This document shows positions 1 to 64,000 of a DNA stretch of 64,000 nucleotides, in pieces. The DNA lies in assembly GCA_963675295.2 (NCBI GenBank), contig CAXXKJ010000002.1:64001-128000 (forward strand), given 5' to 3'. Below the pieces are notes generated by a model. It did not search any database, was not told where the DNA came from, and was given only the letters and a program-made list of their open reading frames with translations. Within the stretch, counting starts at the first letter, position 1. The number at the start of each line of letters is the position of its first letter. Position numbers and translations under genes: made by a program. This stretch comes from a bacterium. Lineage in GTDB: Bacteria > Electryoneota > Electryoneia > Electryoneales > Electryoneaceae.

Positions 1-1
1 G

Positions 2-559
2 GTCATCCCGCATCAGCTCGAAGGGTAGTACCAGCACATTGTCCGCGCCGAACACGTCCTGCTGCATCCGGATCAGCTCCTGGTAGTTGAGCTTGTGAGT
101 GATCTCCCGGCCGGGCAGGTTGACATCCTGCAGCAGCAGCCGCAACGTCAACGCACCACCCTGCTGTACATACTGCTGGTACATCGATCCGACGTAATCC
201 ACCGGGTGCCGCAGCACGAGAATCACCTTCACCTCGCCGAACAGCTTCCGGCAACGCCGGGCAAGGGTCATCGTGTCGCGGGCGTGGATCATGTCGCCAG
301 CGAGGATTTCGTATGAGATGCCGACCTTGTGACCACTGAGATCCAGCCCCTCGGTTTCGCGCTCGAAGTCCCGCCACCACCTGTCCGCGTCGAACATACC
401 AGTCGCTGTGCGGTAGATCTGCATCAACACCTTGTGACTGTCCCGGTGTCGTGTCCCGTGGTGGAAGACAAACAGCTCCGGATGCCGGTCGAACACCTTC
501 TGCTGCAGCCAGGTGGACGCGGTCTTGTGCAATCCGATGTGAAGAAACTCAACCTTCAT
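2..559 (-). CDS. Sulfotransferase family protein (N-terminal part; runs off the window edge, absent from the ORF track)
   Basis: Manual translation from ATG at 559: MKVEFLHIGLHKTASTWLQQ... (5'-PAPS-binding loop IGxxKTASTWL) and later LRHPVDYVGSMYQQY (3'-phosphate-binding RxPxD..S motif). The start overlaps the flippase stop. Confidence 0.8.
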   Translation of the reverse strand, partial: MKVEFLHIGLHKTASTWLQQKVFDRHPELFVFHHGTRHRDSHKVLMQIYRTATGMFDADRWWRDFERETEGLDLSGHKVGISYEILAGDMIHARDTMTLARRCRKLFGEVKVILVLRHPVDYVGSMYQQYVQQGGALTLRLLLQDVNLPGREITHKLNYQELIRMQQDVFGADNVLVLPFELMRDD

Positions 560-1892
560 CGTCGTTCCGGTCCATAGGTTCGGCGTCCTTCTTCGGCGAC
601 GCACCCTCCTTGTTCAGCAGGATCATAGCCGATCCATAGCCCATTAGCAGGTACGTGACCCGGCCCGCGACCATCGCCTGCGGGAAGGAAGCAAGGTACG
701 GTTCCGGCGTGTTCAGCCACCACAGCAGGCCGCCGTACACGAGAATCCCGGCCAGCGTGTTGATGAACAGGATGTCCTGCCGCCGGACCACAGTCAACGC
801 CACGTTGATCACCCGTAGCGACCATAAACCGGCCATCACCAGTGACCACTGCGCCGCGGCGATACCTTCCACGTAATTCGGCAGAAACGCCCGCGTGAAC
901 CAGTCCACCACCGGGATCCCGATCGCCACCGCCGGGGCCATCATCGCGAACAGCACCAGCGTCGGCTTGATCAACGTTTTGACCACGCCGCGGAAGTGTC
1001 CGTCCTTGCCGAACATCATTGCCGCGCGTGGCAAGGTAACCTTGCTGAATGCGCTTGGGATGATCTGCATCACGTTGCCGATGGTCATCGCCAGCGCGAA
1101 CAGGCCCATGCCGTGCGTGCCGAGGATTTTCAGGACGAGCGTCCCGTTCACCGCCTGCCACAGCACCTCGAGCTGCGCGACGGCGTAAATCGGCAATCCC
1201 ACCTTCCACAGGCTTTTCAGGTTCGGCCAGCTCCAGGACGGGCGCACCTCTTTCATCGGTCGCCAGATGTACACCAGCGCCAGCGAGACAAAACCGAGCA
1301 GCCAGCCACGGATGCAGAGGCCGTAGTAATCGAGAAAATACACGGCGGCCAGCGTCACAACCGACAGCACCGCGCGCACGATCTCGATCTTCGCCAGCTT
1401 CCCAAAATTGGAATGTGTACGGTAGGTGACCTCGTACATGTGGAACAGCAGCGTGAAGGACACGATGAACGCGAACGTGAACCAGCCCACCGCATTCTCG
1501 GTCGGGCCGAGGAACAACTGATGCACACCGAGCCCGGCGAGAATGACGAACACGATGCCGGTCATCAGCGTCATCCACGCAAACCCGGCAGCCGTCTGAT
1601 CCTGCGCACGCTGGTAGTCGTCCTGCCCGATCGCGTACGGAATCTCCCGCGCGAGACCGTTGATCGTGCCGAACTGCGTCATCAACGCGTACTTGTTCGC
1701 CAGCGCGAAGCCGTTGAACAGACCCAGTGTCGAAGGCGCGACCAGGCGTGCGACGAGGAATCCGGCGACCATCTGCAGGAACAGGCCGATCATCTTACCG
1801 CCGGCAAAGATGGCGGTGATCTTCGCCAGCGAGCCCTGCTCGATCTCGTCCTTCAGCCGGGTGGCCTCGTTCAGGCGATCGGCCTCGGCCAC
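549..1892 (-). CDS. Wzx-like oligosaccharide flippase (polysaccharide biosynthesis export protein)
   Basis: 447 aa with many hydrophobic segments and Wzx/MATE-like patterns (LVARLVAPSTLGLF, LKILGTHGMGLFALA); lies in a polysaccharide cluster. Start uncertain. Confidence 0.8.
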   Translation of the reverse strand: MAEADRLNEATRLKDEIEQGSLAKITAIFAGGKMIGLFLQMVAGFLVARLVAPSTLGLFNGFALANKYALMTQFGTINGLAREIPYAIGQDDYQRAQDQTAAGFAWMTLMTGIVFVILAGLGVHQLFLGPTENAVGWFTFAFIVSFTLLFHMYEVTYRTHSNFGKLAKIEIVRAVLSVVTLAAVYFLDYYGLCIRGWLLGFVSLALVYIWRPMKEVRPSWSWPNLKSLWKVGLPIYAVAQLEVLWQAVNGTLVLKILGTHGMGLFALAMTIGNVMQIIPSAFSKVTLPRAAMMFGKDGHFRGVVKTLIKPTLVLFAMMAPAVAIGIPVVDWFTRAFLPNYVEGIAAAQWSLVMAGLWSLRVINVALTVVRRQDILFINTLAGILVYGGLLWWLNTPEPYLASFPQAMVAGRVTYLLMGYGSAMILLNKEGASPKKDAEPMDRNDDEG

Positions 1893-2092
1893 CCGGACAG
1901 ACTTCTCCAGCGGGTCCTGATCGCCCGGAACGGTTGTCTTGTCACGGTCCGGCGGTTGTTCGGGGGTGGTGTTCAGCGTCGTGTCCCACAGATGGTGGAT
2001 TCTTGCCGCGAAAGGTACGAAGGAATGCGGGGAATTTGCATAGGGTAGCAGGCCATTGAGTGCTGGGGACGGGCGAGTTCAGGCCTCTGCTA

Positions 2093-3214
2093 TCACCGCG
2101 CCAGGATGTCGTCGTACATCGCCTCGAGCGAATCGAGTTCCTTCGCGTAGTTGTAGTTCTCGAAGACAGCGTCCCGGCCTTTTTGCCCCATCGCTTCGAG
2201 TCGGTCACGGTCGCGCAGCAACGCCTTCACCACCTCAGCGATGTTGCGGGGATCCTCGGTGTTGATGATCTCTGCCGCGCCGGTTTCTTCCGCGACACGC
2301 CGCAGCTCGGTGTAGTCGCTCATCAGCAGCGGCAGCTTCGCGAACATGTAGCTGAAAACACGGTTCGGCAGGCCGATCTGGTTGTTCTCGTTGTCCTGGT
2401 AAAAAACGGTTCCGATTGACGCCTTCGCGATCTCGTCAAAGCTTTCCACCCACGGCACCCAGCCGTCGACGTCCACGTGATCGGCGACACCCAGCTTCGC
2501 CGCCATCTCCGGGATTTTATGCTCGTAACCGTACGCGTATTTGCCGAGGAAGCGGACACGCGCGTCCGGGAATTCCTCATGGATCAACGGTAGCGCCTCA
2601 ACCAGCTTGTCCACCTGGCGTTCCGGTCCGAGACTGCCGCCCGCGCTGAGGATTACCGGCGGGTCCTGCCGTGGTGGCGGGGTCCAGTCGTTGAGACGGC
2701 TGAGGTCGATGATATTGCGGATCACACAGGACCGTTTCACCTGCCCCGCGAACAGATCCGCCTGGCTTTGCGAAACAAACACGACGCCGTCCAGCCGTGG
2801 CAGCAGGTACTGCTCGTACTTCGCGAACCAGTCGGGGAAGATGTCCCGTTTCCAGCCGCTCAACCGGTTGCGCATCGCGCCGGCGTAATTCTCGTGCATG
2901 TCAAACACCACCCGTTTGCCCATGCGCTTCAGCACATCCATGAACGGGTGCAATTCGGGGTCGTGATAGTGATAGATGTCGGCGTTCAGCTGGCGGGCGA
3001 TGCGGAAGGCTTCCCAGGTGGTCAGCAGGATACGTTCCCACTTGGAACGGTTCGGCGTCACCGGCAGAATCGAGACAGCTTCCTCCCGCCGTGCACTCTC
3101 GATCGGTGCGATGTACACCATCTGGTGCCCGCGTTTCGCGAGACCGCGGGTGCAACGCATGAAGATGCGTTCGTCCTGCCACGGGTGGGCGCTGGTGATC
3201 TGGCAAATCCGCAT
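2093..3214 (-). CDS. Glycosyltransferase family 4
   Basis: N-terminal TSAHPWQDERIF, DIYHYHDPEL, VFDMHENY; C-terminal PNRVFSYMFAKLPLLMSD GT-B motif. Confidence 0.88.
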   Translation of the reverse strand: MRICQITSAHPWQDERIFMRCTRGLAKRGHQMVYIAPIESARREEAVSILPVTPNRSKWERILLTTWEAFRIARQLNADIYHYHDPELHPFMDVLKRMGKRVVFDMHENYAGAMRNRLSGWKRDIFPDWFAKYEQYLLPRLDGVVFVSQSQADLFAGQVKRSCVIRNIIDLSRLNDWTPPPRQDPPVILSAGGSLGPERQVDKLVEALPLIHEEFPDARVRFLGKYAYGYEHKIPEMAAKLGVADHVDVDGWVPWVESFDEIAKASIGTVFYQDNENNQIGLPNRVFSYMFAKLPLLMSDYTELRRVAEETGAAEIINTEDPRNIAEVVKALLRDRDRLEAMGQKGRDAVFENYNYAKELDSLEAMYDDILAR

Positions 3215-3420
3215 GGGTCTGACTCAGGTTGATCGACGACGGTTCATGAACCACGGAATACACGGAAGAAACGGAATTTCGGGCTCTGGGCTCGAAGGTG
3301 TCATTCTGAACGGAACGAAGAGAAGTGAAGAATCTGCTTGATACTACGGGTTCGAGTCATCGTTGAACCGGCACCGGTTTGCCACCCACCGGCTACCGAC
3401 CACTGCCTACCGACCACCGA

Positions 3421-4590
3421 TTACCGGCTACCGTAGTACTCTTCCGCCTTCGCTTCCATGAACTGCTTCATCTTCACCGCGCGGGCGCCGAGGCTGTTCT
3501 CCTCGGACCACTGGCGGGCGGTGCGGCTCATCTGTTCACGTTTCGCTGTGTCGCTCACCAACGCCGCCGCTGCGTCATGCAGCGCCTTGATATCGGTCGG
3601 ATCGACGAGAATCCCGCGATCCTTGTCCACGATCAGATGGTTGAACGGCAGGTCCGAACTGATCACCGGCAGGCCGCACGCGAGCGCCTCGGTGACGGCG
3701 TTGCACGACCCTTCCGCCAGCGTCGGCAGCATGAACATGTCCGCCGCGCTCAGCAGTTGCGGGAGCTCGTCATGGTCGATCCGTGCCTTCCAGCGAATCT
3801 GGTCGCTCTCCAGTTGCATCGCGCCGTCGCCGATCAGCAGCACGCCGACATTGTTCAGCCCCTTCAGCGCCTCGATCACCCGGTCCGGCCCTTTGCGGTC
3901 GATGTACGCCCCGACAAACGCGACCAGCACTTCATCTTCCGGCAGCTTGTACTTGCGGCGCATCTCCGCACGGTCATACGGCTTGAACTCGTCCGTATCA
4001 GCGGCGTTCGGCAGCACGACGATGTTTTCACGCGGCACATGCAGCTCGTTGTGCATGAAGTCGGCGTTCGGAACGCTCACCGACAGCACGCCGCTCACTC
4101 CACGCACCATCTCGCGCAGTTCGTCCGGCAGGAATGCTTTCTTCGCGCCGCTGTACGACGATTCATCCAGCGTGATGAAGCTCGGCTTGTTGAAGATGCG
4201 CCCCATCCGCACCGACGTAACCCCGCCCGGCAGCAGGAAATGGCCGTAAAACGCGTCGGCGTTGAGCAGGTGCCGGCGGTAGACGTGTTCCACCGCGCGG
4301 GCGAAGAAGTTGACAGTCACATGTGCGGCGTTGCGTGGCGAGAGGAATTTGGACGATACCGACAGGTAGAGCGGAAAGTGCTGATACAGCTTGTTGCCGT
4401 TGGGCAATGTGATTACCCGATCGCCCGCCAGTTTGAGCCCGTTGCGCAGGTCGCTGACCGGCGCGGGGAAAATCACCTGCCCGTCTTCCTCCCACAGGGC
4501 CTGGACCCGTTTGATCAGATCCTGCACGAAAACACCGTGATAGGGACGGTTGGGAGTGGGGTAGACGCTGGACAGGTAAACAGGCTGCAT
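3421..4590 (-). CDS. Glycosyltransferase family 4 (TuaC-like)
   Basis: YPTPNRPYHGVFV near the N-terminus; ADMFMLPTLAEGSCNAVTEALACGLPVISS is the Ex7E GT4 motif. ATG at 4590 chosen as start. Confidence 0.88.
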   Translation of the reverse strand: MQPVYLSSVYPTPNRPYHGVFVQDLIKRVQALWEEDGQVIFPAPVSDLRNGLKLAGDRVITLPNGNKLYQHFPLYLSVSSKFLSPRNAAHVTVNFFARAVEHVYRRHLLNADAFYGHFLLPGGVTSVRMGRIFNKPSFITLDESSYSGAKKAFLPDELREMVRGVSGVLSVSVPNADFMHNELHVPRENIVVLPNAADTDEFKPYDRAEMRRKYKLPEDEVLVAFVGAYIDRKGPDRVIEALKGLNNVGVLLIGDGAMQLESDQIRWKARIDHDELPQLLSAADMFMLPTLAEGSCNAVTEALACGLPVISSDLPFNHLIVDKDRGILVDPTDIKALHDAAAALVSDTAKREQMSRTARQWSEENSLGARAVKMKQFMEAKAEEYYGSR

Positions 4591-4716
4591 CGAACTGGTA
4601 TTCCAAGGTTTAGAGTTACATCGATAGGTTACGCTCAAGCTCGGTCATGACTGTACCGCGGTCCGTAGCCCGTAGCCCACAGTCCGCGACCTATAGCCTA
4701 TAGCCCATCGCCTGAG

Positions 4717-5820
4717 CTATGTCCACGGCAAATGATCATGCGGCTGGGCCTTGCTCAGGTCACGTACACGCGACAGCGCAGGTTCCGCGAGCCGTTTCAC
4801 GACGCCCTGGATACCTTTTTCGTCAATCCGTTTCCGGATGTCGCGGTAGAGGTATCCCGCATACCACAGGGTCAGCCGCAGCCGGTTGACCGGGTCGAAC
4901 AGCTTCCGGTCCCAGACATCCGCGACCCCCTGAAAATACGGGTCGCCGGTCATCCCGGCGAGGATCGTCAACTGGCCGACATGCATCTGGTGATAACGGC
5001 TGAGGAACAGCGGCGGTTCGCCGTACTCGTGCCGCAGATCGTAGCTGCTGAGGAAGTGCAGGTCGAATGCCGGCAGGTTGTCCCGGATCGCTTTCACACC
5101 CTGGTCGAGCAGCTCTTTCGCGTGTTCATCGCCGCAGACCTTGTGCAGATCGTACAGGCCGAACAACGCCGCGAGCATACCGTTAAGCGTGTGGTGCTGC
5201 TTGTTTTCTTCGACAAACGCGTACTCTTCGTAGAACACACCCCGCGCGGCTTCATAGCGCACGCCGCCGTCCCGCACATCCCGCTCGAAGGTCAGCATCG
5301 TCCGGCGTGCGAGCTCGAGGTACCGGTCCTCCCGGGTGGTTTCGTACGCCCGCGCGAGCACCGCGATCACCAGCCCTTGCGCCATTGAGCTGATCCATGG
5401 TACTTGCTGGCCGGGGTAATAGGTCAGCGGATAGGGCCAGATCAACGCACCACGGTCTTCGTCCGCGTTCTCGATCAACGTTTCGGTCAGCTTGAGGAAA
5501 TGAGTGCGGTAAACTTCATTACCGGTATCGAGGTACTGACGGTAGTGTTTGTTCGCGACGTGGCAGGTGCGTACCGGGTGCAGCCAGCGGCGACCGTCGG
5601 TTTCGGCCCACACCGGCTCGGTGGACAGCTCTTCGATCGTCGCCGGATTGAGGTAGTACGGCCCGAGTTTATCGGTGCCGAGGTAATCCAGCCGGATCGG
5701 CGTCACCTTGCGGCGGGTGTCGTTCTTGAAGTACAACGCGAGCACCGCGCCGATGGCAAGCACCGGCGCGATGACGATGAACCAGAAGACGAATCGAGTC
5801 AGTCGGAAAAATCTGTTCAA
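4717..5820 (-). CDS. Membrane-anchored D-glucuronyl C5-epimerase family protein
   Basis: N-terminal TM helix; WISSMAQG..LARAY, FYEEY, LNGML..LFGLYDL, SYDLRH and YHQMHVGQL match the C5-epimerase C-terminal domain motifs. Confidence 0.82.
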   Translation of the reverse strand: MNRFFRLTRFVFWFIVIAPVLAIGAVLALYFKNDTRRKVTPIRLDYLGTDKLGPYYLNPATIEELSTEPVWAETDGRRWLHPVRTCHVANKHYRQYLDTGNEVYRTHFLKLTETLIENADEDRGALIWPYPLTYYPGQQVPWISSMAQGLVIAVLARAYETTREDRYLELARRTMLTFERDVRDGGVRYEAARGVFYEEYAFVEENKQHHTLNGMLAALFGLYDLHKVCGDEHAKELLDQGVKAIRDNLPAFDLHFLSSYDLRHEYGEPPLFLSRYHQMHVGQLTILAGMTGDPYFQGVADVWDRKLFDPVNRLRLTLWYAGYLYRDIRKRIDEKGIQGVVKRLAEPALSRVRDLSKAQPHDHLPWT

Positions 5821-5835
5821 CCTCTGATCTCCGGC

Positions 5836-7017
5836 TTACTTCCGCACGAATTCCACAATCGCGTCCACCACTTCCTGCATCTGCTCGAGGGTCAGTTCAG
5901 GATAGATCGGCAACGCGAGGGTGGTCGCGGCGGCACATTCGCTGGCCGGGAAGTCGCCCTGCTTGTAGTTCAAGTCCGCGAAGCAGTCCTGCATGTGGAA
6001 CGGGACCGGGTAATAGACTTCGTGCCCGACGCCCTTCTCCTTCAGCACCTCGCGCAGCTCATCCCGCTTGTCGAGCCGGATGACAAACTGGTTGTAGATG
6101 TGACGGCGGTTATCGAGATCGTCCGGCAGGATCACTTTGTCCGAGCCGACAATGCTGCAGTTCGGCCAATCCGCGCAGCCATTCTTCAGGCAATCGCCTT
6201 TCTCCGCGACCACACCGGCTTCGGTAAACAGCTTGCGGTAGGTGTCGGCGTTCTTCTGACGGCCTTCGGTCCAGCTGTCGAGGTGCTGCAGCTTGACCAG
6301 CAACACCGCCGCCTGGATCGCGTCGAGACGGAAGTTTCCGCCGATCACGCGATGATAGTACTTCGGCTTGCCGCCGTGAACACGGAAGATGCGCAGCTTT
6401 TCCGCGAGCGCGTCATCGTTGGTCACCACCATGCCGCCATCGCCCGCACCGCCGAGGTTCTTCGACGGGAAGAAGCTGAAGCAGCCGTAATCGCCGACAC
6501 TGCCCGCGCGCTTGCCCTTGTATTCCGCGCCAATCGCCTGGGCGCCGTCCTCGATCACGGTCAGCTGGTGCCGTTTGGCGATGTCCATGATCGGATCCAT
6601 GTCCGCCATCTGCCCGTACAGATGGATCGGGATGATCGCCTTGGTGCGTTCGTTGATCGCCGACTCGACCTTGCCCGGGTCCATGTTGAAGGTGACCGGG
6701 TCGATGTCGACAAACACCGGCTTCGCGCCGGTACGCGTGATGCAGCCCGCGGTCGCGAAGAACGAGAACGGCGTCGTGATGACTTCGTCACCCTCGCCGA
6801 TGCCGTCCGCCATCAGGCTGATCAGCAGCGCATCGGTGCCGGAGCTGACGCCGATCGCGTGCTTCGCCTGCGAATACTCCGCGACCTGCTTCTCCAGCTC
6901 GACGACTTTCGGGCCGAGGATGAAGTATTGCGAGTCGAGCACCTCCTGGACTGCCGGCTCGACTTCGTGCTTGATGGAGGCGTACTGCGCCTTCAGATCC
7001 AACAGGGGCACACCCAT
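5836..7017 (-). CDS. DegT/DnrJ/EryC1/StrS PLP aminotransferase (WbpE-like)
   Basis: SSGTDAL, IEDGAQAIGA, FSFFPSKNLGGAGDGG (PLP lysine), GGNFRLDAIQAA. Confidence 0.93.
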   Translation of the reverse strand: MGVPLLDLKAQYASIKHEVEPAVQEVLDSQYFILGPKVVELEKQVAEYSQAKHAIGVSSGTDALLISLMADGIGEGDEVITTPFSFFATAGCITRTGAKPVFVDIDPVTFNMDPGKVESAINERTKAIIPIHLYGQMADMDPIMDIAKRHQLTVIEDGAQAIGAEYKGKRAGSVGDYGCFSFFPSKNLGGAGDGGMVVTNDDALAEKLRIFRVHGGKPKYYHRVIGGNFRLDAIQAAVLLVKLQHLDSWTEGRQKNADTYRKLFTEAGVVAEKGDCLKNGCADWPNCSIVGSDKVILPDDLDNRRHIYNQFVIRLDKRDELREVLKEKGVGHEVYYPVPFHMQDCFADLNYKQGDFPASECAAATTLALPIYPELTLEQMQEVVDAIVEFVRK

Positions 7018-7201
7018 GATTTCCCCCTACTCTTCCGCGTTTGGTTTGCGTCTCTAGTCGTTGATCTCCGAACGTGGGCCGCCAATTGATCGGCGGCAGG
7101 ACGCCAGGAGGGTTTTTCTTCTCTCACATCTCACATCTCACATCTCAAGTCTCAAGCCTAAAGTCTTTCGTCTTTCGACTCACGACTTTCGACGTTGTAC
7201 T

Positions 7202-8263
7202 TCAGTACTTCTGGACCAGCAGCTCCGCGATCTTCGCGGATGCGTTCCCGTCGCCGTACAACTCCGGTTGTTCCTCCGGCCACCAGCGTGTTGTCAGCAT
7301 CTCACCGACCTGGTCGAGATTGTCCCACAGCAGCCGGTTCCAGCCAGCGTCCACTGTTTCCACCCACTCGGTTTCGGGACGAACGGTCACGCACGGCACT
7401 CCGGCGAAATATGCTTCCTTTTGCACGCCGCCGCTGTCTGTCATGATCAATCCGGCGTTCGCCTCGAGCTGCAGGAAATCGAGGTAGCCGAGCGGTTCGA
7501 TGGCACGCACATTTGCCGGGAATTCGATCCCGAAGGTCGCCAGATTGTTGCGTGTGCGCGGATGCACGGGGAAGACATACGTCCGGTCAACCCGGCCCAT
7601 GGTGTCGAACAGCCGCCGCATCCGGTCGGGATCGTCCACGCTATACGGCCTGTGCAACGTGACCAGCACAAACTCGCCTCGCGCCAGGCCGAGCCGCTGC
7701 ATCGCGTCCGATTTCTTTTCCGCGATGGGACGAAAACGTTTTGCGACATCGTACATGACGTCCCCGACACGGTGCACGCCGGCGGTGATCCCTTCCTTCG
7801 TCAGGTTGTCGACCGCGACCTGCGTCGGGCAGAAGAGTGTGTCCGAACAGTGATCGGTCAGCACCCGGTTGTGTTCTTCCGGCATCGACCGGTTGTAGGA
7901 GCGCAGCCCGGCTTCGTTGTGCACCACTGGAATCTGCAGTTTCGCCGCCGCCAGCGCCGCTGCGAGGGTGGAGTTCGTGTCGCCGTGCACCAGCATCGCG
8001 TCCGGCTTGAACTCCAGCAGCGACTGCTCGAACTTCGCAAGCATTTTACCGGTCTGGACCCCGTGCGACCCGGACCCGACCTCGTAATTGACCGCAACCT
8101 CGGGAATGCCCAGCTCACGGAAGAACACGTCCGACATCAGGTCGTCATAATGCTGGCCACTGTGGACGAGGATCTCCTCCACGCCGCGCATCTTCAGCTC
8201 CTCGCTGAGGATCGCGGTCTTGACAAATTGTGGTCGTGCCCCGATGGCGGTGAGAATTTTCAT
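7202..8263 (-). CDS. wecB: Non-hydrolysing UDP-N-acetylglucosamine 2-epimerase (WecB/WbpI family)
   Basis: GARPQFVK, HSGQHYD, VHGDTNSTLA, HNEAGLRS, MPEEHNR, TDSGGVQKEAY. Confidence 0.92.
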   Translation of the reverse strand: MKILTAIGARPQFVKTAILSEELKMRGVEEILVHSGQHYDDLMSDVFFRELGIPEVAVNYEVGSGSHGVQTGKMLAKFEQSLLEFKPDAMLVHGDTNSTLAAALAAAKLQIPVVHNEAGLRSYNRSMPEEHNRVLTDHCSDTLFCPTQVAVDNLTKEGITAGVHRVGDVMYDVAKRFRPIAEKKSDAMQRLGLARGEFVLVTLHRPYSVDDPDRMRRLFDTMGRVDRTYVFPVHPRTRNNLATFGIEFPANVRAIEPLGYLDFLQLEANAGLIMTDSGGVQKEAYFAGVPCVTVRPETEWVETVDAGWNRLLWDNLDQVGEMLTTRWWPEEQPELYGDGNASAKIAELLVQKY

Positions 8264-8269
8264 GAAGAC

Positions 8270-8460
8270 AGTTGCCAGTGGTCAGTGAACAGTGGTCAGT
8301 GACTGCCCCGACCAGCTTGCTGGTCGGGATTCGGGAAAGCCAACGACGAGATCCTTCACTGCGTTCAGGATGACACCCCTGGTCCGCAGTTTTCATGCCC
8401 CAGACATTTATGTCTGGGATCATCCACCCGCTCGTGTGCCCCTGATGGCTCCGCCAGCAG
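8270..8460. repeat. Mosaic of REP-like palindromes in the wecB/wbpBD intergenic region
   Basis: CCCGACCAGC-TT-GCTGGTCGGG (8307, also 12411); AGATCCTTCACTGCGTTCAGGATGACA (~8350, related inverted copy at ~3299); CCCAGACATTTATGTCTGGG (~8399, related copies at 59691 and 60882); GTGCCCCTGATGGCTCCGCCAGCAG (8436, also 12356 and a related inverted copy at ~20827). Confidence 0.75.
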
Positions 8461-8530
8461 AGTTCAATAACCTGCGGTTCGCCCGCGTCTGCAAGCAGAC
8501 ACGGCCAGTTCGCAACTTCCAGATCCCAAC

Positions 8531-10195
8531 TTACGTCAGGCGCGCGCCATGCACGATATCGTCGTAGAACTTTTCGCCGACCCGCAGATGGTCCGGCAGC
8601 GGCGCTTCTTCGTCCAGGTCGAGGCAGCGCAGTTTGCCGTCCTCTTCCTTGTACCGCAGGCCGCTTTCCGGGCAGGTGTAGATGCCGTCCTTGTCCGCGT
8701 CACGCAGCGGAAGTCCGTGCCGGCTGACCCAGCCCTTCTGCTTCGCCGGAACGCCGATCATCAGCGCGTAATCCGGCACGTTGGCGGTCACCACCGCGCC
8801 CGCACCTACGAACGCGTAGCGTCCGACCTCGATGCCGCAGACTACGGTCGCGTTCGCACCGATCGAGCAGCCGCGACGCAGGATGGTCTTCTCGTACAGG
8901 CTGTGCCGCAGCACCTGCGACCGTGGGTTGGTCACATTGGTCAGCACGCAGCTCGGGCCGAGGAAGACATCATCCTCGATTACCAGGCCGGTGTAAAGGC
9001 TGACGTTATTCTGCACCTTGACGTTGTTGCCGACGATGACATTGCTGTCGATGTTGACGTTCTGGCCGAAGACGCACTTCTTGCCGATCTTCGCGTTCTT
9101 CATCACGTGGCCGAAGTGCCAGATCTTGGTGCCCTCGCCAATCTCGCACGGCTGATCAACCACGGCGGTCGGGTGCGCGAACCACGGCTTTTCGTCCGTC
9201 TTCTGCGGCTCACGGCTGACGGCGATGGTCTTGCCATTTTGCTCGAGGCTGTCCTGGCAGTAGTTCAGCATGCGGAGGACATTCAGCCCTTCCTGCGCGT
9301 CGCTGATCGGCGCCTTGCGGCTGTCGACGGCATCGAGGAACGCCTGACACTCGTTCTTCAGCGGCTCTTCCAGCGGCACTTCGACGACTTCCTTGTCCGC
9401 CTTGTGCGCGGTCGGCATCTGGTTTTCCCACGTCACCTTGTGCGGGTAGGTCACCAGCTTGTCGGCGGATGTGTCTTCGAACACCGCCATCTTTTCGCTG
9501 CCCACGACCACCAGGCGCTGCTCCTTGAACGGGTGCAGCCAGCTGACGTGAATGTGCGCCTGCACGTTGTTCGGGAAGCTGAAGACGGACAGCGTCGAGT
9601 CGGCGACATCGTGCGTCAGGTGTGCCTTGCCGTGGCAGGAAACGTATTCCGGCTCGGTGTTCAGCAGGCTGAGGATGACGCTGATATCATGCGGCGCGAA
9701 ACTCCAGAGGATGTTCTCCTCGGTGCGGATCTTGCCGATCGACAGACGGTTGGAGTAGATGTACTGGATGCGGCCCAGTTCGCCGGAATGAACCAGTTCC
9801 TTCAATTTGCGCACGGCCGGGTGGTACTGCAGGATGTGACCGACCATCAGCACGCGGTCCAGCTTCGCTGCGAGATCGACCAGCGCGCGGCCGTCCTTCT
9901 CGGTCAACGCGAGCGGCTTTTCGACGAACACGTCCTTGCCCGCTTCGAGGGCGGTGCGGACGACGTCATAATGGGTCACCGCCGGCGTTGCGATCGCGAC
10001 CGCCTTGACGTCGTCATCGGCGAGCACGGCCCGCATGTCGGTGGTAAAGCCGACGCCCGGATACTGGCTGGTGACGGCTTCTTCGCGCGATGGGTCGGCG
10101 TCACAGACCGTCTTCAACGCGCCAAGATTGTGAAAATTACGGACAAGGTTCTTGCCCCAGTAGCCCATGCCCAGCACAGCGACTTTGCTGCTCAT
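8531..10195 (-). CDS. Fused Gfo/Idh/MocA oxidoreductase (WbpB-like) + hexapeptide-repeat N-acetyltransferase (WbpD-like)
   Basis: GMGYWGKN, VFVEKPLA and SFAPHDIS in the N-terminal half; HPTAVVD, KIWHF, KVQNNVSLY, GPSCVLTNVTNPRS and GANATVVCG in the C-terminal half. Confidence 0.9.
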   Translation of the reverse strand: MSSKVAVLGMGYWGKNLVRNFHNLGALKTVCDADPSREEAVTSQYPGVGFTTDMRAVLADDDVKAVAIATPAVTHYDVVRTALEAGKDVFVEKPLALTEKDGRALVDLAAKLDRVLMVGHILQYHPAVRKLKELVHSGELGRIQYIYSNRLSIGKIRTEENILWSFAPHDISVILSLLNTEPEYVSCHGKAHLTHDVADSTLSVFSFPNNVQAHIHVSWLHPFKEQRLVVVGSEKMAVFEDTSADKLVTYPHKVTWENQMPTAHKADKEVVEVPLEEPLKNECQAFLDAVDSRKAPISDAQEGLNVLRMLNYCQDSLEQNGKTIAVSREPQKTDEKPWFAHPTAVVDQPCEIGEGTKIWHFGHVMKNAKIGKKCVFGQNVNIDSNVIVGNNVKVQNNVSLYTGLVIEDDVFLGPSCVLTNVTNPRSQVLRHSLYEKTILRRGCSIGANATVVCGIEVGRYAFVGAGAVVTANVPDYALMIGVPAKQKGWVSRHGLPLRDADKDGIYTCPESGLRYKEEDGKLRCLDLDEEAPLPDHLRVGEKFYDDIVHGARLT

Positions 10196-10488
10196 GCGAA
10201 ATGTCCTTCGGTTGATCCCGTGTGGGAAAAAACGGTGAAATCGAGGTAAGTCCCCCTACGGACCCCAAGATACAACGGTTGAAAACCAGCGAAGCAGACT
10301 CTACGCTATTCGCTCTCCGGTGTCAAGCTCCGGTATCAGGAGCCCGGTTCCGTAACTGCGGCATTCTGAACGGACTTTGGTGAATTTTGCATTCACCGGG
10401 ACCGGAGGATTTCAGAGAGAAAGCGGCTGCCAAAGCTGGCAGCCGCGGATAGCAATCAAACGATTCCGGACAGGCCGGATCATCGCGC

Positions 10489-11046
10489 TTAGTAGACGAA
10501 GATCCGCACGCCGAGCTGGAGACCGAACTTGTTGCCGGTGATCCAGTCATCTTCATACTTGTCGTAGAAGTGCAGCTCGTAGTAGAGACCGCCGGTCACG
10601 CCAACATTCTGGTTCAGCAGGTACATGTACCCGCCGCCGAGTTCGGTGGCGACATGGGTCTCATTGAAGCTGCCACGGCTGGCTGTGTCGTAAAACAGTC
10701 CACCCAACGAAACACGCGCCTGCACATAGGGATAACCCGGGCCGTACTGCTTGAAATAATAGCCAATGCGCGGGCCGAGCTCAATCTCGAACAAGCTGTA
10801 GTTGGCGTAATCTTCAACGTTGAGGTTGAAATATGCGCCCAACGTCGTGTTGTGGTTCAGGAAAATGGCAAAGTGCGGACGAAAATCATACTGGTAGAAA
10901 CCTTCCTGGCTTTCGTCCCCAGACCAGACATCCCCACCACGGTTTTCGAAGCCTGTGCCTCCGCCAAACTCGATCACGGTTGCTTCCGCGTGTTGCACGG
11001 AAAAGACCATCATCAACGCAAGCACCACCCAGGCCAACTTTTTCAT
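10489..11046 (-). CDS. Outer-membrane beta-barrel protein (small, OmpA-like transmembrane domain)
   Basis: Signal peptide MKKLAWVVLAL...AEA; amphipathic aromatic-rich strands; C-terminus GLQLGVRIFVY. Confidence 0.72.
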   Translation of the reverse strand: MKKLAWVVLALMMVFSVQHAEATVIEFGGGTGFENRGGDVWSGDESQEGFYQYDFRPHFAIFLNHNTTLGAYFNLNVEDYANYSLFEIELGPRIGYYFKQYGPGYPYVQARVSLGGLFYDTASRGSFNETHVATELGGGYMYLLNQNVGVTGGLYYELHFYDKYEDDWITGNKFGLQLGVRIFVY

Positions 11047-11275
11047 CTCTCGCTCCTCGTTCCGACGGGTCATGGAGAGCGTATACAGGTTCTGGACAAC
11101 CGTCCTGGAATACCGACCCAACCATTGACGCAAAAATAGGTTGCTCAGCTGAAAAAATCTACTCTTAATCGCAGGGGAGTTCTTCCCCCTGTGCTGCCGT
11201 ACTTCCAACCAAACTTACCAAGTATAACTATTATCTGTGCCGAGCGCAGTATCCGTCGCGAGACGGATCGCTCGC

Positions 11276-12322
11276 CTACTCTCCGTAAAAATCTTTGAAC
11301 CAATCGACAAATCTCGGGATGCCTTCCTCCAGCGTAATTCCCGGCGAATAGCCGACATCGCGCTTCAGGTCCTCCACATTCGCGAAGGTCGATTTGACAT
11401 CTCCGGGCTGCATCGGCTCGAGCTTCACCTCAGTCGTCTTGCCCATCGATTCTTCAATCAGCTCGAGGAATCGCCGCAAATTGACCGGTCTCCCCGCGCC
11501 GATATTGTACACCCGATAGGGAGCCGGACTGGAGCCCGGATCCGGGTCGTCACCATTCCATGCACGGTTTGGTGACGGAATGTGATCGAGTGCGGCGACC
11601 GTTCCGGCGGCGATATCGTCCACGTACGTGAAGTCCCGTTCCATGTCGCCGTGGTTGTACAAACTGAGCGGATCGCCGTTCTGAATCGCCTTGCAGAATT
11701 TAACCGGCGCCATGTCCGGCCGTCCCCACGGACCATACACCGTGAAGTACCGCAATCCGGTCACCGGCAGCCGGAACAGATGTGCGTACGAGTGCGCGAT
11801 CAGCTCGTTCGACTTCTTCGTCGCGGCATACAGGCTGATCGGATGATCGACGTTGTCGTGCACCGTGAACGGCATCTTTGTGTTCATGCCGTACACCGAG
11901 CTCGACGACGCGAACACGAGGTGATCAACCCTTGTCTGTCGGCAGGCCTCGAGCACGTTGAAAAAACCGATCACATTGGCGTCGATGTACGCCTGCGGGT
12001 TCTCAATCGAATAGCGCACACCCGGCTGGGCGGCAAGGTGGATCACACGACGGAACTTGTGTTCGGCGAACAACCCGTTCACCGTATCGGCATCCCGCAG
12101 GTCGCCCTTAACAAACGTGAAGCCGTTCAGCTTCTGCAGCTCGGCGACACGAGCTTCCTTCAGCGCGACATCGTAGTACGGATTCAGGTTATCAATGCCA
12201 ACAACCACCCGTCCCGCTTCCAGCAGTTGGCGCGAAACGTGGTAGCCGATGAATCCGGCGCTCCCGGTGACGAGCACCGGCGCGGTGTGTTGTGAAGCAG
12301 ACGTGTTGGCTTCGCTGGTCAT
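11276..12322 (-). CDS. UDP-glucuronate 4-epimerase (extended SDR, CapI/WcaG-like)
   Basis: TGSAGFIG, HLAAQPGVRYSIENP, ASSSSVYG, YAATKK, FTVYGPWGRPDMA, RDFTYVDDI. Confidence 0.92.
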   Translation of the reverse strand: MTSEANTSASQHTAPVLVTGSAGFIGYHVSRQLLEAGRVVVGIDNLNPYYDVALKEARVAELQKLNGFTFVKGDLRDADTVNGLFAEHKFRRVIHLAAQPGVRYSIENPQAYIDANVIGFFNVLEACRQTRVDHLVFASSSSVYGMNTKMPFTVHDNVDHPISLYAATKKSNELIAHSYAHLFRLPVTGLRYFTVYGPWGRPDMAPVKFCKAIQNGDPLSLYNHGDMERDFTYVDDIAAGTVAALDHIPSPNRAWNGDDPDPGSSPAPYRVYNIGAGRPVNLRRFLELIEESMGKTTEVKLEPMQPGDVKSTFANVEDLKRDVGYSPGITLEEGIPRFVDWFKDFYGE

Positions 12323-12484
12323 CAGCCGTTGTTGTTGGTCTTCCCCATGCCACATGTGCCCCTGATGGCTCCGCCAGCAGGGCTTATCCGTCAATCAATC
12401 AGCTGTCTGCCCCGACCAGCTTGCTGGTCGGGCTTATCCGTCAATCAACCCACCGCCCGCAAACCGCAGCCCATTGCCTACAGC

Positions 12485-13900
12485 CTACAGAAACACCACT
12501 TTCGCCTTCACATCACCCGCCTTGTCCACCAGGATGTTGCGGGTATCGAACACCACGGACGCATGTTCCATGATCATGTCATAATCGACATTTTGTTTGT
12601 GTCCTGTGGTGATGATGATCAAATCCTGCTCCGCGAGCGTCTCCGGAGTCAACGGTGTCGATTCGACCATCCCGCTGTCTTCCATCTTCGCTTTCGGGCA
12701 ATACGGGTCGTGGTAGCTCATCACCGCGCCGCGTCGTTCCAGCAGCATGTACACATCCAGCGCCGGCGATTCACGCAGATCGTCGATGTCGTTCTTGTAC
12801 GCCATCCCGATCAGCATGATTTTCGAGCCGTTGAGCGGCTTCTTCTCGTCGTTCAGCAGCGCGCCCGCGCGGTTGACCACCCAGCGCGGCATGTCGGTGT
12901 TGATCTCGGTCGCGAGGTCAATGAAGCGGGTCTTGTATTCCATTGACCGCATTTTCCACGCGAGGTAGCTCGGGTCGATCGGGATGCAGTGCCCGCCCAA
13001 TCCCGGACCGGGGTAGAATGGCATGAAGCCGAACGGTTTCGTCGCGGCGGCGTCGATGATCTCCCACACATTCACTTCGAGCAGGTGGCAGATGATCGCG
13101 AGTTCATTGACCAGGCCGATGTTGATCGCGCGGAAGGTGTTTTCGTACAGCTTGACCATTTCCGCGGCGGTGGTCGAACTCAGCGGCACCGGCTTGTCCA
13201 CGATCTGCCCGTAAAACGTTGTCGCGATCTCAGTGCAGGCCGCGGTTACGCCACCCACCACCTTCGGCGTATTTTTCGGGCCGTGGGTTGCGTTCCCCGG
13301 GTCGATGCGTTCCGGGCTGAACGCGACAAAGATGTCCTCGCCGATCGTAAGGCCGGCCTCTTCGACCGCCGGAACGAACAGATCTTCGGTGGTGCCGGGG
13401 TACGTCGTCGATTCCAGCGAGATCAGCATGCCGGGATGCAGATGTTTTTTCATCGCGGTCAACGCGCTGACCACGAAGCTGAGGTCAGGGTCGCCGGTCT
13501 TGACCAGCGGAGTCGGCACGGTGATCAGGACAACGTCCAGCTCGCGCACGATGGCGTAGTCAGTGGTCGCGTCCAGCTTGCCGGCGTCCACATGCTTCTT
13601 CGCGGCGTTGGCGGGCACATCCTGGATGTAGCTTTCGCCACGGTTGATCTGGTCGACCCGGCGGCTGTCAACTTCGATACCGGTGACATGAAAGCCGGCG
13701 TCCGCGGTGATCTCGGCCATCGGATAGCCGACATAGCCCATACCAATGATCCCGACACGGGCGGTGCGGGCTTCGATCCGATCTTTCAGAGTCCTGGCAT
13801 GTGTCGAAAGCACGGCGGTACCGGCTTGAAAGGGAGCAGCGAACGATGCGCCGCTGGCCGTGGCCCGCGCACCGGTGCTGACATCGGCGACCATCTTCAT
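12485..13900 (-). CDS. UDP-N-acetyl-D-glucosamine 6-dehydrogenase (WbpA/WecC family)
   Basis: GMGYVGYP, VPTP, ESTTYPGTTE, SPERIDPGN, KLYENTFRAINI, GGHCIPIDP, AYKNDIDDLRESPAL. Start 13900 or 13894. Confidence 0.92.
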   Translation of the reverse strand: MKMVADVSTGARATASGASFAAPFQAGTAVLSTHARTLKDRIEARTARVGIIGMGYVGYPMAEITADAGFHVTGIEVDSRRVDQINRGESYIQDVPANAAKKHVDAGKLDATTDYAIVRELDVVLITVPTPLVKTGDPDLSFVVSALTAMKKHLHPGMLISLESTTYPGTTEDLFVPAVEEAGLTIGEDIFVAFSPERIDPGNATHGPKNTPKVVGGVTAACTEIATTFYGQIVDKPVPLSSTTAAEMVKLYENTFRAINIGLVNELAIICHLLEVNVWEIIDAAATKPFGFMPFYPGPGLGGHCIPIDPSYLAWKMRSMEYKTRFIDLATEINTDMPRWVVNRAGALLNDEKKPLNGSKIMLIGMAYKNDIDDLRESPALDVYMLLERRGAVMSYHDPYCPKAKMEDSGMVESTPLTPETLAEQDLIIITTGHKQNVDYDMIMEHASVVFDTRNILVDKAGDVKAKVVFL

Positions 13901-14083
13901 CAGTGATGTCTCAACTGGCTGAGGGTTGATGCAAAAGGTTTGCCGTCCGCGCCAACGTGGTTTCGCGACACGAAATCCACGCCTCGACGGCAAGGGACCG
14001 GGGAATGTAGGGCGCTGGAACGATAGACACAACCAGCCGCCGGGGTAGTTCGTCCTCCTGAGACATGGCTAACACCGCGGACG

Positions 14084-16363
14084 TCACCTCCCCATCGGGG
14101 GTTCATCGCCGCGGCGGAACAGTTCGGTGTAGACATCGGCGCTGAGCGGGCCCGCGCGCATGCCGGTTTCACGGTCGATCTGGACTTCGACCACACCCAC
14201 CGGCAGCTCGAAGTCGTCGTACGGATATTGTTTCGCCTCGTACGCCCATTTCATGTACCGTGCCCAGATCGGCAATGCCGCCACCGACCCAGCCTGTCCC
14301 GGTCCGAGGCTGACCTTCGGATCGTCGAACCCGACCCAGACCACGGTCACCAGGTACGGTGTGAACCCGGCAAACCAGGCATTATTGAAGTTGTTCGTGG
14401 TGCCGGTCTTGCCACCGGCCGGCGCGTAGAAACCGTATTTCCACCGTGCCGACCCGCCGGTGCCGCGATTGATCACATCCTCGAGCATGTTGGTCATGAT
14501 CGCGGCGGTTTCCTCGCTAAGCACGGCGTCCCGTTCCACCGGAACGTTGAGGATTTCCTGCCCGTTCTTGTCGTCGATCCGCTTGATCGCGCGCGGGGTA
14601 ACCCGTGTCCCGCCGGTCGCGAAGACGCCGTAGGCCGTGACCACGTCCAGCGGGATGACGTCATTCGCGCCCAACGCCACGGCTGGATACGGCTGAAGCT
14701 CCGTTCGAATCCCCATCCGGTGCGCGGTCTGGATTACTGCCTTGATCGGGATGACGCGCTCGTCGCCTGCGACCATGCGCACAGTCACGTTGTTCAGCGA
14801 CCGTTTCAGCGCCTCGCGCATGGTGACATATTCGCCACGGTTGGTGATGTCGTAATTTTCCGGCCGCCACCAGGTACCATCATCCAATAGAACCGGCTGC
14901 ACCATATTGAGTACGCGATGATTACCGTAAATACCGTTATCGACAGCAGTTGCGTATACAAATGGTTTAAAGACCGACCCCGGCTGACGTGCAGCCTGCA
15001 CTGCGCGGTTGTACTTCGACTCCCGGAAATCGCGTCCTCCGATCATCGCCAGCACATCCCCGGTTTTCGGGTCCATCGACACCAGCGCGACCTGCACCTG
15101 GAACCGTTCGTGAATGATCGAATCGACCAGCGCGCTGTCCCGCATCGCGCGTGACGCCAGTAGTTTCGCCGAATCGGTCAACGCCTCCTCGTACAACAGG
15201 CTGTCCATGCCGGGATGCCGCTCGGCGAATCCACCCGCGAGCAGCGAATCGCGGTTCTGCGCGGTGAGGTGATCGTGCACATACCCCCGCGCTCGTGTCG
15301 CCTCGAAGGTCGCCTGCCATTGTACCAGGTGGGAGTCCACCGCCGCTTCGGCCAGCCGTTGCAGGGTGGAATCCAGCGTGGTGTGAACCGTCAGTCCGTC
15401 CCGGTAGTAATCGAACCCGTATTTCGTTTCCATTTCTTCCAGCTGACGCCGCACCCATTCGGTGAAGTGCGGGCCGGTGCCGAGCTGGTCTTCGCTCGCC
15501 TCACCGAGTACGACCTCACTGGCGGAAGCAGCACGGTAGGTCGCAGCGTCGATGTACCCGGCATCCCGCATCATCGACAGCACGACATTCCGCCGCTGCT
15601 TCGCCTTGTCCGGGTAGCGCAACGGGGTATAGTTGTTCGGCGCCTTCAAAAGGCCCACGATCAACGCCGCCTCCGGCAGGTTCAGTTCGCTGGCGGACTT
15701 GTTGAAGTACAGCCGTGCCGCCGCTTCCGCACCGTATGCCCCGTGCCCGAAGTACATCTGCGTGAAGTACATCGTGAGGATTTCGTCCTTGGCGTACGTG
15801 CGCTCGATCTGCACGGCGGTAATCGCCTCGCGGATCTTCCGTTCCCACGTCTGCCGCAGGTGCAGGTGCAAATTGCGGGCGAGCTGCTGGGTCAGGGTGG
15901 ACGCACCTTGTTCGGTGGACATGCTGCTCAGGTTGACAACCGCCGCGCGCAGAATGCCCAGTGGGTCCACGCCCCAGTGCTTGTAAAAACGCTGGTCCTC
16001 GGTGGCGAGCACGGCGTCCACGAGATGTGGCGACAGCGAGTCGAGCGGCACCACGACACGCCGTTCGGTGTAGAATTCCTTCAGCGGACGATCATCCCGG
16101 TCGAGCACCTTGGTCACCAGCCGCGGCTCGTAGGTTTCGAGCTGCTGCAGGCTGGGCAGATCGGTGGAAAACGCGCGGATGATGAGCAGCAGGACGATCA
16201 GTCCGGCGAATGCGACGGAAAGCCCGTAGATCGCTACGCGTTTGAACGACGCGGTGCGGAAATGCAGCAGAAATTTGCGCAGAATGTTACTCGAGGATTT
16301 CTTTTTCTTCGGAGGAGCCACATCGCGTGGCTTGCGTGGTTCCTGTCCCTCAGCACGGCTCAT
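14084..16363 (-). CDS. mrcA: Class A penicillin-binding protein 1A (transglycosylase-transpeptidase)
   Basis: EDQRFYKHWG, GASTLTQQLARN, RKIRE; transpeptidase motifs SVFK (SxxK), SLN (SxN), KTGT. Confidence 0.9.
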   Translation of the reverse strand: MSRAEGQEPRKPRDVAPPKKKKSSSNILRKFLLHFRTASFKRVAIYGLSVAFAGLIVLLLIIRAFSTDLPSLQQLETYEPRLVTKVLDRDDRPLKEFYTERRVVVPLDSLSPHLVDAVLATEDQRFYKHWGVDPLGILRAAVVNLSSMSTEQGASTLTQQLARNLHLHLRQTWERKIREAITAVQIERTYAKDEILTMYFTQMYFGHGAYGAEAAARLYFNKSASELNLPEAALIVGLLKAPNNYTPLRYPDKAKQRRNVVLSMMRDAGYIDAATYRAASASEVVLGEASEDQLGTGPHFTEWVRRQLEEMETKYGFDYYRDGLTVHTTLDSTLQRLAEAAVDSHLVQWQATFEATRARGYVHDHLTAQNRDSLLAGGFAERHPGMDSLLYEEALTDSAKLLASRAMRDSALVDSIIHERFQVQVALVSMDPKTGDVLAMIGGRDFRESKYNRAVQAARQPGSVFKPFVYATAVDNGIYGNHRVLNMVQPVLLDDGTWWRPENYDITNRGEYVTMREALKRSLNNVTVRMVAGDERVIPIKAVIQTAHRMGIRTELQPYPAVALGANDVIPLDVVTAYGVFATGGTRVTPRAIKRIDDKNGQEILNVPVERDAVLSEETAAIMTNMLEDVINRGTGGSARWKYGFYAPAGGKTGTTNNFNNAWFAGFTPYLVTVVWVGFDDPKVSLGPGQAGSVAALPIWARYMKWAYEAKQYPYDDFELPVGVVEVQIDRETGMRAGPLSADVYTELFRRGDEPPMGR

Positions 16364-17106
16364 TCGTCTACCTCGGATCGCGGCAGTCCGCCTTCAATCA
16401 GGCCGTAGCGGCTTTCTTCCATGTACGGCCCCGGGTTGAAGAAGAAGCCACCGTCGATGTCTTCGAGAAACATCTGGTGGATGTGTCCGATCACGACCAC
16501 GTCGTGACCGTTTCGCAAAATGGCGCGTGCGGTTGACCGGTATTCCCTGCGCACCGGCAGCTCGCCTTCGTCGGTGTGGTTCTTGTCACCACCGAGCGCG
16601 CTGGCCCATTTGCCAATTTGCATCGCGAGATCGGGATGGATAACGCTGCCGAACAACCGTTGCACCACCCTGTTTCGGAACACGGCCTTCATGCGCCGAT
16701 AGTTCCGGTCGCTCTCCGCGAACCCGTCTCCGTGGTGGAAATAGTAGCGGCGGCCATCCAGTGTGATGGTCCACTCATCCAGGTGTGTCTCCGCGCCCAC
16801 ATACTTGCGCAGAAACCGGCCTAACTTAAAGTCGTGATTCCCCGCAAAAATATGCACCGGGATCCCAGAGCGCGTCAGATCGTGTAACAGAGACAGCAAC
16901 GGGAACGCTCGCTTGGGAACAACGTGTACCCACTCGAACCAGAAGTCGAACGTGTCACCGAGTAGCACCAGCATGCCGAGCGTGTCTCGATAGCGCTCGA
17001 TCAATTGGGTCATCCGTGCCAACTCGGCGTCCGCGCCTGGACGCCCATCCAACGGAACATGCGCATCCGCGATGATCAGCACTCGATTTTCGGGGGAGGT
17101 TTTCAT
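16360..17106 (-). CDS. lpxH: UDP-2,3-diacylglucosamine diphosphatase (calcineurin-like)
   Basis: IADAHV, LGDTFDFWFE, GNHDF, HGDG, GHIH motifs. Confidence 0.8.
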   Translation of the reverse strand: MKTSPENRVLIIADAHVPLDGRPGADAELARMTQLIERYRDTLGMLVLLGDTFDFWFEWVHVVPKRAFPLLSLLHDLTRSGIPVHIFAGNHDFKLGRFLRKYVGAETHLDEWTITLDGRRYYFHHGDGFAESDRNYRRMKAVFRNRVVQRLFGSVIHPDLAMQIGKWASALGGDKNHTDEGELPVRREYRSTARAILRNGHDVVVIGHIHQMFLEDIDGGFFFNPGPYMEESRYGLIEGGLPRSEVDE

Positions 17107-17313
17107 GCCTGAATCTCGAACGTTGGTCCGTGCGTCACAAGCACGTTTCAGGATTGGGGAGCAAGGTAAGAGCACGAGTCCAGTCGTGCTTGCGCCACCC
17201 TGAGAGACAAGCTATGTTATTCTTATGATTTTGACACTCAACCTTGTTACTACGTAGTAGCATGGGTTCATAGCACGAAGAGATTCACGTAGTATTGTTT
17301 AAGGAGGAAGTAC

Positions 17314-19827
17314 ATGAGTACACGAGCATGGTTCACATTTGCACTGGCTCTGATTTTCGTTACGGGGACAGCGTTCGCCGTGACGCCGGTGGAAAATCAC
17401 CGAACCCAGCTGGCCAAGGAAGACGCGCCGGTTGTAAACAACGAACTCGACGAAGTCGTCTACATGGAAGACTTCGAAGGTGATGTCAGCGACTGGGTTC
17501 CGACCAGCCCGGACATTCAGGATGTGTACTGGCAGACGGACGATTGGACTCCGTACGCGGGGACCAATGCATGGCGCTGCTTCAGCCCGGACTATGGCAG
17601 CCCGGATTTTGGTGGGTACAGCGATGACTGGCTGCAGCTGATGCTGTCGCCGGCGATGGACCTGTCGTCCGCGTCCAGCGTAGACTTCAGCTTCCAGTTC
17701 CGCGTCAACGCCGAAGCGGGTGACTGGGACGGCGGCAACGTCTGGGTATTTTACGGCAACAGCCCGGACGACCTGACGAAGGAACTCGCGACTCCGGCCA
17801 GCCCGGCGTACAACGCGGCTGACCTGAATGCCTTCATCCTGTGGTTTGGTGAAGACCAGGACTGGCCCGGCTGGAATGGCCAGGGCGCAGAAACATTCAA
17901 CACCGACTACGTTGAAGCGACGTTCGACCTGTCGGACTACACCGGCTACAGCGTGGTTCACGTTGTGATCGCATTCTCGACGGACGGTGGCTACAACTCC
18001 GGTGACGATCCGAACATGTTTGGTTTCCAGGTTGATGACATTGTCCTCGACGTGGACGGCAGCACGGTGTGGGCGGATGACGCCGACGGCAACAACATCG
18101 GTGGTGCCCCGACCTTCATGACCGGCGCGGAAGCTGCCGGCCAGGATGTGCTCCCGTACCAGTGGGAAATCGCGGAAGCGACCGGCTCCTATGCCAATCC
18201 GCCGTCCCCGACGCACATCGCGGGCGTGTTGCAGGATGCGAACACCGCGTTCGACCAGTACCTCGAAGGTCCGGAATTCACGATGCCGGAGGTCGGCCCG
18301 GGCGAAACCCTGTGGCTTGACTGCTACTTCAACAGCGACATTGAATACACCGACAATTTCCCGGATGAATTGGCCTGGCGTCCCGAGGTCTGGGATCCGT
18401 CTACCAGCAGTTGGGTTCCGCCTGCAACCACCGGCAACTATGTTTACGTTGGCGGCAACGAATCCACGTGGGAAATGTTCTCCACGGCCGGGTATACCTA
18501 CGACTGGGACCTGACGTATCTCGCCGGTGAAGAAGGTGTCCGTTTGCGCCTCTACTTCACGTCTCCGGATGTGGATCGCACGATGACCCATCACGCGGTT
18601 GACGATCTGTTTATCGTGAAGAACTCGCTGCAGCATGACCTCGCAACGCAGCTGGTCATGCCGTACCCGACTACCGTTGGTGTTGCCAATTTTGGCAAGG
18701 TGTACCTGACCAACAACGGTCCGAACGAAGAAACCGGTTTCAACGCGGTTTGGAGCTACGGCGGTCTTGTTTATCCGCTCTTCCCGGCAGGTCTGTACAC
18801 ACTTGGCGCTGGTGACACGATGCAGCTGTCGATCAACGACCCGACCGACCCCGATCACGAAGGTTATCTCGTGCCGGAGACTGAAGGTGCGATCACCGTT
18901 GATGCGTACCACACGATGGCCAACGATGAAATCCCGGACAACGATAACTCCACCGCGCAGATCGACATTCTCGCGGAAGGCATGTACGAAGTCGGTATGG
19001 ACACGCGAGTGACCAACGGCCTCGTGTCGGTTGCCCAGGAGAACGACGGTCCCCTGGTTCACATTGATCCGGCGGAAGCAAACGGCAGCCTGTTCAGCAA
19101 CTACTTCGACAACTGGGATCTCCAGTACATTAATGCGTGGGTGACCTACCACGGCGCCGCGAACGGTGCGCCGGCGAACCCGCAGATGACCTTCAAGGTC
19201 TATGAAGGCGGTGCGACTCCGGGCGCGTTGATCTGGTCGGGCGATTACGTTTTTGACGGCGTCCAGCAGGGTGACACCGGCTCGTACCTCGTCAACTTTG
19301 ACGTCAGCGACGTCGCCCAGTTGCAGGACCTGACCGGCAGCTTCTACGTGCAGGCTGTGGTCACGCAGCTCGGTAACAACGGCGAGTATTACCAGCCGTT
19401 CATCGACCAGACCGCCGCCTACGATCCGTGGCAGCCGTACCAGTTCCAGAATATGGATAACGCGAGCGAAGGCACTTACGACATGGACAACGGTCATCAC
19501 ATCACCGTCACCATGTACCAGGATCCGGCGAGCGCGGAAGAGCTGACGGAAACCGGTATCCCGACCGAGTTCGCGCTGGGCCAGGCATACCCGAACCCGT
19601 TCAACCCGTCCACCACGATCAGCTTCAACGTGGCGGCGACGGGCAACGTCAGCCTCGTGGTCTACAACGTGATGGGCCAGGAAGTCGCACGCTTGGCGGA
19701 TCGTCAGTTCCAGCCGGGTACGTACAACGCGACCTTCAACGCTGCGGCGTTGTCCAGCGGCGTCTACTTTATCCGTATGGATGCTCCGGCCTTCAGCGCG
19801 GTGCAGAAGATCATGCTGATGAAGTAA
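17314..19827 (+). CDS. Secreted 837-aa acidic protein with a C-terminal T9SS-A/FlgD-like sorting domain; N-terminal region resembles MAM/InhA-type beta-sandwich domains
   Basis: SD AAGGAGG, signal peptide, DGGNV and GFQVDDI motifs, C-terminus AYPNPFNPSTTISF...SSGVYFIRM...QKIMLMK. Confidence 0.8.
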   Translation: MSTRAWFTFALALIFVTGTAFAVTPVENHRTQLAKEDAPVVNNELDEVVYMEDFEGDVSDWVPTSPDIQDVYWQTDDWTPYAGTNAWRCFSPDYGSPDFGGYSDDWLQLMLSPAMDLSSASSVDFSFQFRVNAEAGDWDGGNVWVFYGNSPDDLTKELATPASPAYNAADLNAFILWFGEDQDWPGWNGQGAETFNTDYVEATFDLSDYTGYSVVHVVIAFSTDGGYNSGDDPNMFGFQVDDIVLDVDGSTVWADDADGNNIGGAPTFMTGAEAAGQDVLPYQWEIAEATGSYANPPSPTHIAGVLQDANTAFDQYLEGPEFTMPEVGPGETLWLDCYFNSDIEYTDNFPDELAWRPEVWDPSTSSWVPPATTGNYVYVGGNESTWEMFSTAGYTYDWDLTYLAGEEGVRLRLYFTSPDVDRTMTHHAVDDLFIVKNSLQHDLATQLVMPYPTTVGVANFGKVYLTNNGPNEETGFNAVWSYGGLVYPLFPAGLYTLGAGDTMQLSINDPTDPDHEGYLVPETEGAITVDAYHTMANDEIPDNDNSTAQIDILAEGMYEVGMDTRVTNGLVSVAQENDGPLVHIDPAEANGSLFSNYFDNWDLQYINAWVTYHGAANGAPANPQMTFKVYEGGATPGALIWSGDYVFDGVQQGDTGSYLVNFDVSDVAQLQDLTGSFYVQAVVTQLGNNGEYYQPFIDQTAAYDPWQPYQFQNMDNASEGTYDMDNGHHITVTMYQDPASAEELTETGIPTEFALGQAYPNPFNPSTTISFNVAATGNVSLVVYNVMGQEVARLADRQFQPGTYNATFNAAALSSGVYFIRMDAPAFSAVQKIMLMK

Positions 19828-20436
19828 GTCAGTCGTGAGTCTTGAGACCTGAGTCTTGAGACAGGGACAGACAGAAACCTTAACGGGGACATGTTCCGAA
19901 CGAACGTGTCCCCGTTTTTGCGCTCTTTCCCGCATTGCAGAAATGCCAACTCGGCCGACCGCAGTCCGTAGCCAACAGCCCATAGCCAATAGCCCACTGC
20001 CTTTGACTCCTGAAACGAGTTCCTCATGGAGAGGAAACACACCGGCCTAGCTTTCCGCTTCGGTTCGGTGGAGGAGCCACACCACCTGAAGTTGAGGTGA
20101 TCCTGATCACGGAGCTGCTCATCGGCGGTGTACCTCGCGGCGTGTTTCAGAGAATGTTCAATCTCCAAATTCGTAATTCCACGCATCTTGTTTGAATCGC
20201 CGTTGGGACGCTGTGATCTCGCGTGAAAATCGTCCACAGGCCTCTCAAACTCGGATTCGCCGGGAAGCGAATCCACAGGCGGTTTTCAGCCACAGCTCAG
20301 GCTAAACCGCTGGAAAACCAGTGTGATGGGCGTCACTGGGTGATGCAAAACACAGCGATGGGGGTCGCGCAAAACGTATTGTATCCCGCGAGGGTTGAAA
20401 CAACGCAAACATGCCCCAGCGGGCGAGGAGGATGAG

Positions 20437-20562
20437 ATGGAAAACGTATTGTTGGTCTTGATCGGTTCGATGGGTATCGTCGGTGCGGTGCTGTTCATTG
20501 GCACGTTCTTTTACACGCACAAGGGCGGCATGAAGCGCGCCGATGTCCCGATTCCCGAATAG
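20437..20562 (+). CDS. Small single-TM peptide (41 aa, MENVLLVLIGSMGIVGAVLFIGTFFYTHKGGMKRADVPIPE)
   Basis: Strong SD GAGGAGG just upstream, one hydrophobic helix and a basic tail; below the ORF-track length cutoff. Confidence 0.55.
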   Translation: MENVLLVLIGSMGIVGAVLFIGTFFYTHKGGMKRADVPIPE

Positions 20563-20689
20563 AGTGTGGTGAAGTCGCACGCATGACGACCTCCACCTTC
20601 CCTACAGAATTCCCTGCAGAACGAACGTCCGGATGAGCCACCGGGCGTTCTTCTTTTATCACGGATAAGACTAGCGGTAGCAAACAAAG

Positions 20690-20785
20690 CCGGGGACAGT
20701 TTGTCCCCAAACTGTCCCCGGTGTACTGACAAACCGATAGCATTCACAAACAGATCGGGGACACGTAACGGAGTAAGTGTCCCCG
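20690..20785. repeat. REP-like GGGGACA...TGTCCCC hairpins
   Basis: CCGGGGACAGTTTG/CAAACTGTCCCCGG (20690-20721) and CGGGGACAC/GTGTCCCCG (20756-20785); same family at 19884-19913 and 41807-41835. Confidence 0.75.
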
Positions 20786-20856
20786 GCCTCGTTAGTCTCA
20801 ACAGTTTTGGAATCACATGCCGACCCCTGCTGGCGCAGCCTTCAGGGGCACGTTGA

Positions 20857-22797
20857 TCACACCCCGTACTCGATGCCGCTGACCCGTGCGACGGGGTTGA
20901 ACACGATCAGGAACGGTCCGTGTTCGGCCACCACACGCACGAATCCTTCCCCTTCCTTCGGTCCGAAGCTGACCTCGCTTTCACGGGTCAGGGTTTGTTT
21001 TTTCGTCCGGAACGGGCCGTAAATCTTGAGCGTGTCGACGCGCTTGTTGAACTTGATGTGCAGCTGTTCGCCGTCGAACCGGAATTCTTCCACTTTCGGC
21101 AGGTTCGGGTGCGGGATTTCGCGCGTGACATTGCGGCTCATGTGGCGCACCGCGACGAACCGTCCCGCCTTCAGCGCTTCCAGCACCAGTTGTCCGTCCG
21201 CCGGTTCGCCGGGGATCGGAGCTTGGTCGCCGAGATCGACCATCAGGAAGCGTTTGCCGGTCTGGTGCCGGCTGCGGATATCGTGGCAATCGTCGCCTGC
21301 GGTCGCCCACACCAGCAGCCCGGAGCTGAGCGCTTCGTCCCAGCGGCGGTAGCTGTCGATTGAGCGGTTGAACACTTCGATGGCGTCGTAATCGTGACGG
21401 GTGACATCGTCGGACGGCCACGCGCCCTTGTTCCGCGGGTGGGCGAGCACGGTAAACTCGCTGACGCCGCGGAGCCGGTCCAGCACCTTGCCACGGTCAC
21501 GGACGGTGCCGCCGAACATATTCGTTTCGACCAGCCGTTTGTGCGCGCCGAGCACGAGGATATGGTGGTTGTGTGGACCCCAGCCGTGTTCGTACGCGTC
21601 AATGCTCTGGAACGGGCTCTTCGCGCGCGTGATTCGATTGTGGTCGGTGAGGATCACCGATCCCGCGCCAAGACGCCGGAAGTGATCGACCACCACATCG
21701 GCCTTGAACTTGCCTTCCCAGCGGTTGCTGTGCATGTGCAGCACCACCGGCACCCAGCTCGGCTCGGCGTTGGTGTACGGGTTGTAGATGACGTCGCTCT
21801 TGGCGTCAATGAACCGGCTGCGGCGGTTTTCCGGCGTGCCGGTGCGTACCCGTCCACCGCCGGTGATCGTGCCGAGAATGGCCGACGTTCCGATCAACCC
21901 TTCCTCGACAAATCCCCGTACCGGTGTCAGCTGGCTCGGTGGGTGACGGGTAGGATCTTCCGAGATCAGGCGCTGCCGTGCGGCAATCGAGATGCCGAAA
22001 CTGAAGCTGAACAGGGCGATCGTGTCCACCGGCACCTGCTGCGGGAAGACCATGGCGCCGACCAGGGCGATGGTACCGAGGAACACGGTGGTGTACATCA
22101 GGAAGCGCATGAACCGTTGCTGCGCCCAGCGGGATCGTTCCACCCGGGCCTGCGAGAGCACGGCAATCAGACTTATCAGTACCAGCAGCAGCAGCAGCCG
22201 GTATTGCACGCCGCCGTGGTAGAGCAGCGACGCGATACCCTTATCGTGGGAAAACAGCGGAACAAATTTTGTTTCCATCTCGGGCAGGTGCACGGTGATG
22301 TAGTATTCGATCCCGAGCACCAGGATCAACGCGGCCACACCAATCGCCCACCGGGCACGGATAAACCACGCGAACATCCAGATCAGAATGATGCCGTACA
22401 CGAACGGTTCGGTAAACGCTTCCATGAACGGCTTGCCGCTCAGCATCCGCATTACCGGCATGCCAAGTACGATCAGCAGGGTTGGCAGAAACGCCGGGTG
22501 CGGCCGTGGTGCGGGCAAAGTGCGGGTGGCAAACCCGATCAGGGCCAGCAACGCCGCGATGCCGATCCCCATCCACGGATTCGCTTCCGATGGATGCTGG
22601 AGAATCGTCACGCCCTGCACCGTCAACAGGACCACACCGATCAACGACCAGATCTGCGGCGCATCTTTCTGCATGATGTCAACGATCAGCGACGGAACCT
22701 GCCGCTGCTGCGTTGAGCGGGACCGGTGCTTGCGCCGCCAGTGTTTACGATGCGAATCCGATTTTGACCGCTTCTTCAAGCGTGTCAACGACAGCAT
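20857..22797 (-). CDS. Polytopic membrane protein fused to a C-terminal PHP (CehA/McbA-like) metallohydrolase domain
   Basis: Multiple TM segments, then LHMHS, TDHN, HILVLG, AHP, IEVFN and GDDCH PHP metal ligands. Confidence 0.75.
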   Translation of the reverse strand: MLSLTRLKKRSKSDSHRKHWRRKHRSRSTQQRQVPSLIVDIMQKDAPQIWSLIGVVLLTVQGVTILQHPSEANPWMGIGIAALLALIGFATRTLPAPRPHPAFLPTLLIVLGMPVMRMLSGKPFMEAFTEPFVYGIILIWMFAWFIRARWAIGVAALILVLGIEYYITVHLPEMETKFVPLFSHDKGIASLLYHGGVQYRLLLLLVLISLIAVLSQARVERSRWAQQRFMRFLMYTTVFLGTIALVGAMVFPQQVPVDTIALFSFSFGISIAARQRLISEDPTRHPPSQLTPVRGFVEEGLIGTSAILGTITGGGRVRTGTPENRRSRFIDAKSDVIYNPYTNAEPSWVPVVLHMHSNRWEGKFKADVVVDHFRRLGAGSVILTDHNRITRAKSPFQSIDAYEHGWGPHNHHILVLGAHKRLVETNMFGGTVRDRGKVLDRLRGVSEFTVLAHPRNKGAWPSDDVTRHDYDAIEVFNRSIDSYRRWDEALSSGLLVWATAGDDCHDIRSRHQTGKRFLMVDLGDQAPIPGEPADGQLVLEALKAGRFVAVRHMSRNVTREIPHPNLPKVEEFRFDGEQLHIKFNKRVDTLKIYGPFRTKKQTLTRESEVSFGPKEGEGFVRVVAEHGPFLIVFNPVARVSGIEYGV

Positions 22798-23882
22798 TAT
22801 GACTTCTCCAGTTCAGCGAGAAGGTGGATGACTTCATGGGAAACTTCAGTCGAGGCGATGGTTGAAACCGGTTCGCCTCGTGGTGCCAGGATCGCTCGAT
22901 GTGGAACCGATTGCGGCGCGAAACGGAGATACACTTCGTGATCACCGTTGTACAGCACCACCATCGGCACCCCCCTGGCCGCGGCTGTCTGGACGATGCC
23001 CGTGTCTACCGTGATCAGCATGTCCGTGCGCGCGACAATCGCCACCGCTTCCAGCAGGCTTCGTGTCGGGACCGTGGTCACCGCCTCGAAATCACGTGCG
23101 AGTGATTCGCACTCGGCCCGTTGATCGGGGGCACTCAGTGCGATGAACCGTGCACCGGGCCGATATTCGAGCAATTCGCGCAGCAGTTCGCGCCACGCGT
23201 CCAGGGTCCATCGCCGGCTTTCGCGGCTGGCGGACAAGTTAAGCGAAAAAAGCGGATTTCCCTCATTAGCCGCATAGATTCGTTCAGCCCACCGCTCTGC
23301 TTCCGGGATCATCCCGATGTGCAGCCGGCGGCTGACCCGGGTCGGATCAACACCGAACGGTGCGAGCAGCCGAACATACGCCTCCGTGCGGTGCTCATAC
23401 TCCCAGTCATGGGCCACGGAATGGGTGAGGAGAGGATCGTGGTGCTCGTGCGACAGGCCAACGCGGTACCTCGCGCGGCTCACCACCATCAGCAGGCTTT
23501 CGGTGAACGCCGGATGGCCTTTGGGCAGCACGACAACATCCGGATGATACTGCCACACCTCGTTCATCGACGCGAACCACTTCGGCAGCGACTCATACAA
23601 CAGCACGCGATCAACGTTCGGGTCGCCTTCCGCCAGTTCACGGCCGGCCTCTTTCACCAGCACACCCAGCTGCGCACCGGAGCACGCTTTCTTCAGCCCG
23701 GCGATCAACGGTGTCGCCACCATGTAGTCCCCGCGTAACACCGGTGCCAGCACGAGGATGCGCTTGATATCCTTCGGGATTGGACCGGATTCAGGACGTG
23801 AGCGTCCGCTGTCCGCAAGGCGTGCGAACAGAGAGAATCCCTTGGCGCGAAACCAGGGGCGGCTGAATGGACGGTCGCTCAT
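22797..23882 (-). CDS. Glycosyltransferase family 9 (LPS heptosyltransferase-like)
   Basis: RGDYMVATPLI, SRRWTLDAW, ITVDTGIVQTAAARGVP. ATG at 23882 chosen as start. Confidence 0.85.
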   Translation of the reverse strand: MSDRPFSRPWFRAKGFSLFARLADSGRSRPESGPIPKDIKRILVLAPVLRGDYMVATPLIAGLKKACSGAQLGVLVKEAGRELAEGDPNVDRVLLYESLPKWFASMNEVWQYHPDVVVLPKGHPAFTESLLMVVSRARYRVGLSHEHHDPLLTHSVAHDWEYEHRTEAYVRLLAPFGVDPTRVSRRLHIGMIPEAERWAERIYAANEGNPLFSLNLSASRESRRWTLDAWRELLRELLEYRPGARFIALSAPDQRAECESLARDFEAVTTVPTRSLLEAVAIVARTDMLITVDTGIVQTAAARGVPMVVLYNGDHEVYLRFAPQSVPHRAILAPRGEPVSTIASTEVSHEVIHLLAELEKS

Positions 23883-23991
23883 CGAGACGGGGCAAAAGTG
23901 AGTGTGCGCGAAAAATCGGAAGCAGCAATGTATCCCGCTTCTCGCGCGAGTGTCAATGGAGACGTGTCGCGTTTTTGGGACTGGTGGATAA

Positions 23992-24218
23992 GCGGGGGAC
24001 ATCTGTGGCACAACTTGCCGCTGGATCGGAGTGAGCGGGATGGTCGATAGACTCACCGTGTTGGATACCAGGACCGGTATGTGCCACAGTTGTCCCCGCG
24101 CATGGCCGTCGAACCGGGGACAAGTGAACGGCTTAATCGTAGACACATTCGAGGCACTGTACCGGCTGATCAGGAACCACACACCGAATAACCACCGGCT
24201 ATCCGTTCACATGTCCCC
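23992..24218. repeat. Two tandem ~105 bp inverted-repeat elements with GGGGACA...TGTCCCC ends
   Basis: GCGGGGGACATCTGTGGCACA (23992) pairs with TGTGCCACAGTTGTCCCCGC (24080-24099); GGGGACAAGTGAACGG (24116) pairs with CCGTTCACATGTCCCC (24203-24218). Confidence 0.75.
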
Positions 24219-24229
24219 TGAGTATCTCG

Positions 24230-26017
24230 CTACGGCCCAAAGGGCGGGTCGGGGTGCTCCGGTTCCGGTTCAATCCACGGAGAGTCGTAGAACTTCGGCA
24301 GGTCGTATTCGAAACCATCCCAGATCGGCCAGCAATTCCGGTTGCCTTCCGCGATGAACCAGTACTTTGGTACCTCCACGTTCAACACCTTGAACGTGCA
24401 CTCCTCGAACCTGGCGTGGTAGAAGTAGTAGCAGCGGCTCAAGCGTGGTGCCGCGCCAAACGTAAACCAAGTGGTGAGGGTTGTGTCCGGCTTGTTGAAC
24501 AGCACGTTCTTGTAGTGATGGCTGGTCATGTAATAGTACGTCATGTCGGCGTACGGTTCCATGACGCCGTCTTCCATGAAATAATCCAGCGTCAGGATCA
24601 ATACCGGGTAGTCGAGGATGCCAAACACGATCGAGTTTTCCATCACCAGCGAATCGACCGCGCTGAATGACAGTTCGGACGGGCGGAAGCGTGCGATCTG
24701 GGGGTCGTCAACGGGCAGGTTGTTGTGGCTCAGGAAGATGTGGTTCAGGTGTACCGGCCCGAAGCAGCGTTCCATGAACACGCCGCGGAAGTAGTTGAAC
24801 TGGCAACGAATATGTTCGAGTTCGATGTCGCGTCCGTCTTTGTCGAACCACAATCCATGACCATAATTCCACACGCCTTCGTAGTCGGCGACACGAATGT
24901 GGCGGCAGCGGAAGAATTTGAGGCCGCCGGCGTCATAGCCGACCGTGCCCGCCTCGAACCCGCGCCAGTTGTTGCTGTCGACGAAGGCGTCCCGCAGCTC
25001 TACCCCCAGTGCATGCGCGACCAGGATGCCGTAAATGCCGTTGTCGTGCGCGCGGACGTTTTCGATCAGGTTGTACGGTGGCCGTTTGCTGTAGTCGATG
25101 TACCACGAATCGGGATCGTCCGGATTTAATGGCCGGGCGGGGGTTTTGCGCACGGAAAGACCGTATGAATTCCCGTTGCGGAACATGCAATCGCTGATGT
25201 GCACCTTCTCCACCAGCGCGATATCCACCATGCCGTTCTTGATGAACGAGCTGCCGTACGCGAACTCGAGGTTGTGCAGCTCCACGCCACGGATGTGATG
25301 CGCGCGAAACAGGTACTGGCATTCGGAGTAGTAAATCGGGTACACGTTCGGGTTCAGCGTGGTGCGAACTCGGATGGTGCCGGAACCCTCCATCGGCACG
25401 GCGAAAGAGTTGAGTACATAGGGCACCAGCCCATGATCGCCCAGTTGCCGCAGCCGTTGCTCACCCTGAAACAGGTGCTCGCGGCGGATCAGGGTGTGCG
25501 CGTCACGATACTGCCCGCTATCGGGATTGGGCACCCACTTCTCCAGCAGGCAGCCCATCCAGCCCTCGAAGCCGTCATCGCCGCAGATGTACGAGTCCGG
25601 ATCCTGGTAATAGCCGAAATCATGGTCCCAAGGCGCTTCCCAGATGCTGCCGCCAATGTTGACCCAGCCTTCGATCGGGTCGGGACACAATCCGGTGATT
25701 AGCGGCTTTTCTGCTCCAATTCCCCGGAAAATGAGATACGGAATGTCCCAACCGTTCTATGACACCGTGGAATCGTCCCGCATCCGGTACGTGCCGGGCA
25801 GAATGTTGAGGGTGACGGTCTGATCGCCGGTAAATCCGCTCTGGGTTCGAATCCACTGAATCGTGGTCTGCAGACCGGCGCAAGCGTTGCTGCTGTCCGT
25901 CCCGCTGAAATCGCCGGACCCCTGGGGACTGACCCAGATGGTGTATTGTGCGTTCGCCAGGGGAACGCTGAGGAGAAGCAATGCGAGAAACAGGATGGTC
26001 TGATAGATTGATTTCAT
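24230..26017 (-). pseudogene. Secreted right-handed beta-helix protein, paralog 1, interrupted by one in-frame TAG at 25757-25759 (pseudogene or readthrough)
   Basis: ORFs 25757..26017 and 24230..25690 are in the same frame. The reading DDSTVS*NGWDIPYLIFRG aligns with EDSSLTYTGWDLPYLVLRG and GDSLFRWQGWSKPYLVLEG in the paralogs. Confidence 0.8.
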
Positions 26018-26184
26018 CGTGGCCGCCTGATTGATAACGGTCTACCAATGGCTAAATGTAGTGTGACAGACCGGAGTTTCAAGCGATTAGTTTGCAATTT
26101 CCACGAAAAAGGTTGGTTTTTTGGGGTTAGTCTCTTAGAGGCGAATGTTAATTTTTCTGGTCGTGCGCCGGTAGACAACAAAAC

Positions 26185-26217
26185 AGCCGGTATTTCGGGA
26201 ATTCCCAAAACCGGCTG
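26185..26217 (-). terminator. Intrinsic terminator of paralog 2
   Basis: CAGCCGGT...ACCGGCTG stem followed by TTTTGTTG on the minus strand. Confidence 0.55.
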
Positions 26218-26247
26218 ACGCAGATCATCTCGATATTGTTGTGTGAC

Positions 26248-28050
26248 TCAGGGGCCTCCACCCCCGTGCCGTCTCCCTTTATGCTGTTCCCCTTCCGGCG
26301 GGTCTTCATCCCACGGCGTGTCGTACCACTTCCGCAGATCGTACTCAAATCCATCGTAGATCGGTTGGCAGCGACGGTTGGATTCGGCAATCACGAAATA
26401 TTTCGGGATTTCCAGACCGTCCACGATCCACGTGTTGTGATCGAGCTCGGTGTGGTACATATAATAGCAGCGGCTCATCTGCGGTGCGACACCGAAGTAG
26501 AAGAAGTAGAAATCGTCCCCGTCCGGCCGGCTGAACGTGCAATCCTGGTAGCGATTGTTCCACGCCTGCGTGTACAACGTATCGCTGTACGGTTCCATGA
26601 TGCCATCTTCCATCACGTAGTCGATGGAATGGATCAGCACCGGATATCCGCGCTGGCTCAGCAGCTGCGTGTTGCGGACGAGCATCGTGTCGCAGGCACT
26701 CATGCCCAGCGCGCTCGACCGGAAGCGGTAGATCCGGTCATCGTCCATATCGCGCGTATTCTGCGTCATGATACAGTGTTCGATCAGCACCGGGCCGAAT
26801 GATCGTTCCACAAAGATGCCACGGTAGGAATTGAACTGCATCCGGCTGTTGCGGACAGTCAGGTCGCGTCCATCCTTGTCGAACCACATCCCGTGCCCGT
26901 AATTGAACTGGCTCAGGAGGTTATCGATCACCATGTGCCGGGTTCGGAAGAACTTTGCTGCGCCGGCATCATAGGCGACGGTCCCGGCTTCGTAGCCACG
27001 CCAGTTGTTTCGTTCCAACCGCAGGTTGGTCACCGAGAACGCCTGTGCGTGCGCGATGAACAAGCCGTATATCCCGCAATGGTGGGCGTATACGTTGTCA
27101 ATCGTATTCCACGGCGGCCGCTTCTCTTCCATCACCACCCAGGAATCGGGATCGTACGGATCAATCGGATAACACGGTGCGCGGCTGACATACAAGCCGA
27201 CGGCGTTGCTGTAGCTGAATTCGCAATCGCGGATGGTGACCTGCGGGGTGTTGGTGATTTCGACCATGCCGGTCTTGATGAATGGATTGCCCTGGGTGAA
27301 TACGAGGTTGTGCAGCTCGACCCCCCGGGAGTTGCGCACCGCTAGCAGCTGTTCGCAATCGGCCATGTAAACCGGGACGTCGTTCGGATTGTCCGGAGTC
27401 TTGATCCGTACCATGCCCGGACCGTACATCGGGACGGTAAATGAAGTCGGGCGCAGCCACAGCGCTTCCATGTTGCCGACTTGCTTGAGTCGTTCCCCGT
27501 TCTGGAACAGCATTTCCCGCCGCAGGATGGTTCGCCCGTCACGCCAACGCTGATTCTCGAGGCTGGGGTGGAAGTTTTCCAGCAGGCATCCGATCCAGCC
27601 CTCGAATCCATCTTCGCCGCAGAGCATGGAATCGGGATTGGCCATGAAGCCGAAGTTGTATGGCCACGGCGCTTCCCAGTAATCGAGCCCCATGTTCACC
27701 CAGCCCTGTATTGGTTCGGGCTGAAGTCCTGTTATAACAGGCTTTTCCGACCCGTGCCCACGGAGAACCAGATACGGCAGATCCCAGCCTGTGTAGGTAA
27801 GACTGGAGTCTTCCGACATGTGGTAGGTTCCGGGCAGGACCATGATTTCAACCGTGGCCTCGCCTGGAATCCCGCTGGTGTGTTTGATAATGGAAAACGC
27901 TCGTTGAAGACCGGGAATGGTATTTGTGCTGTCGGATCCCGAAAAGTTTCCGGACCCTTCAGGGCTGACCCAAAACGTGTATTGAGCAAATGCACCAGGA
28001 ACCAGGATCAGCAGACAAACCAATACCACCAGTCTGCTGGCTACCCGCAC
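26248..28050 (-). CDS. Secreted right-handed parallel beta-helix (pectin-lyase-like fold) protein, paralog 2
   Basis: Signal peptide; YTFWVSPEGSGNFSGSD and LPGTY, typical of beta-helix N-caps; coil repeats NNWRG, GAAKF, NYGHGMWFD, NSYRGIFVERS. Confidence 0.8.
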   Translation of the reverse strand: MRVASRLVVLVCLLILVPGAFAQYTFWVSPEGSGNFSGSDSTNTIPGLQRAFSIIKHTSGIPGEATVEIMVLPGTYHMSEDSSLTYTGWDLPYLVLRGHGSEKPVITGLQPEPIQGWVNMGLDYWEAPWPYNFGFMANPDSMLCGEDGFEGWIGCLLENFHPSLENQRWRDGRTILRREMLFQNGERLKQVGNMEALWLRPTSFTVPMYGPGMVRIKTPDNPNDVPVYMADCEQLLAVRNSRGVELHNLVFTQGNPFIKTGMVEITNTPQVTIRDCEFSYSNAVGLYVSRAPCYPIDPYDPDSWVVMEEKRPPWNTIDNVYAHHCGIYGLFIAHAQAFSVTNLRLERNNWRGYEAGTVAYDAGAAKFFRTRHMVIDNLLSQFNYGHGMWFDKDGRDLTVRNSRMQFNSYRGIFVERSFGPVLIEHCIMTQNTRDMDDDRIYRFRSSALGMSACDTMLVRNTQLLSQRGYPVLIHSIDYVMEDGIMEPYSDTLYTQAWNNRYQDCTFSRPDGDDFYFFYFGVAPQMSRCYYMYHTELDHNTWIVDGLEIPKYFVIAESNRRCQPIYDGFEYDLRKWYDTPWDEDPPEGEQHKGRRHGGGGP

Positions 28051-28217
28051 GACGATCTTCCCTCCATATCTGCCTATGTGAGGAGCAGTGGGGCGAATAT
28101 AGCTCAGGATGCTGGGCGGGCATGTGGTTTTTCTGAGTTTCCTGTTTTTTGTGACTCTGTCTTCGGTTTACCGTTGACAGAACGAAGATCCGAGGCTCTC
28201 TTTTTGCCGAGAGAGAA

Positions 28218-28238
28218 AACCCCGCGACTGGCGGGGTT
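28218..28238 (-). terminator. Probable intrinsic terminator downstream of the hairpin array
   Basis: Minus strand reads AACCCCGC-CAGTC-GCGGGGTT then TTCTCTCTC. Confidence 0.55.
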
Positions 28239-28307
28239 GTCAGAAATTAGCTACAAAAATGTAAGAACAAAGTCTTAGAATCGCTAAGTTGCTTAGTTTC
28301 AAAATTT

Positions 28308-29104
28308 GCCTGGCGTGGCTGGCCGGATTCGGCTCAGGTTTTGGTTTGACCGTCCGCCATCCACGCACAGGCCTCGGTACTCCGTTCGGGGGGTCAACAG
28401 TTCTGCCTGGCGTGAAGCGTTGGTTGCAAGACAAGATTGCCGAGTGATTGTCTGCCCACGCTTCACGCTCAGGCCAGTGGTCCCTGGATGACCTTCCCGT
28501 GCTTCAACAAGGTTGCCTGGCGTGGGTGATTGGATTCGGCTCAGTGGTTAGTAGTTGACCGTCCATCATCCACGCGCAGGCCTCTGTTTTTCGATTGTCA
28601 AGGTGCTGCGGGTACACGTTTGCCCGGCGTGAAGAGCTGGTGTCGCAAGTCTTCTGATGTGGGTCAGGTCATGCTCCCCACGCACGGGCCTGTGGTTCCT
28701 GGGTTGTGGCTTCCGTTGTATCCACAGATCTGCCTGGCGTGGCTGGCTGGATTCGGCTCAGGTTTTGGTTTGACCGTCCGCCATCCACGCGCAGGCCTCA
28801 GTTTCCGATTGTCAAGATCCCGTTGTACAGATTTGCCTGGCGTGAAGCGCTGAAAAACGGATCATCATTTCGGTTTTTGTTGTCCGTCCGCACTTCACGC
28901 ACAGGCCTCAATCCCCGGGTTACCGTTTTCGGCAACCGCTACAAGGTTGCCTGGCGTGGCTGGCCGGATTCGGCTCAGGTTTTGGTTTGACCGTCCGCCA
29001 TCCACGCACAGGCCTCGGTACTCCCGATTGTCACACTTCTGCCCGGCGTAGAGAGTATGCCATGTGTTGCCTGGAGTGGGGTTGGTCCCTCTCCACGCAC
29101 GGGC
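28308..29104. repeat. Array of eight alternating hairpin units (GCCYGGCGTG...CACGCNCRGGC), 64-72 bp each, separated by 27-42 bp linkers
   Basis: Units at 28308-28372, 28405-28474, 28515-28581, 28622-28689, 28732-28796, 28835-28906, 28949-29013 and 29041-29104. Odd units share a conserved interior; even units have unrelated interiors. Confidence 0.92.
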
Positions 29105-29111
29105 CTCAATC

Positions 29112-30926
29112 CTATTCACCCGACAGTTCACGCTGCTTTCGGAACGGGTTGTCGCCCGGTACCGTGTCCAGCCACGGACTGTCGTAGAAATCGCGCAAGT
29201 CGTAGTTATTCCCGTATTCCACCGGCGGACACCACCTGATCATCTCCCGAACCACTTCGAAATGGGTGTGGTCCATCGTGCGTGTCCGGAATTCGGTTTC
29301 GTTGAACAGGGTGTGGAACATGTAGTAGCAGCGGAACATGAACCCTTCCACCACGAACCAGATGAACGACAGCTCCGGATCGGACCGGGTGATCGTGCAG
29401 TGTTCGAACTTGTTGTTCCAGCACTGCAGGTATTCCGGTTCGCCGTAGGGGGCATACAGACCCGGCTCCAGCAGGAAGTCCGGCGAGTGCATCATGATCG
29501 GGTAGCGGTACGGGTCGCTGATATGGCAGGAGCGAACGGTGATCGTATCGGTCGCGCTGATGCCCATCGCGCTCGGTCGCAGCCGCACAACCGTCGTATC
29601 CACCGGCTGCGAATTGTTTTCCATCACCACACGTTCCAGCAGGATCGGACCCGGCGCGCGTTCGATGTAGAAGCCGCGGTAGTAGTTGAACTCCAGCCGG
29701 CTGTCGCGCAGGGTCAGGTCACGGCCGTCCAGGTCGAACCAGATCCCGGCACCGTAGTTCCAGTCGGCGAGGTAGCCGGTCACTTCGCTGTGACGGCAGC
29801 GGAACATCTTCATCCCGCCGGTGTCGTAGGCCATTGTGCCGGATTCGTACCCACGCAGGTTGTTGCGCCGCACGATGCTGTTCTTGTGCAACAGGCCCTT
29901 GGAGTGGGCGATCAGCATCCCGTAGAACCCGTTGTCGTGCGTGTAGCAGTTATCGATCTGCCACCAGCCCGGGCTGTTCGCTTCCTCGATGTAGTCGAAA
30001 TCGGAATCGGGATCGTTTGGGTTGATCGGCCGCATCGGCATCTTGCGCACGGAAATGCCGTCCGCGTTGCTGTGGTGGAATTCACAGTCCTTGATGAGTG
30101 CGGTTTCGGAAGAGCTGATGTCCACCATGCCGAACTTGATGTACGGGTTGGCGTACGCGAACTCGAGGTTGTGCAGTTCGACGCCGCGCGTGTCACGCGC
30201 GGCAAAGAGGTACGAACAGTTCGCGGCATAAACCGGAACCTGGTTCGGGTTCTGATCGGTGTTGATGCGAACGTATCCAGTGCCTTCCAATGGGGTGTGG
30301 AAGGTTTGCTCGCGCATGTCGACGAATTCCGGCATCGTCAACTGCGTGAACCGTTCGCCGTCCTGAATGATCAATTCCCGGCGTAACATCGTGAGACCGT
30401 CCCGCCACTGGCCGGTGTTCAAATCGGGCACATACGATTCGATCGTGCAGCCAATCCAGCCATCCCAGTCGGAACCGCAAACATAGTTGTCCGGGTTGCC
30501 GTACCAGCCGAAGTCGTAGTTCCACTCCGCGACCCAGACATTGCCGCCCAGGTTCGTCCACGGACCCAGCGGCTCTTCGTCCAGCCCGCTCAGCAACGGA
30601 CGGGTTTCGCCGTTCGGGCCAAGGCCGTCCAGTCCTTCCAGGACGAGATATGGTTTTGACCAGCCCTGCCAACGGAATAGCGAATCACCCTTGAAGTGAT
30701 ACGTACCGGGCAGAACCTTCATCGTCACCATGTCATCCCCGGTGATCTCCGGGTGCATGCGTACATACGTCGCCGCCTCGTACAGGCCGCACATGGCGTT
30801 GTCCGGATCGGAACCGCTCATGTTGCCGGAACCTTGAGGGCTTACATAAAATGTATACTCCGTGGCAAACAGACTCGCCGGCAGCAACAGCGCCAGGATC
30901 AGTATGCCAAGAATGCCTCGTACCAT
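29112..30926 (-). CDS. Secreted right-handed parallel beta-helix protein, paralog 3
   Basis: SD GGAGAGG before ATG 30926; signal peptide MVRGILGILILALLLPASLFA; YVSPQGSGNMSGSDPDN, LPGTY, NNLRG, GGMKMF, NYGAGIWFD; collinear with the other two paralogs. Confidence 0.82.
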   Translation of the reverse strand: MVRGILGILILALLLPASLFATEYTFYVSPQGSGNMSGSDPDNAMCGLYEAATYVRMHPEITGDDMVTMKVLPGTYHFKGDSLFRWQGWSKPYLVLEGLDGLGPNGETRPLLSGLDEEPLGPWTNLGGNVWVAEWNYDFGWYGNPDNYVCGSDWDGWIGCTIESYVPDLNTGQWRDGLTMLRRELIIQDGERFTQLTMPEFVDMREQTFHTPLEGTGYVRINTDQNPNQVPVYAANCSYLFAARDTRGVELHNLEFAYANPYIKFGMVDISSSETALIKDCEFHHSNADGISVRKMPMRPINPNDPDSDFDYIEEANSPGWWQIDNCYTHDNGFYGMLIAHSKGLLHKNSIVRRNNLRGYESGTMAYDTGGMKMFRCRHSEVTGYLADWNYGAGIWFDLDGRDLTLRDSRLEFNYYRGFYIERAPGPILLERVVMENNSQPVDTTVVRLRPSAMGISATDTITVRSCHISDPYRYPIMMHSPDFLLEPGLYAPYGEPEYLQCWNNKFEHCTITRSDPELSFIWFVVEGFMFRCYYMFHTLFNETEFRTRTMDHTHFEVVREMIRWCPPVEYGNNYDLRDFYDSPWLDTVPGDNPFRKQRELSGE

Positions 30927-31164
30927 GTTGACCTCTCCGTGGTCTCGCAAAATCCGAAGTACCAGAAATTGTTATTAAACTCAATTCTTACGATCTTCAG
31001 TAGAATTATCAGAAGAATTTCTCGAGAAAGCAAGACCTCCCAGAGAATTCTAATAATAATTATGAGCACGTTATAATATTACGAAAATAACGGAGTATAA
31101 CAGGGGTTACACCGGATGGAGTGTTGCCTGGAGGGGTAAAAGAGAGGCCTCTTGCAGACAGCGG

Positions 31165-31959
31165 TTACAGTTTGGCGAGCAACTTCCGCGCTTTTTCTTG
31201 CGCCGCCTCGTCATGCTCGTCCCGCAACGGGAGTTCGAGCGCGGCGTCCAGCTGCGCGCGGGCTTCGTCCGCCAGAATCCCTTGTTCGATCAGGTAGTCC
31301 GCGTATTCGACCCGTGCCTGGATCATCTTTCCGTTGGCAACGTGCAGCGCTTTCTTGAAGTAGTAGGCGATGGAATCGTCGGACGCGAAGGTGAGTCCGG
31401 CGAGCCGTCGCGCGAGGCCGGATTTGGCCATCAGCGTGCGGTGAGTGCGTCCGAGGATGTAGTACGCAACCGGCATCGAGTCCGCTTCGACAGCGGCGAG
31501 GTGAGCGTGCCGGTAGGTATCCTTGACCAGCCCGGCCGTGGAAAACGGTCCCTTGAGCAGGGCGACACGTCCGCTGGCGGTGGCGATCCGGATGTGGGCT
31601 TCGGGGTTGTTGGCGTCGGTTTCGAGGATGCGGTTGGCTTCGTCAATGGCGAGTTCATACTGCGGTTGGGCGGCGTCCTGGTCCTCCATCGCCTCGCCGA
31701 TGTCGATCCGTGAGCGTGCGAGACGCCAGAGCACATCGGCGTCCGTGGTGTCGGCGTGGGTTTCCAGCACACGGACGGCGTCCGCATTCCGCCAGCCGGT
31801 GCTGAGCAGGTCGGCGGCGGCAATGGGATTCGTGGCTCCGAGCGAATCGATGATCTGCTCCGCCTGGACATCGCTGAGCCGTGGGCTTGCCTCAACGGTC
31901 AGCACCGCGGCCAGCAGGATCACCAGCAGGGCCGCCAAACTCGCACGCGCCGTTTTCAT
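31165..31959 (-). CDS. Secreted TPR-like helical-repeat protein
   Basis: Signal peptide; DVLWRLARS, NPEAHIRIA, AYYILGR and YADYL helical-repeat pattern. Confidence 0.65.
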   Translation of the reverse strand: MKTARASLAALLVILLAAVLTVEASPRLSDVQAEQIIDSLGATNPIAAADLLSTGWRNADAVRVLETHADTTDADVLWRLARSRIDIGEAMEDQDAAQPQYELAIDEANRILETDANNPEAHIRIATASGRVALLKGPFSTAGLVKDTYRHAHLAAVEADSMPVAYYILGRTHRTLMAKSGLARRLAGLTFASDDSIAYYFKKALHVANGKMIQARVEYADYLIEQGILADEARAQLDAALELPLRDEHDEAAQEKARKLLAKL

Positions 31960-31962
31960 CGG

Positions 31963-33699
31963 TCACACCTTTCCGCCGTTGACGTTCGCCATTTCGCCAT
32001 CGTACAGGAAGCGCTTGATCTTTTTCGTCGAGGTCTTCTGGAACTCTTCGTCCACCAGCCGGAATGTACGGATACGCTTGTAGTCGGCCAGTTCCTTCTG
32101 ATACTTCTGGATTTCTGACTTGATCAATGAGTGCACGTCGTCCGGTTCCGCTTTCACCTTCTTGTTTTCGAAGTGAAGGTCGACCTGCTCGTAATCGGGG
32201 AAGATCAGGGCGGCGACTTCCTCGCCTAGTCCCTTTTCACGGGGAACGCCGAGTACCAGCGATTCGGCGATGAAGTCGCTGTGGTTGATATAGTGTTCGA
32301 TCTCTTCCGGATAAACGTTTTTCCCGCCGCCGGTGACAATCATGTTCTTTGCCCGGCCGGTGATCTGCAGGTAGCCGTCCGAGTCGATCAGTCCGAGGTC
32401 GCCGGTGCGGAACCAGCCGTCATCGGTGAAGGTTTCCGCCGTCGCCTTGTCGTTCTTGTAGTAGCCCTTGAACACGTTCGGGCCCTTGATGCAGACTTCG
32501 CCGACGCCTTGATCGTTGACATCCAGAATCTTGCACTCAACGCCTGGGATGACCGGGCCGACGGTATGGTGCTTGATTTTCCACGGTCGGTTGACATGCG
32601 TGACCGGTGAGGTTTCCGTCAGGCCGTAGCCCTGGAACAGGTTGAGGCCGAGCGTATTGAAGAAGATCGCCACTTGCGGATCGAGCGGACCGCCGCCGCT
32701 GCAAAAGATGCGGATCTTGTCCATCCCGGCCTTGCTGCGGAGCCCCTTAAACAACGGCTTCGACAGGTTCAGGCCAACGGCGCTGCCCGCCTTGGCGACG
32801 CCCATCAACGTTTTAACCAGCTTGTCCTTGCCCGCCTGCTTCAGCTTGCGCTGCATGCCCATCATCATTTTTTCAAACAGCAGCGGAACACCGACCATGA
32901 AGGTGACGCCGGTGTTTTTAATATCCTCGACAATTTCCGCGCTCTTCAGGCTGCGCGCGTAGGTGATGCTGGAACCGCTGTAAATGGGAAGCAGGAATCC
33001 GGCAGTCGCTTCGAAACTGTGGTGCACCGGCAGCACGCTGAGGAACGTGTCCTCTGGGCCGATGCCGAACAGTGAGTAGACAGCGGCAACGTTGGTAATG
33101 ATGTTCCGTTGCGTCAGCATCACGCCCTTGCTGTGGCCGGTGGTACCGGACGTGTACAGAATCGCCGCGAGATCGTCCAGGTCGCGGTCGGGAAGTTCGT
33201 CGTCTCGTTCCTCACCCGCTTCAACGACTTCCGCCAGTGACATGGTCGCCGGTTTGCTGACGAGATTGAAGGCGATGGTTTGTTTGAGGGTTTTAATCGG
33301 CTCCATTTCATCCAGCATCTCGAGAAACTTGTCGCCAGCGAAGATGATTTGGGAGCCGGAATCGGAGATGATGTGACGAATGCCAGACGGCGGCATCAGA
33401 CTGTCAACAGGTACCGCGACGGCACCGGAAGTCTGAATTCCGAGATAGCTGATCGCCCAGTCCGGACTGTTCTGACCGAGCACGGCAACACGATCACCAG
33501 CATTGATGCCTTGGCCAATCAACCAGCGGGCAACAGCGGTCACACGGCGGTGCAGTTCGTTGTAGTCGATTTCAGAGTAGCCTTTCCCGTCCCAGATCCG
33601 CATCACGGGAAAGTTGCCGAAATCCCTGGCACTGCGTTTGGTCAGATCACTGAGCGGAAAGATACCCCGGTCCGGGCGCACGTACTTTTCGTCGGCCAT
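31963..33699 (-). CDS. fadD: Long-chain-fatty-acid--CoA ligase (AMP-binding)
   Basis: YTSGTTGHSKGV, QGYGLTETSP, GWFRTGDLG, ITGRAKNMIVTGGGKNVYPEEIE. Confidence 0.88.
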   Translation of the reverse strand: MADEKYVRPDRGIFPLSDLTKRSARDFGNFPVMRIWDGKGYSEIDYNELHRRVTAVARWLIGQGINAGDRVAVLGQNSPDWAISYLGIQTSGAVAVPVDSLMPPSGIRHIISDSGSQIIFAGDKFLEMLDEMEPIKTLKQTIAFNLVSKPATMSLAEVVEAGEERDDELPDRDLDDLAAILYTSGTTGHSKGVMLTQRNIITNVAAVYSLFGIGPEDTFLSVLPVHHSFEATAGFLLPIYSGSSITYARSLKSAEIVEDIKNTGVTFMVGVPLLFEKMMMGMQRKLKQAGKDKLVKTLMGVAKAGSAVGLNLSKPLFKGLRSKAGMDKIRIFCSGGGPLDPQVAIFFNTLGLNLFQGYGLTETSPVTHVNRPWKIKHHTVGPVIPGVECKILDVNDQGVGEVCIKGPNVFKGYYKNDKATAETFTDDGWFRTGDLGLIDSDGYLQITGRAKNMIVTGGGKNVYPEEIEHYINHSDFIAESLVLGVPREKGLGEEVAALIFPDYEQVDLHFENKKVKAEPDDVHSLIKSEIQKYQKELADYKRIRTFRLVDEEFQKTSTKKIKRFLYDGEMANVNGGKV

Positions 33700-34014
33700 G
33701 TCGCATTCCGTGTCCGGACCTTGGCTCGGACACGCTCCCTTTGCTGGTCGTCGCTCTTTCGAAACAGGCTGGAATCACGGAAGTTGGCGTCCTGTGTTCG
33801 CTTCCGCAACTCATGAAATGAACATCGAATTTTAGTGCGGAGACAACAATTTTTCGGTCTCTCGGTGTATTTTGGCTGATAATCGTGAGATCGGCATCGT
33901 TTGATGATTGGCCGGTGCCTCGATTCGTGCACCGATCAGCTGGACAGTTTTACTACACTCCCGCACCTCGTCCACAAACTGCGGACGTGGCTGGTTCCTG
34001 AGGAGACGGGTTCC

Positions 34015-35211
34015 GTGTCGTCGAATCAACGTTTATACACAGCAACGTACTTCCTCAGCCTCGCGTACAATTTCCTCATGGCGATGAGCTTCACCAACAA
34101 CGCCGTGTTGCCATTGTACGTGAAGGAGTTGGGCGGGACCGCGTCCACGGTTGGCCTGTTCATGGGCACGGCGGCGGTCTCGGCGGTGGTCATTCGCCCG
34201 TTGATCGGCACTGCGCTTGACCGCTTCGGCGCCAAGCCGGTGATGATGTTCGGCGGGTTGCTGATCGCTTTGCCTCCGCTCGGCTACTGGGCAACGCTCA
34301 GTGGCGGCGAAATGACCTGGCTGGTGTACCTGATCCGAATCGTCAACGGATTCGGCTTCGGCGCACACTTCTCCGCCTTCTTTACTCTCGCGGCATCCAC
34401 CTCACCGCCGAATCGGCGCAACGAAGCCATCGCGATGTATGGCATCTCCGGCCTCGCCGCGCACCTCATCGGTCCCTATCTCGGTGAGTTGATTTTTGAC
34501 ACCCAGGGCTTACCGGGTTTTTTCCTCTTTATTACGCTCTTCGGAGTGCTCGGAATCATCACCCTGCTTTTCATCCATCCACGCGTTGACGAACAAGCGT
34601 TCGCCGGCAAGTCGGCGTCGATGATGTCGTCGTTCAAGTTGCTCGGCTCGGTCGACATGCGGTTGCCGTTTGTGTTATCGGTGTTGCTGAGTGTCTGCTT
34701 TTCGTCGGCTCAGTATTTTATCGCACCACTCGCCCGTGATCGCGGCATCGAGAATTTCGGCCTCTACTTCACGATGTACGCCGTGGCGGGTATCAGCATT
34801 CGGTTGCTGAGCCGGAAGTGGGGGGATCGATTCGGAGTCCGCCGTGTGATGATTCCGGCGTTTGCCTTCTATGGGATGGGGATGGGCACCATTTTCCTCA
34901 GCCAGTCGACGCACATGCTGATGCTGGCCGGCATCTTCAGCGGCCTCGCGCATGGCGTCGTTTTCCCGGCGGTAAACAGTCTCGGCTACAATGTCGCCCC
35001 GCGTGGCCAGGCCGGCAGCGCCGTCGCGTTACTGACCGGAATGGGCGACCTCGGCAGCATCCTGACGGCGTTCCTGTTCGGCGCGATTGCGGAGCAGACG
35101 ACCTATGGATCGGCGTTCGTGCTCGCGTCACTGGGCGGATTTCTGGCGTCCGGGCTCGCCGTCGCGTCCATCGTTCGCCGCCCGGAAGTAATCCAGATTC
35201 GGCGAAACTGA
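34015..35211 (+). CDS. MFS transporter
   Basis: About 12 TM helices; motif A GTALDRFGAK and its repeat WGDRFGVRR; GTG start after SD GAGGAG. Confidence 0.88.
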   Translation: MSSNQRLYTATYFLSLAYNFLMAMSFTNNAVLPLYVKELGGTASTVGLFMGTAAVSAVVIRPLIGTALDRFGAKPVMMFGGLLIALPPLGYWATLSGGEMTWLVYLIRIVNGFGFGAHFSAFFTLAASTSPPNRRNEAIAMYGISGLAAHLIGPYLGELIFDTQGLPGFFLFITLFGVLGIITLLFIHPRVDEQAFAGKSASMMSSFKLLGSVDMRLPFVLSVLLSVCFSSAQYFIAPLARDRGIENFGLYFTMYAVAGISIRLLSRKWGDRFGVRRVMIPAFAFYGMGMGTIFLSQSTHMLMLAGIFSGLAHGVVFPAVNSLGYNVAPRGQAGSAVALLTGMGDLGSILTAFLFGAIAEQTTYGSAFVLASLGGFLASGLAVASIVRRPEVIQIRRN

Positions 35212-35318
35212 CAGCGAAACCCGATAAAAGGGAGTGCTCCTGGTTCCACTTTTGGGAATTCGTGAGATTATTCTGGCTTTTTGCCTCCGAATGAGGTTAT
35301 AATTATGAGTCCGACATC

Positions 35319-36071
35319 GTGGGAGAGAATGTGAGCAAAAAAGAACAAACGGGTATTGAGCAGGAACCGCAGGCGGAAGCGGAAGGCAAGATCCTCATTA
35401 TTGAGGAGACGAAGCTGCTGCGGGAGATGTTGCGTGGGCTGCTGGAAGCTGCGGGCTACGAGACGGTGACGCTGGACGACGCGCAGGTCGCCATTGATAC
35501 GGTTGCCGAAATCAAGCCGGATCTGATCTTCATCAACACACGCATTCCGAAGGTGGATGGCATCATGGCCGCGAAGGTGATGCGGACGATCCTCGCCGAT
35601 GCGGCGTTGCAGATCATCTTCATCGTGCGCCAGAGCGACCTCATCGACTTCCGCGGGCTGTTTGACGAAGGCGTGGACGACTATTTCCTGCTGCCGTTCA
35701 ACCACGAGGAGCTGGTCGCGCGGGTCAAGCGCAAGTTCGCGATCCGGAATGGTCTGCAGAAGGAGAAGGACCAGGTCCGTCTCGACACGATGTCGCAGCT
35801 GATGATCACCATCGCGCATCACATCAACAACGCGATCACCTCGCTGGCGGCGCGTGCGCACATCACCGACAAGAACAACCCGGACGATGTGCAGGTGCTG
35901 GTCGAGCTGACGCAGAAGCAGACGAAAAAGATCGGTGGCGTGGTCGAAAGCCTGGTCGAGATGGCGCGGAACCGGGATCTGGAATCGACGCAGTACATCG
36001 ACGGTGGCTCGAAGATGTTTGACATCGCGAAGCGTCTGGAAGACAAGATCGGCGAGCCCATCAAGCCGTAA
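35319..36071 (+). CDS. Atypical response-regulator receiver fused to a HisKA-like dimerisation helix
   Basis: Receiver fold (KILIIEE, PDLIFINTRIPKVDG, GVDDYFLLPF) with degenerate catalytic residues; C-terminal IAHHINNAI H-box; no ATPase domain. Confidence 0.75.
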   Translation: MGENVSKKEQTGIEQEPQAEAEGKILIIEETKLLREMLRGLLEAAGYETVTLDDAQVAIDTVAEIKPDLIFINTRIPKVDGIMAAKVMRTILADAALQIIFIVRQSDLIDFRGLFDEGVDDYFLLPFNHEELVARVKRKFAIRNGLQKEKDQVRLDTMSQLMITIAHHINNAITSLAARAHITDKNNPDDVQVLVELTQKQTKKIGGVVESLVEMARNRDLESTQYIDGGSKMFDIAKRLEDKIGEPIKP

Positions 36072-36112
36072 CAGTCGATGGGGAAACCAACCGCAAGACC
36101 CTCAGAAACGTC

Positions 36113-36140
36113 AAACGCCGGGCTGCATGCCCGGCGTTTC
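36113..36140. terminator. Bidirectional terminator-like hairpin between convergent genes
   Basis: AAACGCCGGGC-TGCAT-GCCCGGCGTTT. Confidence 0.65.
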
Positions 36141-36165
36141 CTTTTCCCCTCCCAACGGGAGTCGT

Positions 36166-37347
36166 TTACATATCCAATTCGATGGACATGTAACGTTCTG
36201 TCGTAAACTCCACCAGCTTCGGTGTGATCTGGGCGCCCATGGAGTTGTGAGTCAGAATCAATGTCGGTTTGGTCTGATCGTCCGTGTTTTCTTTCGCAAC
36301 CACACCCTTATACCCGACGAAGCTCTTGGACGCGTTGTCCTTGACCCGCACCGTCGTACCCACCGGATAGCACTGCACCACCTTGACCAAGGCGCTGACC
36401 ACGAACGGATTCCAGGTTCCGGCCTGCCCGTTTACAATCATCGTGATCGCCTGGTCGGGGGCGTATACGGTACCGTCGAAGCTGCCGGTAATCAGGTTGT
36501 CGTAGGCGTTGGCAACCGCGAGGATCTCGGCGTGCCGGTGGATGAAACCGGTGTCCTTGCCACGGTCTTTTGTCGGTGGCCTGCCGAAGCCCTTGAGACC
36601 CTGCGGATAGCCACGGCCATTTTCCATCTCGTGATGCTGCATCACGACGGCCTGTTCGACGAACGCTTCCGGATCACTGGATTCCAGGATAATCTTGGAG
36701 TAGATCGGGTGTTCGCGGATGATCATCTTTTCATCCGCGGTCAGGTCGGTAATCGGTTTCTGCCGCAATTCCCGGAACGCCATCTTGCCGATATCGTGCA
36801 CGATGGCCGCAGCGCCGAGCTGCTTCATCTCGTTATAATCGTACCGGAACTGGCGGCTGATCAGCACCGCGAGCACGGTTGTGTCGACAGCGTGCTCATA
36901 GTCCGCGCCGTCGGTTGACTTCATTTGCAGACCACTGAACATCATGGTCTGTCGTTCAACGATATCCTCCAGCACCTGGCCGACAACTTTCCGCACCGCA
37001 GGCATGTTGACAATCTTCTTCAGCTTGCGGTTTTCTTCCAGGCGTTTCTTGATGTTCTCCGAGCCGAACGTTTCAAAGGCGAGATTGTTTTCAACGTTGG
37101 CGAAAGTTTCCGCCATCTTCTGGTTGGCAATCTGGCGGACGGTGGAGGTGATGACTTCTTCGGGAGCGATGTCCTTGGTGAGCTCATTCATGACATAGAC
37201 GAAACGGATTCCCTTGCTCTTCATGAGCAGAATCATTTCGTCTGTCAGCTCAAATCCTGACGATAGCAGGAGTTCAGACTTTTTGTTGAACAGGGATTTG
37301 CCGAGTACATCTCCCGGCTTGACCTTGTCAATGCTGACAATTTGCAT
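36166..37347 (-). CDS. HD-GYP domain cyclic-di-GMP phosphodiesterase
   Basis: HDIGK, EHP, QHHEMENGRGYPQGLKG, ILAVANAYD. Confidence 0.88.
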   Translation of the reverse strand: MQIVSIDKVKPGDVLGKSLFNKKSELLLSSGFELTDEMILLMKSKGIRFVYVMNELTKDIAPEEVITSTVRQIANQKMAETFANVENNLAFETFGSENIKKRLEENRKLKKIVNMPAVRKVVGQVLEDIVERQTMMFSGLQMKSTDGADYEHAVDTTVLAVLISRQFRYDYNEMKQLGAAAIVHDIGKMAFRELRQKPITDLTADEKMIIREHPIYSKIILESSDPEAFVEQAVVMQHHEMENGRGYPQGLKGFGRPPTKDRGKDTGFIHRHAEILAVANAYDNLITGSFDGTVYAPDQAITMIVNGQAGTWNPFVVSALVKVVQCYPVGTTVRVKDNASKSFVGYKGVVAKENTDDQTKPTLILTHNSMGAQITPKLVEFTTERYMSIELDM

Positions 37348-37456
37348 GCGTCGCCGTGTGCTCTGGGTTGATTTTCAGGAAACGATCAAAGATGGGGGAT
37401 TATCCGAACGTACGCAAATCAGGAGCACGTGCGAGCCAGACAGGCTCCCCCGCAGC

Positions 37457-39265
37457 TTACGTCGTCTGATTGTGCGAAGCAACCCGCATGCTGATCAACG
37501 GCTCGCCGTCCTTGTGTGCCGGTGGATCGTCACAGGTTACCGGCAACACATCGCCGCTGGACCGCTGGATGAACAGCGGGTGACGTTTCGTTTCCGCACC
37601 CAGCAATTCATCATAGTCCTGCGCCGACTCGTACGTTTCAGTCTCGAACCGTGAGCCAGTTGCGTACCCCTCCGCGATCATGTCAAAGGTACAGCCTTCG
37701 TAAAACACCCATCTGCCGTGGAACCCTTCCCGCTGTTGCGGTTGTTGCCTCACCGAGTTTTCGCTCGGCACCGGCACCAGCTGGAAGACACGGCGGTCGC
37801 TGAAAATCTGCGAGAAGCGGACGCAGGCCAGCGTGTTGATTTCATCGTTCGCGGTCAATGCGATCAGTTGCCCAATACCGTTCAGGTCGAGTGTTTCAGC
37901 CAACGGATCGGTGAGCACATCGCCCTCGACCGCGTCCAGATCGACCCGCTTCGCCCGCTGCACATTCTGCGGGTTGCGGTCAACCAGCAACACACGTACG
38001 CCCAATTCCTGCAGTTGTTTCGCCAGCGCACGCGCCCAGCCATGTGCGCCGATGATCAGGATACCCTGCGGGTCGGCTTCGGAAATGCGTAGCAATTTCG
38101 CCACCGGGATCGCAGTCAGTCCGTACACCACGACCGTGCTGACGATCACGAGGAAGATAACCGGCACCAGCCGGTCCGCGCCCTCGAAGCCTGCGTCAAT
38201 CAGTGAAAAGGCGAACACGGACGACACCGCCGCGGCGACAATCCCGCGTGGCGCCATCCACGAAAGAAACAGTTTTTCGCGCCAGTTGAGACGGGAACCA
38301 AGCGTGCTGATCCACACCGCCAGCGGACGGATAATGAAAATCAGCACAGCGACAAACACACCGTCCATCCAGTTCAGCGCGAAAATCTCGCTGCGTTGCA
38401 TGCGTGCGGAGAGCAGGATGAACAACGTGCTGATCAGCAGCAGCCGCAAATTTTCCTTGAATTCGACGATTCGCCGCACTGGAACGCGTTTCTGGTTCGC
38501 CAGCAGCACGCCCATCAGGGTAACAGCAAGCAGCCCGGATTCCGGTTGGAAGTGATCAGCGGTCATCAACGCAGCCACCACCAGGCCGAGGCTCAGCGAA
38601 TTTTCGAGGAAATCGGGGACCAGTTCATAACGAACCAACAGGTACATGATTGCCGCCCCGGCGAACCCGGCAGCAGACCCGAACACGATCGTCCGGATCA
38701 ACCCCATGGTCGGCGCTGCGAGGCCCGCACCTGAACCGCCGGCCATCATCTGCTCGAACACGAGCACGGCAAGCATTGCCCCGATCGGATCGATCAGGAT
38801 GCCTTCCCACTTGACTACTGAACCGACTTCACCCTTTGGCCGGACCGACCGCAGCAACGGTCCGACGACGGTGGGTCCAGTCACGGTCAGGATCGCACCG
38901 ATCAGCAGCGACATGGAGAGGGACGTGTCCAGCAGGAACCGGGCGGCTGCCGCGGCTCCGATCCAGGTGACCAGCGCGCCGACGGTGATCAGGTTGCGTA
39001 CCACGGTCCCGAGCTTCGGCAACTCCTTGAACCGGAGTGACAGCCCTCCTTCATAGAGGATCACCGCGACGGAGATGCTGACGATCGGAAACAGCAGGTC
39101 GCCCAGCAGCGCGTCCGGATTCAGCACACCGAGCACCGGCCCGATCAACAGGCCGGCCGCGAGGAGCAGCAGAATTGACGGGATTTTCAGGCGCCACGCC
39201 ACCCATTGCGCGGCGACGCCCAGCGTCAGAATCAGGATGATCTGGTTGAAATCGTGATGGTTCAC
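37457..39265 (-). CDS. CPA1 cation:proton antiporter (NhaP-like) with C-terminal TrkA-N/RCK domain
   Basis: ILYEGGL, TGPTVVGP, KWEGILIDPIG, APRGIVAAAVSS; Rossmann-like GILIIGA. Confidence 0.9.
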   Translation of the reverse strand: MNHHDFNQIILILTLGVAAQWVAWRLKIPSILLLLAAGLLIGPVLGVLNPDALLGDLLFPIVSISVAVILYEGGLSLRFKELPKLGTVVRNLITVGALVTWIGAAAAARFLLDTSLSMSLLIGAILTVTGPTVVGPLLRSVRPKGEVGSVVKWEGILIDPIGAMLAVLVFEQMMAGGSGAGLAAPTMGLIRTIVFGSAAGFAGAAIMYLLVRYELVPDFLENSLSLGLVVAALMTADHFQPESGLLAVTLMGVLLANQKRVPVRRIVEFKENLRLLLISTLFILLSARMQRSEIFALNWMDGVFVAVLIFIIRPLAVWISTLGSRLNWREKLFLSWMAPRGIVAAAVSSVFAFSLIDAGFEGADRLVPVIFLVIVSTVVVYGLTAIPVAKLLRISEADPQGILIIGAHGWARALAKQLQELGVRVLLVDRNPQNVQRAKRVDLDAVEGDVLTDPLAETLDLNGIGQLIALTANDEINTLACVRFSQIFSDRRVFQLVPVPSENSVRQQPQQREGFHGRWVFYEGCTFDMIAEGYATGSRFETETYESAQDYDELLGAETKRHPLFIQRSSGDVLPVTCDDPPAHKDGEPLISMRVASHNQTT

Positions 39266-39578
39266 TCGGTACGTGCTCCTGATGGAGTAGACCTAGAAAG
39301 TATATAAGATCCAACATCAGAAAAACGGTATCAATGGAGAACTGCGTGTCTGGACTTCCCGGGAAGTCCAGTGTAACTTCCCGGCGACTGTTCATGTCCA
39401 AGGTAGACCGGGAGAGACCTCCGTTTTTTAAACACCACTTTCAGCAATATGTTCGTGCAACGCCGACTTTTTCGTGTAGATTAATAGGTGGGGTTCTATT
39501 TGCGAAAGAAGTTCGGGGTGCGCAAGGTAAACGTTGGCCGCGGTTCGCAACCCGGCTGCAACAGGAAGGACAGACGGT

Positions 39579-41672
39579 ATGCGCGTACGATTTGTGATGC
39601 TTTTGGTTGGTTTGATGATTTTGGGTACGGCGGGCCTGGCGTTGGCCGATGACCTGATTCATCTGAAGCCGGACCACGTGACGTTCCAGAAAATCAGCAA
39701 GCCCACTGATTTTCAGCAGCAGGGTGGCAACGAGCTCGACGTGTACTCGGATTCGCTTCAGCAGTATACGAACACTCCCTATGTGGGTTATCAGAACGGT
39801 GTGACGTTCTATGCCCAGATGCACTTCACCGCCCCGGGCAACTTCGAGGTTCGTGGTATTTCCGCGTTTATCCTTGACCAGAACCTGAATTCGACTTCAA
39901 CTTCGATGTATGTTTATGAAGACAACAACGGCGCGCCGGGGACGTTGCTCGGTTCGCTGTTGAACGCCCCGACGGATCAGGTTCCGTTCGGCGCCCCGTG
40001 GACCTACATGCGAATTGAATACCCGGACGATGAATCAGGCGTCTCCGTATCCGCAGGTACGGAATTCTGGGTAGTTGTCGGCCCGGCACCGGCATACAGC
40101 TTCTCCAACGGTACAGGCTGGACATTTGTCTGGGATGACGACGGCAATGCCAGCTTCACCGACCACCGCAACACCACCGGCACCCCGGCGACGCTGGGCA
40201 CCGCGATCACCGGTGACTGGGAAATTGACGTGCTCGGCAACGTGGAAGAGTTCTCCAACGTTCGTGCCACCGCACTGGTCAACGACACCCGCCAGTTCCA
40301 CATCATGCCGGATGAGCCGCGCCAGCTGCGCGTAATCATGGAAAATGTCGGCTCGGTTGCGTCCACCGCCGGTTCCGCTTTGTTCACGATTGAAGACGAA
40401 CAGGGCAGCACGGTGTTCACGGAAACGGTGCCTGTCCCCTCGATTTCGGGTGAAGATACCGACAGTGTTGCCACGACCGGTACGTGGACCCCGGCGGACG
40501 ATCAGCGCTTCATCGCGAGCGTCCTGATTACGATTCCGGATGATGGTGATCCGAGCGACAATGCTGCGATGCTGATGCAGGATGTCACCCAGATCGACGA
40601 TTTCTTCACCTATTCGGACGGGACAAGCGACGCGACGATCAACTACCAGGCCGACACTGGCCCGGGCGCGCTTTTCTACCCGCTGGGTTACCCGGCTACG
40701 ATCGACACGATTCGTTTCTATTTCCCGAACGCCGCGAACGACATGTTGTTCAAGCTCTTCGCCATCAACAGCAACAATCAGTTCACGGAACTTTGGTCGA
40801 ACACCGCGAACGTGGTTGTCGGCTGGAATGAGTTCGTGATGCCCGAAACGTACGAGATCACGGAAGGCAGCTTTGTCCCGACGTTGGTCAGCCCGGGCAA
40901 CGTGAGCATTCCGTTCGATACGAACGATCCGATCTCGGCTGCGAACGAGCAGATGCCGATGGCGACCATCACCTGGAACGAGGCTACGCAGGAGATGTCC
41001 GGTTCCTCGAGTGGCAACTGGATGATCCAGGCGTCGATCACCTCGACTCCGCCGCAGGATATCGACATCATCTTCCCGCCGCTGGTCACCAACATTGGTG
41101 AGACTCCGGTGGGTACGCCGCTGACCTATTACCTCCAGTTCAGCAACGAAGGCGAGGATGACGGTCACATCACAGCGATTCAGAACACCTACCCGGAGCT
41201 CGAGATTCCGGCCGCCGCCAACCTGCCGGTAACGATTCCGGCTGGTGGCGATTACAATCTGGAGCTGATCTGGACGCCGACCACGGAAGGTCCGAGGAAC
41301 ATGGGCTTCCAGGTTTCGCATGACGATCCGGATGACAACAACCCGTACATCATCGGCCTGACCGGTAACGCGCTGTCGGGTGTTGCATATACCGATCCGA
41401 CGATCCCGAACACGTACTTCCTCGAGCAGAACAAGCCGAACCCGTTCAACCCTGAAACGACGATTCGTTTCGGGCTGAAGGCTCCGGGCCACGCGACGCT
41501 CACGGTGTACAACCTGATGGGTCAGGAAGTTCGTACGCTGATCGACCAGGAGATGACGCCGGGCAGCCACACGGTGCTGTTCAACGCCAGCGACCTGCCG
41601 AGCGGCGTGTACTTCTACAGCCTCCAGGCGAACGACTTCAAGTCGATCCAGAAGATGATGCTGATGAAGTAA
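39579..41672 (+). CDS. Secreted Ig-like/CARDB-domain protein with C-terminal T9SS-A/FlgD-like sorting domain
   Basis: Signal peptide MRVRFVMLLVGLMIL; DGDPSDN; C-terminus QNKPNPFNPETTIRF...PSGVYFYSL...KMMLMK. Confidence 0.8.
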   Translation: MRVRFVMLLVGLMILGTAGLALADDLIHLKPDHVTFQKISKPTDFQQQGGNELDVYSDSLQQYTNTPYVGYQNGVTFYAQMHFTAPGNFEVRGISAFILDQNLNSTSTSMYVYEDNNGAPGTLLGSLLNAPTDQVPFGAPWTYMRIEYPDDESGVSVSAGTEFWVVVGPAPAYSFSNGTGWTFVWDDDGNASFTDHRNTTGTPATLGTAITGDWEIDVLGNVEEFSNVRATALVNDTRQFHIMPDEPRQLRVIMENVGSVASTAGSALFTIEDEQGSTVFTETVPVPSISGEDTDSVATTGTWTPADDQRFIASVLITIPDDGDPSDNAAMLMQDVTQIDDFFTYSDGTSDATINYQADTGPGALFYPLGYPATIDTIRFYFPNAANDMLFKLFAINSNNQFTELWSNTANVVVGWNEFVMPETYEITEGSFVPTLVSPGNVSIPFDTNDPISAANEQMPMATITWNEATQEMSGSSSGNWMIQASITSTPPQDIDIIFPPLVTNIGETPVGTPLTYYLQFSNEGEDDGHITAIQNTYPELEIPAAANLPVTIPAGGDYNLELIWTPTTEGPRNMGFQVSHDDPDDNNPYIIGLTGNALSGVAYTDPTIPNTYFLEQNKPNPFNPETTIRFGLKAPGHATLTVYNLMGQEVRTLIDQEMTPGSHTVLFNASDLPSGVYFYSLQANDFKSIQKMMLMK

Positions 41673-41879
41673 GCTCCAGCGTATGCTGAAGATTATTTAG
41701 TGGCCGTGTCTGCGTGCAGATGCGGCCACTTTTTTGTTGCCCTGAATCGGATTGTTGTCTTGACCAGTGCAGCAACGAACCGGCAATTCCCGGCACACAC
41801 AAAAGACGGGGACACTTTCTCCGAAAGTGTCCCCGCAATAACTCACAACTCGTCACTCACCACTCGCAACTACCGTCCG

Positions 41880-42176
41880 TCACCCGCCTTCACGGCTGGC
41901 GACGCGTCCGAAATACAGCTGCGCGAGCTTGTGCGTTTCCTGGTCGACCTCCTGGTGGTGATCGTGGAGGTAGGCGGTCAGCTCGTCCTCGCCGATATCA
42001 ATCCCTTTTTCCTCGAGGATCATCTCGAGCAACGTCAGGCGTTTCAGGAACACTTCGGTTGCAGCGGCGAGCGGGCCGGGATGCGCTGTGTGGTACAGCT
42101 GGTGCAGCACGCCGAACGCGCGACTTTGGCCGTAGGGGTCGGCGTCACCCATCTGTTGTGACAGGGGATCGTGCAT
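41880..42176 (-). CDS. Small helical hypothetical protein (possibly DUF2018-like)
   Basis: TGATG overlap with the upstream gene; 98 aa MHDPLSQQ...FLKRLTLLEMILEEKG...; family assignment from memory only. Confidence 0.55.
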   Translation of the reverse strand: MHDPLSQQMGDADPYGQSRAFGVLHQLYHTAHPGPLAAATEVFLKRLTLLEMILEEKGIDIGEDELTAYLHDHHQEVDQETHKLAQLYFGRVASREGG

Positions 42177-42484
42177 CAGCCAATCCCCAGCGCGTCTTTC
42201 GCGAAATCGCTCATCATGTTCATGTTCCACGGCGGCTCGAAGGTCACTTCCACCAGCACGTCCTTCACTCCTTCGACGCCGAGCACGGTCTGTTCGACAT
42301 CCTTGGCGATCGACTGGCCCATCGGGCAGCCCATCGAGGTCAGGGTCATGATCACATGCGCTTCGTTCTTGTCGTCGATCTTGACATCGTAGATCAGGCC
42401 GAGGTCGACGATGTTGAGGTTCAGTTCCGGGTCAATGACGGCGGTCAGTGCGTCGTAGACAATTTCCGATGTCGGGTTAGCCAT
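42176..42484 (-). CDS. Fe-S cluster assembly protein, DUF59/MIP18/SufT family
   Basis: VIDPELNLNIVDLGLIYDV, MTLTSMGCP, TFEPPW. Confidence 0.92.
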   Translation of the reverse strand: MANPTSEIVYDALTAVIDPELNLNIVDLGLIYDVKIDDKNEAHVIMTLTSMGCPMGQSIAKDVEQTVLGVEGVKDVLVEVTFEPPWNMNMMSDFAKDALGIG

Positions 42485-42495
42485 GTATCGTATCC

Positions 42496-43563
42496 TCACT
42501 GCATCACGGGTTGGTTGACAGATTTCCACACACGGTCGGCGAGTTCGCGGAACACATCACCGATGGGGTTGTCCTGCGCGGCGGCGGGCTTGCCGGCGTC
42601 CGATCCTTCACGAATTTCCGACTGCAGCGGGATTTCGCCGAGGAACGGGACACGTTGCCGCAGCGCTTCACGGCGTGCGCCGCCGCTGGAGAAGATCTCG
42701 TAGCGTTTGCCGGTATCCGGCGCGAGGAAGTAGCTCATGTTCTCGACGAGCCCCAGCACCGGCACATCCACCTTCTGGAACATGCCGATCCCCTTGCGGG
42801 CGTCGATCAGGGCCAGCTCCTGGGGAGTTGTCACGATCACCGCGCCGGTAAGTTTCACCTTCTGCGCGACGGTCAGCTGAATGTCGCCGGTTCCCGGGGG
42901 CATGTCGAGCACGAGCACGTCGAGCTCGCCCCAGACGACGTCCCGCATCAGCTGTTCGACGGCGCTGGAGACCATTGGCCCACGCCACACCAGCGGGGTG
43001 TCGCTGTCCACCAGTACGCCCATCGACATCGCCTTGACGCCATACGCCTCCATCGGCTTCAGCTTGTTTTCGCCTTCCGCCGGTTCCGGTTCGTCACTCA
43101 GACCGAGCAGCATCTGCACAGACGGTCCGTAAATGTCGGCGTCCATCAGCCCGACCTTGAGCCCCAGTTTGCCGAGGCCGATGGCGAGGTTGGCGGCGAC
43201 GGTCGACTTGCCGACTCCGCCCTTGCCGGAGGCGACGGCGATGACATGTTTGACGGTCGGCAGCAGATCCGGCGCGTCGTTGGCTTCGCCGGCTCCGCTG
43301 TCCGCCTGCGGGTTGTGGTGGCTGACCTGGATGTCGACCGCTTCGATGCCAGCCTCGCTCAACGTTTTCCCGACCTCTTCCGCGACCTTCTGGCTGATGG
43401 CCTGGTCCGAGGTGGAAAACTCGAGCGCGACGGTAACTTGCGGCCCTTCGGCGTCGATACTGCGAACGATACCGAAGCTGACGATGTCCCGGCTGAATCC
43501 GGGGTACGTGATCTGCTTCAGCAGATCTTCGATCTCTTTTGCGTTCAACTGTTTGTTCGGCAT
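42496..43563 (-). CDS. apbC: Mrp/ApbC/NBP35 Fe-S cluster carrier ATPase
   Basis: ASGKGGVGKST, DADIYGPS, WRGPM, DMPPGTGD, VTTPQ, ENMSY. Confidence 0.92.
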   Translation of the reverse strand: MPNKQLNAKEIEDLLKQITYPGFSRDIVSFGIVRSIDAEGPQVTVALEFSTSDQAISQKVAEEVGKTLSEAGIEAVDIQVSHHNPQADSGAGEANDAPDLLPTVKHVIAVASGKGGVGKSTVAANLAIGLGKLGLKVGLMDADIYGPSVQMLLGLSDEPEPAEGENKLKPMEAYGVKAMSMGVLVDSDTPLVWRGPMVSSAVEQLMRDVVWGELDVLVLDMPPGTGDIQLTVAQKVKLTGAVIVTTPQELALIDARKGIGMFQKVDVPVLGLVENMSYFLAPDTGKRYEIFSSGGARREALRQRVPFLGEIPLQSEIREGSDAGKPAAAQDNPIGDVFRELADRVWKSVNQPVMQ

Positions 43564-43862
43564 GGCACTCGTCTTCTGGTTTCACCTGACCGAGTATACG
43601 CACTTCGCATCAGGCCGTTTTTTGCACAGGGCATAAAAGGTAAGCTCCCGCCCGCCACGGTCAAACTCCGCGCCTCTGCCGGTGTTGTCCACCGGGGTTT
43701 TGCAGGGTGACGCGCGGTCGCGGCGTTGCTCTCCCGCCGAGTGAGTCGGAGTCCTTGTTTTTCGCACCGATACGTGCATTATCCACGTTTCAGATCCTAC
43801 CTTCATGGTTTGATGCCGCAAATGGCAAAAGGTGCTTCGTTGGACATTCTGGCCGCTCGACC

Positions 43863-45806
43863 ATGACCGTGAAGATTGAATGGGCAGACAGCCACTTGAA
43901 CCGGGACCAGCAGCTCGAGCTGTTGGCCACCGCCATCCGTGATGCACAGGAATCCATCGTCATTACCGACGCCCAGCTCGAACCGCCGGGGCCGCGCATT
44001 GTTTTCGTCAACCCCGCGTTCACCCGCATCACCGGTTATTCCACGCAGGAGGCGCTTGGCAAAACTCCGCGCATGCTGCAGGGACCGAAAACCGATCGTG
44101 GGATGCTGGACCGGCTGACACAAGCGTTGCACGAAACCGGCCAGTTCAGCGCGGTGGCAGTCAATTACCGCAAGGATGGAACCGAGTACATCGTGGAGTG
44201 GGACATCTCACCAGTGCGGGACAGTGATGGAAACATCACCCACTATGTCTCGATTCAACGGGACGTCACCGAGCGCAAGCACGACGAGGAACGGCTGCGC
44301 CGGTCCGCCGAAGAACTGAAGGAAGCCTCGCAGCTCGCCGCTCGTGCCCAGGAACAGGCGGAAGCGGCGAACGAAGCCAAATCCCGTTTCGTAGCGAACC
44401 TCAGCCATGAGTTGCGCACACCGATGACCTCCATCATCGGCTATTCTGAGATTCTGCGTGACGAACCCGATATGCCTGCCCAGTTCCGGGACCAGCTGAA
44501 CCAGGTCGTTAACAATAGCAAGCACGTGCTGACGTTGATGAGCGACATCCTCGATCTCAGCCGGATCGAAGCGGGACGGCTCCCGATCAAACCGGAACCG
44601 TTCGACATCGCGGAAGTGATTCGTGACGCCGTCGCCTCGCAACAAACCCAGGCGAAAGCAAAGGACCTGATCCTCGAGATCGAATCGCTTTCCGGGCTTC
44701 CACCCCGTGTCATGCTCGACCGTGCGCGGGTGCGTCAGATCATTTCCAATTTGCTCAGCAACGCAATCAAGTTCACCGACCATGGCGGCGTACGTGTCCG
44801 TACCCGTCACGAACCGGACAAGGGCCACATCCACATTGAGGTCGATGATGACGGCCCCGGCATTCCGCCGGATCAGCAGGACAAGATCTTCGACGTGTTC
44901 CACCAGGTCGGGATGAGCGAGAAGGAACGCACGGCCGGCAGCGGGCTCGGCCTCGCCATCGTACGCCAGCTTGCTCTCGCGATGGCCGGTGACATCAAGG
45001 TGCACAGTATTTACGGCCAGGGCGCAACCTTTACCGTCACCCTGCCGATCATATTCATGGCCCAGGGCGAGCGGCCGCGTCCAGCTCCAACCCCGCCGCC
45101 GGAACCGGTCAGCACCGCGCCGGTCAGCCTGCAGGGCATGCTGGTGATGGCGGTGGACGATCACGAAGCCAACCGTCTCCTGCTGGAGCATGTGCTGAAA
45201 CGTGCTGGCGCGGAAGTTGTGCTCGCGTCGGACGGCCTCGAGGCACTCGACCTGTTTGAACAGCAACCGGTGGACGCGATCATCCTCGACGTGATGATGC
45301 CGAACCTGGACGGGTACGAGACCGCCAAACGTCTCCGCCGTCAACAGGGCGGCGGGCGTGTTCCGATCCTGATGCTCACCGCGCATGCGATGGAAGGCGA
45401 GCGGCAGAAAAGCCTCGACGCCGGCGCGAATGGCTACCTCTCGAAGCCGTTCAACCAGAACGAGTTGACGGCGACCATCGCCCGTCTCGCCAACCGTCCC
45501 GACAATCCCGCGCCGGTACAGATGGATGATACCGACGACGAGCTGGACGAACTGATCGTCGAGTTCCTCGAACACCATCGCGGTGTTGTTAAGGGCTATC
45601 TCGACAACGTTCCGGACGCGGAAACGATGCAGTTCTGGGCGCATCAGCTCGCGGGCGCGGCGGGATCGTTCGGCTTCCCGGACCTCACCGACAAGGCTCG
45701 AGTCGTCGAGCGTGCGTTGATGGGCGGCGAAGCGGTCAACCGTCAGATCACCCGGCTGGAGTCGATCCACAACCGGATCCAGACGTTGCAGGCAGGGCTG
45801 AAGTAA
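43863..45806 (+). CDS. Hybrid sensor histidine kinase (PAS-HisKA-HATPase-REC-HPt)
   Basis: PAS VFVNPAFTRITGY; H-box SHELRTP; NLLSNAIKFT, DDGPGI, GSGLGL; REC DVMMPNLDG; HPt AHQLAGAAGSFG. Confidence 0.92.
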   Translation: MTVKIEWADSHLNRDQQLELLATAIRDAQESIVITDAQLEPPGPRIVFVNPAFTRITGYSTQEALGKTPRMLQGPKTDRGMLDRLTQALHETGQFSAVAVNYRKDGTEYIVEWDISPVRDSDGNITHYVSIQRDVTERKHDEERLRRSAEELKEASQLAARAQEQAEAANEAKSRFVANLSHELRTPMTSIIGYSEILRDEPDMPAQFRDQLNQVVNNSKHVLTLMSDILDLSRIEAGRLPIKPEPFDIAEVIRDAVASQQTQAKAKDLILEIESLSGLPPRVMLDRARVRQIISNLLSNAIKFTDHGGVRVRTRHEPDKGHIHIEVDDDGPGIPPDQQDKIFDVFHQVGMSEKERTAGSGLGLAIVRQLALAMAGDIKVHSIYGQGATFTVTLPIIFMAQGERPRPAPTPPPEPVSTAPVSLQGMLVMAVDDHEANRLLLEHVLKRAGAEVVLASDGLEALDLFEQQPVDAIILDVMMPNLDGYETAKRLRRQQGGGRVPILMLTAHAMEGERQKSLDAGANGYLSKPFNQNELTATIARLANRPDNPAPVQMDDTDDELDELIVEFLEHHRGVVKGYLDNVPDAETMQFWAHQLAGAAGSFGFPDLTDKARVVERALMGGEAVNRQITRLESIHNRIQTLQAGLK

Positions 45807-46267
45807 TGGCGATGGTAGCGGGCAGCCGTGCGGACAACGCGCTCGCGCTCGTCTTGAGCGCGGTGGTGGTCATCGCAGCGGCGGCGGTTGCGGTGGTGAT
45901 GTTCGCGCCCAGCGACCGGGACGCCGTCATTGACGCGTTGACCGATAAAGGCCAGGAAATCCTCGCCGCGGCCCGAACCTACCCCGAACGTTCCGCCCAG
46001 TTCCAGGACCAGATCCCCGAGGATGCGATGGGCGCCGCCGGCGCGCCGACGATGACCGGCCCGTTCACCGGCCTGCGTTTCGACCGCATCGGTTACTTCG
46101 ACCGCCTCAGTCAGGACGCTCGCACGTTGTACACCGAGATCGGCCGTTTCACGCTGAACGTCTCGCCCGACGGCCAGTCGTTCACCCTCACCGCCTACGG
46201 CGAACACGACGTCTCGGTGCATTGGGAAGGGCGGGTGGAAAACCCTGCTCCGGACGCAGAAAACTGA
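45806..46267 (+). CDS. Hypothetical membrane-anchored protein
   Basis: TAATG overlap with the kinase stop; N-terminal hydrophobic helix. Confidence 0.6.
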   Translation: MAMVAGSRADNALALVLSAVVVIAAAAVAVVMFAPSDRDAVIDALTDKGQEILAAARTYPERSAQFQDQIPEDAMGAAGAPTMTGPFTGLRFDRIGYFDRLSQDARTLYTEIGRFTLNVSPDGQSFTLTAYGEHDVSVHWEGRVENPAPDAEN

Positions 46268-46403
46268 TCGCGCGCGATCTGCCATTCCTCCTGACAGTTA
46301 TCCCCGCGAGCCGCGTGGTACCTCACTGGAAGATTGCGGCCGTGGATTGTACCTTGCCCGCCTGACAGCAAATTCAACGACGATAGAACGGTAGAGGGTG
46401 ACC

Positions 46404-48116
46404 ATGGCGAAGGTTGTCGAATGCGTTCCGAATATTTCTGAGGGACGCGACAAACACATCATCGAACAGTGCGCGAATGCCGCCGCGGCGGTGGACGGTT
46501 GCACGTTGCTGGACGTCGATCCGGGCGCAGATACCAACCGCACGGTGATCACATTGGCCGGTGAACCGGAAGCGGTGCTCGAGGGCGCGTTCCACTTGAT
46601 CGCGATGAGCCACAAGTTGATCGACATGCGCAAGCACACCGGCGAACACCCGCGTGCCGGCGCGACCGATGTCTGCCCGTTTGTCCCGGTCAGCGACATG
46701 ACGATGGATGAGTGCGTCGAACTCGCGAAACGGCTGGGCAAGCGTGTCGGCGACGAGCTCGATGTGCCGGTCTACCTATACGAATTCGCGGCGTCGAAAG
46801 AAGAGTGGCGCAACCTCGCCGTGGTGCGGAAGGGTGAATACGAAGCTCTGCCGAAGAAGATGGACGATCCGGAGTGGAAGCCGGATTTCGGTCCGCATGA
46901 GTTCCGCCCCAAATTCGGCGCGATCCACATCTCCGCCCGCAAATTCCTCATCGCCTACAACATCAATTTGAACAGCACGTACGCCCGTCTCGCGAAGGAC
47001 ATCGCGCTGAAGATTCGCGAACAGGGCAGCCTGCTGCGAGACCGCAAGCGTCAGATTGTGCGCAACGAAAAGGGTAAGGGCAAAAAGGTGCCGGGGCTGT
47101 TCAAGGCGTGCAAGGCGGCCGGTTGGTACCTCGCGGATTACCACGTCGCGCAGGTGACGATGAACCTCACCGATCCGGATGTCACCCTCCCACATCACGT
47201 CTTCGAGAAGGTGCGCGAGATGGCGCGTGACATGGGCACCCGTGTCACCGGCTCGGAAATCGTCGGCCTGATCCCGTTGCAGGCGATGCTCGACGCGGGC
47301 ACGTATTACCTCCAGAAACAGGGCCGGTCGTTGGCGCTGCACGAACGCGAGATCGTCCAGATCGCGATCCAGTCCATGGGTTTGAACGAGATCTCCGAGT
47401 TCGACATGGACAAGAAGATTGTCGAGTATGCCATCGCGGACAAGGGCGGCGCGCCGTTGGCGAACATGACGCTGATCGGGTTCAACGACGAGCTCGCGTC
47501 CGAATCCCCCGCCCCGGGTGGCGGTTCGGTGGCGGCGCTTGTGGGTTCGCTCGCGGCGTCCCTCGCGGCGATGGTCGCGAACCTGACCCACGGCAAGTTC
47601 GAATACGAAGACGCGTGGGACGAGGTCGAGGCCGCCGGCATCAAGGGCCAGGACCTGAAAGCCCGCCTGCTGCACGCGATCGACGCCGACACGGATGCGT
47701 TCAACGCCGTCATGGCGGCGAACCGCTTGCCAGACAAGACCGAGGATCAGGCGGCGGCCAAGGCGAAGGCGGTCGACGATGCGAACAAGACCGCGACGTT
47801 GATCCCGTTCAGCGTCTGCGAGGATTCGCTGGCGACGTACAACTTGATCGATGTCGTCGCGGCCAAGGGCAACCCGAACAGTGTCAGCGACGCCGGCGTC
47901 GCGGCATTCTGCGCGAACACGGCGGTGCATGGCGCTGCGTTGAACGTGCGCATCAACCTGCCAGGGATTGCAGATACGGCGTGGGCGGACGAAAAACGCG
48001 CGCAGGTCAAGGCGATGACCGACGAAGCCGACAAGCGGCTGCAGCAGGTTCGCGCGCAGGTCGACAAGGTGCTCGCCGAACAACGGAAGAAAGCGGAAGC
48101 GGACAACGACGACTAA
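46404..48116 (+). CDS. ftcd: Bifunctional glutamate formiminotransferase / formiminotetrahydrofolate cyclodeaminase
   Basis: VECVPNISEGRD, NRTVIT, IDMRKHTGEHPRAGATDVCPF; C-terminal SPAPGGGSVAAL, GNPNSVSDAGVA, LNVRINL. Confidence 0.93.
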   Translation: MAKVVECVPNISEGRDKHIIEQCANAAAAVDGCTLLDVDPGADTNRTVITLAGEPEAVLEGAFHLIAMSHKLIDMRKHTGEHPRAGATDVCPFVPVSDMTMDECVELAKRLGKRVGDELDVPVYLYEFAASKEEWRNLAVVRKGEYEALPKKMDDPEWKPDFGPHEFRPKFGAIHISARKFLIAYNINLNSTYARLAKDIALKIREQGSLLRDRKRQIVRNEKGKGKKVPGLFKACKAAGWYLADYHVAQVTMNLTDPDVTLPHHVFEKVREMARDMGTRVTGSEIVGLIPLQAMLDAGTYYLQKQGRSLALHEREIVQIAIQSMGLNEISEFDMDKKIVEYAIADKGGAPLANMTLIGFNDELASESPAPGGGSVAALVGSLAASLAAMVANLTHGKFEYEDAWDEVEAAGIKGQDLKARLLHAIDADTDAFNAVMAANRLPDKTEDQAAAKAKAVDDANKTATLIPFSVCEDSLATYNLIDVVAAKGNPNSVSDAGVAAFCANTAVHGAALNVRINLPGIADTAWADEKRAQVKAMTDEADKRLQQVRAQVDKVLAEQRKKAEADNDD

Positions 48117-48400
48117 GATTGTCAACACTACGTGTGTAGTCATTTATCACCACCGGGCGCTGATGTACCCGGTGGTTTCGTATGTAAGCGAGAATCTTGA
48201 GTCTCTTTCGGATTTTTTGCGTCCGAAACTCAATCCATAAACGCAGAACGGCGCGCAAGAGGGAGAGCCCCTGGAGACGTGAAAGAGAGGCGCGGGGGCC
48301 TTAGGTATAGCAACCGCGTCAAAAATGGCTTAGGTTTGTCCCCGACAGCGCCCGGTGTATGTAGCCGGGGCACCAAGCTCTACAGGAAGTGAAGAGAAAC

Positions 48401-48607
48401 ATGCAGCAAGGTACCGTGAAGTGGTTTAATGAAGCCAAGGGCTTTGGTTTCATCGAGATGGAAGATGGCCAGGACGTGTTCGTGCACTTCAGCGCCATCG
48501 AAGGTTCCGGTTTCAAGACCCTCAAGGAGGGCGAGCCGGTCGAGTTTGAACTGCAGCAAGGACAGAAGGGCCCGGCCGCAGGTAACGTGAGGCGGCTGAG
48601 CGCTTAA
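48401..48607 (+). CDS. Cold-shock protein (CspA family)
   Basis: [15 protein letters not shown] (RNP1), VFVHFSAI (RNP2). Confidence 0.95.
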
Positions 48608-48632
48608 TTCACATAGCGTTTAGAGTGCCTGG

Positions 48633-48666
48633 AGGCTGTTCCGAAACGGGGCAGCCTCTTTTGTTT
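48633..48666 (+). terminator. Intrinsic terminator of the first csp
   Basis: GAGGCTGTTCC-GAAAC-GGGGCAGCCTC followed by TTTTGTTT. Confidence 0.75.
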
Positions 48667-48815
48667 GCAGGTGATTGCAGGAGTTTGCACCAGCGGGGAG
48701 AGCCGTACCAAAGAAAATGTTTGGAAACTCGAACAGGTTGTCGTAGTATATGGGCCTGATAGCCTCGGCTAGCATGCCGGGGCACTTTTTATTTTTACAG
48801 GAAGTGAAGAGAAAC

Positions 48816-49022
48816 ATGCAGCAAGGCAAAGTGAAGTGGTTTAATGAAGCCAAGGGTTTTGGTTTCATCGAAGCAGAAGATGGACAGGACGTTTTCGTGC
48901 ATTTCAGCGCGATCACCGGCGACGGCTTCAAGACTCTGCACGAGGATGAAGCGGTTGAGTTTGAACTGCAGCAAGGACAGAAGGGCCCGGCCGCAGGTAA
49001 CGTGAGGCGGCTTGGCGCGTAA
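48816..49022 (+). CDS. Cold-shock protein (CspA family), tandem duplicate
   Basis: [23 protein letters not shown]; nearly identical to 48401-48607. Confidence 0.95.
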
Positions 49023-49046
49023 GTATATAGCGCAGACCGAACGTAG

Positions 49047-49077
49047 AGGCTGTTCCGCAAGGGACAGCCTCTTTTTT
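49047..49077 (+). terminator. Intrinsic terminator of the second csp
   Basis: GAGGCTGTTCC-GCAA-GGGACAGCCTC followed by TTTTTT. Confidence 0.8.
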
Positions 49078-49192
49078 GTGCCCGCCGAAATGGCTCTCCG
49101 AGTACAAATGTTCACTTTGGCTTACTGAACACTTGATCATCTTGTTTGTGTTGTGTAGCTTCTTCTGAACATTCGTGCAGGGGAGGGTCGCG

Positions 49193-49906
49193 ATGACCGA
49201 AACGGATGACCTGGTTGTTGAACAACCGCTGGGGACTCGTGCGCCGGATGTGCCGGTGTATGCGTCTGAGGCGAAAATCCGCACCGAGCGTGTCCTGATC
49301 CTCGGACGGACACGTGCCGGGCAGATGCTCTGCGTCGGCGGAATGACGGACGCCTTGTCCAACATCCGGCTCAAGCGGGACGAAAACCCGCCGCACTGGT
49401 ACGTGGAGGCATGCCCGTTTCACGTCGGGAACGTGTTCACCGTAACCTGCAGCGACAGTCCGGATCCAGCCAGCCCGCATCATCGTGAGGATGTCCGGGT
49501 ACATGTCTGGCAGTACGAGAAATCTCTCGATTCGGGCCAGATTGCCGCGACAATCGAGCGGACGGGACGGGTGCGTGAGGGACCGGAACCGTGGCTCGCG
49601 TTCCGCAAGGACGACAACACCGGCGTGTATTTCACCTTGACGGAAAAGGGATCGTGGGTGATTCCGAAATCGCAGCTCGCGCGTGCGCCGTGGTCTGTGG
49701 CATTCTGGCGGCCGACAGTCGATCTTCACTTCCGCGAGAAGTATTATTGGGGGCAGAGTCGATCACGGGAATACCGGATTCCGTATGTCGGAACCGACCG
49801 TCGCGTAGAGGTCATTCCGGCGGGGACACTGGTCCGGCTGTCAACATCGGCCTATTTTAAACCCGTCAATGGAGCGGCGTTGCAGCTTTCCGGGTGGTTT
49901 CTATGA
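49193..49906 (+). CDS. Putative dual OB-fold (DuOB-like) protein
   Basis: SD GGGAGG; VLILGRTR..MLCVGG...NIRL and PHHREDV resemble the dual-OB family; ATGA coupling to a DUF488 gene. Confidence 0.55.
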   Translation: MTETDDLVVEQPLGTRAPDVPVYASEAKIRTERVLILGRTRAGQMLCVGGMTDALSNIRLKRDENPPHWYVEACPFHVGNVFTVTCSDSPDPASPHHREDVRVHVWQYEKSLDSGQIAATIERTGRVREGPEPWLAFRKDDNTGVYFTLTEKGSWVIPKSQLARAPWSVAFWRPTVDLHFREKYYWGQSRSREYRIPYVGTDRRVEVIPAGTLVRLSTSAYFKPVNGAALQLSGWFL

Positions 49907-50451
49907 GACCGTTGTACACCATCGGTATTGGCCGGCGCGAGGTGCCGGACCTGTTACGTGATCTGCAATCGAACGGGATCAGATTTCTGATCGACGTGCG
50001 CTCGCGTCCCTTCTCCGGGCACAAACCCACCTTCAACCGGGACGAGCTGAAGCAGGCGATCACTAGCGCTGGATTGAACTACGCCCATTGGCCGGCGCTG
50101 GGCGGGTTTCCCACCAGCGAGCATGTCATCCGGCACGGACATGTCGATTACCGCGACCTCGCCCGGCAACCGGAATTTCAGGATCACATTGACCGGTTGT
50201 GTGCCGGGCTGGAGGAGGACCAGGCGATCGCGATCCTGTGTTCGGAGGGCCGGCCGGAGGAATGCCATCGCAGCAAGTGCATTGGCGTGGAGCTGACCGA
50301 ACGGCAGGTGGATGTGTTGCACATCGACGCCGACGGCAGCCTGGTCACACAGGAGGCGGTGATGGGCCGGTTGACCAGGGATCAGTTCAGCCTGCCGGGG
50401 CTGGAACCGGTGATGCGATCAAAACGGAGCTGGGTTAATGGAACGGACTGA
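49903..50451 (+). CDS. DUF488 family protein
   Basis: LYTIG, LIDVRSRPFS..PTFN, YAHWPALGG, ILCSEGRPEECHRS, VLHI. Confidence 0.85.
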   Translation: MRPLYTIGIGRREVPDLLRDLQSNGIRFLIDVRSRPFSGHKPTFNRDELKQAITSAGLNYAHWPALGGFPTSEHVIRHGHVDYRDLARQPEFQDHIDRLCAGLEEDQAIAILCSEGRPEECHRSKCIGVELTERQVDVLHIDADGSLVTQEAVMGRLTRDQFSLPGLEPVMRSKRSWVNGTD

Positions 50452-50947
50452 GCTGGAGTTGTTCACCATCGGGGCGTACGGGTCCAGCGCCGACGACTTT
50501 TTCGCGAAGCTCCGGGAACACGATATTCCGGTGCTGGTCGATATCCGCTGGCGCCGGGGAATGCGTGGCGCGGAATACGCGTGGGCGAACAAATCCCGGC
50601 TCGAGGCGCGGTGCGAGGAGGAAGACATCATCTGCTGGCCGATCCAGCGGGTTGCGCCGCCGCCTGAGTTACGCGCGGTGCAGTACGCCGCCGACAAACA
50701 GGACAGGGTCGCGAAACGGCAACGCAGCACATTGAGCGACGATTTCCGCCAAGCCTACGAGCAGCAGATCCTTGCGACGGTGGACTTGGATGACGTTGTG
50801 CACGAAATCCGTGACCTTGCGCCACACCTGCACGATCCGGTCAAGGTATGTTTTTTCTGCGTCGAGAAGGAGGCGGAGGCCTGCCACCGGTCGTTACTCG
50901 CGGACGCTCTCGCCGCGCGGTACGGCTGGCCGGTGACCCATCTGTAA
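50438..50947 (+). CDS. DUF488 family protein (second subtype)
   Basis: LFTIGAYG, LVDIRWRRG, APPPELR, FFCVEKEAEACHRSLLA, VTHL; overlaps the upstream stop. Confidence 0.83.
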   Translation: MERTELELFTIGAYGSSADDFFAKLREHDIPVLVDIRWRRGMRGAEYAWANKSRLEARCEEEDIICWPIQRVAPPPELRAVQYAADKQDRVAKRQRSTLSDDFRQAYEQQILATVDLDDVVHEIRDLAPHLHDPVKVCFFCVEKEAEACHRSLLADALAARYGWPVTHL

Positions 50948-51047
50948 ACTGCGAGCCAGATTCTATCTCTTTTTGAAGAGCGGCTTGTAGGTTGCGTACC
51001 GGAGGAGTACGTCCCGTTGACGTACCGAGGTCCACCCGGGGGCAGTC

Positions 51048-51950
51048 ATGAATCGCCGAATCACTAGTTATCAGCCACGTTGGACCCTGTTCAATGTGGT
51101 GGCTGCGTTCCTGTTGAGCGCCATGCTGCTGTGGGTGGCCGCGTGTTCGTCAAGCGACGAAAACGACGAATCCTCCCCCACCGGCCCGAGCGGAACCTCC
51201 GGCATGGACGGAACCTTCTGGCTGGTTGACCTTGAGTCGCAGAACGATCTGGCGTCGGTGACGCCGGTCGAACGCGTACTGCCTGGCGACAAGATTTACA
51301 TGTTCAAGGACGACACGCTGCACATCAAATTGAAGGGCGGTTTTCACTCGTACCCGATTGAAATCATTGATGATACGCTATTCATCGATTACCAGTCGCC
51401 GACGCTGGAGCCACAGCCGTTCCTGATGGATGTTGACGGCGACACGATTCGTATTAAGCCTTCCGGACAGACGCCGGACTACCTGGCGGAGGTATTTGTC
51501 CAGCGGCCGGCGGATCTCGATCGCGATGACCTCGACGAACAGTTGCGCGAAGCGGTGGAAGCGTTTTGGGCGGATGCCGATTATCGTGAGCTGGAATACC
51601 TTGTCGCCTCGGACCCGGACAAGATCAGCGCCGGCCAGGTGTACACTGGCACCCGCGACGAATGGGCCGTGCTGGAGTGGTCCGAGAAACGGTCGTTCCT
51701 GCCGTGGACATTCGCGTATCCGTTGGAACGGTATCCCGGCGACGACCTCGCGATGTACGAATACAGCCGCAACATCGTGATCCAGCCGGAGCAATTTGGC
51801 TACATGTGGGCGGATTGGCTGGCGGATCAGACACCGTCCGAGGTGGTGGCGGCAGCGCGCGACAATGACTACAAATGGCCCGGCGGCAGCCCGGAATTCG
51901 AGGCGATCCTCGAGCTCTACGACACCGCGTGGACCTATCCCGAGGAGTAA
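51048..51950 (+). CDS. Hypothetical lipoprotein
   Basis: Lipobox VAAC followed by an acidic Ser-rich linker. Confidence 0.65.
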   Translation: MNRRITSYQPRWTLFNVVAAFLLSAMLLWVAACSSSDENDESSPTGPSGTSGMDGTFWLVDLESQNDLASVTPVERVLPGDKIYMFKDDTLHIKLKGGFHSYPIEIIDDTLFIDYQSPTLEPQPFLMDVDGDTIRIKPSGQTPDYLAEVFVQRPADLDRDDLDEQLREAVEAFWADADYRELEYLVASDPDKISAGQVYTGTRDEWAVLEWSEKRSFLPWTFAYPLERYPGDDLAMYEYSRNIVIQPEQFGYMWADWLADQTPSEVVAAARDNDYKWPGGSPEFEAILELYDTAWTYPEE

Positions 51951-51995
51951 TCCTGCGCTGGTGCGGTGTCGGTCCGGCGGGACTATCTTCCCCCC

Positions 51996-52637
51996 ATGGA
52001 CTGGCTTGATTCCCTGTTACTACCCCTCTACCAGGTCACTGGCGATCCGGTTACCGGTTTCTTTGTCGGCACTTTTCTGCTGTCGTCCATCGCGGCCGTG
52101 CTCGGCGAAGTGACCATTGCCGTGTTGTTCCTCAGCAACCGTAATTATTACGAGCGCCTCAACGCCGAGCTGGCGGAGTCGCACAACGCGTCCATCGACG
52201 CCGCCAAGCGGGGCGACAAGGAAGCCTACACCTACCACAATCGCAAGGCGAACGCAGCATTCGGGAAAACGTTCTTCTCGCAGATCGCGTTGAGCATGGG
52301 GTCGTTGTGGCCGATTTTCTTCGCGCTCGGCTTCCTGCAGGGCCGTTTTGCCGACATCGAATTTCCGATCCCCGGCATCGGCCTCTCGATTAATTACGTC
52401 CTCATCTTCCTGTTCGAATATGCCCTCGCCCGCCTGATTTTCAACCACGTCAAGTACTGGATTCCCGGTGTTGACCGGCTCAAGGCGGCGTTGGACGACG
52501 CCCGCGCGAAAGCGAAAGAGATGCAGATGCTGTCTGACACTCCGGTGCCGTCCGCGACCAACAACGAGGATGAATCCGCCATCCCGGACACCGGCGATCC
52601 GCCTCCCGAGAGGCCGGCGGACAACGAATCCCGTTGA
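51996..52637 (+). CDS. Hypothetical membrane protein (TM, polar helical loop, two TM)
   Basis: Three hydrophobic segments around a charged helical region ERLNAELAESHNASIDAAKRGDKEAY. Confidence 0.65.
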   Translation: MDWLDSLLLPLYQVTGDPVTGFFVGTFLLSSIAAVLGEVTIAVLFLSNRNYYERLNAELAESHNASIDAAKRGDKEAYTYHNRKANAAFGKTFFSQIALSMGSLWPIFFALGFLQGRFADIEFPIPGIGLSINYVLIFLFEYALARLIFNHVKYWIPGVDRLKAALDDARAKAKEMQMLSDTPVPSATNNEDESAIPDTGDPPPERPADNESR

Positions 52638-52700
52638 TCGGTACTCCGCGCGGTCGTATATCAATCACGCCTCCACAGTCATCAACGAGATCCGCACGCC

Positions 52701-54911
52701 ATGGGCCGCCGCCGTTCATCACGCAGCCGACACCGTCCCACCCCCCGATCCTCACGCCAGAAAGGCGGCGTGCGCCGGGAATCTCTGCAGACGGCGGTCG
52801 AGCGGTACCTCGACGAACGGCCGAACGTATCGTTTCGCACCCGCGACCTGGTGCGGGAATTCTCGGCCTCTCCCGCCGACGAAAAGGAAGTCCGGCGTAT
52901 CATTCACGCCCTCCATGCCGAAGGCCGTCTGAAACGTATCAAGGGCAAACGGTACCAGCAGATTGTCGACGAAGCCCCGCGCGCCATCGGCCATATTGAG
53001 CTGACTGAAGGCGGAGCGGGCTTTGTGCGGGTGCCGGGCCGTGACGAAGACATCTTCGTTTCCGCATCGCGGCTGATGGGCGCGCGTCACGGCGACCGCG
53101 TCGAAGTGGCGGTGACCGGCCGTGGACGCTACGGACGTGCCTCGGGACGTGTGGTGCGTGTGGTCGAGCGGGACGATACCCCGGTGATCGGCCGCTTCAT
53201 CGCCCTGCCGGGCCGTGGCGGGCTGGTATATCCGGACAACCCGCGCATACCGGGACCGATCCAGGTGCTGGAGGGCAACCGTCGCGGCGCGAAGCATGAC
53301 GACCGTGTTCAGGTCAAGGTCGATCCACACATTCGCAATCCTCAGGGCCGGGTCGTGAGAATCTTCGGCCACGTGGACGATGCCGACGCCCGATTCGCCG
53401 CGCTGCTCGCCGAAGCGAAGTTTCCGGAGAATTTCTCCTCGGACGCGTTGGCGGAAGCCGATTCCAGCCCGATTGAGATCCCCGCGGAAGAACTGTCAAG
53501 GCGTGCGGATTTCCGTGACAAGCTGATCATCACCATTGACCCCGCCTCGGCGAAGGATTTCGATGACGCGCTTAGCTTATCTCGCCTCAAAGACGGCAAC
53601 TACGAGCTCGGCGTGCACATCGCGGATGTCAGCTGGTATGTGCGTGAGGGCGGTCTGCTCGACAAGGAAGCGCGGACCCGTGGGACGAGTGTCTACAGCA
53701 GCCATGGCACCTCGCCGATGCTGCCGCACAGCCTGTCGTCCGACAAATGCAGCCTCGTCGAGGGCGAGGACCGTCGCACCATGTCCGTGCTGATGACCGT
53801 CACCCCGGACGGCAAGGTGCTGGACGCGAAACCGGCGCGCAGCGTGATCCACAGTTCCCGGCGTCTGACCTACCAGCAGGCGCAGGACATGATCGAGGAC
53901 GGCCGCGAACGCTGGGGCGACGACCTGCCGGCACTACGCAAGGACAGCGTTCGCGCGTTGGTCAATCACCTGATGCGGCTGGCGGAGGCGTTGCGCAAAC
54001 GCCGTTTCCGGCACGGCGGCCTCGACCTCGAATTGCCGGAATACGAGACGATCATCAACGCCGACGGCGATGTCGAACGGATCAGCAAACGAACCGTGCT
54101 GGAGTCGAACCATCTCGTCGAAGAGTGCATGCTCGCGGCAAATCGGGCGGTGACCGAGTTTGTCAACCGGTCACGCGAGAGCAATCCCCGCGTCTTCATC
54201 TACCGCATTCACGACCGGCCCGACGTCGAGCGGCTGGAGGACTTTATCCTGCAACTGGACGCGCTCGATGTCGACTGGCCGTTCAGCCGCACCAGCCTCG
54301 AGAATATCCGCTCGAAGCAGTTGAACGACTGGCTCGATTCCCTCTCCGGGCATCCGTTGATCGAAATCCTGCGCTATCTGACCCTGCGTGCGATGGCAAA
54401 GGCGGTCTACGATACCGAGAATATCGGCCACTACGGGCTCGGTTTCGTCAACTACACCCATTTCACCAGCCCGATCCGGCGCTACCCCGATCTCATCGTG
54501 CATCGCATCCTCAACGCGGTTCTGGAGCGTAAAACGAAGTATGGTCCAGATGTTCGTGAATCACTTCAACGAATCTGTGAAGTCGCGAGCGAACGGGAAC
54601 GCGCTGCCCAGGATGTGGAACGGAAATCGCTGAAAATCCGCCAGGCGGAGTATTTCGCCCGCAAGGTCGGGGTGGAATTCAGCGGCCTGATTACGGGCGC
54701 GATTCCCAAGGGTATCTTCGTCGAAATTGACAACACCGGCGCGCAGGGAATGATCATCGCGGATGACCTGGGAAATGTGTATTTCGACCGGGACCTGATG
54801 GGTTTTGTCGAAGTAACCGGCAATGAACTCTACCGTCCCGGAATGCGGCTGCAGGTGCGGGTCATCGCCGCCGATCCTGACCTTGGCCGGCTGGACCTCG
54901 AGCCCGCCTGA
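52701..54911 (+). CDS. rnr: Ribonuclease R
   Basis: N-terminal HTH/CSD regions, ITIDPASAKDFDDA, VHIADVS, LVEECMLAAN, HYGLGFVNYTHFTSPIRRYPDLIVHR, C-terminal S1 domain. Confidence 0.93.
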   Translation: MGRRRSSRSRHRPTPRSSRQKGGVRRESLQTAVERYLDERPNVSFRTRDLVREFSASPADEKEVRRIIHALHAEGRLKRIKGKRYQQIVDEAPRAIGHIELTEGGAGFVRVPGRDEDIFVSASRLMGARHGDRVEVAVTGRGRYGRASGRVVRVVERDDTPVIGRFIALPGRGGLVYPDNPRIPGPIQVLEGNRRGAKHDDRVQVKVDPHIRNPQGRVVRIFGHVDDADARFAALLAEAKFPENFSSDALAEADSSPIEIPAEELSRRADFRDKLIITIDPASAKDFDDALSLSRLKDGNYELGVHIADVSWYVREGGLLDKEARTRGTSVYSSHGTSPMLPHSLSSDKCSLVEGEDRRTMSVLMTVTPDGKVLDAKPARSVIHSSRRLTYQQAQDMIEDGRERWGDDLPALRKDSVRALVNHLMRLAEALRKRRFRHGGLDLELPEYETIINADGDVERISKRTVLESNHLVEECMLAANRAVTEFVNRSRESNPRVFIYRIHDRPDVERLEDFILQLDALDVDWPFSRTSLENIRSKQLNDWLDSLSGHPLIEILRYLTLRAMAKAVYDTENIGHYGLGFVNYTHFTSPIRRYPDLIVHRILNAVLERKTKYGPDVRESLQRICEVASERERAAQDVERKSLKIRQAEYFARKVGVEFSGLITGAIPKGIFVEIDNTGAQGMIIADDLGNVYFDRDLMGFVEVTGNELYRPGMRLQVRVIAADPDLGRLDLEPA

Positions 54912-55304
54912 TTCAACCCCTAGCATCACCCCGACCCACAAATGTGAGATTTTTCTTCGATTTGTCCGGCTTTCGTAGCCGCGACGCGTGACTTGGGCTC
55001 TCGTTCCCGAGCTCACGAGAGGATTTCGCTCTCTCGCTTCAAGGTATCCGTGGGCTCCCCTCTCAAAACTCTCTCCATTTCTTCGCTTAAACTTATAATA
55101 ACATAATTTATGATTTGATATCTAATTACTATATTCCGTATAATTTGCGAAATCGATGTATCGCGGGTTTGTGGTACAAACGTATGACAAAGCCTCGTAT
55201 CATACCGCGGACAATCTGGAGGGTGCCGGTTGTGACGGAACGCACGTCGTCCGGTCGGTCCCTGTAGCAGATTACACCGCACATGGAACAGCGAGGTTAG
55301 TGGA

Positions 55305-55448
55305 ATGGAAGCGGCCTTTGACGTCTTGATGGTTGTGTTGGGAATGGGTTTTGTCGGCGGCATCGTGTTTTCCGTGCTGCGTATTCGCGGCGGTCGCTCG
55401 TTATTTCCGGACTTCCGGATCCCCACACCGTCCAGCCATCAGTCGTAG
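55305..55448 (+). CDS. Small single-TM peptide (47 aa, MEAAFDVLMVVLGMGFVGGIVFSVLRIRGGRSLFPDFRIPTPSSHQS)
   Basis: SD-like GAGG upstream; hydrophobic helix followed by basic residues. Confidence 0.45.
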   Translation: MEAAFDVLMVVLGMGFVGGIVFSVLRIRGGRSLFPDFRIPTPSSHQS

Positions 55449-55749
55449 CCGCGCACGCGGAATCGATGGACAAGCGTTCGGTTGATCCTGCTTCAGATTT
55501 CGCGTAGCCGGGGAGACGTGAGAGCCCTGCTTGATTATCAGCGGGGTTACGGCGTCGCTCGAAGCCCGGGAAAAATCCTCCACTCGCTCGTTGCCTTTCA
55601 ACCAATCCTTCAACCAGAACAATCGGCCCGATTTCTGATCGCCGTACCGGGATCAGCTTGAGCCCGCTCTCGACCGTTGTGTAGCTTGTAGTCAATCAAC
55701 GACGGCTCCGAGCGGCAAACGGTTGATAATGCTAATTTTGGAGTATGTC

Positions 55750-55851
55750 ATGGAAGCGGTAGCCAGTATTGGTGTGATTTTGTTTGTGATCGTGTCAGTT
55801 GTCAAAATGTGCAGGACCTGCGCGCGTGTGGCCAACGCCCAGCGCCGTTAA
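55750..55851 (+). CDS. Small single-TM peptide (33 aa, MEAVASIGVILFVIVSVVKMCRTCARVANAQRR)
   Basis: SD GGAG upstream; hydrophobic helix, CxxC and basic tail. Confidence 0.5.
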   Translation: MEAVASIGVILFVIVSVVKMCRTCARVANAQRR

Positions 55852-55953
55852 ACCGGCGGGGTTTTGGTGCGCGGACCGGCGTGAATCGTGAGGGACGGAG
55901 CGTCCCGTTGTGCAGTCATTGTGGACGCGGATCGTCAAGCTGTGGAGGTGATG

Positions 55954-56049
55954 ATGGACGTGTTGTTGACAAACCTCGGGTACATCGCATCGGGCGTAGG
56001 ATTTGGCCTGGTCCTGGTCGTCGCGGCGAGCCGGTTGCGTCGATCCTGA
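55954..56049 (+). CDS. Small single-TM peptide (31 aa, MDVLLTNLGYIASGVGFGLVLVVAASRLRRS)
   Basis: Strong SD GGAGGTG; hydrophobic helix with GxxxG and basic tail. Confidence 0.55.
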   Translation: MDVLLTNLGYIASGVGFGLVLVVAASRLRRS

Positions 56050-56246
56050 ATGAAGTCGTTTGTAACTATACAAAATACATTGCACTGGATTGATTGTTAA
56101 GGGTGGCAAATCCACCCTTTTTTACGTCTCCAAGGGGCATGAATTGTTTTCTTCACTAGTGATAGCAATTACCTTACTATCAGGTCGCCAGTGGCATCAA
56201 TGCCGATAGGGAGACTGGCGAATGATAAGACGATGTTGAGAGGACT

Positions 56247-56462
56247 ATGCTAGGACGTGTGAAGTGGTTCAACGAAGCGAAAGGCTTCGGGTTTATCGAG
56301 CAAGAGGGGGCGCAGGACGTATTCGTGCACTATAGCGCCATTGAGGGAAACGGATTCCGCAAGCTCATCGAGGGGGAAGAAGTCGAATTCGAGATTGTGG
56401 ATGGGGAGAAAGGCCCGGCCGCGAAGGATGTGCGCCGCTTGAATCCCCCGACGGCGTGGTAA
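56247..56462 (+). CDS. Cold-shock protein (CspA family), third copy
   Basis: [23 protein letters not shown]. Confidence 0.95.
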
Positions 56463-56502
56463 TCGAACCGCTTCGTCATCAGAACTGGCTGAATGTGTAG
56501 AT

Positions 56503-56530
56503 GAAAGGCCGCCATCCTGGCGGTCTTTTC
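56503..56530. terminator. Bidirectional terminator between csp and the CDF gene
   Basis: GAAAGGCCGCCA-TCC-TGGCGGTCTTTTC. Confidence 0.65.
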
Positions 56531-56532
56531 TG

Positions 56533-57423
56533 TTACCCGTGCAATTCTTCGCAGCGTTCGTCCTCGATCTGCAGCGTGCTGTGGCGGATATGATACTTCT
56601 CCAGCAGCAGGTGTTTCGCGGCGTCGAGGATCGGCGCGGTGGTGCAACCGTGTTCACGTTGCAGGTGTGCGGACAGCATCGGTTCGCGGCTGCTGACATT
56701 CCAGACGTGGAGATCGTGGCAGCTGCGGACGCCCTCCAACTCGACCAGCGCCTGACGGATTTCCTCGAGATTCAGGTCGGTTGGCGTACCCTCGAGCAGG
56801 ATGTGTACTGACTCGCGGATCAGGGACCAGCTGCTGACAACAATCAGCACCGCGATCAGTACGGACGCGGCGGGATCGACCCACGCCCAGCCCTTCAGCA
56901 GGATCGCGAGTCCGGCGAGGATCGCGCCGACCGATCCGGCGGCGTCCGCCATCAGGTGCAGGAAAGCAGCGCGCATGTTGAGGTCGTGCGAGCGGTGGGC
57001 GTAGAGCACCCATGCGCTGCCGGCGTTCGCGAGCAGTCCGGCGACGGCGACCGGCAGCATGATCGCAACGTCAATCTCCTGCGGAGCTTGCAAGCGGCGC
57101 CAGGCCTCAATCGCGATTCCGATCGAGATTGCCCACAGCACCAGGCCGTTGAGGAAGCCGGACAGCACTTCGACCCGGCCGAATCCGTACGAATGGTTCG
57201 CGGTCGCGCGTTTCTTCGCGATGTAGCCGACCCAGAGGACGACCGCCAGCGCGGCGACGTCGGAAAGCATGTGTCCGGCGTCAGCCAGCAGTGCCAGTGA
57301 TCCGCTGATCCAGCCGCCGATCACCTCGATGATGAGGAACGCGGCGTTGATCAGGAACGCGTACCACAAGGCCTTGCGGCTGGTATCGCTGTGCCCGTGA
57401 TCATGTCCATGTCCGTGACCCAT
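56533..57423 (-). CDS. Cation diffusion facilitator (CzcD/ZitB-like Zn/Co/Cd exporter)
   Basis: His-rich N-terminus, SLALLADAGHMLSD, NMRAAFLHLMAD, HDLHVW, HSTLQIE. Confidence 0.93.
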   Translation of the reverse strand: MGHGHGHDHGHSDTSRKALWYAFLINAAFLIIEVIGGWISGSLALLADAGHMLSDVAALAVVLWVGYIAKKRATANHSYGFGRVEVLSGFLNGLVLWAISIGIAIEAWRRLQAPQEIDVAIMLPVAVAGLLANAGSAWVLYAHRSHDLNMRAAFLHLMADAAGSVGAILAGLAILLKGWAWVDPAASVLIAVLIVVSSWSLIRESVHILLEGTPTDLNLEEIRQALVELEGVRSCHDLHVWNVSSREPMLSAHLQREHGCTTAPILDAAKHLLLEKYHIRHSTLQIEDERCEELHG

Positions 57424-57570
57424 GGAGGAAACGTGTGGAATCAGCAGGCGCGCTGGCAACTGCTGCGCTCTGTCTCGTGCGGCATTCGAGGAAGGTGACG
57501 GCGGCCTGTTCCCTGCCGTACGTTCTTACCATTCACGTCAAGCGATTCCAACCCTGTATGAGGACATTCG

Positions 57571-59616
57571 ATGCGACCGCGCCATTACCTGCCAGCCCTT
57601 TTGCTTCTGTCCGCGTTTTTGTTGACGGCTTGCTTCACCAGCATGGAAACTGTCACCCTCGATTCCGATACGCAGGAACAGCCGTCGGACAGCAAGCCGC
57701 AATTTGAGCCGCCGACGATCCAGATTCTGCCCGAGGATGTCCAACCAACCGAGGGTGGTGCTGTCTATCCTCCCCATCCGCTCGACCTGCCGTTGGGGTT
57801 GTGGGATGTCTGGGGTGACCGGCCGTGGGAGTTTGTCATTCAGAAGGCGCGGGAGGGTGATGAATCGTGGCTGCACCGCGAGTTTGACCGCATGAACGCG
57901 ACCAACGCGACCTTTATGATCGGCAACAACGGCAACGAGGTGGTGCATGTTCGCGCCAACGAGATCGGCCAGCTGAATCTGGGGCTGGCGTTAACCTCGG
58001 CGACGACGTACGAGGATTCCGCACAGTATTTCATTCAAGATGAGCGTATTCCAGGCAGCCGTCAGCGCAACCTCCGGATCAAGGACATCATCCGCCGGTT
58101 TGTCGACACAACGGACCTCAGCGATCCGGAAGTTCGCCAGGTCGCGTTCGATCTGATTGACGAGGTAGTCGAATCGCAACGCCGCGACTATGCGTTCGAC
58201 ACCCGCGCGACCCCCTACTACCTGCTGATGAAGGAAGGGTGGGAACGCGGTGGAAGCGTGGAAGACAACCGGGAATACTCAATGCTGTTTGAGTATGCGG
58301 TGAACAAAATCCGCGAGTGGGATCGCAGCCGTGGGATTATCTATTTCGGCGCATATGTTGCGGAAGCGCGGCGCGAGATGTTCGAACCGGAAAAGCTGGA
58401 GGATCCCGCAATCCTCGACTCGGTGTTCAGCGGGAAGCTGATGCGTGGCTGGAATGTGTTCAACAACGAATCGTATCCATTCCAGGGCATAACCGGCAAC
58501 CGTCACTGGGTGCTGCAGAATTACGCCGGACGTTACTATCACCGGCTGATGATAATCAAGTTTGCGTGGTGGTTGCGCAATTTGACTCGGGATGTGGAGC
58601 GTTATGCGGTCGAAGTCAACCCGCCGGGCCCACGTCCGGAATGGTGGCTGGACTTGCAGTTGATGCGCGAGGAATGGATCTTCCCGGACGGCACGGTGGA
58701 TTTCCGCTATCGCCGGCCGACACGCTGGGAATACGCGTCGCAGGCCTATATCGGGCTCGCCGCCGGCGCGCGTGGCATTACCGTTTTTCCGTATCCGTCG
58801 CAATTGATGATGGGACAGTATAACGATCTGGACGGCAACCCGTTGCCGCGTCAACGGGCAGCCCGCACCTTCAAGTCGCACCACAAGAACATCCAGGGCC
58901 TGACCTCCGCCGACTGGTGGCAGCCGGACGATACCGAAAACCTCGACATGTTCCGGCGGCCAATCTCCGAGGCGGAGAATAATCCGGATTACTTCGCGGA
59001 GGGGACGGAATACGAGCCATATCCGGGCAAGCACTACCCGTATGACCGCGTCGCCGAACTGTACGCCAACCTGCACGGGTTGCTGCCGAAGGTACGTGCG
59101 TTGCGCTGGTGGTGGGCGACAGACGGTCTAGACACCAGCTACCTCGACATATCCGGCAAGGACAGGAATATAGCAATTCACCGGCGCGCGCTGACGGAGT
59201 GGATGACAGACACCACCCCGGTCCATCAGAACCAGAGTCTTGGCGACCGGTTTCGTCTGCGCGCGTTGCACGGCGACGACGATGGCCCGTTGCCCGCTGA
59301 TGACGCCAAGTATTCCAGCAACGTGTTCATTGGCATGTTCGACGATCCCACCGACCCGCGGCACGAGATGTACCTGTTGGTAAACCTGACGGCGAACGAG
59401 ATTGTGGACGATATCGTCGTCCCGGCGACCGAAGAAACAGTGGCGCAGATGGTCTTCGACGGTGGGACGCCGCTGGACGCTGTCATCCTGTGGCAGGACA
59501 TGAACCGGGACGACCGCAGCTTGCGGAGCGAGTATCGTGATGAAACGGGTTCGTTGCTGCTGGATGTACCGCTGCTGCCCGGCGATTGCAAGCTGATCCG
59601 TGTCCGGTCGCGGTGA
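57571..59616 (+). CDS. Large hypothetical lipoprotein, possibly with a glycoside-hydrolase-like barrel
   Basis: Lipobox LTAC; RPTRWEYASQAYIGLAAGARGITVFPY resembles the end of GH-like TIM barrels; C-terminal LLPGDCKLI. Confidence 0.55.
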   Translation: MRPRHYLPALLLLSAFLLTACFTSMETVTLDSDTQEQPSDSKPQFEPPTIQILPEDVQPTEGGAVYPPHPLDLPLGLWDVWGDRPWEFVIQKAREGDESWLHREFDRMNATNATFMIGNNGNEVVHVRANEIGQLNLGLALTSATTYEDSAQYFIQDERIPGSRQRNLRIKDIIRRFVDTTDLSDPEVRQVAFDLIDEVVESQRRDYAFDTRATPYYLLMKEGWERGGSVEDNREYSMLFEYAVNKIREWDRSRGIIYFGAYVAEARREMFEPEKLEDPAILDSVFSGKLMRGWNVFNNESYPFQGITGNRHWVLQNYAGRYYHRLMIIKFAWWLRNLTRDVERYAVEVNPPGPRPEWWLDLQLMREEWIFPDGTVDFRYRRPTRWEYASQAYIGLAAGARGITVFPYPSQLMMGQYNDLDGNPLPRQRAARTFKSHHKNIQGLTSADWWQPDDTENLDMFRRPISEAENNPDYFAEGTEYEPYPGKHYPYDRVAELYANLHGLLPKVRALRWWWATDGLDTSYLDISGKDRNIAIHRRALTEWMTDTTPVHQNQSLGDRFRLRALHGDDDGPLPADDAKYSSNVFIGMFDDPTDPRHEMYLLVNLTANEIVDDIVVPATEETVAQMVFDGGTPLDAVILWQDMNRDDRSLRSEYRDETGSLLLDVPLLPGDCKLIRVRSR

Positions 59617-59682
59617 CACGGACGAAGCACCTTTGAACGGTTCTTGCCCGTGTTGTCTCTGACAACGCGGGTTCATGAAGCG

Positions 59683-59714
59683 CGGATGATCCCAGACATG
59701 AATGTCTGGGGCAC
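59683..59714. repeat. REP-like palindrome GGATGATCCCAGACATGAATGTCTGGGGCA
   Basis: Near-identical copies at 60874-60905 and, inverted, at ~8395-8426; variant at 60921-60950. Confidence 0.75.
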
Positions 59715-59843
59715 GTTTCTTGAGTGCGCAACATCGGTCAAGCTTTGCCTGAGTCCTCACCCTACCCTGCCTGTGTCAACGACGGACGTGCTGTCCGTCC
59801 AAAGCGCACCAAGTGTGAGTGAGGGAAACCAGGCGGGGAGTTG

Positions 59844-60740
59844 ATGCTGAAGGGCAATCAGGAACGGTATGCGGAGCGCATCCTGCGGGTGCTGATCCAC
59901 ATTCAGGATCATCTGGACGAAGCGTTGTCGCTTCAGGATCTGGCTGAAGTCGCGAACATCTCGCCGTACCATTTCCACCGCATCTTTCGCGGCATGGTCG
60001 GCGAGCCGGTGCTTGAGCACGTCCGGCGCCTGCGGATGGAAAAAGCGGCGATGGAATTGTCAAACACCGATCATCGCATCACCCGTGTCGCGTTCGACGC
60101 CGGCTACGAGACGCACGAAGCGTTCACCCGTGCGTTCAAGGCGACCTTCGGCGTCAGCCCGAGCGAGTATCGCAAGCAGCAGCACGCCCAGCGTCCGGCC
60201 TCCCCCGCCAACGTTCACTACCTCACCGGCCACGGTTCGCTTCACTTTGATCCGTTAACCGAAAGGGTGGGACCGATGAACGTGGAAATTGTCCAGCGGG
60301 AAGAGCAACGTGTCGCGTTCGTGCGGCACATCGGCCCGTATGAAGAGGTCGGGACAGCGTGGGAGAAGCTGGTGCAGTTCGCCGGGCCGCGCGGCTTGAT
60401 GCGGAACCAGGCGTTCGGGTTATCGCATGACGATCCCGAGGTCACCGACGCCGGCAAGTTGCGTTATGACGCCTGCATCATCGCCAATGACGATACGCAA
60501 CCGGAAGGTGAGGTTGGTGTGCAGACGGTACCGGGTGGTACGTATGCCCAATTCCGGCATACCGGATCGTACAATGGGTTAAGCACGACCTACGCCGCAT
60601 TCTTCGACCAGTGGTTGCCGGACAGTGGGTATGAGGTAGGCAAGATTCCGTCCATCGAACAATACCTCAACGATCCGCGCAACACGCCGGAAGATCAGCT
60701 CGAAACTGACATTTTCATCTCCCTGATCCGGGCAGAATAA
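59844..60740 (+). CDS. AraC-family regulator with GyrI-like small-molecule-binding domain
   Basis: SPYHFHRIF, AFDAGYETHEAFTRAFKATFGVSPSEYR; GyrI-like HIGPYEEV, LRYDACI, EQYLNDP. Confidence 0.92.
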   Translation: MLKGNQERYAERILRVLIHIQDHLDEALSLQDLAEVANISPYHFHRIFRGMVGEPVLEHVRRLRMEKAAMELSNTDHRITRVAFDAGYETHEAFTRAFKATFGVSPSEYRKQQHAQRPASPANVHYLTGHGSLHFDPLTERVGPMNVEIVQREEQRVAFVRHIGPYEEVGTAWEKLVQFAGPRGLMRNQAFGLSHDDPEVTDAGKLRYDACIIANDDTQPEGEVGVQTVPGGTYAQFRHTGSYNGLSTTYAAFFDQWLPDSGYEVGKIPSIEQYLNDPRNTPEDQLETDIFISLIRAE

Positions 60741-60964
60741 TTCGCAAGCCCGCGCTGAAGTCCTCGTTGCGTATGCGAAACGCTGGTCGGGCGTTTGCAC
60801 CGACGAGCTTGCTCGTCGGGTTTCGTGACACTCAATCGGTTCACAGCCGATGCCGGCGCAAGCTCTGCTGGCGCGGATGATCCCAGACATGAATGTCTAG
60901 GGCATGTGCTGGTGAGGACGAATCATCCACGACATGAATGTCGCGGGCATAATTCGAGAAAGAG

Positions 60965-60999
60965 AGAAAAAGGGCGCTTTCGATCGAAAGCGCCCTTTC
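60965..60999. terminator. Bidirectional terminator hairpin
   Basis: AAAGGGCGCTTTCG-AT-CGAAAGCGCCCTTT between convergent genes. Confidence 0.7.
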
Positions 61000-61059
61000 T
61001 GTGTCGGGACAGTACAGTCAGTCGGCGAACGAACAACCGCCGTCAGACCGTGGTCTCGT

Positions 61060-63540
61060 TTAACGGACCAGCATCAGCTTGCGCACCTGCGGCGTCTGGC
61101 CGAGGGCGGTCGCACGCACGAAGTACATGCCGGACGCGTGGTTCTGCGCGTTCCAGTTGAGGCGGTGCGTACCCGGCTGATACGTACCGTTGGCCAGGGT
61201 GGCCACGAGACGACCGGTCACGTCGAAGATCTGCACCTTCATCTCGCCGGCTTCCGGCAACGTCATCTGCAGCGTGGTCGACGCGTTGAACGGGTTCGGG
61301 CTGGCGAACAGGCCGAAGTCGGATTCCACCGGCTTGTTGCTGTCAGCCATCAGCACCTCTTCCGCCGCCTTGGAACCGGCGATGCTGGTAGCGAAGTCTG
61401 CGACCTGGTTTTCGATCCAGAACACGCCGCCATCCACATCATCCTGACCGACGACGAAGTCCATGTCGCCGTCACCGTCCATGTCGGCCGTGGTGACAAC
61501 ATTGGCGAGGCCGATGTTGCGCGCGACCGGGGACTGGGTGAAGCTACCAGTACCGTCGTTGTTCAGCACATACAGACCCATCGGGTCGCTCCACAGCACG
61601 ACCGGATCATTGTCGCCGTCAAGATCGATGTCGGCGTAGCTGTGATCGAGGTGGCTGCTCGGTACGTTCAGGTGGAAAATGGTGTAGCCCGGATCGTTGT
61701 TCCGGTACCAGTTGAACTCATCGTCGAAACCAGTCAGCAGGTCGAGGTTATCGTCACCGCTGAGTTCCACGAAGAAACCTTCGCTCATGATGTGATCGTC
61801 GAGGGCAAAGTTGTTAAAGCCGCCGACACCGTCATTGACCATCAGTGTAAGGTACCGGCTCGGACCGTTCGCACGGCTGTTCAGCAGGTCCGGGAGGCCG
61901 TCACCGTTGAAGTCGCCGGCCTTGATCAGCGCGACCGTCGTCTGGGCGTATTCCGCGATTTCGTAGCGAACGAGGTTCGTCGGGGTCACCTGCTCGAACC
62001 AGTCGAAGCCGAGGTCGTAGCCAACGATGATGTCGTTGAGGCCGTCGCCGCTGAGGTCGGAAAACTCGAGCAGTTCCGGTGCGACGATCGACGCGAGCAC
62101 GATGCGCTCGAACGCGAGGCTGCCGGTCTGACGCCAGAACACCAGCTCGTCGACGGAATAGTCGGCGGCGATGATGTCCATCAGGCCATCATCATCCCAG
62201 TCGTTCAGCAGGAAGTCCGGGGTCGGCTGACCCATCACGAGGTCGTGCGACATCCAGCCATCGATACCCATGTTCTCCAACAGGTAGAAGTTGTCTTCCA
62301 TCGTGGAGATGCAGATGTCCATGTCGCCATCGCTGTCCATGTCGGCCGCTTCGATTTCACGCGCGGTACCGACCATGCCCATCACGCTCTTGGTGATGAA
62401 CGGCTTCAGCGAGGTGGTGTAGTACATGTGCAGACCCGCATCCGGGGTCGCAACGACGAGGTCGAGGTCGTCGTCCATGTCGGCATCCAGCAGCTCGATG
62501 TCGACCGGGGTACCGGTGACATTCGCGACATCGGAACGCTCGAACTGGTAGCTGCCACGGTTTTCGAACCCGACGATCGCGGCATCCGCCGTCGAGATCA
62601 TCATCAGGTCGTCGTCACCGTCGAAGTCCACGTCAGCCGCGCGGATTTCGTTGATGTTGTAGAGGTTGTCGTCAAGGGTAACCTCCACGAAACTACTGGC
62701 ACCCTGCACGATCAGCATCACGCGGCCGCTGTCCGGCATGCTGGCGACCATGTCGTAGTCACCGTCATTGTCAGCGTCGAGCAGCGCGATCGCACCAATG
62801 GATCCACCCGGGACAAAGATCGGCTGCCAGGTGAACGTGCCGGTGCCATCGTTGACCATCATGCGGACGCCACCGCGCCAGCTATTGGCCACCATCACGT
62901 CGAGGTCGCCGTCCATGTCGATGTCGGCCACTTCGATATCTTCCGGGTCGTTACCAGCCTGCACCGGATACTCGTGGAGGATCCAGTTGTCACCGTCACG
63001 TTCCGCGAAGTACACCACGTCGGTTTCACGGCGGCTGAAGACTGCGTCCGCATCGCCGTCACCGTCGAAGTCGCCACCGGCGATATCGTGGATACCGGAC
63101 ACGCCGCTGGTGATCAGGTCGCCGGCCGGGGAATCGGTACCGTCATTCTCGTACCAGCCCGCGCTGTTGAGGACGATGTTGCCGACGAGCATGTCGTCGT
63201 CATCGTCGCCGTCCATGTCGAACGCATCAATCACGAAACCACCGTGCGGGCGGAACGCGCCGAGCAGCGGCATCGGGTCAAACATGTCCATGTCAGCGTC
63301 ATACGTCCAGAACGCCGGGATGCTGCGCTGCTGACCCGGAACGTCGTTGGAGTAAATCATCGTGGCGAGGTCCATATAGTAGTCGCCATTCACGTCCGCG
63401 ACTTCCACCGCCGAGTAATTCAGAGTGTTGTCAAGGATTTCGGCGTCACTCCAGCCACCGAAGTTCTGAGCCATGGCGGGCACACACACCAAGCCCAGGG
63501 CAAAGATCATTGCCACAACAACCTGGGCACGAATCGACAT
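61060..63540 (-). CDS. Secreted FG-GAP/VCBS-repeat (integrin-like beta-propeller) protein with T9SS-A/FlgD-like C-terminal domain
   Basis: Signal peptide; many DxDGDGDxD Ca-binding repeats; SPNPFNASTT...ASGMYFVRA...RKLMLVR. Confidence 0.85.
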   Translation of the reverse strand: MSIRAQVVVAMIFALGLVCVPAMAQNFGGWSDAEILDNTLNYSAVEVADVNGDYYMDLATMIYSNDVPGQQRSIPAFWTYDADMDMFDPMPLLGAFRPHGGFVIDAFDMDGDDDDDMLVGNIVLNSAGWYENDGTDSPAGDLITSGVSGIHDIAGGDFDGDGDADAVFSRRETDVVYFAERDGDNWILHEYPVQAGNDPEDIEVADIDMDGDLDVMVANSWRGGVRMMVNDGTGTFTWQPIFVPGGSIGAIALLDADNDGDYDMVASMPDSGRVMLIVQGASSFVEVTLDDNLYNINEIRAADVDFDGDDDLMMISTADAAIVGFENRGSYQFERSDVANVTGTPVDIELLDADMDDDLDLVVATPDAGLHMYYTTSLKPFITKSVMGMVGTAREIEAADMDSDGDMDICISTMEDNFYLLENMGIDGWMSHDLVMGQPTPDFLLNDWDDDGLMDIIAADYSVDELVFWRQTGSLAFERIVLASIVAPELLEFSDLSGDGLNDIIVGYDLGFDWFEQVTPTNLVRYEIAEYAQTTVALIKAGDFNGDGLPDLLNSRANGPSRYLTLMVNDGVGGFNNFALDDHIMSEGFFVELSGDDNLDLLTGFDDEFNWYRNNDPGYTIFHLNVPSSHLDHSYADIDLDGDNDPVVLWSDPMGLYVLNNDGTGSFTQSPVARNIGLANVVTTADMDGDGDMDFVVGQDDVDGGVFWIENQVADFATSIAGSKAAEEVLMADSNKPVESDFGLFASPNPFNASTTLQMTLPEAGEMKVQIFDVTGRLVATLANGTYQPGTHRLNWNAQNHASGMYFVRATALGQTPQVRKLMLVR

Positions 63541-63918
63541 CGTTACTTCCTCCCGTTTACTATGGTGAGGTTCACCGGATTATCTCGAAAATTCTTCCTG
63601 TTAAACGAGCAAGTTTGTGTTTTTCGTAAAGCACTTGAGTGATCCCGCGCACAATTCCCCCTCGACCGCTCCGAGGCAGTCTCACAGCGGTTCAATCCGG
63701 GAAATCACTCACAGGACACGAAACTCCACCGCCAACCTCTCGGTGGAGAATCTCTCTCACACCCGATAATGTACGTTCGAAGTATGAACTTTGTTAGGAA
63801 AAGCCAATGAACACGCGGCTGAGAGAATGTTCCGCACCCATTGCCTCACAGCCGTTGCCGTGCGCATCGCGTCAATCTAAGGAAATCGCGGGAGGTTGAA
63901 AAAGCCTTAAATCCGATT

Positions 63919-64000
63919 CTACAGGTACCCGAGCTTCCGCAATCGTTCGCGGAGCAACTCGTCGTCTCCGTTGGTCGCAGCGGTCAAGGGAGGAATCCAA
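63919..64000 (-). CDS. C-terminal fragment of a gene entering from outside the window (sulfatase/alkaline-phosphatase-superfamily-like tail)
   Basis: Minus-strand translation ...NGDDELLRERLRKLGYL* matches the common RLRxLGY terminus. Confidence 0.55.
   Translation of the reverse strand, partial: WIPPLTAATNGDDELLRERLRKLGYL

What the first reader, a model, noticed from the sequence alone, without database searches (positions are those of the whole stretch)
28308..29104. Eight-unit alternating hairpin array with covarying stems between paralogous beta-helix genes: candidate structured-RNA or ssDNA-recognition system
Seen in sequence: eight 64-72 bp units, each bounded by GCCYGGCGTG...CACGC-N-CRGGC, a 10-bp stem with one bulged base. 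Units 2-8 are preceded by ACA-NNNN-T (AAA in unit 1). Period is 92-114 bp. Units strictly alternate. Type A (1,3,5,7) has a conserved interior GGATTCGGCTCA...TGACCGTCC, and units 1 and 7 are identical. Type B (2,4,6,8) interiors are unrelated to each other yet each extends the stem (AAGCGT/ACGCTT, GAGC/GCTC, AAGCGC/GCACTT, GAGAG/CTCTC). Compensatory changes: GCCTG/CAGGC becomes GCCCG/CGGGC in units 4 and 8, and TGGC/GCCA (unit 1) becomes TGAT/ATCA (unit 3). Four plus-strand A-C mismatches in the basal stems (units 4, 6, 8) become G-U pairs on the minus strand, versus one G-U on plus. The array starts 7 nt after the stop of paralog 3 and ends before a minus-strand terminator (28218-28238). Inference: structure rather than sequence is conserved, probably in a minus-strand transcript that could be processed into constant-scaffold and variable-cargo small RNAs. 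Alternatives are recombinase/HUH-nuclease hairpin sites or a BIME/REPIN-like cluster. It does not fit CRISPR or attC patterns, and no cognate enzyme was recognised in the window.
Basis: partly seen in the sequence, partly recalled or inferred. Interest (0 to 1): 0.88.

Follow-up and report, generated by a model that had tools for sequence, protein, structure and literature searches.

The report
Genus-specific tandem hairpin array after gene
Eight long, bulged hairpins sit in a row behind a secreted beta-helix protein gene; they are kept in shape by compensating mutations in all four known species of the genus, most likely as a folded RNA tail of that gene's transcript, and belong to no described RNA or repeat family.

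Summary
Window 28308-29104 holds eight 64-72 nt hairpin units: 8 pattern matches against 0 in shuffles. They occur nowhere else in the 4.8 Mb genome. The same array lies at the same place in all 4 genomes of the genus, with 8, 6, 5 and 1 units, and in 0 of 75 other genomes of the phylum.

Across 20 units, 10 of 18 stem pairs carry compensatory changes and 95.9% of cells pair. A one-base bulge five pairs above the base is present in 20 of 20 units. The basal stem has 12 G-U pairs on the minus strand and none on the plus strand. Between two species the basal stems differ by 2.4%, against 26% at four-fold sites.

It is not REP/BIME, attC, CRISPR, TIGR or any Rfam family.

Best reading (0.5): a minus-strand structured RNA, co-transcribed as the 3' tail of the upstream beta-helix gene. 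Its bulged stem is recognised by an unknown factor that controls RNA stability or processing. The 'variable cargo' idea is weakened: type-B units are stable orthologues, and alternation is not conserved. Interest is moderate.

The parts
29041..29104 (-). Hairpin unit 8 (type B), first unit in the direction of transcription; starts 7 nt after the stop of the upstream gene
   Evidence: covariance model R1 53.4 bits; orthologue in G001
28949..29013 (-). Hairpin unit 7 (type A), identical to unit 1
   Evidence: 78 bits; absent from G001 together with unit 6
28835..28906 (-). Hairpin unit 6 (type B, keeps a degenerate type-A 3'-arm motif)
   Evidence: 64.4 bits; absent from G001 but covered by a DNA contig of run X6 (record 12)
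28732..28796 (-). Hairpin unit 5 (type A)
28622..28689 (-). Hairpin unit 4 (type B; outer stem GCCCG/CGGGC)
   Evidence: 52 bits; the G001 orthologue differs at many interior positions yet still folds at -33.0 kcal/mol
28515..28581 (-). Hairpin unit 3 (type A variant)
28405..28474 (-). Hairpin unit 2 (type B); loop CACUCGGC conserved in G000, G001, G002 and G003
28308..28372 (-). Hairpin unit 1 (type A), last unit before the terminator
28373..29040 (-). Seven linkers of 27-42 nt lying between the units within this span. Read on the minus strand, each hairpin is followed by ARANNUGU. Four of the seven linkers carry a UUGAC- or GUGACA-type word some 13-20 nt before the next hairpin, which is preceded by GAG, CAG or CUG
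   Evidence: 12 differences in 157 aligned linker positions (7.6%) between G000 and G001
28239..28307 (-). A+T-rich linker between unit 1 and the terminator
   Evidence: lies within the 28051-28307 stretch that differs from G001 at 17 of 257 positions
28218..28238 (-). Intrinsic terminator-like hairpin with a U tract, closing the array on the minus strand
   Evidence: 8 pairs, 6 G-C, tail TTCTCTCTCG; conserved in G001 with changes only in the loop
29112..30950 (-). Upstream gene: 612 aa right-handed beta-helix protein ('paralog 3')
   Evidence: Pfam PF13229, 53.5 bits; orthologues in G001 (95% identity) and G002 (67%), lost in G003
26248..28050 (-). Downstream gene: 600 aa beta-helix protein ('paralog 2')
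   Evidence: Pfam PF13229, 49.6 bits; 45% identical to paralog 3

Best explanation
The array is a structured RNA element specific to this genus and to this one locus.

Proposed working. It is transcribed on the minus strand as the long (about 890 nt) 3' tail of the upstream beta-helix gene and ends at the intrinsic terminator at 28238-28218. Each unit is a hairpin of about 24-27 pairs. Its base has an almost invariant sequence and shape: 5 pairs, a one-base bulge on the 5' arm, then 6 pairs (GCCYG-N-GCGUG... / ...CACGCCRGGC). A trans-acting factor, either an RNA-binding protein or a ribonuclease, recognises this basal module together with the short conserved flanks. The row of hairpins thereby sets the fate of the transcript. 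It acts as a barrier to 3'-to-5' decay and/or as defined processing sites, so that the level of the upstream gene is uncoupled from that of its paralogues. This works like REP/BIME hairpins or the 3' stem-loops of 'selective RNA processing and stabilisation' operons.

Shown: the anatomy; the restriction to one locus and one genus; conservation of pairing by compensatory change; the invariant bulge; slower evolution of the basal stems than of four-fold sites; presence in contigs of RNA libraries.

Inferred: the strand; co-transcription with the upstream gene; the existence of a recognising factor; the effect on RNA stability.
For: Real and non-random: 8 of 8 units match against 0 in shuffles.

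Single locus: a regular expression, covariance model R1 and nhmmer each find only these 8 units in 4.81 Mb.

Distribution: the array sits at the same syntenic place in 4 of 4 genomes of the genus, with 8, 6, 5 and 1 units, always in the same orientation as the flanking genes. It is found in 0 of 12 other-genus genomes of the family and 0 of 75 other genomes of the phylum.

Covariation: 18 consensus pairs, 10 with changes on both sides; 95.9% of 342 cells paired against 83.4% in shuffles (0 of 500 reach it) and 31-42% when partners are slid.

Bulge: present in 20 of 20 units with free identity (T 10, C 6, A 4, G 0). This argues for selected geometry rather than mere stability.

Basal stem: 267 Watson-Crick pairs, 12 G-U on minus, 0 A-C and 1 other, of 280 cells.

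Fold: z = -8.8 for the minus strand and -5.9 for the plus strand.

Terminator: a minus-strand intrinsic terminator directly follows the array, and none separates the gene from the array.

Divergence between G000 and G001: basal stems 4 of 165 (2.4%); whole aligned array 35 of 492 (7.1%); four-fold sites of four flanking genes 243 of 936 (26%). The basal stem sequence is also kept in G002, whose flanking proteins are only 57-69% identical.

RNA libraries: contigs of two runs of one study cover the array, from a relative 90-95% alike. X8 covers 28307-28760 as one 455 nt contig and 28803-28977; X9 covers 28404-28584 and 28588-28924.

Ancestral state: in 6 of the 7 other-genus genomes of the family whose sequence behind the syntenic upstream gene was read, that gene is followed by a terminator-like hairpin.
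Against: Strand and transcription are not proven. The contigs give no strand, and RNA libraries can carry DNA.

Whole-unit energies do not favour the minus strand. Per-unit energies differ little, and in 11 of the 14 units of G000 and G001 the plus strand folds slightly better.

Replication geometry does not separate RNA from ssDNA. dnaA at C2:276 kb, with a weak GC skew, places the minus strand possibly on the lagging-strand template, so a single-stranded DNA hairpin would show the same asymmetry.

The linkers and interiors are not unusually conserved. They differ by 7.6% and 11.2%, no less than other short intergenic regions of the same genome pair (3.7-8.0%). Only the basal stems stand out among non-coding DNA.

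Eight units with a sequence-conserved, bulged base are more elaborate than a decay barrier needs.

No candidate binding protein was identified. Hfq and CsrA were not found in the genome, which is 92.8% complete.

The data set is small: only four genomes, and related units are not independent.
Confidence: 0.5

Rival explanations
1. A cluster of trans-acting hairpin RNAs, or a protein sponge. The array is a precursor that is cut at the conserved flanks into hairpin RNAs of about 65-110 nt. They share a common protein-binding base and differ in their apical parts. Alternatively the uncut array titrates an RNA-binding protein, as CsrB does with CsrA.
For: The basal module is invariant and the flanks are conserved (ARANNUGU after each hairpin, GAG/CAG/CUG before it). 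The apical loop of unit 2 (CACUCGGC) is conserved in 4 of 4 genomes. Apical parts differ between units. The array is covered by contigs of RNA libraries. The MAEB motif of Burkholderia is a precedent: 2-12 tandem hairpins with conserved linkers, for which a CsrB-like role was proposed (PMC1950547, section 17, read as passages).
Against: No processed species has been seen. One RNA-library contig runs uncut across five units. Type-A loops are not conserved: in unit 1 the interior changes between G000 and G001 lie in and beside the loop. The interiors have no complementarity in the genome beyond chance (best E 0.21) and no match in phage or plasmid collections. Hfq and CsrA were not found. No partner gene is linked to the array.
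Confidence: 0.15
2. A neutral or selfish palindromic minisatellite. A terminator-like hairpin was duplicated in tandem, and the arms stay complementary through template switching within the hairpin (quasi-palindrome correction) and unequal recombination, without any function.
For: Copy number varies (8, 6, 5, 1). G001 lacks units 6 and 7, as expected from recombination between type-A units, and units 1 and 7 are identical. The element is confined to one young lineage. Other genera have a single terminator-like hairpin at the syntenic site. Linker and interior divergence is no lower than in other intergenic DNA.
Against: Templated correction should perfect the stem, yet the bulge persists in 20 of 20 units and 12 G-U pairs persist in the basal stem. 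The basal stems differ by 2.4% against 26% at four-fold sites, and they are retained in G002 and G003 at much greater distance. One unit survives in G003 although the beta-helix genes were lost there.
Confidence: 0.15
3. Single-stranded DNA hairpins that serve as sites for a recombinase, an HUH nuclease or a replication protein (like attC, REP or IS200 ends, or a single-strand initiation site).
For: The units are hairpins with an extrahelical base and a conserved short flank (ACA-N4-T on the plus strand). The asymmetry is strand-specific. The minus strand may be the lagging-strand template. Bioinformatics alone cannot separate ssDNA from RNA motifs (PMC5737381, passage read). The genome carries 12 matches to Y1 transposases.
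Against: The element is not mobile: one locus, syntenic in four species. The flanks of the Y1 transposase genes share nothing with the units. No integron integrase scores over the cut-off (best 72.7 against 265 bits). There are no cassettes between units (linkers of 27-42 nt). No recombinase or nuclease was recognised among the 19 proteins scanned between window positions 12485 and 45806. A terminator placed after the array rather than before it fits a transcribed element.
Confidence: 0.1
4. A TIGR-type (tandem interspaced guide RNA) stem-loop array, or another RNA-guide array such as CRISPR.
For: There is a superficial likeness. Published TIGR stem-loop arrays are tandem hairpins with palindromic stems and poorly conserved interiors, ending in a terminator (PMC12045711 and bioRxiv 10.64898/2026.09.09.750476, passages read).
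Against: No Nop-domain match was found in the genome or among the neighbours. The published box D - 9 nt - box C pair pattern occurs in 2 of 20 units on minus and 3 of 20 on plus, against 1.0 and 0.4 in shuffles with maxima of 4 and 3. Here the stems are the conserved part and the interiors are largely base-paired, the reverse of TIGR units. No cas1 was found. No identical direct repeats were found.
Confidence: 0.02

Closest known systems
REP / BIME elements of enterobacteria and REPINs (properties recalled from general knowledge, not from a call)
   Same: Imperfect palindromes that lie behind stop codons or between genes of one transcription unit, often several in a row. They are thought to act as RNA hairpins that block 3' exonucleases.
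   Different: REPs are 20-40 nt long, occur in tens to hundreds of dispersed copies and are tied to a RAYT (Y1) transposase. Here the units are 64-72 nt, all 8 copies sit at one locus, and the Y1 genes of the genome have unrelated flanks.
MAEB motif of Burkholderia (PMC1950547, section 17; passages read)
   Same: A single hairpin repeated 2-12 times in succession with conserved linkers. [quoted passage not shown]
   Different: MAEB occurs at many loci (662 representatives in that paper's table), mostly upstream of metabolic genes. Here there is one locus, downstream of a gene. The sequences are unrelated: no Rfam family matched in this region at E up to 10.
3' stem-loops of selective RNA processing and stabilisation (SRPS) operons, e.g. 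the cip-cel cellulosome operon (PMC4423207, PMC8219983; search listing and start of abstracts only)
   Same: Intergenic stem-loops behind selected genes of a cluster of related secreted-enzyme genes. They set the relative stability of the transcript segments.
   Different: Those are single stem-loops without a conserved sequence or bulge. Here there are eight tandem units with an invariant bulged base. Processing sites are unknown.
TIGR stem-loop arrays (PMC12045711; bioRxiv 10.64898/2026.09.09.750476; passages read)
   Same: Tandem hairpin units that escape repeat finders and end in a terminator.
   Different: TIGR arrays need an adjacent Nop-domain Tas gene and two unpaired 8-12 nt spacers framed by box C and box D. 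Neither is present here.
Integron attC arrays (consensus boxes recalled; general description in PMC5737381, passage read)
   Same: Hairpins conserved in structure more than in sequence, with an extrahelical base and strand-specific folding, arranged in series.
   Different: There are no R''/R' boxes, no gene cassettes between the sites and no integron integrase.

Membership tests
REP/BIME/REPIN with RAYT | Many dispersed copies across the genome | tested here: not met
   Only the 8 units of this array were found by regular expression, covariance model and nhmmer in 4.81 Mb.
REP/BIME/REPIN with RAYT | A cognate Y1 (RAYT) transposase gene flanked by the same repeats | tested here: not met
   There are 12 Y1_Tnp matches in the genome. 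For the 8 loci tested (4 of the 8 identical copies and all 4 distinct ones), +/-1.5 kb flanks share at most 12 nt words with the array, with E of 1 or more.
Integron attC / CALIN | Integron integrase in the genome | tested here: not met
   TIGR02249: best score 72.7 bits against a cut-off of 265. The 14 control genomes give similar sub-threshold hits from ordinary tyrosine recombinases.
Integron attC / CALIN | Open reading frames (cassettes) between successive sites; R''/R' boxes | tested here: not met
   Linkers are 27-42 nt. No AAC...GTT boxes were seen at the unit ends by eye; the consensus was recalled from memory.
CRISPR | Near-identical short direct repeats with unique spacers; cas genes | tested here: not met
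   The repeat families are 60-100% alike and self-complementary. TRF finds none. No Cas1 was found. PADLOC gives no hit on 9 of 10 neighbours and one weak hit to an uncharacterised model on the tenth.
TIGR-Tas | Adjacent Nop-domain (Tas) protein | tested here: not met
   PF01798 gives no match in the genome at E up to 0.1. The 19 neighbouring proteins scanned belong to other families or to none. Caveat: divergent Tas proteins may escape the Pfam model, and no structure comparison was done.
TIGR-Tas | Two 8-12 nt unpaired spacers, each framed by box D and box C, inside every hairpin | tested here: not met
   The published pattern is present in 2 of 20 units (minus) and 3 of 20 (plus), against shuffle means of 1.0 and 0.4. 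The interiors are mostly paired.
Any Rfam family | Match to a curated covariance model | tested here: not met
   cmscan of 27000-30500 at E up to 10 gave three chance hits to eukaryotic or archaeal families at 16-17 bits, far below their gathering scores.
Type III toxin-antitoxin (ToxIN-like; features recalled) | RNA repeat array, then a terminator, then an endoribonuclease toxin gene | tested here: not met
   The gene behind the terminator is a 600 aa beta-helix protein. PADLOC gives no hit.
SRPS-type stabilising 3' stem-loops (works like) | Processed 3' ends at the stem-loops and a longer half-life of the upstream segment | not testable with these tools
   This needs 5'-P and 3'-end sequencing and decay measurements. 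The contigs of RNA libraries show presence only.

The most novel reading that the evidence does not exclude
The array is a bacterial 'polycistronic hairpin-RNA cluster'. An as yet unknown protein, specific to this genus or its phylum, recognises the invariant bulged base and the flanking ARANNUGU and GAG words. It releases, or loads itself with, about 65-70 nt hairpin RNAs whose apical parts differ between units. Examples are the loop CACUCGGC of unit 2, conserved in four species, and the A/C-rich loops of type A. This would be a new scaffold-plus-specificity RNA system, unrelated to CRISPR, TIGR or Hfq/CsrA regulons.
Probability: 0.12. Interest if true: 0.8.

Novelty: new variant of a known kind. 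Interest (0 to 1): 0.45.

Why it matters
If the reading holds, this is a clean natural case of a long 3' untranslated region built only of tandem hairpins that are kept by compensatory evolution and share an invariant bulged 'handle'. It lies in a poorly studied small phylum (79 species genomes held here) in which neither Hfq nor CsrA was found.

It would give a testable handle on two questions. One is how such bacteria tune the expression of paralogous genes for secreted proteins after transcription. The other is which protein reads the handle.

It is also a useful negative example for repeat and guide-array finders. It looks like REP, attC or TIGR at first sight but fails the defining tests of each.

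The practical reach is limited, because it is known from one locus in one genus and no function has been shown.

Tried and rejected
Wider homologue searches that found nothing true:
- A two-unit junction pattern in metagenome contigs gave at least 119 single matches. The stem pattern in viral contigs gave at least 119 single matches.
- Model R1 was run on the 80 listed loci of each scan. No hit scored better than E 0.02, and all were short and G+C-rich, so they are chance. The rows beyond the list limit were not examined.
- The genome-contig scan with the upstream protein returned only the G001 contig.
- The pattern search in 61 relatives gave single hits outside the genus, at the rate of the reversed-pattern control.

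A weak R1 hit at G003:C70:2518-2584 (31.4 bits) is a perfect 19-pair hairpin between two genes on the opposite strand. It has no bulge, and I do not count it as a member.

Small peptide genes: the open frames across the units are not conserved in frame, given the insertions and deletions between units, so this idea was dropped.

Promoters in the linkers: the UUGACA word has no -10 partner at 16-18 nt (by eye). The sigma-70 scan finds none in the array.

tRNA-like units: ARAGORN finds none.

Hfq or CsrA sponge: neither protein family was found.

Targets of the type-B interiors: nothing beyond chance in the host genome, phages or plasmids.

A second hairpin cluster at C2:2975510-2975841 is an unrelated 24 nt repeat.

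GC skew and dnaA do not settle RNA against ssDNA.

The upstream beta-helix protein has no relative of solved structure by sequence.

Parts without cover are reported here only, as that tool requires. The RNA-library contigs of X8 and X9 do not cover 28088-28261 or most of the upstream gene (29132-30697), while the DNA run X6 covers both. RNA contigs end at 28078-28080. Contig ends at 28307 also occur in the DNA run and so reflect the repeat. None of this is used as evidence. Runs X8 and X9 belong to one study. The joints in X5 (depth 2.8, low likeness) hint at other unit arrangements in a marine relative and were not pursued.

Supplementary files of the papers were not opened. The supplements of the TIGR papers (array alignments) and of PMC1950547 (MAEB alignments) could bear on the comparisons.
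Full report
**What is there**

Window 28308-29104 holds eight units of 64-72 nt. On the plus strand each is bounded by GCCYGGCGTR ... CACGC-N-CRGGC. A pattern built from the two stem halves matches 8 times in the 64 kb window and 0.00 times in 100 dinucleotide-preserving shuffles. Every unit folds into one long hairpin on either strand, at -29.5 to -39.4 kcal/mol. Start-to-start distances are 97, 110, 107, 110, 103, 114 and 92 nt.

Units 1, 3, 5 and 7 share their interior, and units 1 and 7 are identical over 78 nt. Units 2, 4, 6 and 8 differ inside. Tandem Repeats Finder reports nothing, so the repeat is mainly one of structure.

On the minus strand the order is as follows.
- A 612 aa beta-helix gene (29112-30950), whose stop codon lies 7 nt before unit 8.
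- Units 8 to 1.
- A 69 nt A+T-rich linker.
- An intrinsic terminator at 28238-28218.
- About 170 nt later, a second beta-helix gene (26248-28050).

A third paralogue follows at 24215-25996. In this genome it carries an in-frame TAG.

**Copy number and distribution**

The units occur nowhere else in the 4.81 Mb assembly. A loose regular expression, a covariance model of the units (R1) and nhmmer each return exactly these eight.

The three other genomes of the genus carry the same kind of unit at the same syntenic place and in the same orientation relative to the genes. G001 has 6 units, G002 has 5 and G003 has 1.

G003 has lost the beta-helix genes. It keeps one unit, with about 350 nt between it and the next upstream gene.

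R1 finds nothing in the 12 genomes of other genera of the family, nor in 75 of 75 non-genus genomes of the phylum. The beta-helix paralogues themselves (E of 1e-50 or lower) are likewise found only in the genus.

In other genera I read the sequence behind the syntenic upstream gene, which encodes a 264 aa TPR-like protein, in 7 genomes. In 6 of them the gene is followed by a terminator-like hairpin. R1 finds nothing in the 11 other-genus loci with filters off.

Scans of metagenome and viral contigs gave only chance matches.

**Structure conservation**

I aligned the 20 units in minus-strand orientation (A1). RNAalifold gives 18 pairs. Ten of them have at least one unit in which both sides changed and the pair is kept.

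Of 342 cells, 95.9% form a standard pair. Column-preserving shuffles give 83.4% (0 of 500 reach the observed value), and sliding the 3' partners by 1-3 columns gives 31-42%.

The units are paralogues and orthologues of each other, so these counts overstate the number of independent events. The changes are nevertheless spread over many pairs and lineages.

Two features go beyond 'any stable hairpin'.
- A single unpaired base sits after the fifth pair on the 5' arm (minus orientation) in 20 of 20 units. Its identity is free (T 10, C 6, A 4).
- The sequence of the basal 11 pairs is almost invariant across species whose flanking proteins are only 57-69% identical.

**Which strand**

Of 280 cells, 267 are Watson-Crick, 12 are G-U on the minus strand (A-C on plus), none is the reverse, and 1 is other. 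By my count these 12 cells reflect roughly 9-10 independent changes.

The argument does not hold for whole units. Summed minimum free energies are -681.6 kcal/mol (minus) against -670.8 (plus). In the G000 and G001 units the plus strand is usually slightly better, because the apical part of the type-A units inspected gains G-U pairs on plus.

The whole 911 nt region folds with z = -8.8 on minus and -5.9 on plus.

Both flanking genes and the terminator are on the minus strand. I therefore take minus as the functional strand, though this is not proven. dnaA lies at C2:276 kb and the skew is weak. The minus strand may therefore also be the lagging-strand template, which leaves a single-stranded DNA reading open.

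**Selection**

I compared G000 and G001, whose flanking proteins are 93-95% identical.

| Region | Differences | Rate |
|---|---|---|
| Four-fold degenerate sites, four neighbouring genes | 243 of 936 | 26% |
| Basal stems, units 1-5 | 4 of 165 | 2.4% |
| Unit interiors | 19 of 170 | 11.2% |
| Linkers between units | 12 of 157 | 7.6% |
| 28051-28307 | 17 of 257 | 6.6% |
| Four other short intergenic regions | 2-16 each | 3.7-8.0% |

A fifth control was aligned unreliably. The array as a whole therefore evolves far more slowly than synonymous sites, but only its basal stems are more conserved than ordinary regulatory intergenic DNA.

G001 lacks units 6 and 7, as expected from recombination between type-A units.

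The type-B units are not acquired 'cargo'. Unit 2 has orthologues in all four genomes with the same loop word, and units 4 and 8 have orthologues in G001. In G002 the order of types is A, A, A, B, A, so strict alternation is not a property of the family.

**Expression**

One search for public runs succeeded after repeated busy answers. Contigs were laid on 26000-31200.

In two metatranscriptomic RNA-seq runs of one study, contigs 90-95% alike to the window cover the array.
- Run X8: 28307-28760 as one 455 nt contig, and 28803-28977.
- Run X9: 28404-28584 and 28588-28924.

These come from a relative, not from this strain. Contigs give no strand, start, end or level, and RNA libraries can contain DNA. 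This is therefore a weak indication that the array is transcribed, and that RNA spanning several units exists.

**What it is not**

- Rfam: nothing.
- REP/BIME/REPIN: fails on copy number and on linkage to a RAYT gene. The genome has 12 Y1-transposase matches, eight of them identical IS200-type copies. The flanks of the 8 loci tested share nothing with the units.
- attC: no integron integrase, no cassettes and no boxes.
- CRISPR: no direct repeats of that kind, no Cas1.
- TIGR-Tas: I read passages of the two TIGR papers because their 'stem-loop arrays' look similar. No Nop domain is found in the genome or among the neighbours. The published box D - 9 nt - box C pair pattern is at chance level. 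Here the stems, not the interiors, are the conserved part.
- Defence systems: none next to the array.
- Hfq and CsrA: not found.

**Most likely working**

I propose a cis-encoded structured RNA. It would be the 3' untranslated tail of the upstream beta-helix gene's transcript, made of tandem hairpins. A trans-acting protein or ribonuclease reads their bulged basal module and short flanks, and so sets stability or processing of that transcript relative to its paralogues.

This works like REP/BIME hairpins and like the 3' stem-loops of SRPS operons (PMC4423207 and PMC8219983, seen only as listing and abstract start). Its closest formal analogue is the MAEB tandem-hairpin motif (PMC1950547, section 17, passages). 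It is a member of none of these families. I give this reading 0.5.

The rivals are:
- a processed small-RNA cluster or protein sponge (0.15);
- a functionless palindromic minisatellite kept complementary by templated repair (0.15; the persistent bulge and G-U pairs speak against it);
- single-stranded DNA sites (0.1);
- a guide-RNA array (0.02).

**Verdict**

This is a new, genus-restricted variant of the known kind 'tandem intergenic hairpin element'. It has unusually clear covariation and an invariant bulged base, and its function is unproven. Interest is moderate (0.45). It would rise sharply if discrete processed RNAs or a specific binding protein were found.

Noticed in passing
window 24215-25996 (minus strand), stop codon near 25758-25760: The third beta-helix paralogue carries an in-frame TAG about 80 codons into the frame read here (24215-25996). 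The G001 orthologue is an intact open frame of 620 aa. This is either a recent pseudogene or a sequencing error.
   Followed up: partly
L024 (G003:C66), about 350 nt between the single hairpin unit and the TPR-like gene: G003 lacks all beta-helix paralogues but keeps one hairpin unit and a short stretch that resembles the 3' end of the lost gene. The array therefore outlived its gene there.
   Followed up: partly
own genome, outside the window: C1:26543, C2:1839730, 2156867, 2784561, 3505698, 3580594, 3957328, 4003957: Eight identical copies of an IS200/IS605-type Y1 transposase frame (163 aa), plus four more divergent Y1 matches. This looks like an active or recently active insertion sequence. 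It is unrelated to the array.
   Followed up: partly
own genome C2:2975600-2975860 (outside the window): Four tandem copies of a unit of about 24 nt containing GGGGACACTT, followed by perfect palindromes of the same word, between two genes. This is an unrelated repeat family.
   Followed up: no
L032 (G003:C70:2518-2584): A perfect 19-pair hairpin whose 5' arm ends in GGTTGGTCAAAC, resembling the type-A interior word. It has no bulge and lies between genes on the other strand. It is probably unrelated.
   Followed up: partly
L167 (G002:C19:30927-32717): The G002 orthologue of the upstream beta-helix gene shows one in-frame TGA within the match.
   Followed up: no
window 39534-41672 (+): A 712 aa protein with a type IX secretion C-terminal sorting domain (PF18962). 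By recalled knowledge of where this secretion system occurs, that hints at a lineage of the Fibrobacterota-Chlorobiota-Bacteroidota type. Only 79 species genomes of the phylum are held.
   Followed up: no
L296 (G007:C133), about 20 nt behind the TPR-like gene: In the nearest other genus, the syntenic gene is followed by a hairpin with the outer stem GGCCTGTG/CACAGGCC. This shares the GCCTG/CAGGC outer pairs of the array units. It could be a chance likeness or the ancestral single hairpin.
   Followed up: partly
window 28051-28307, 30951-31164, 35212-35318: Short intergenic regions differ by only 4-8% between G000 and G001, while four-fold sites differ by 26%. Non-coding DNA is unusually constrained, or synonymous change unusually fast, in this pair.
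   Followed up: partly
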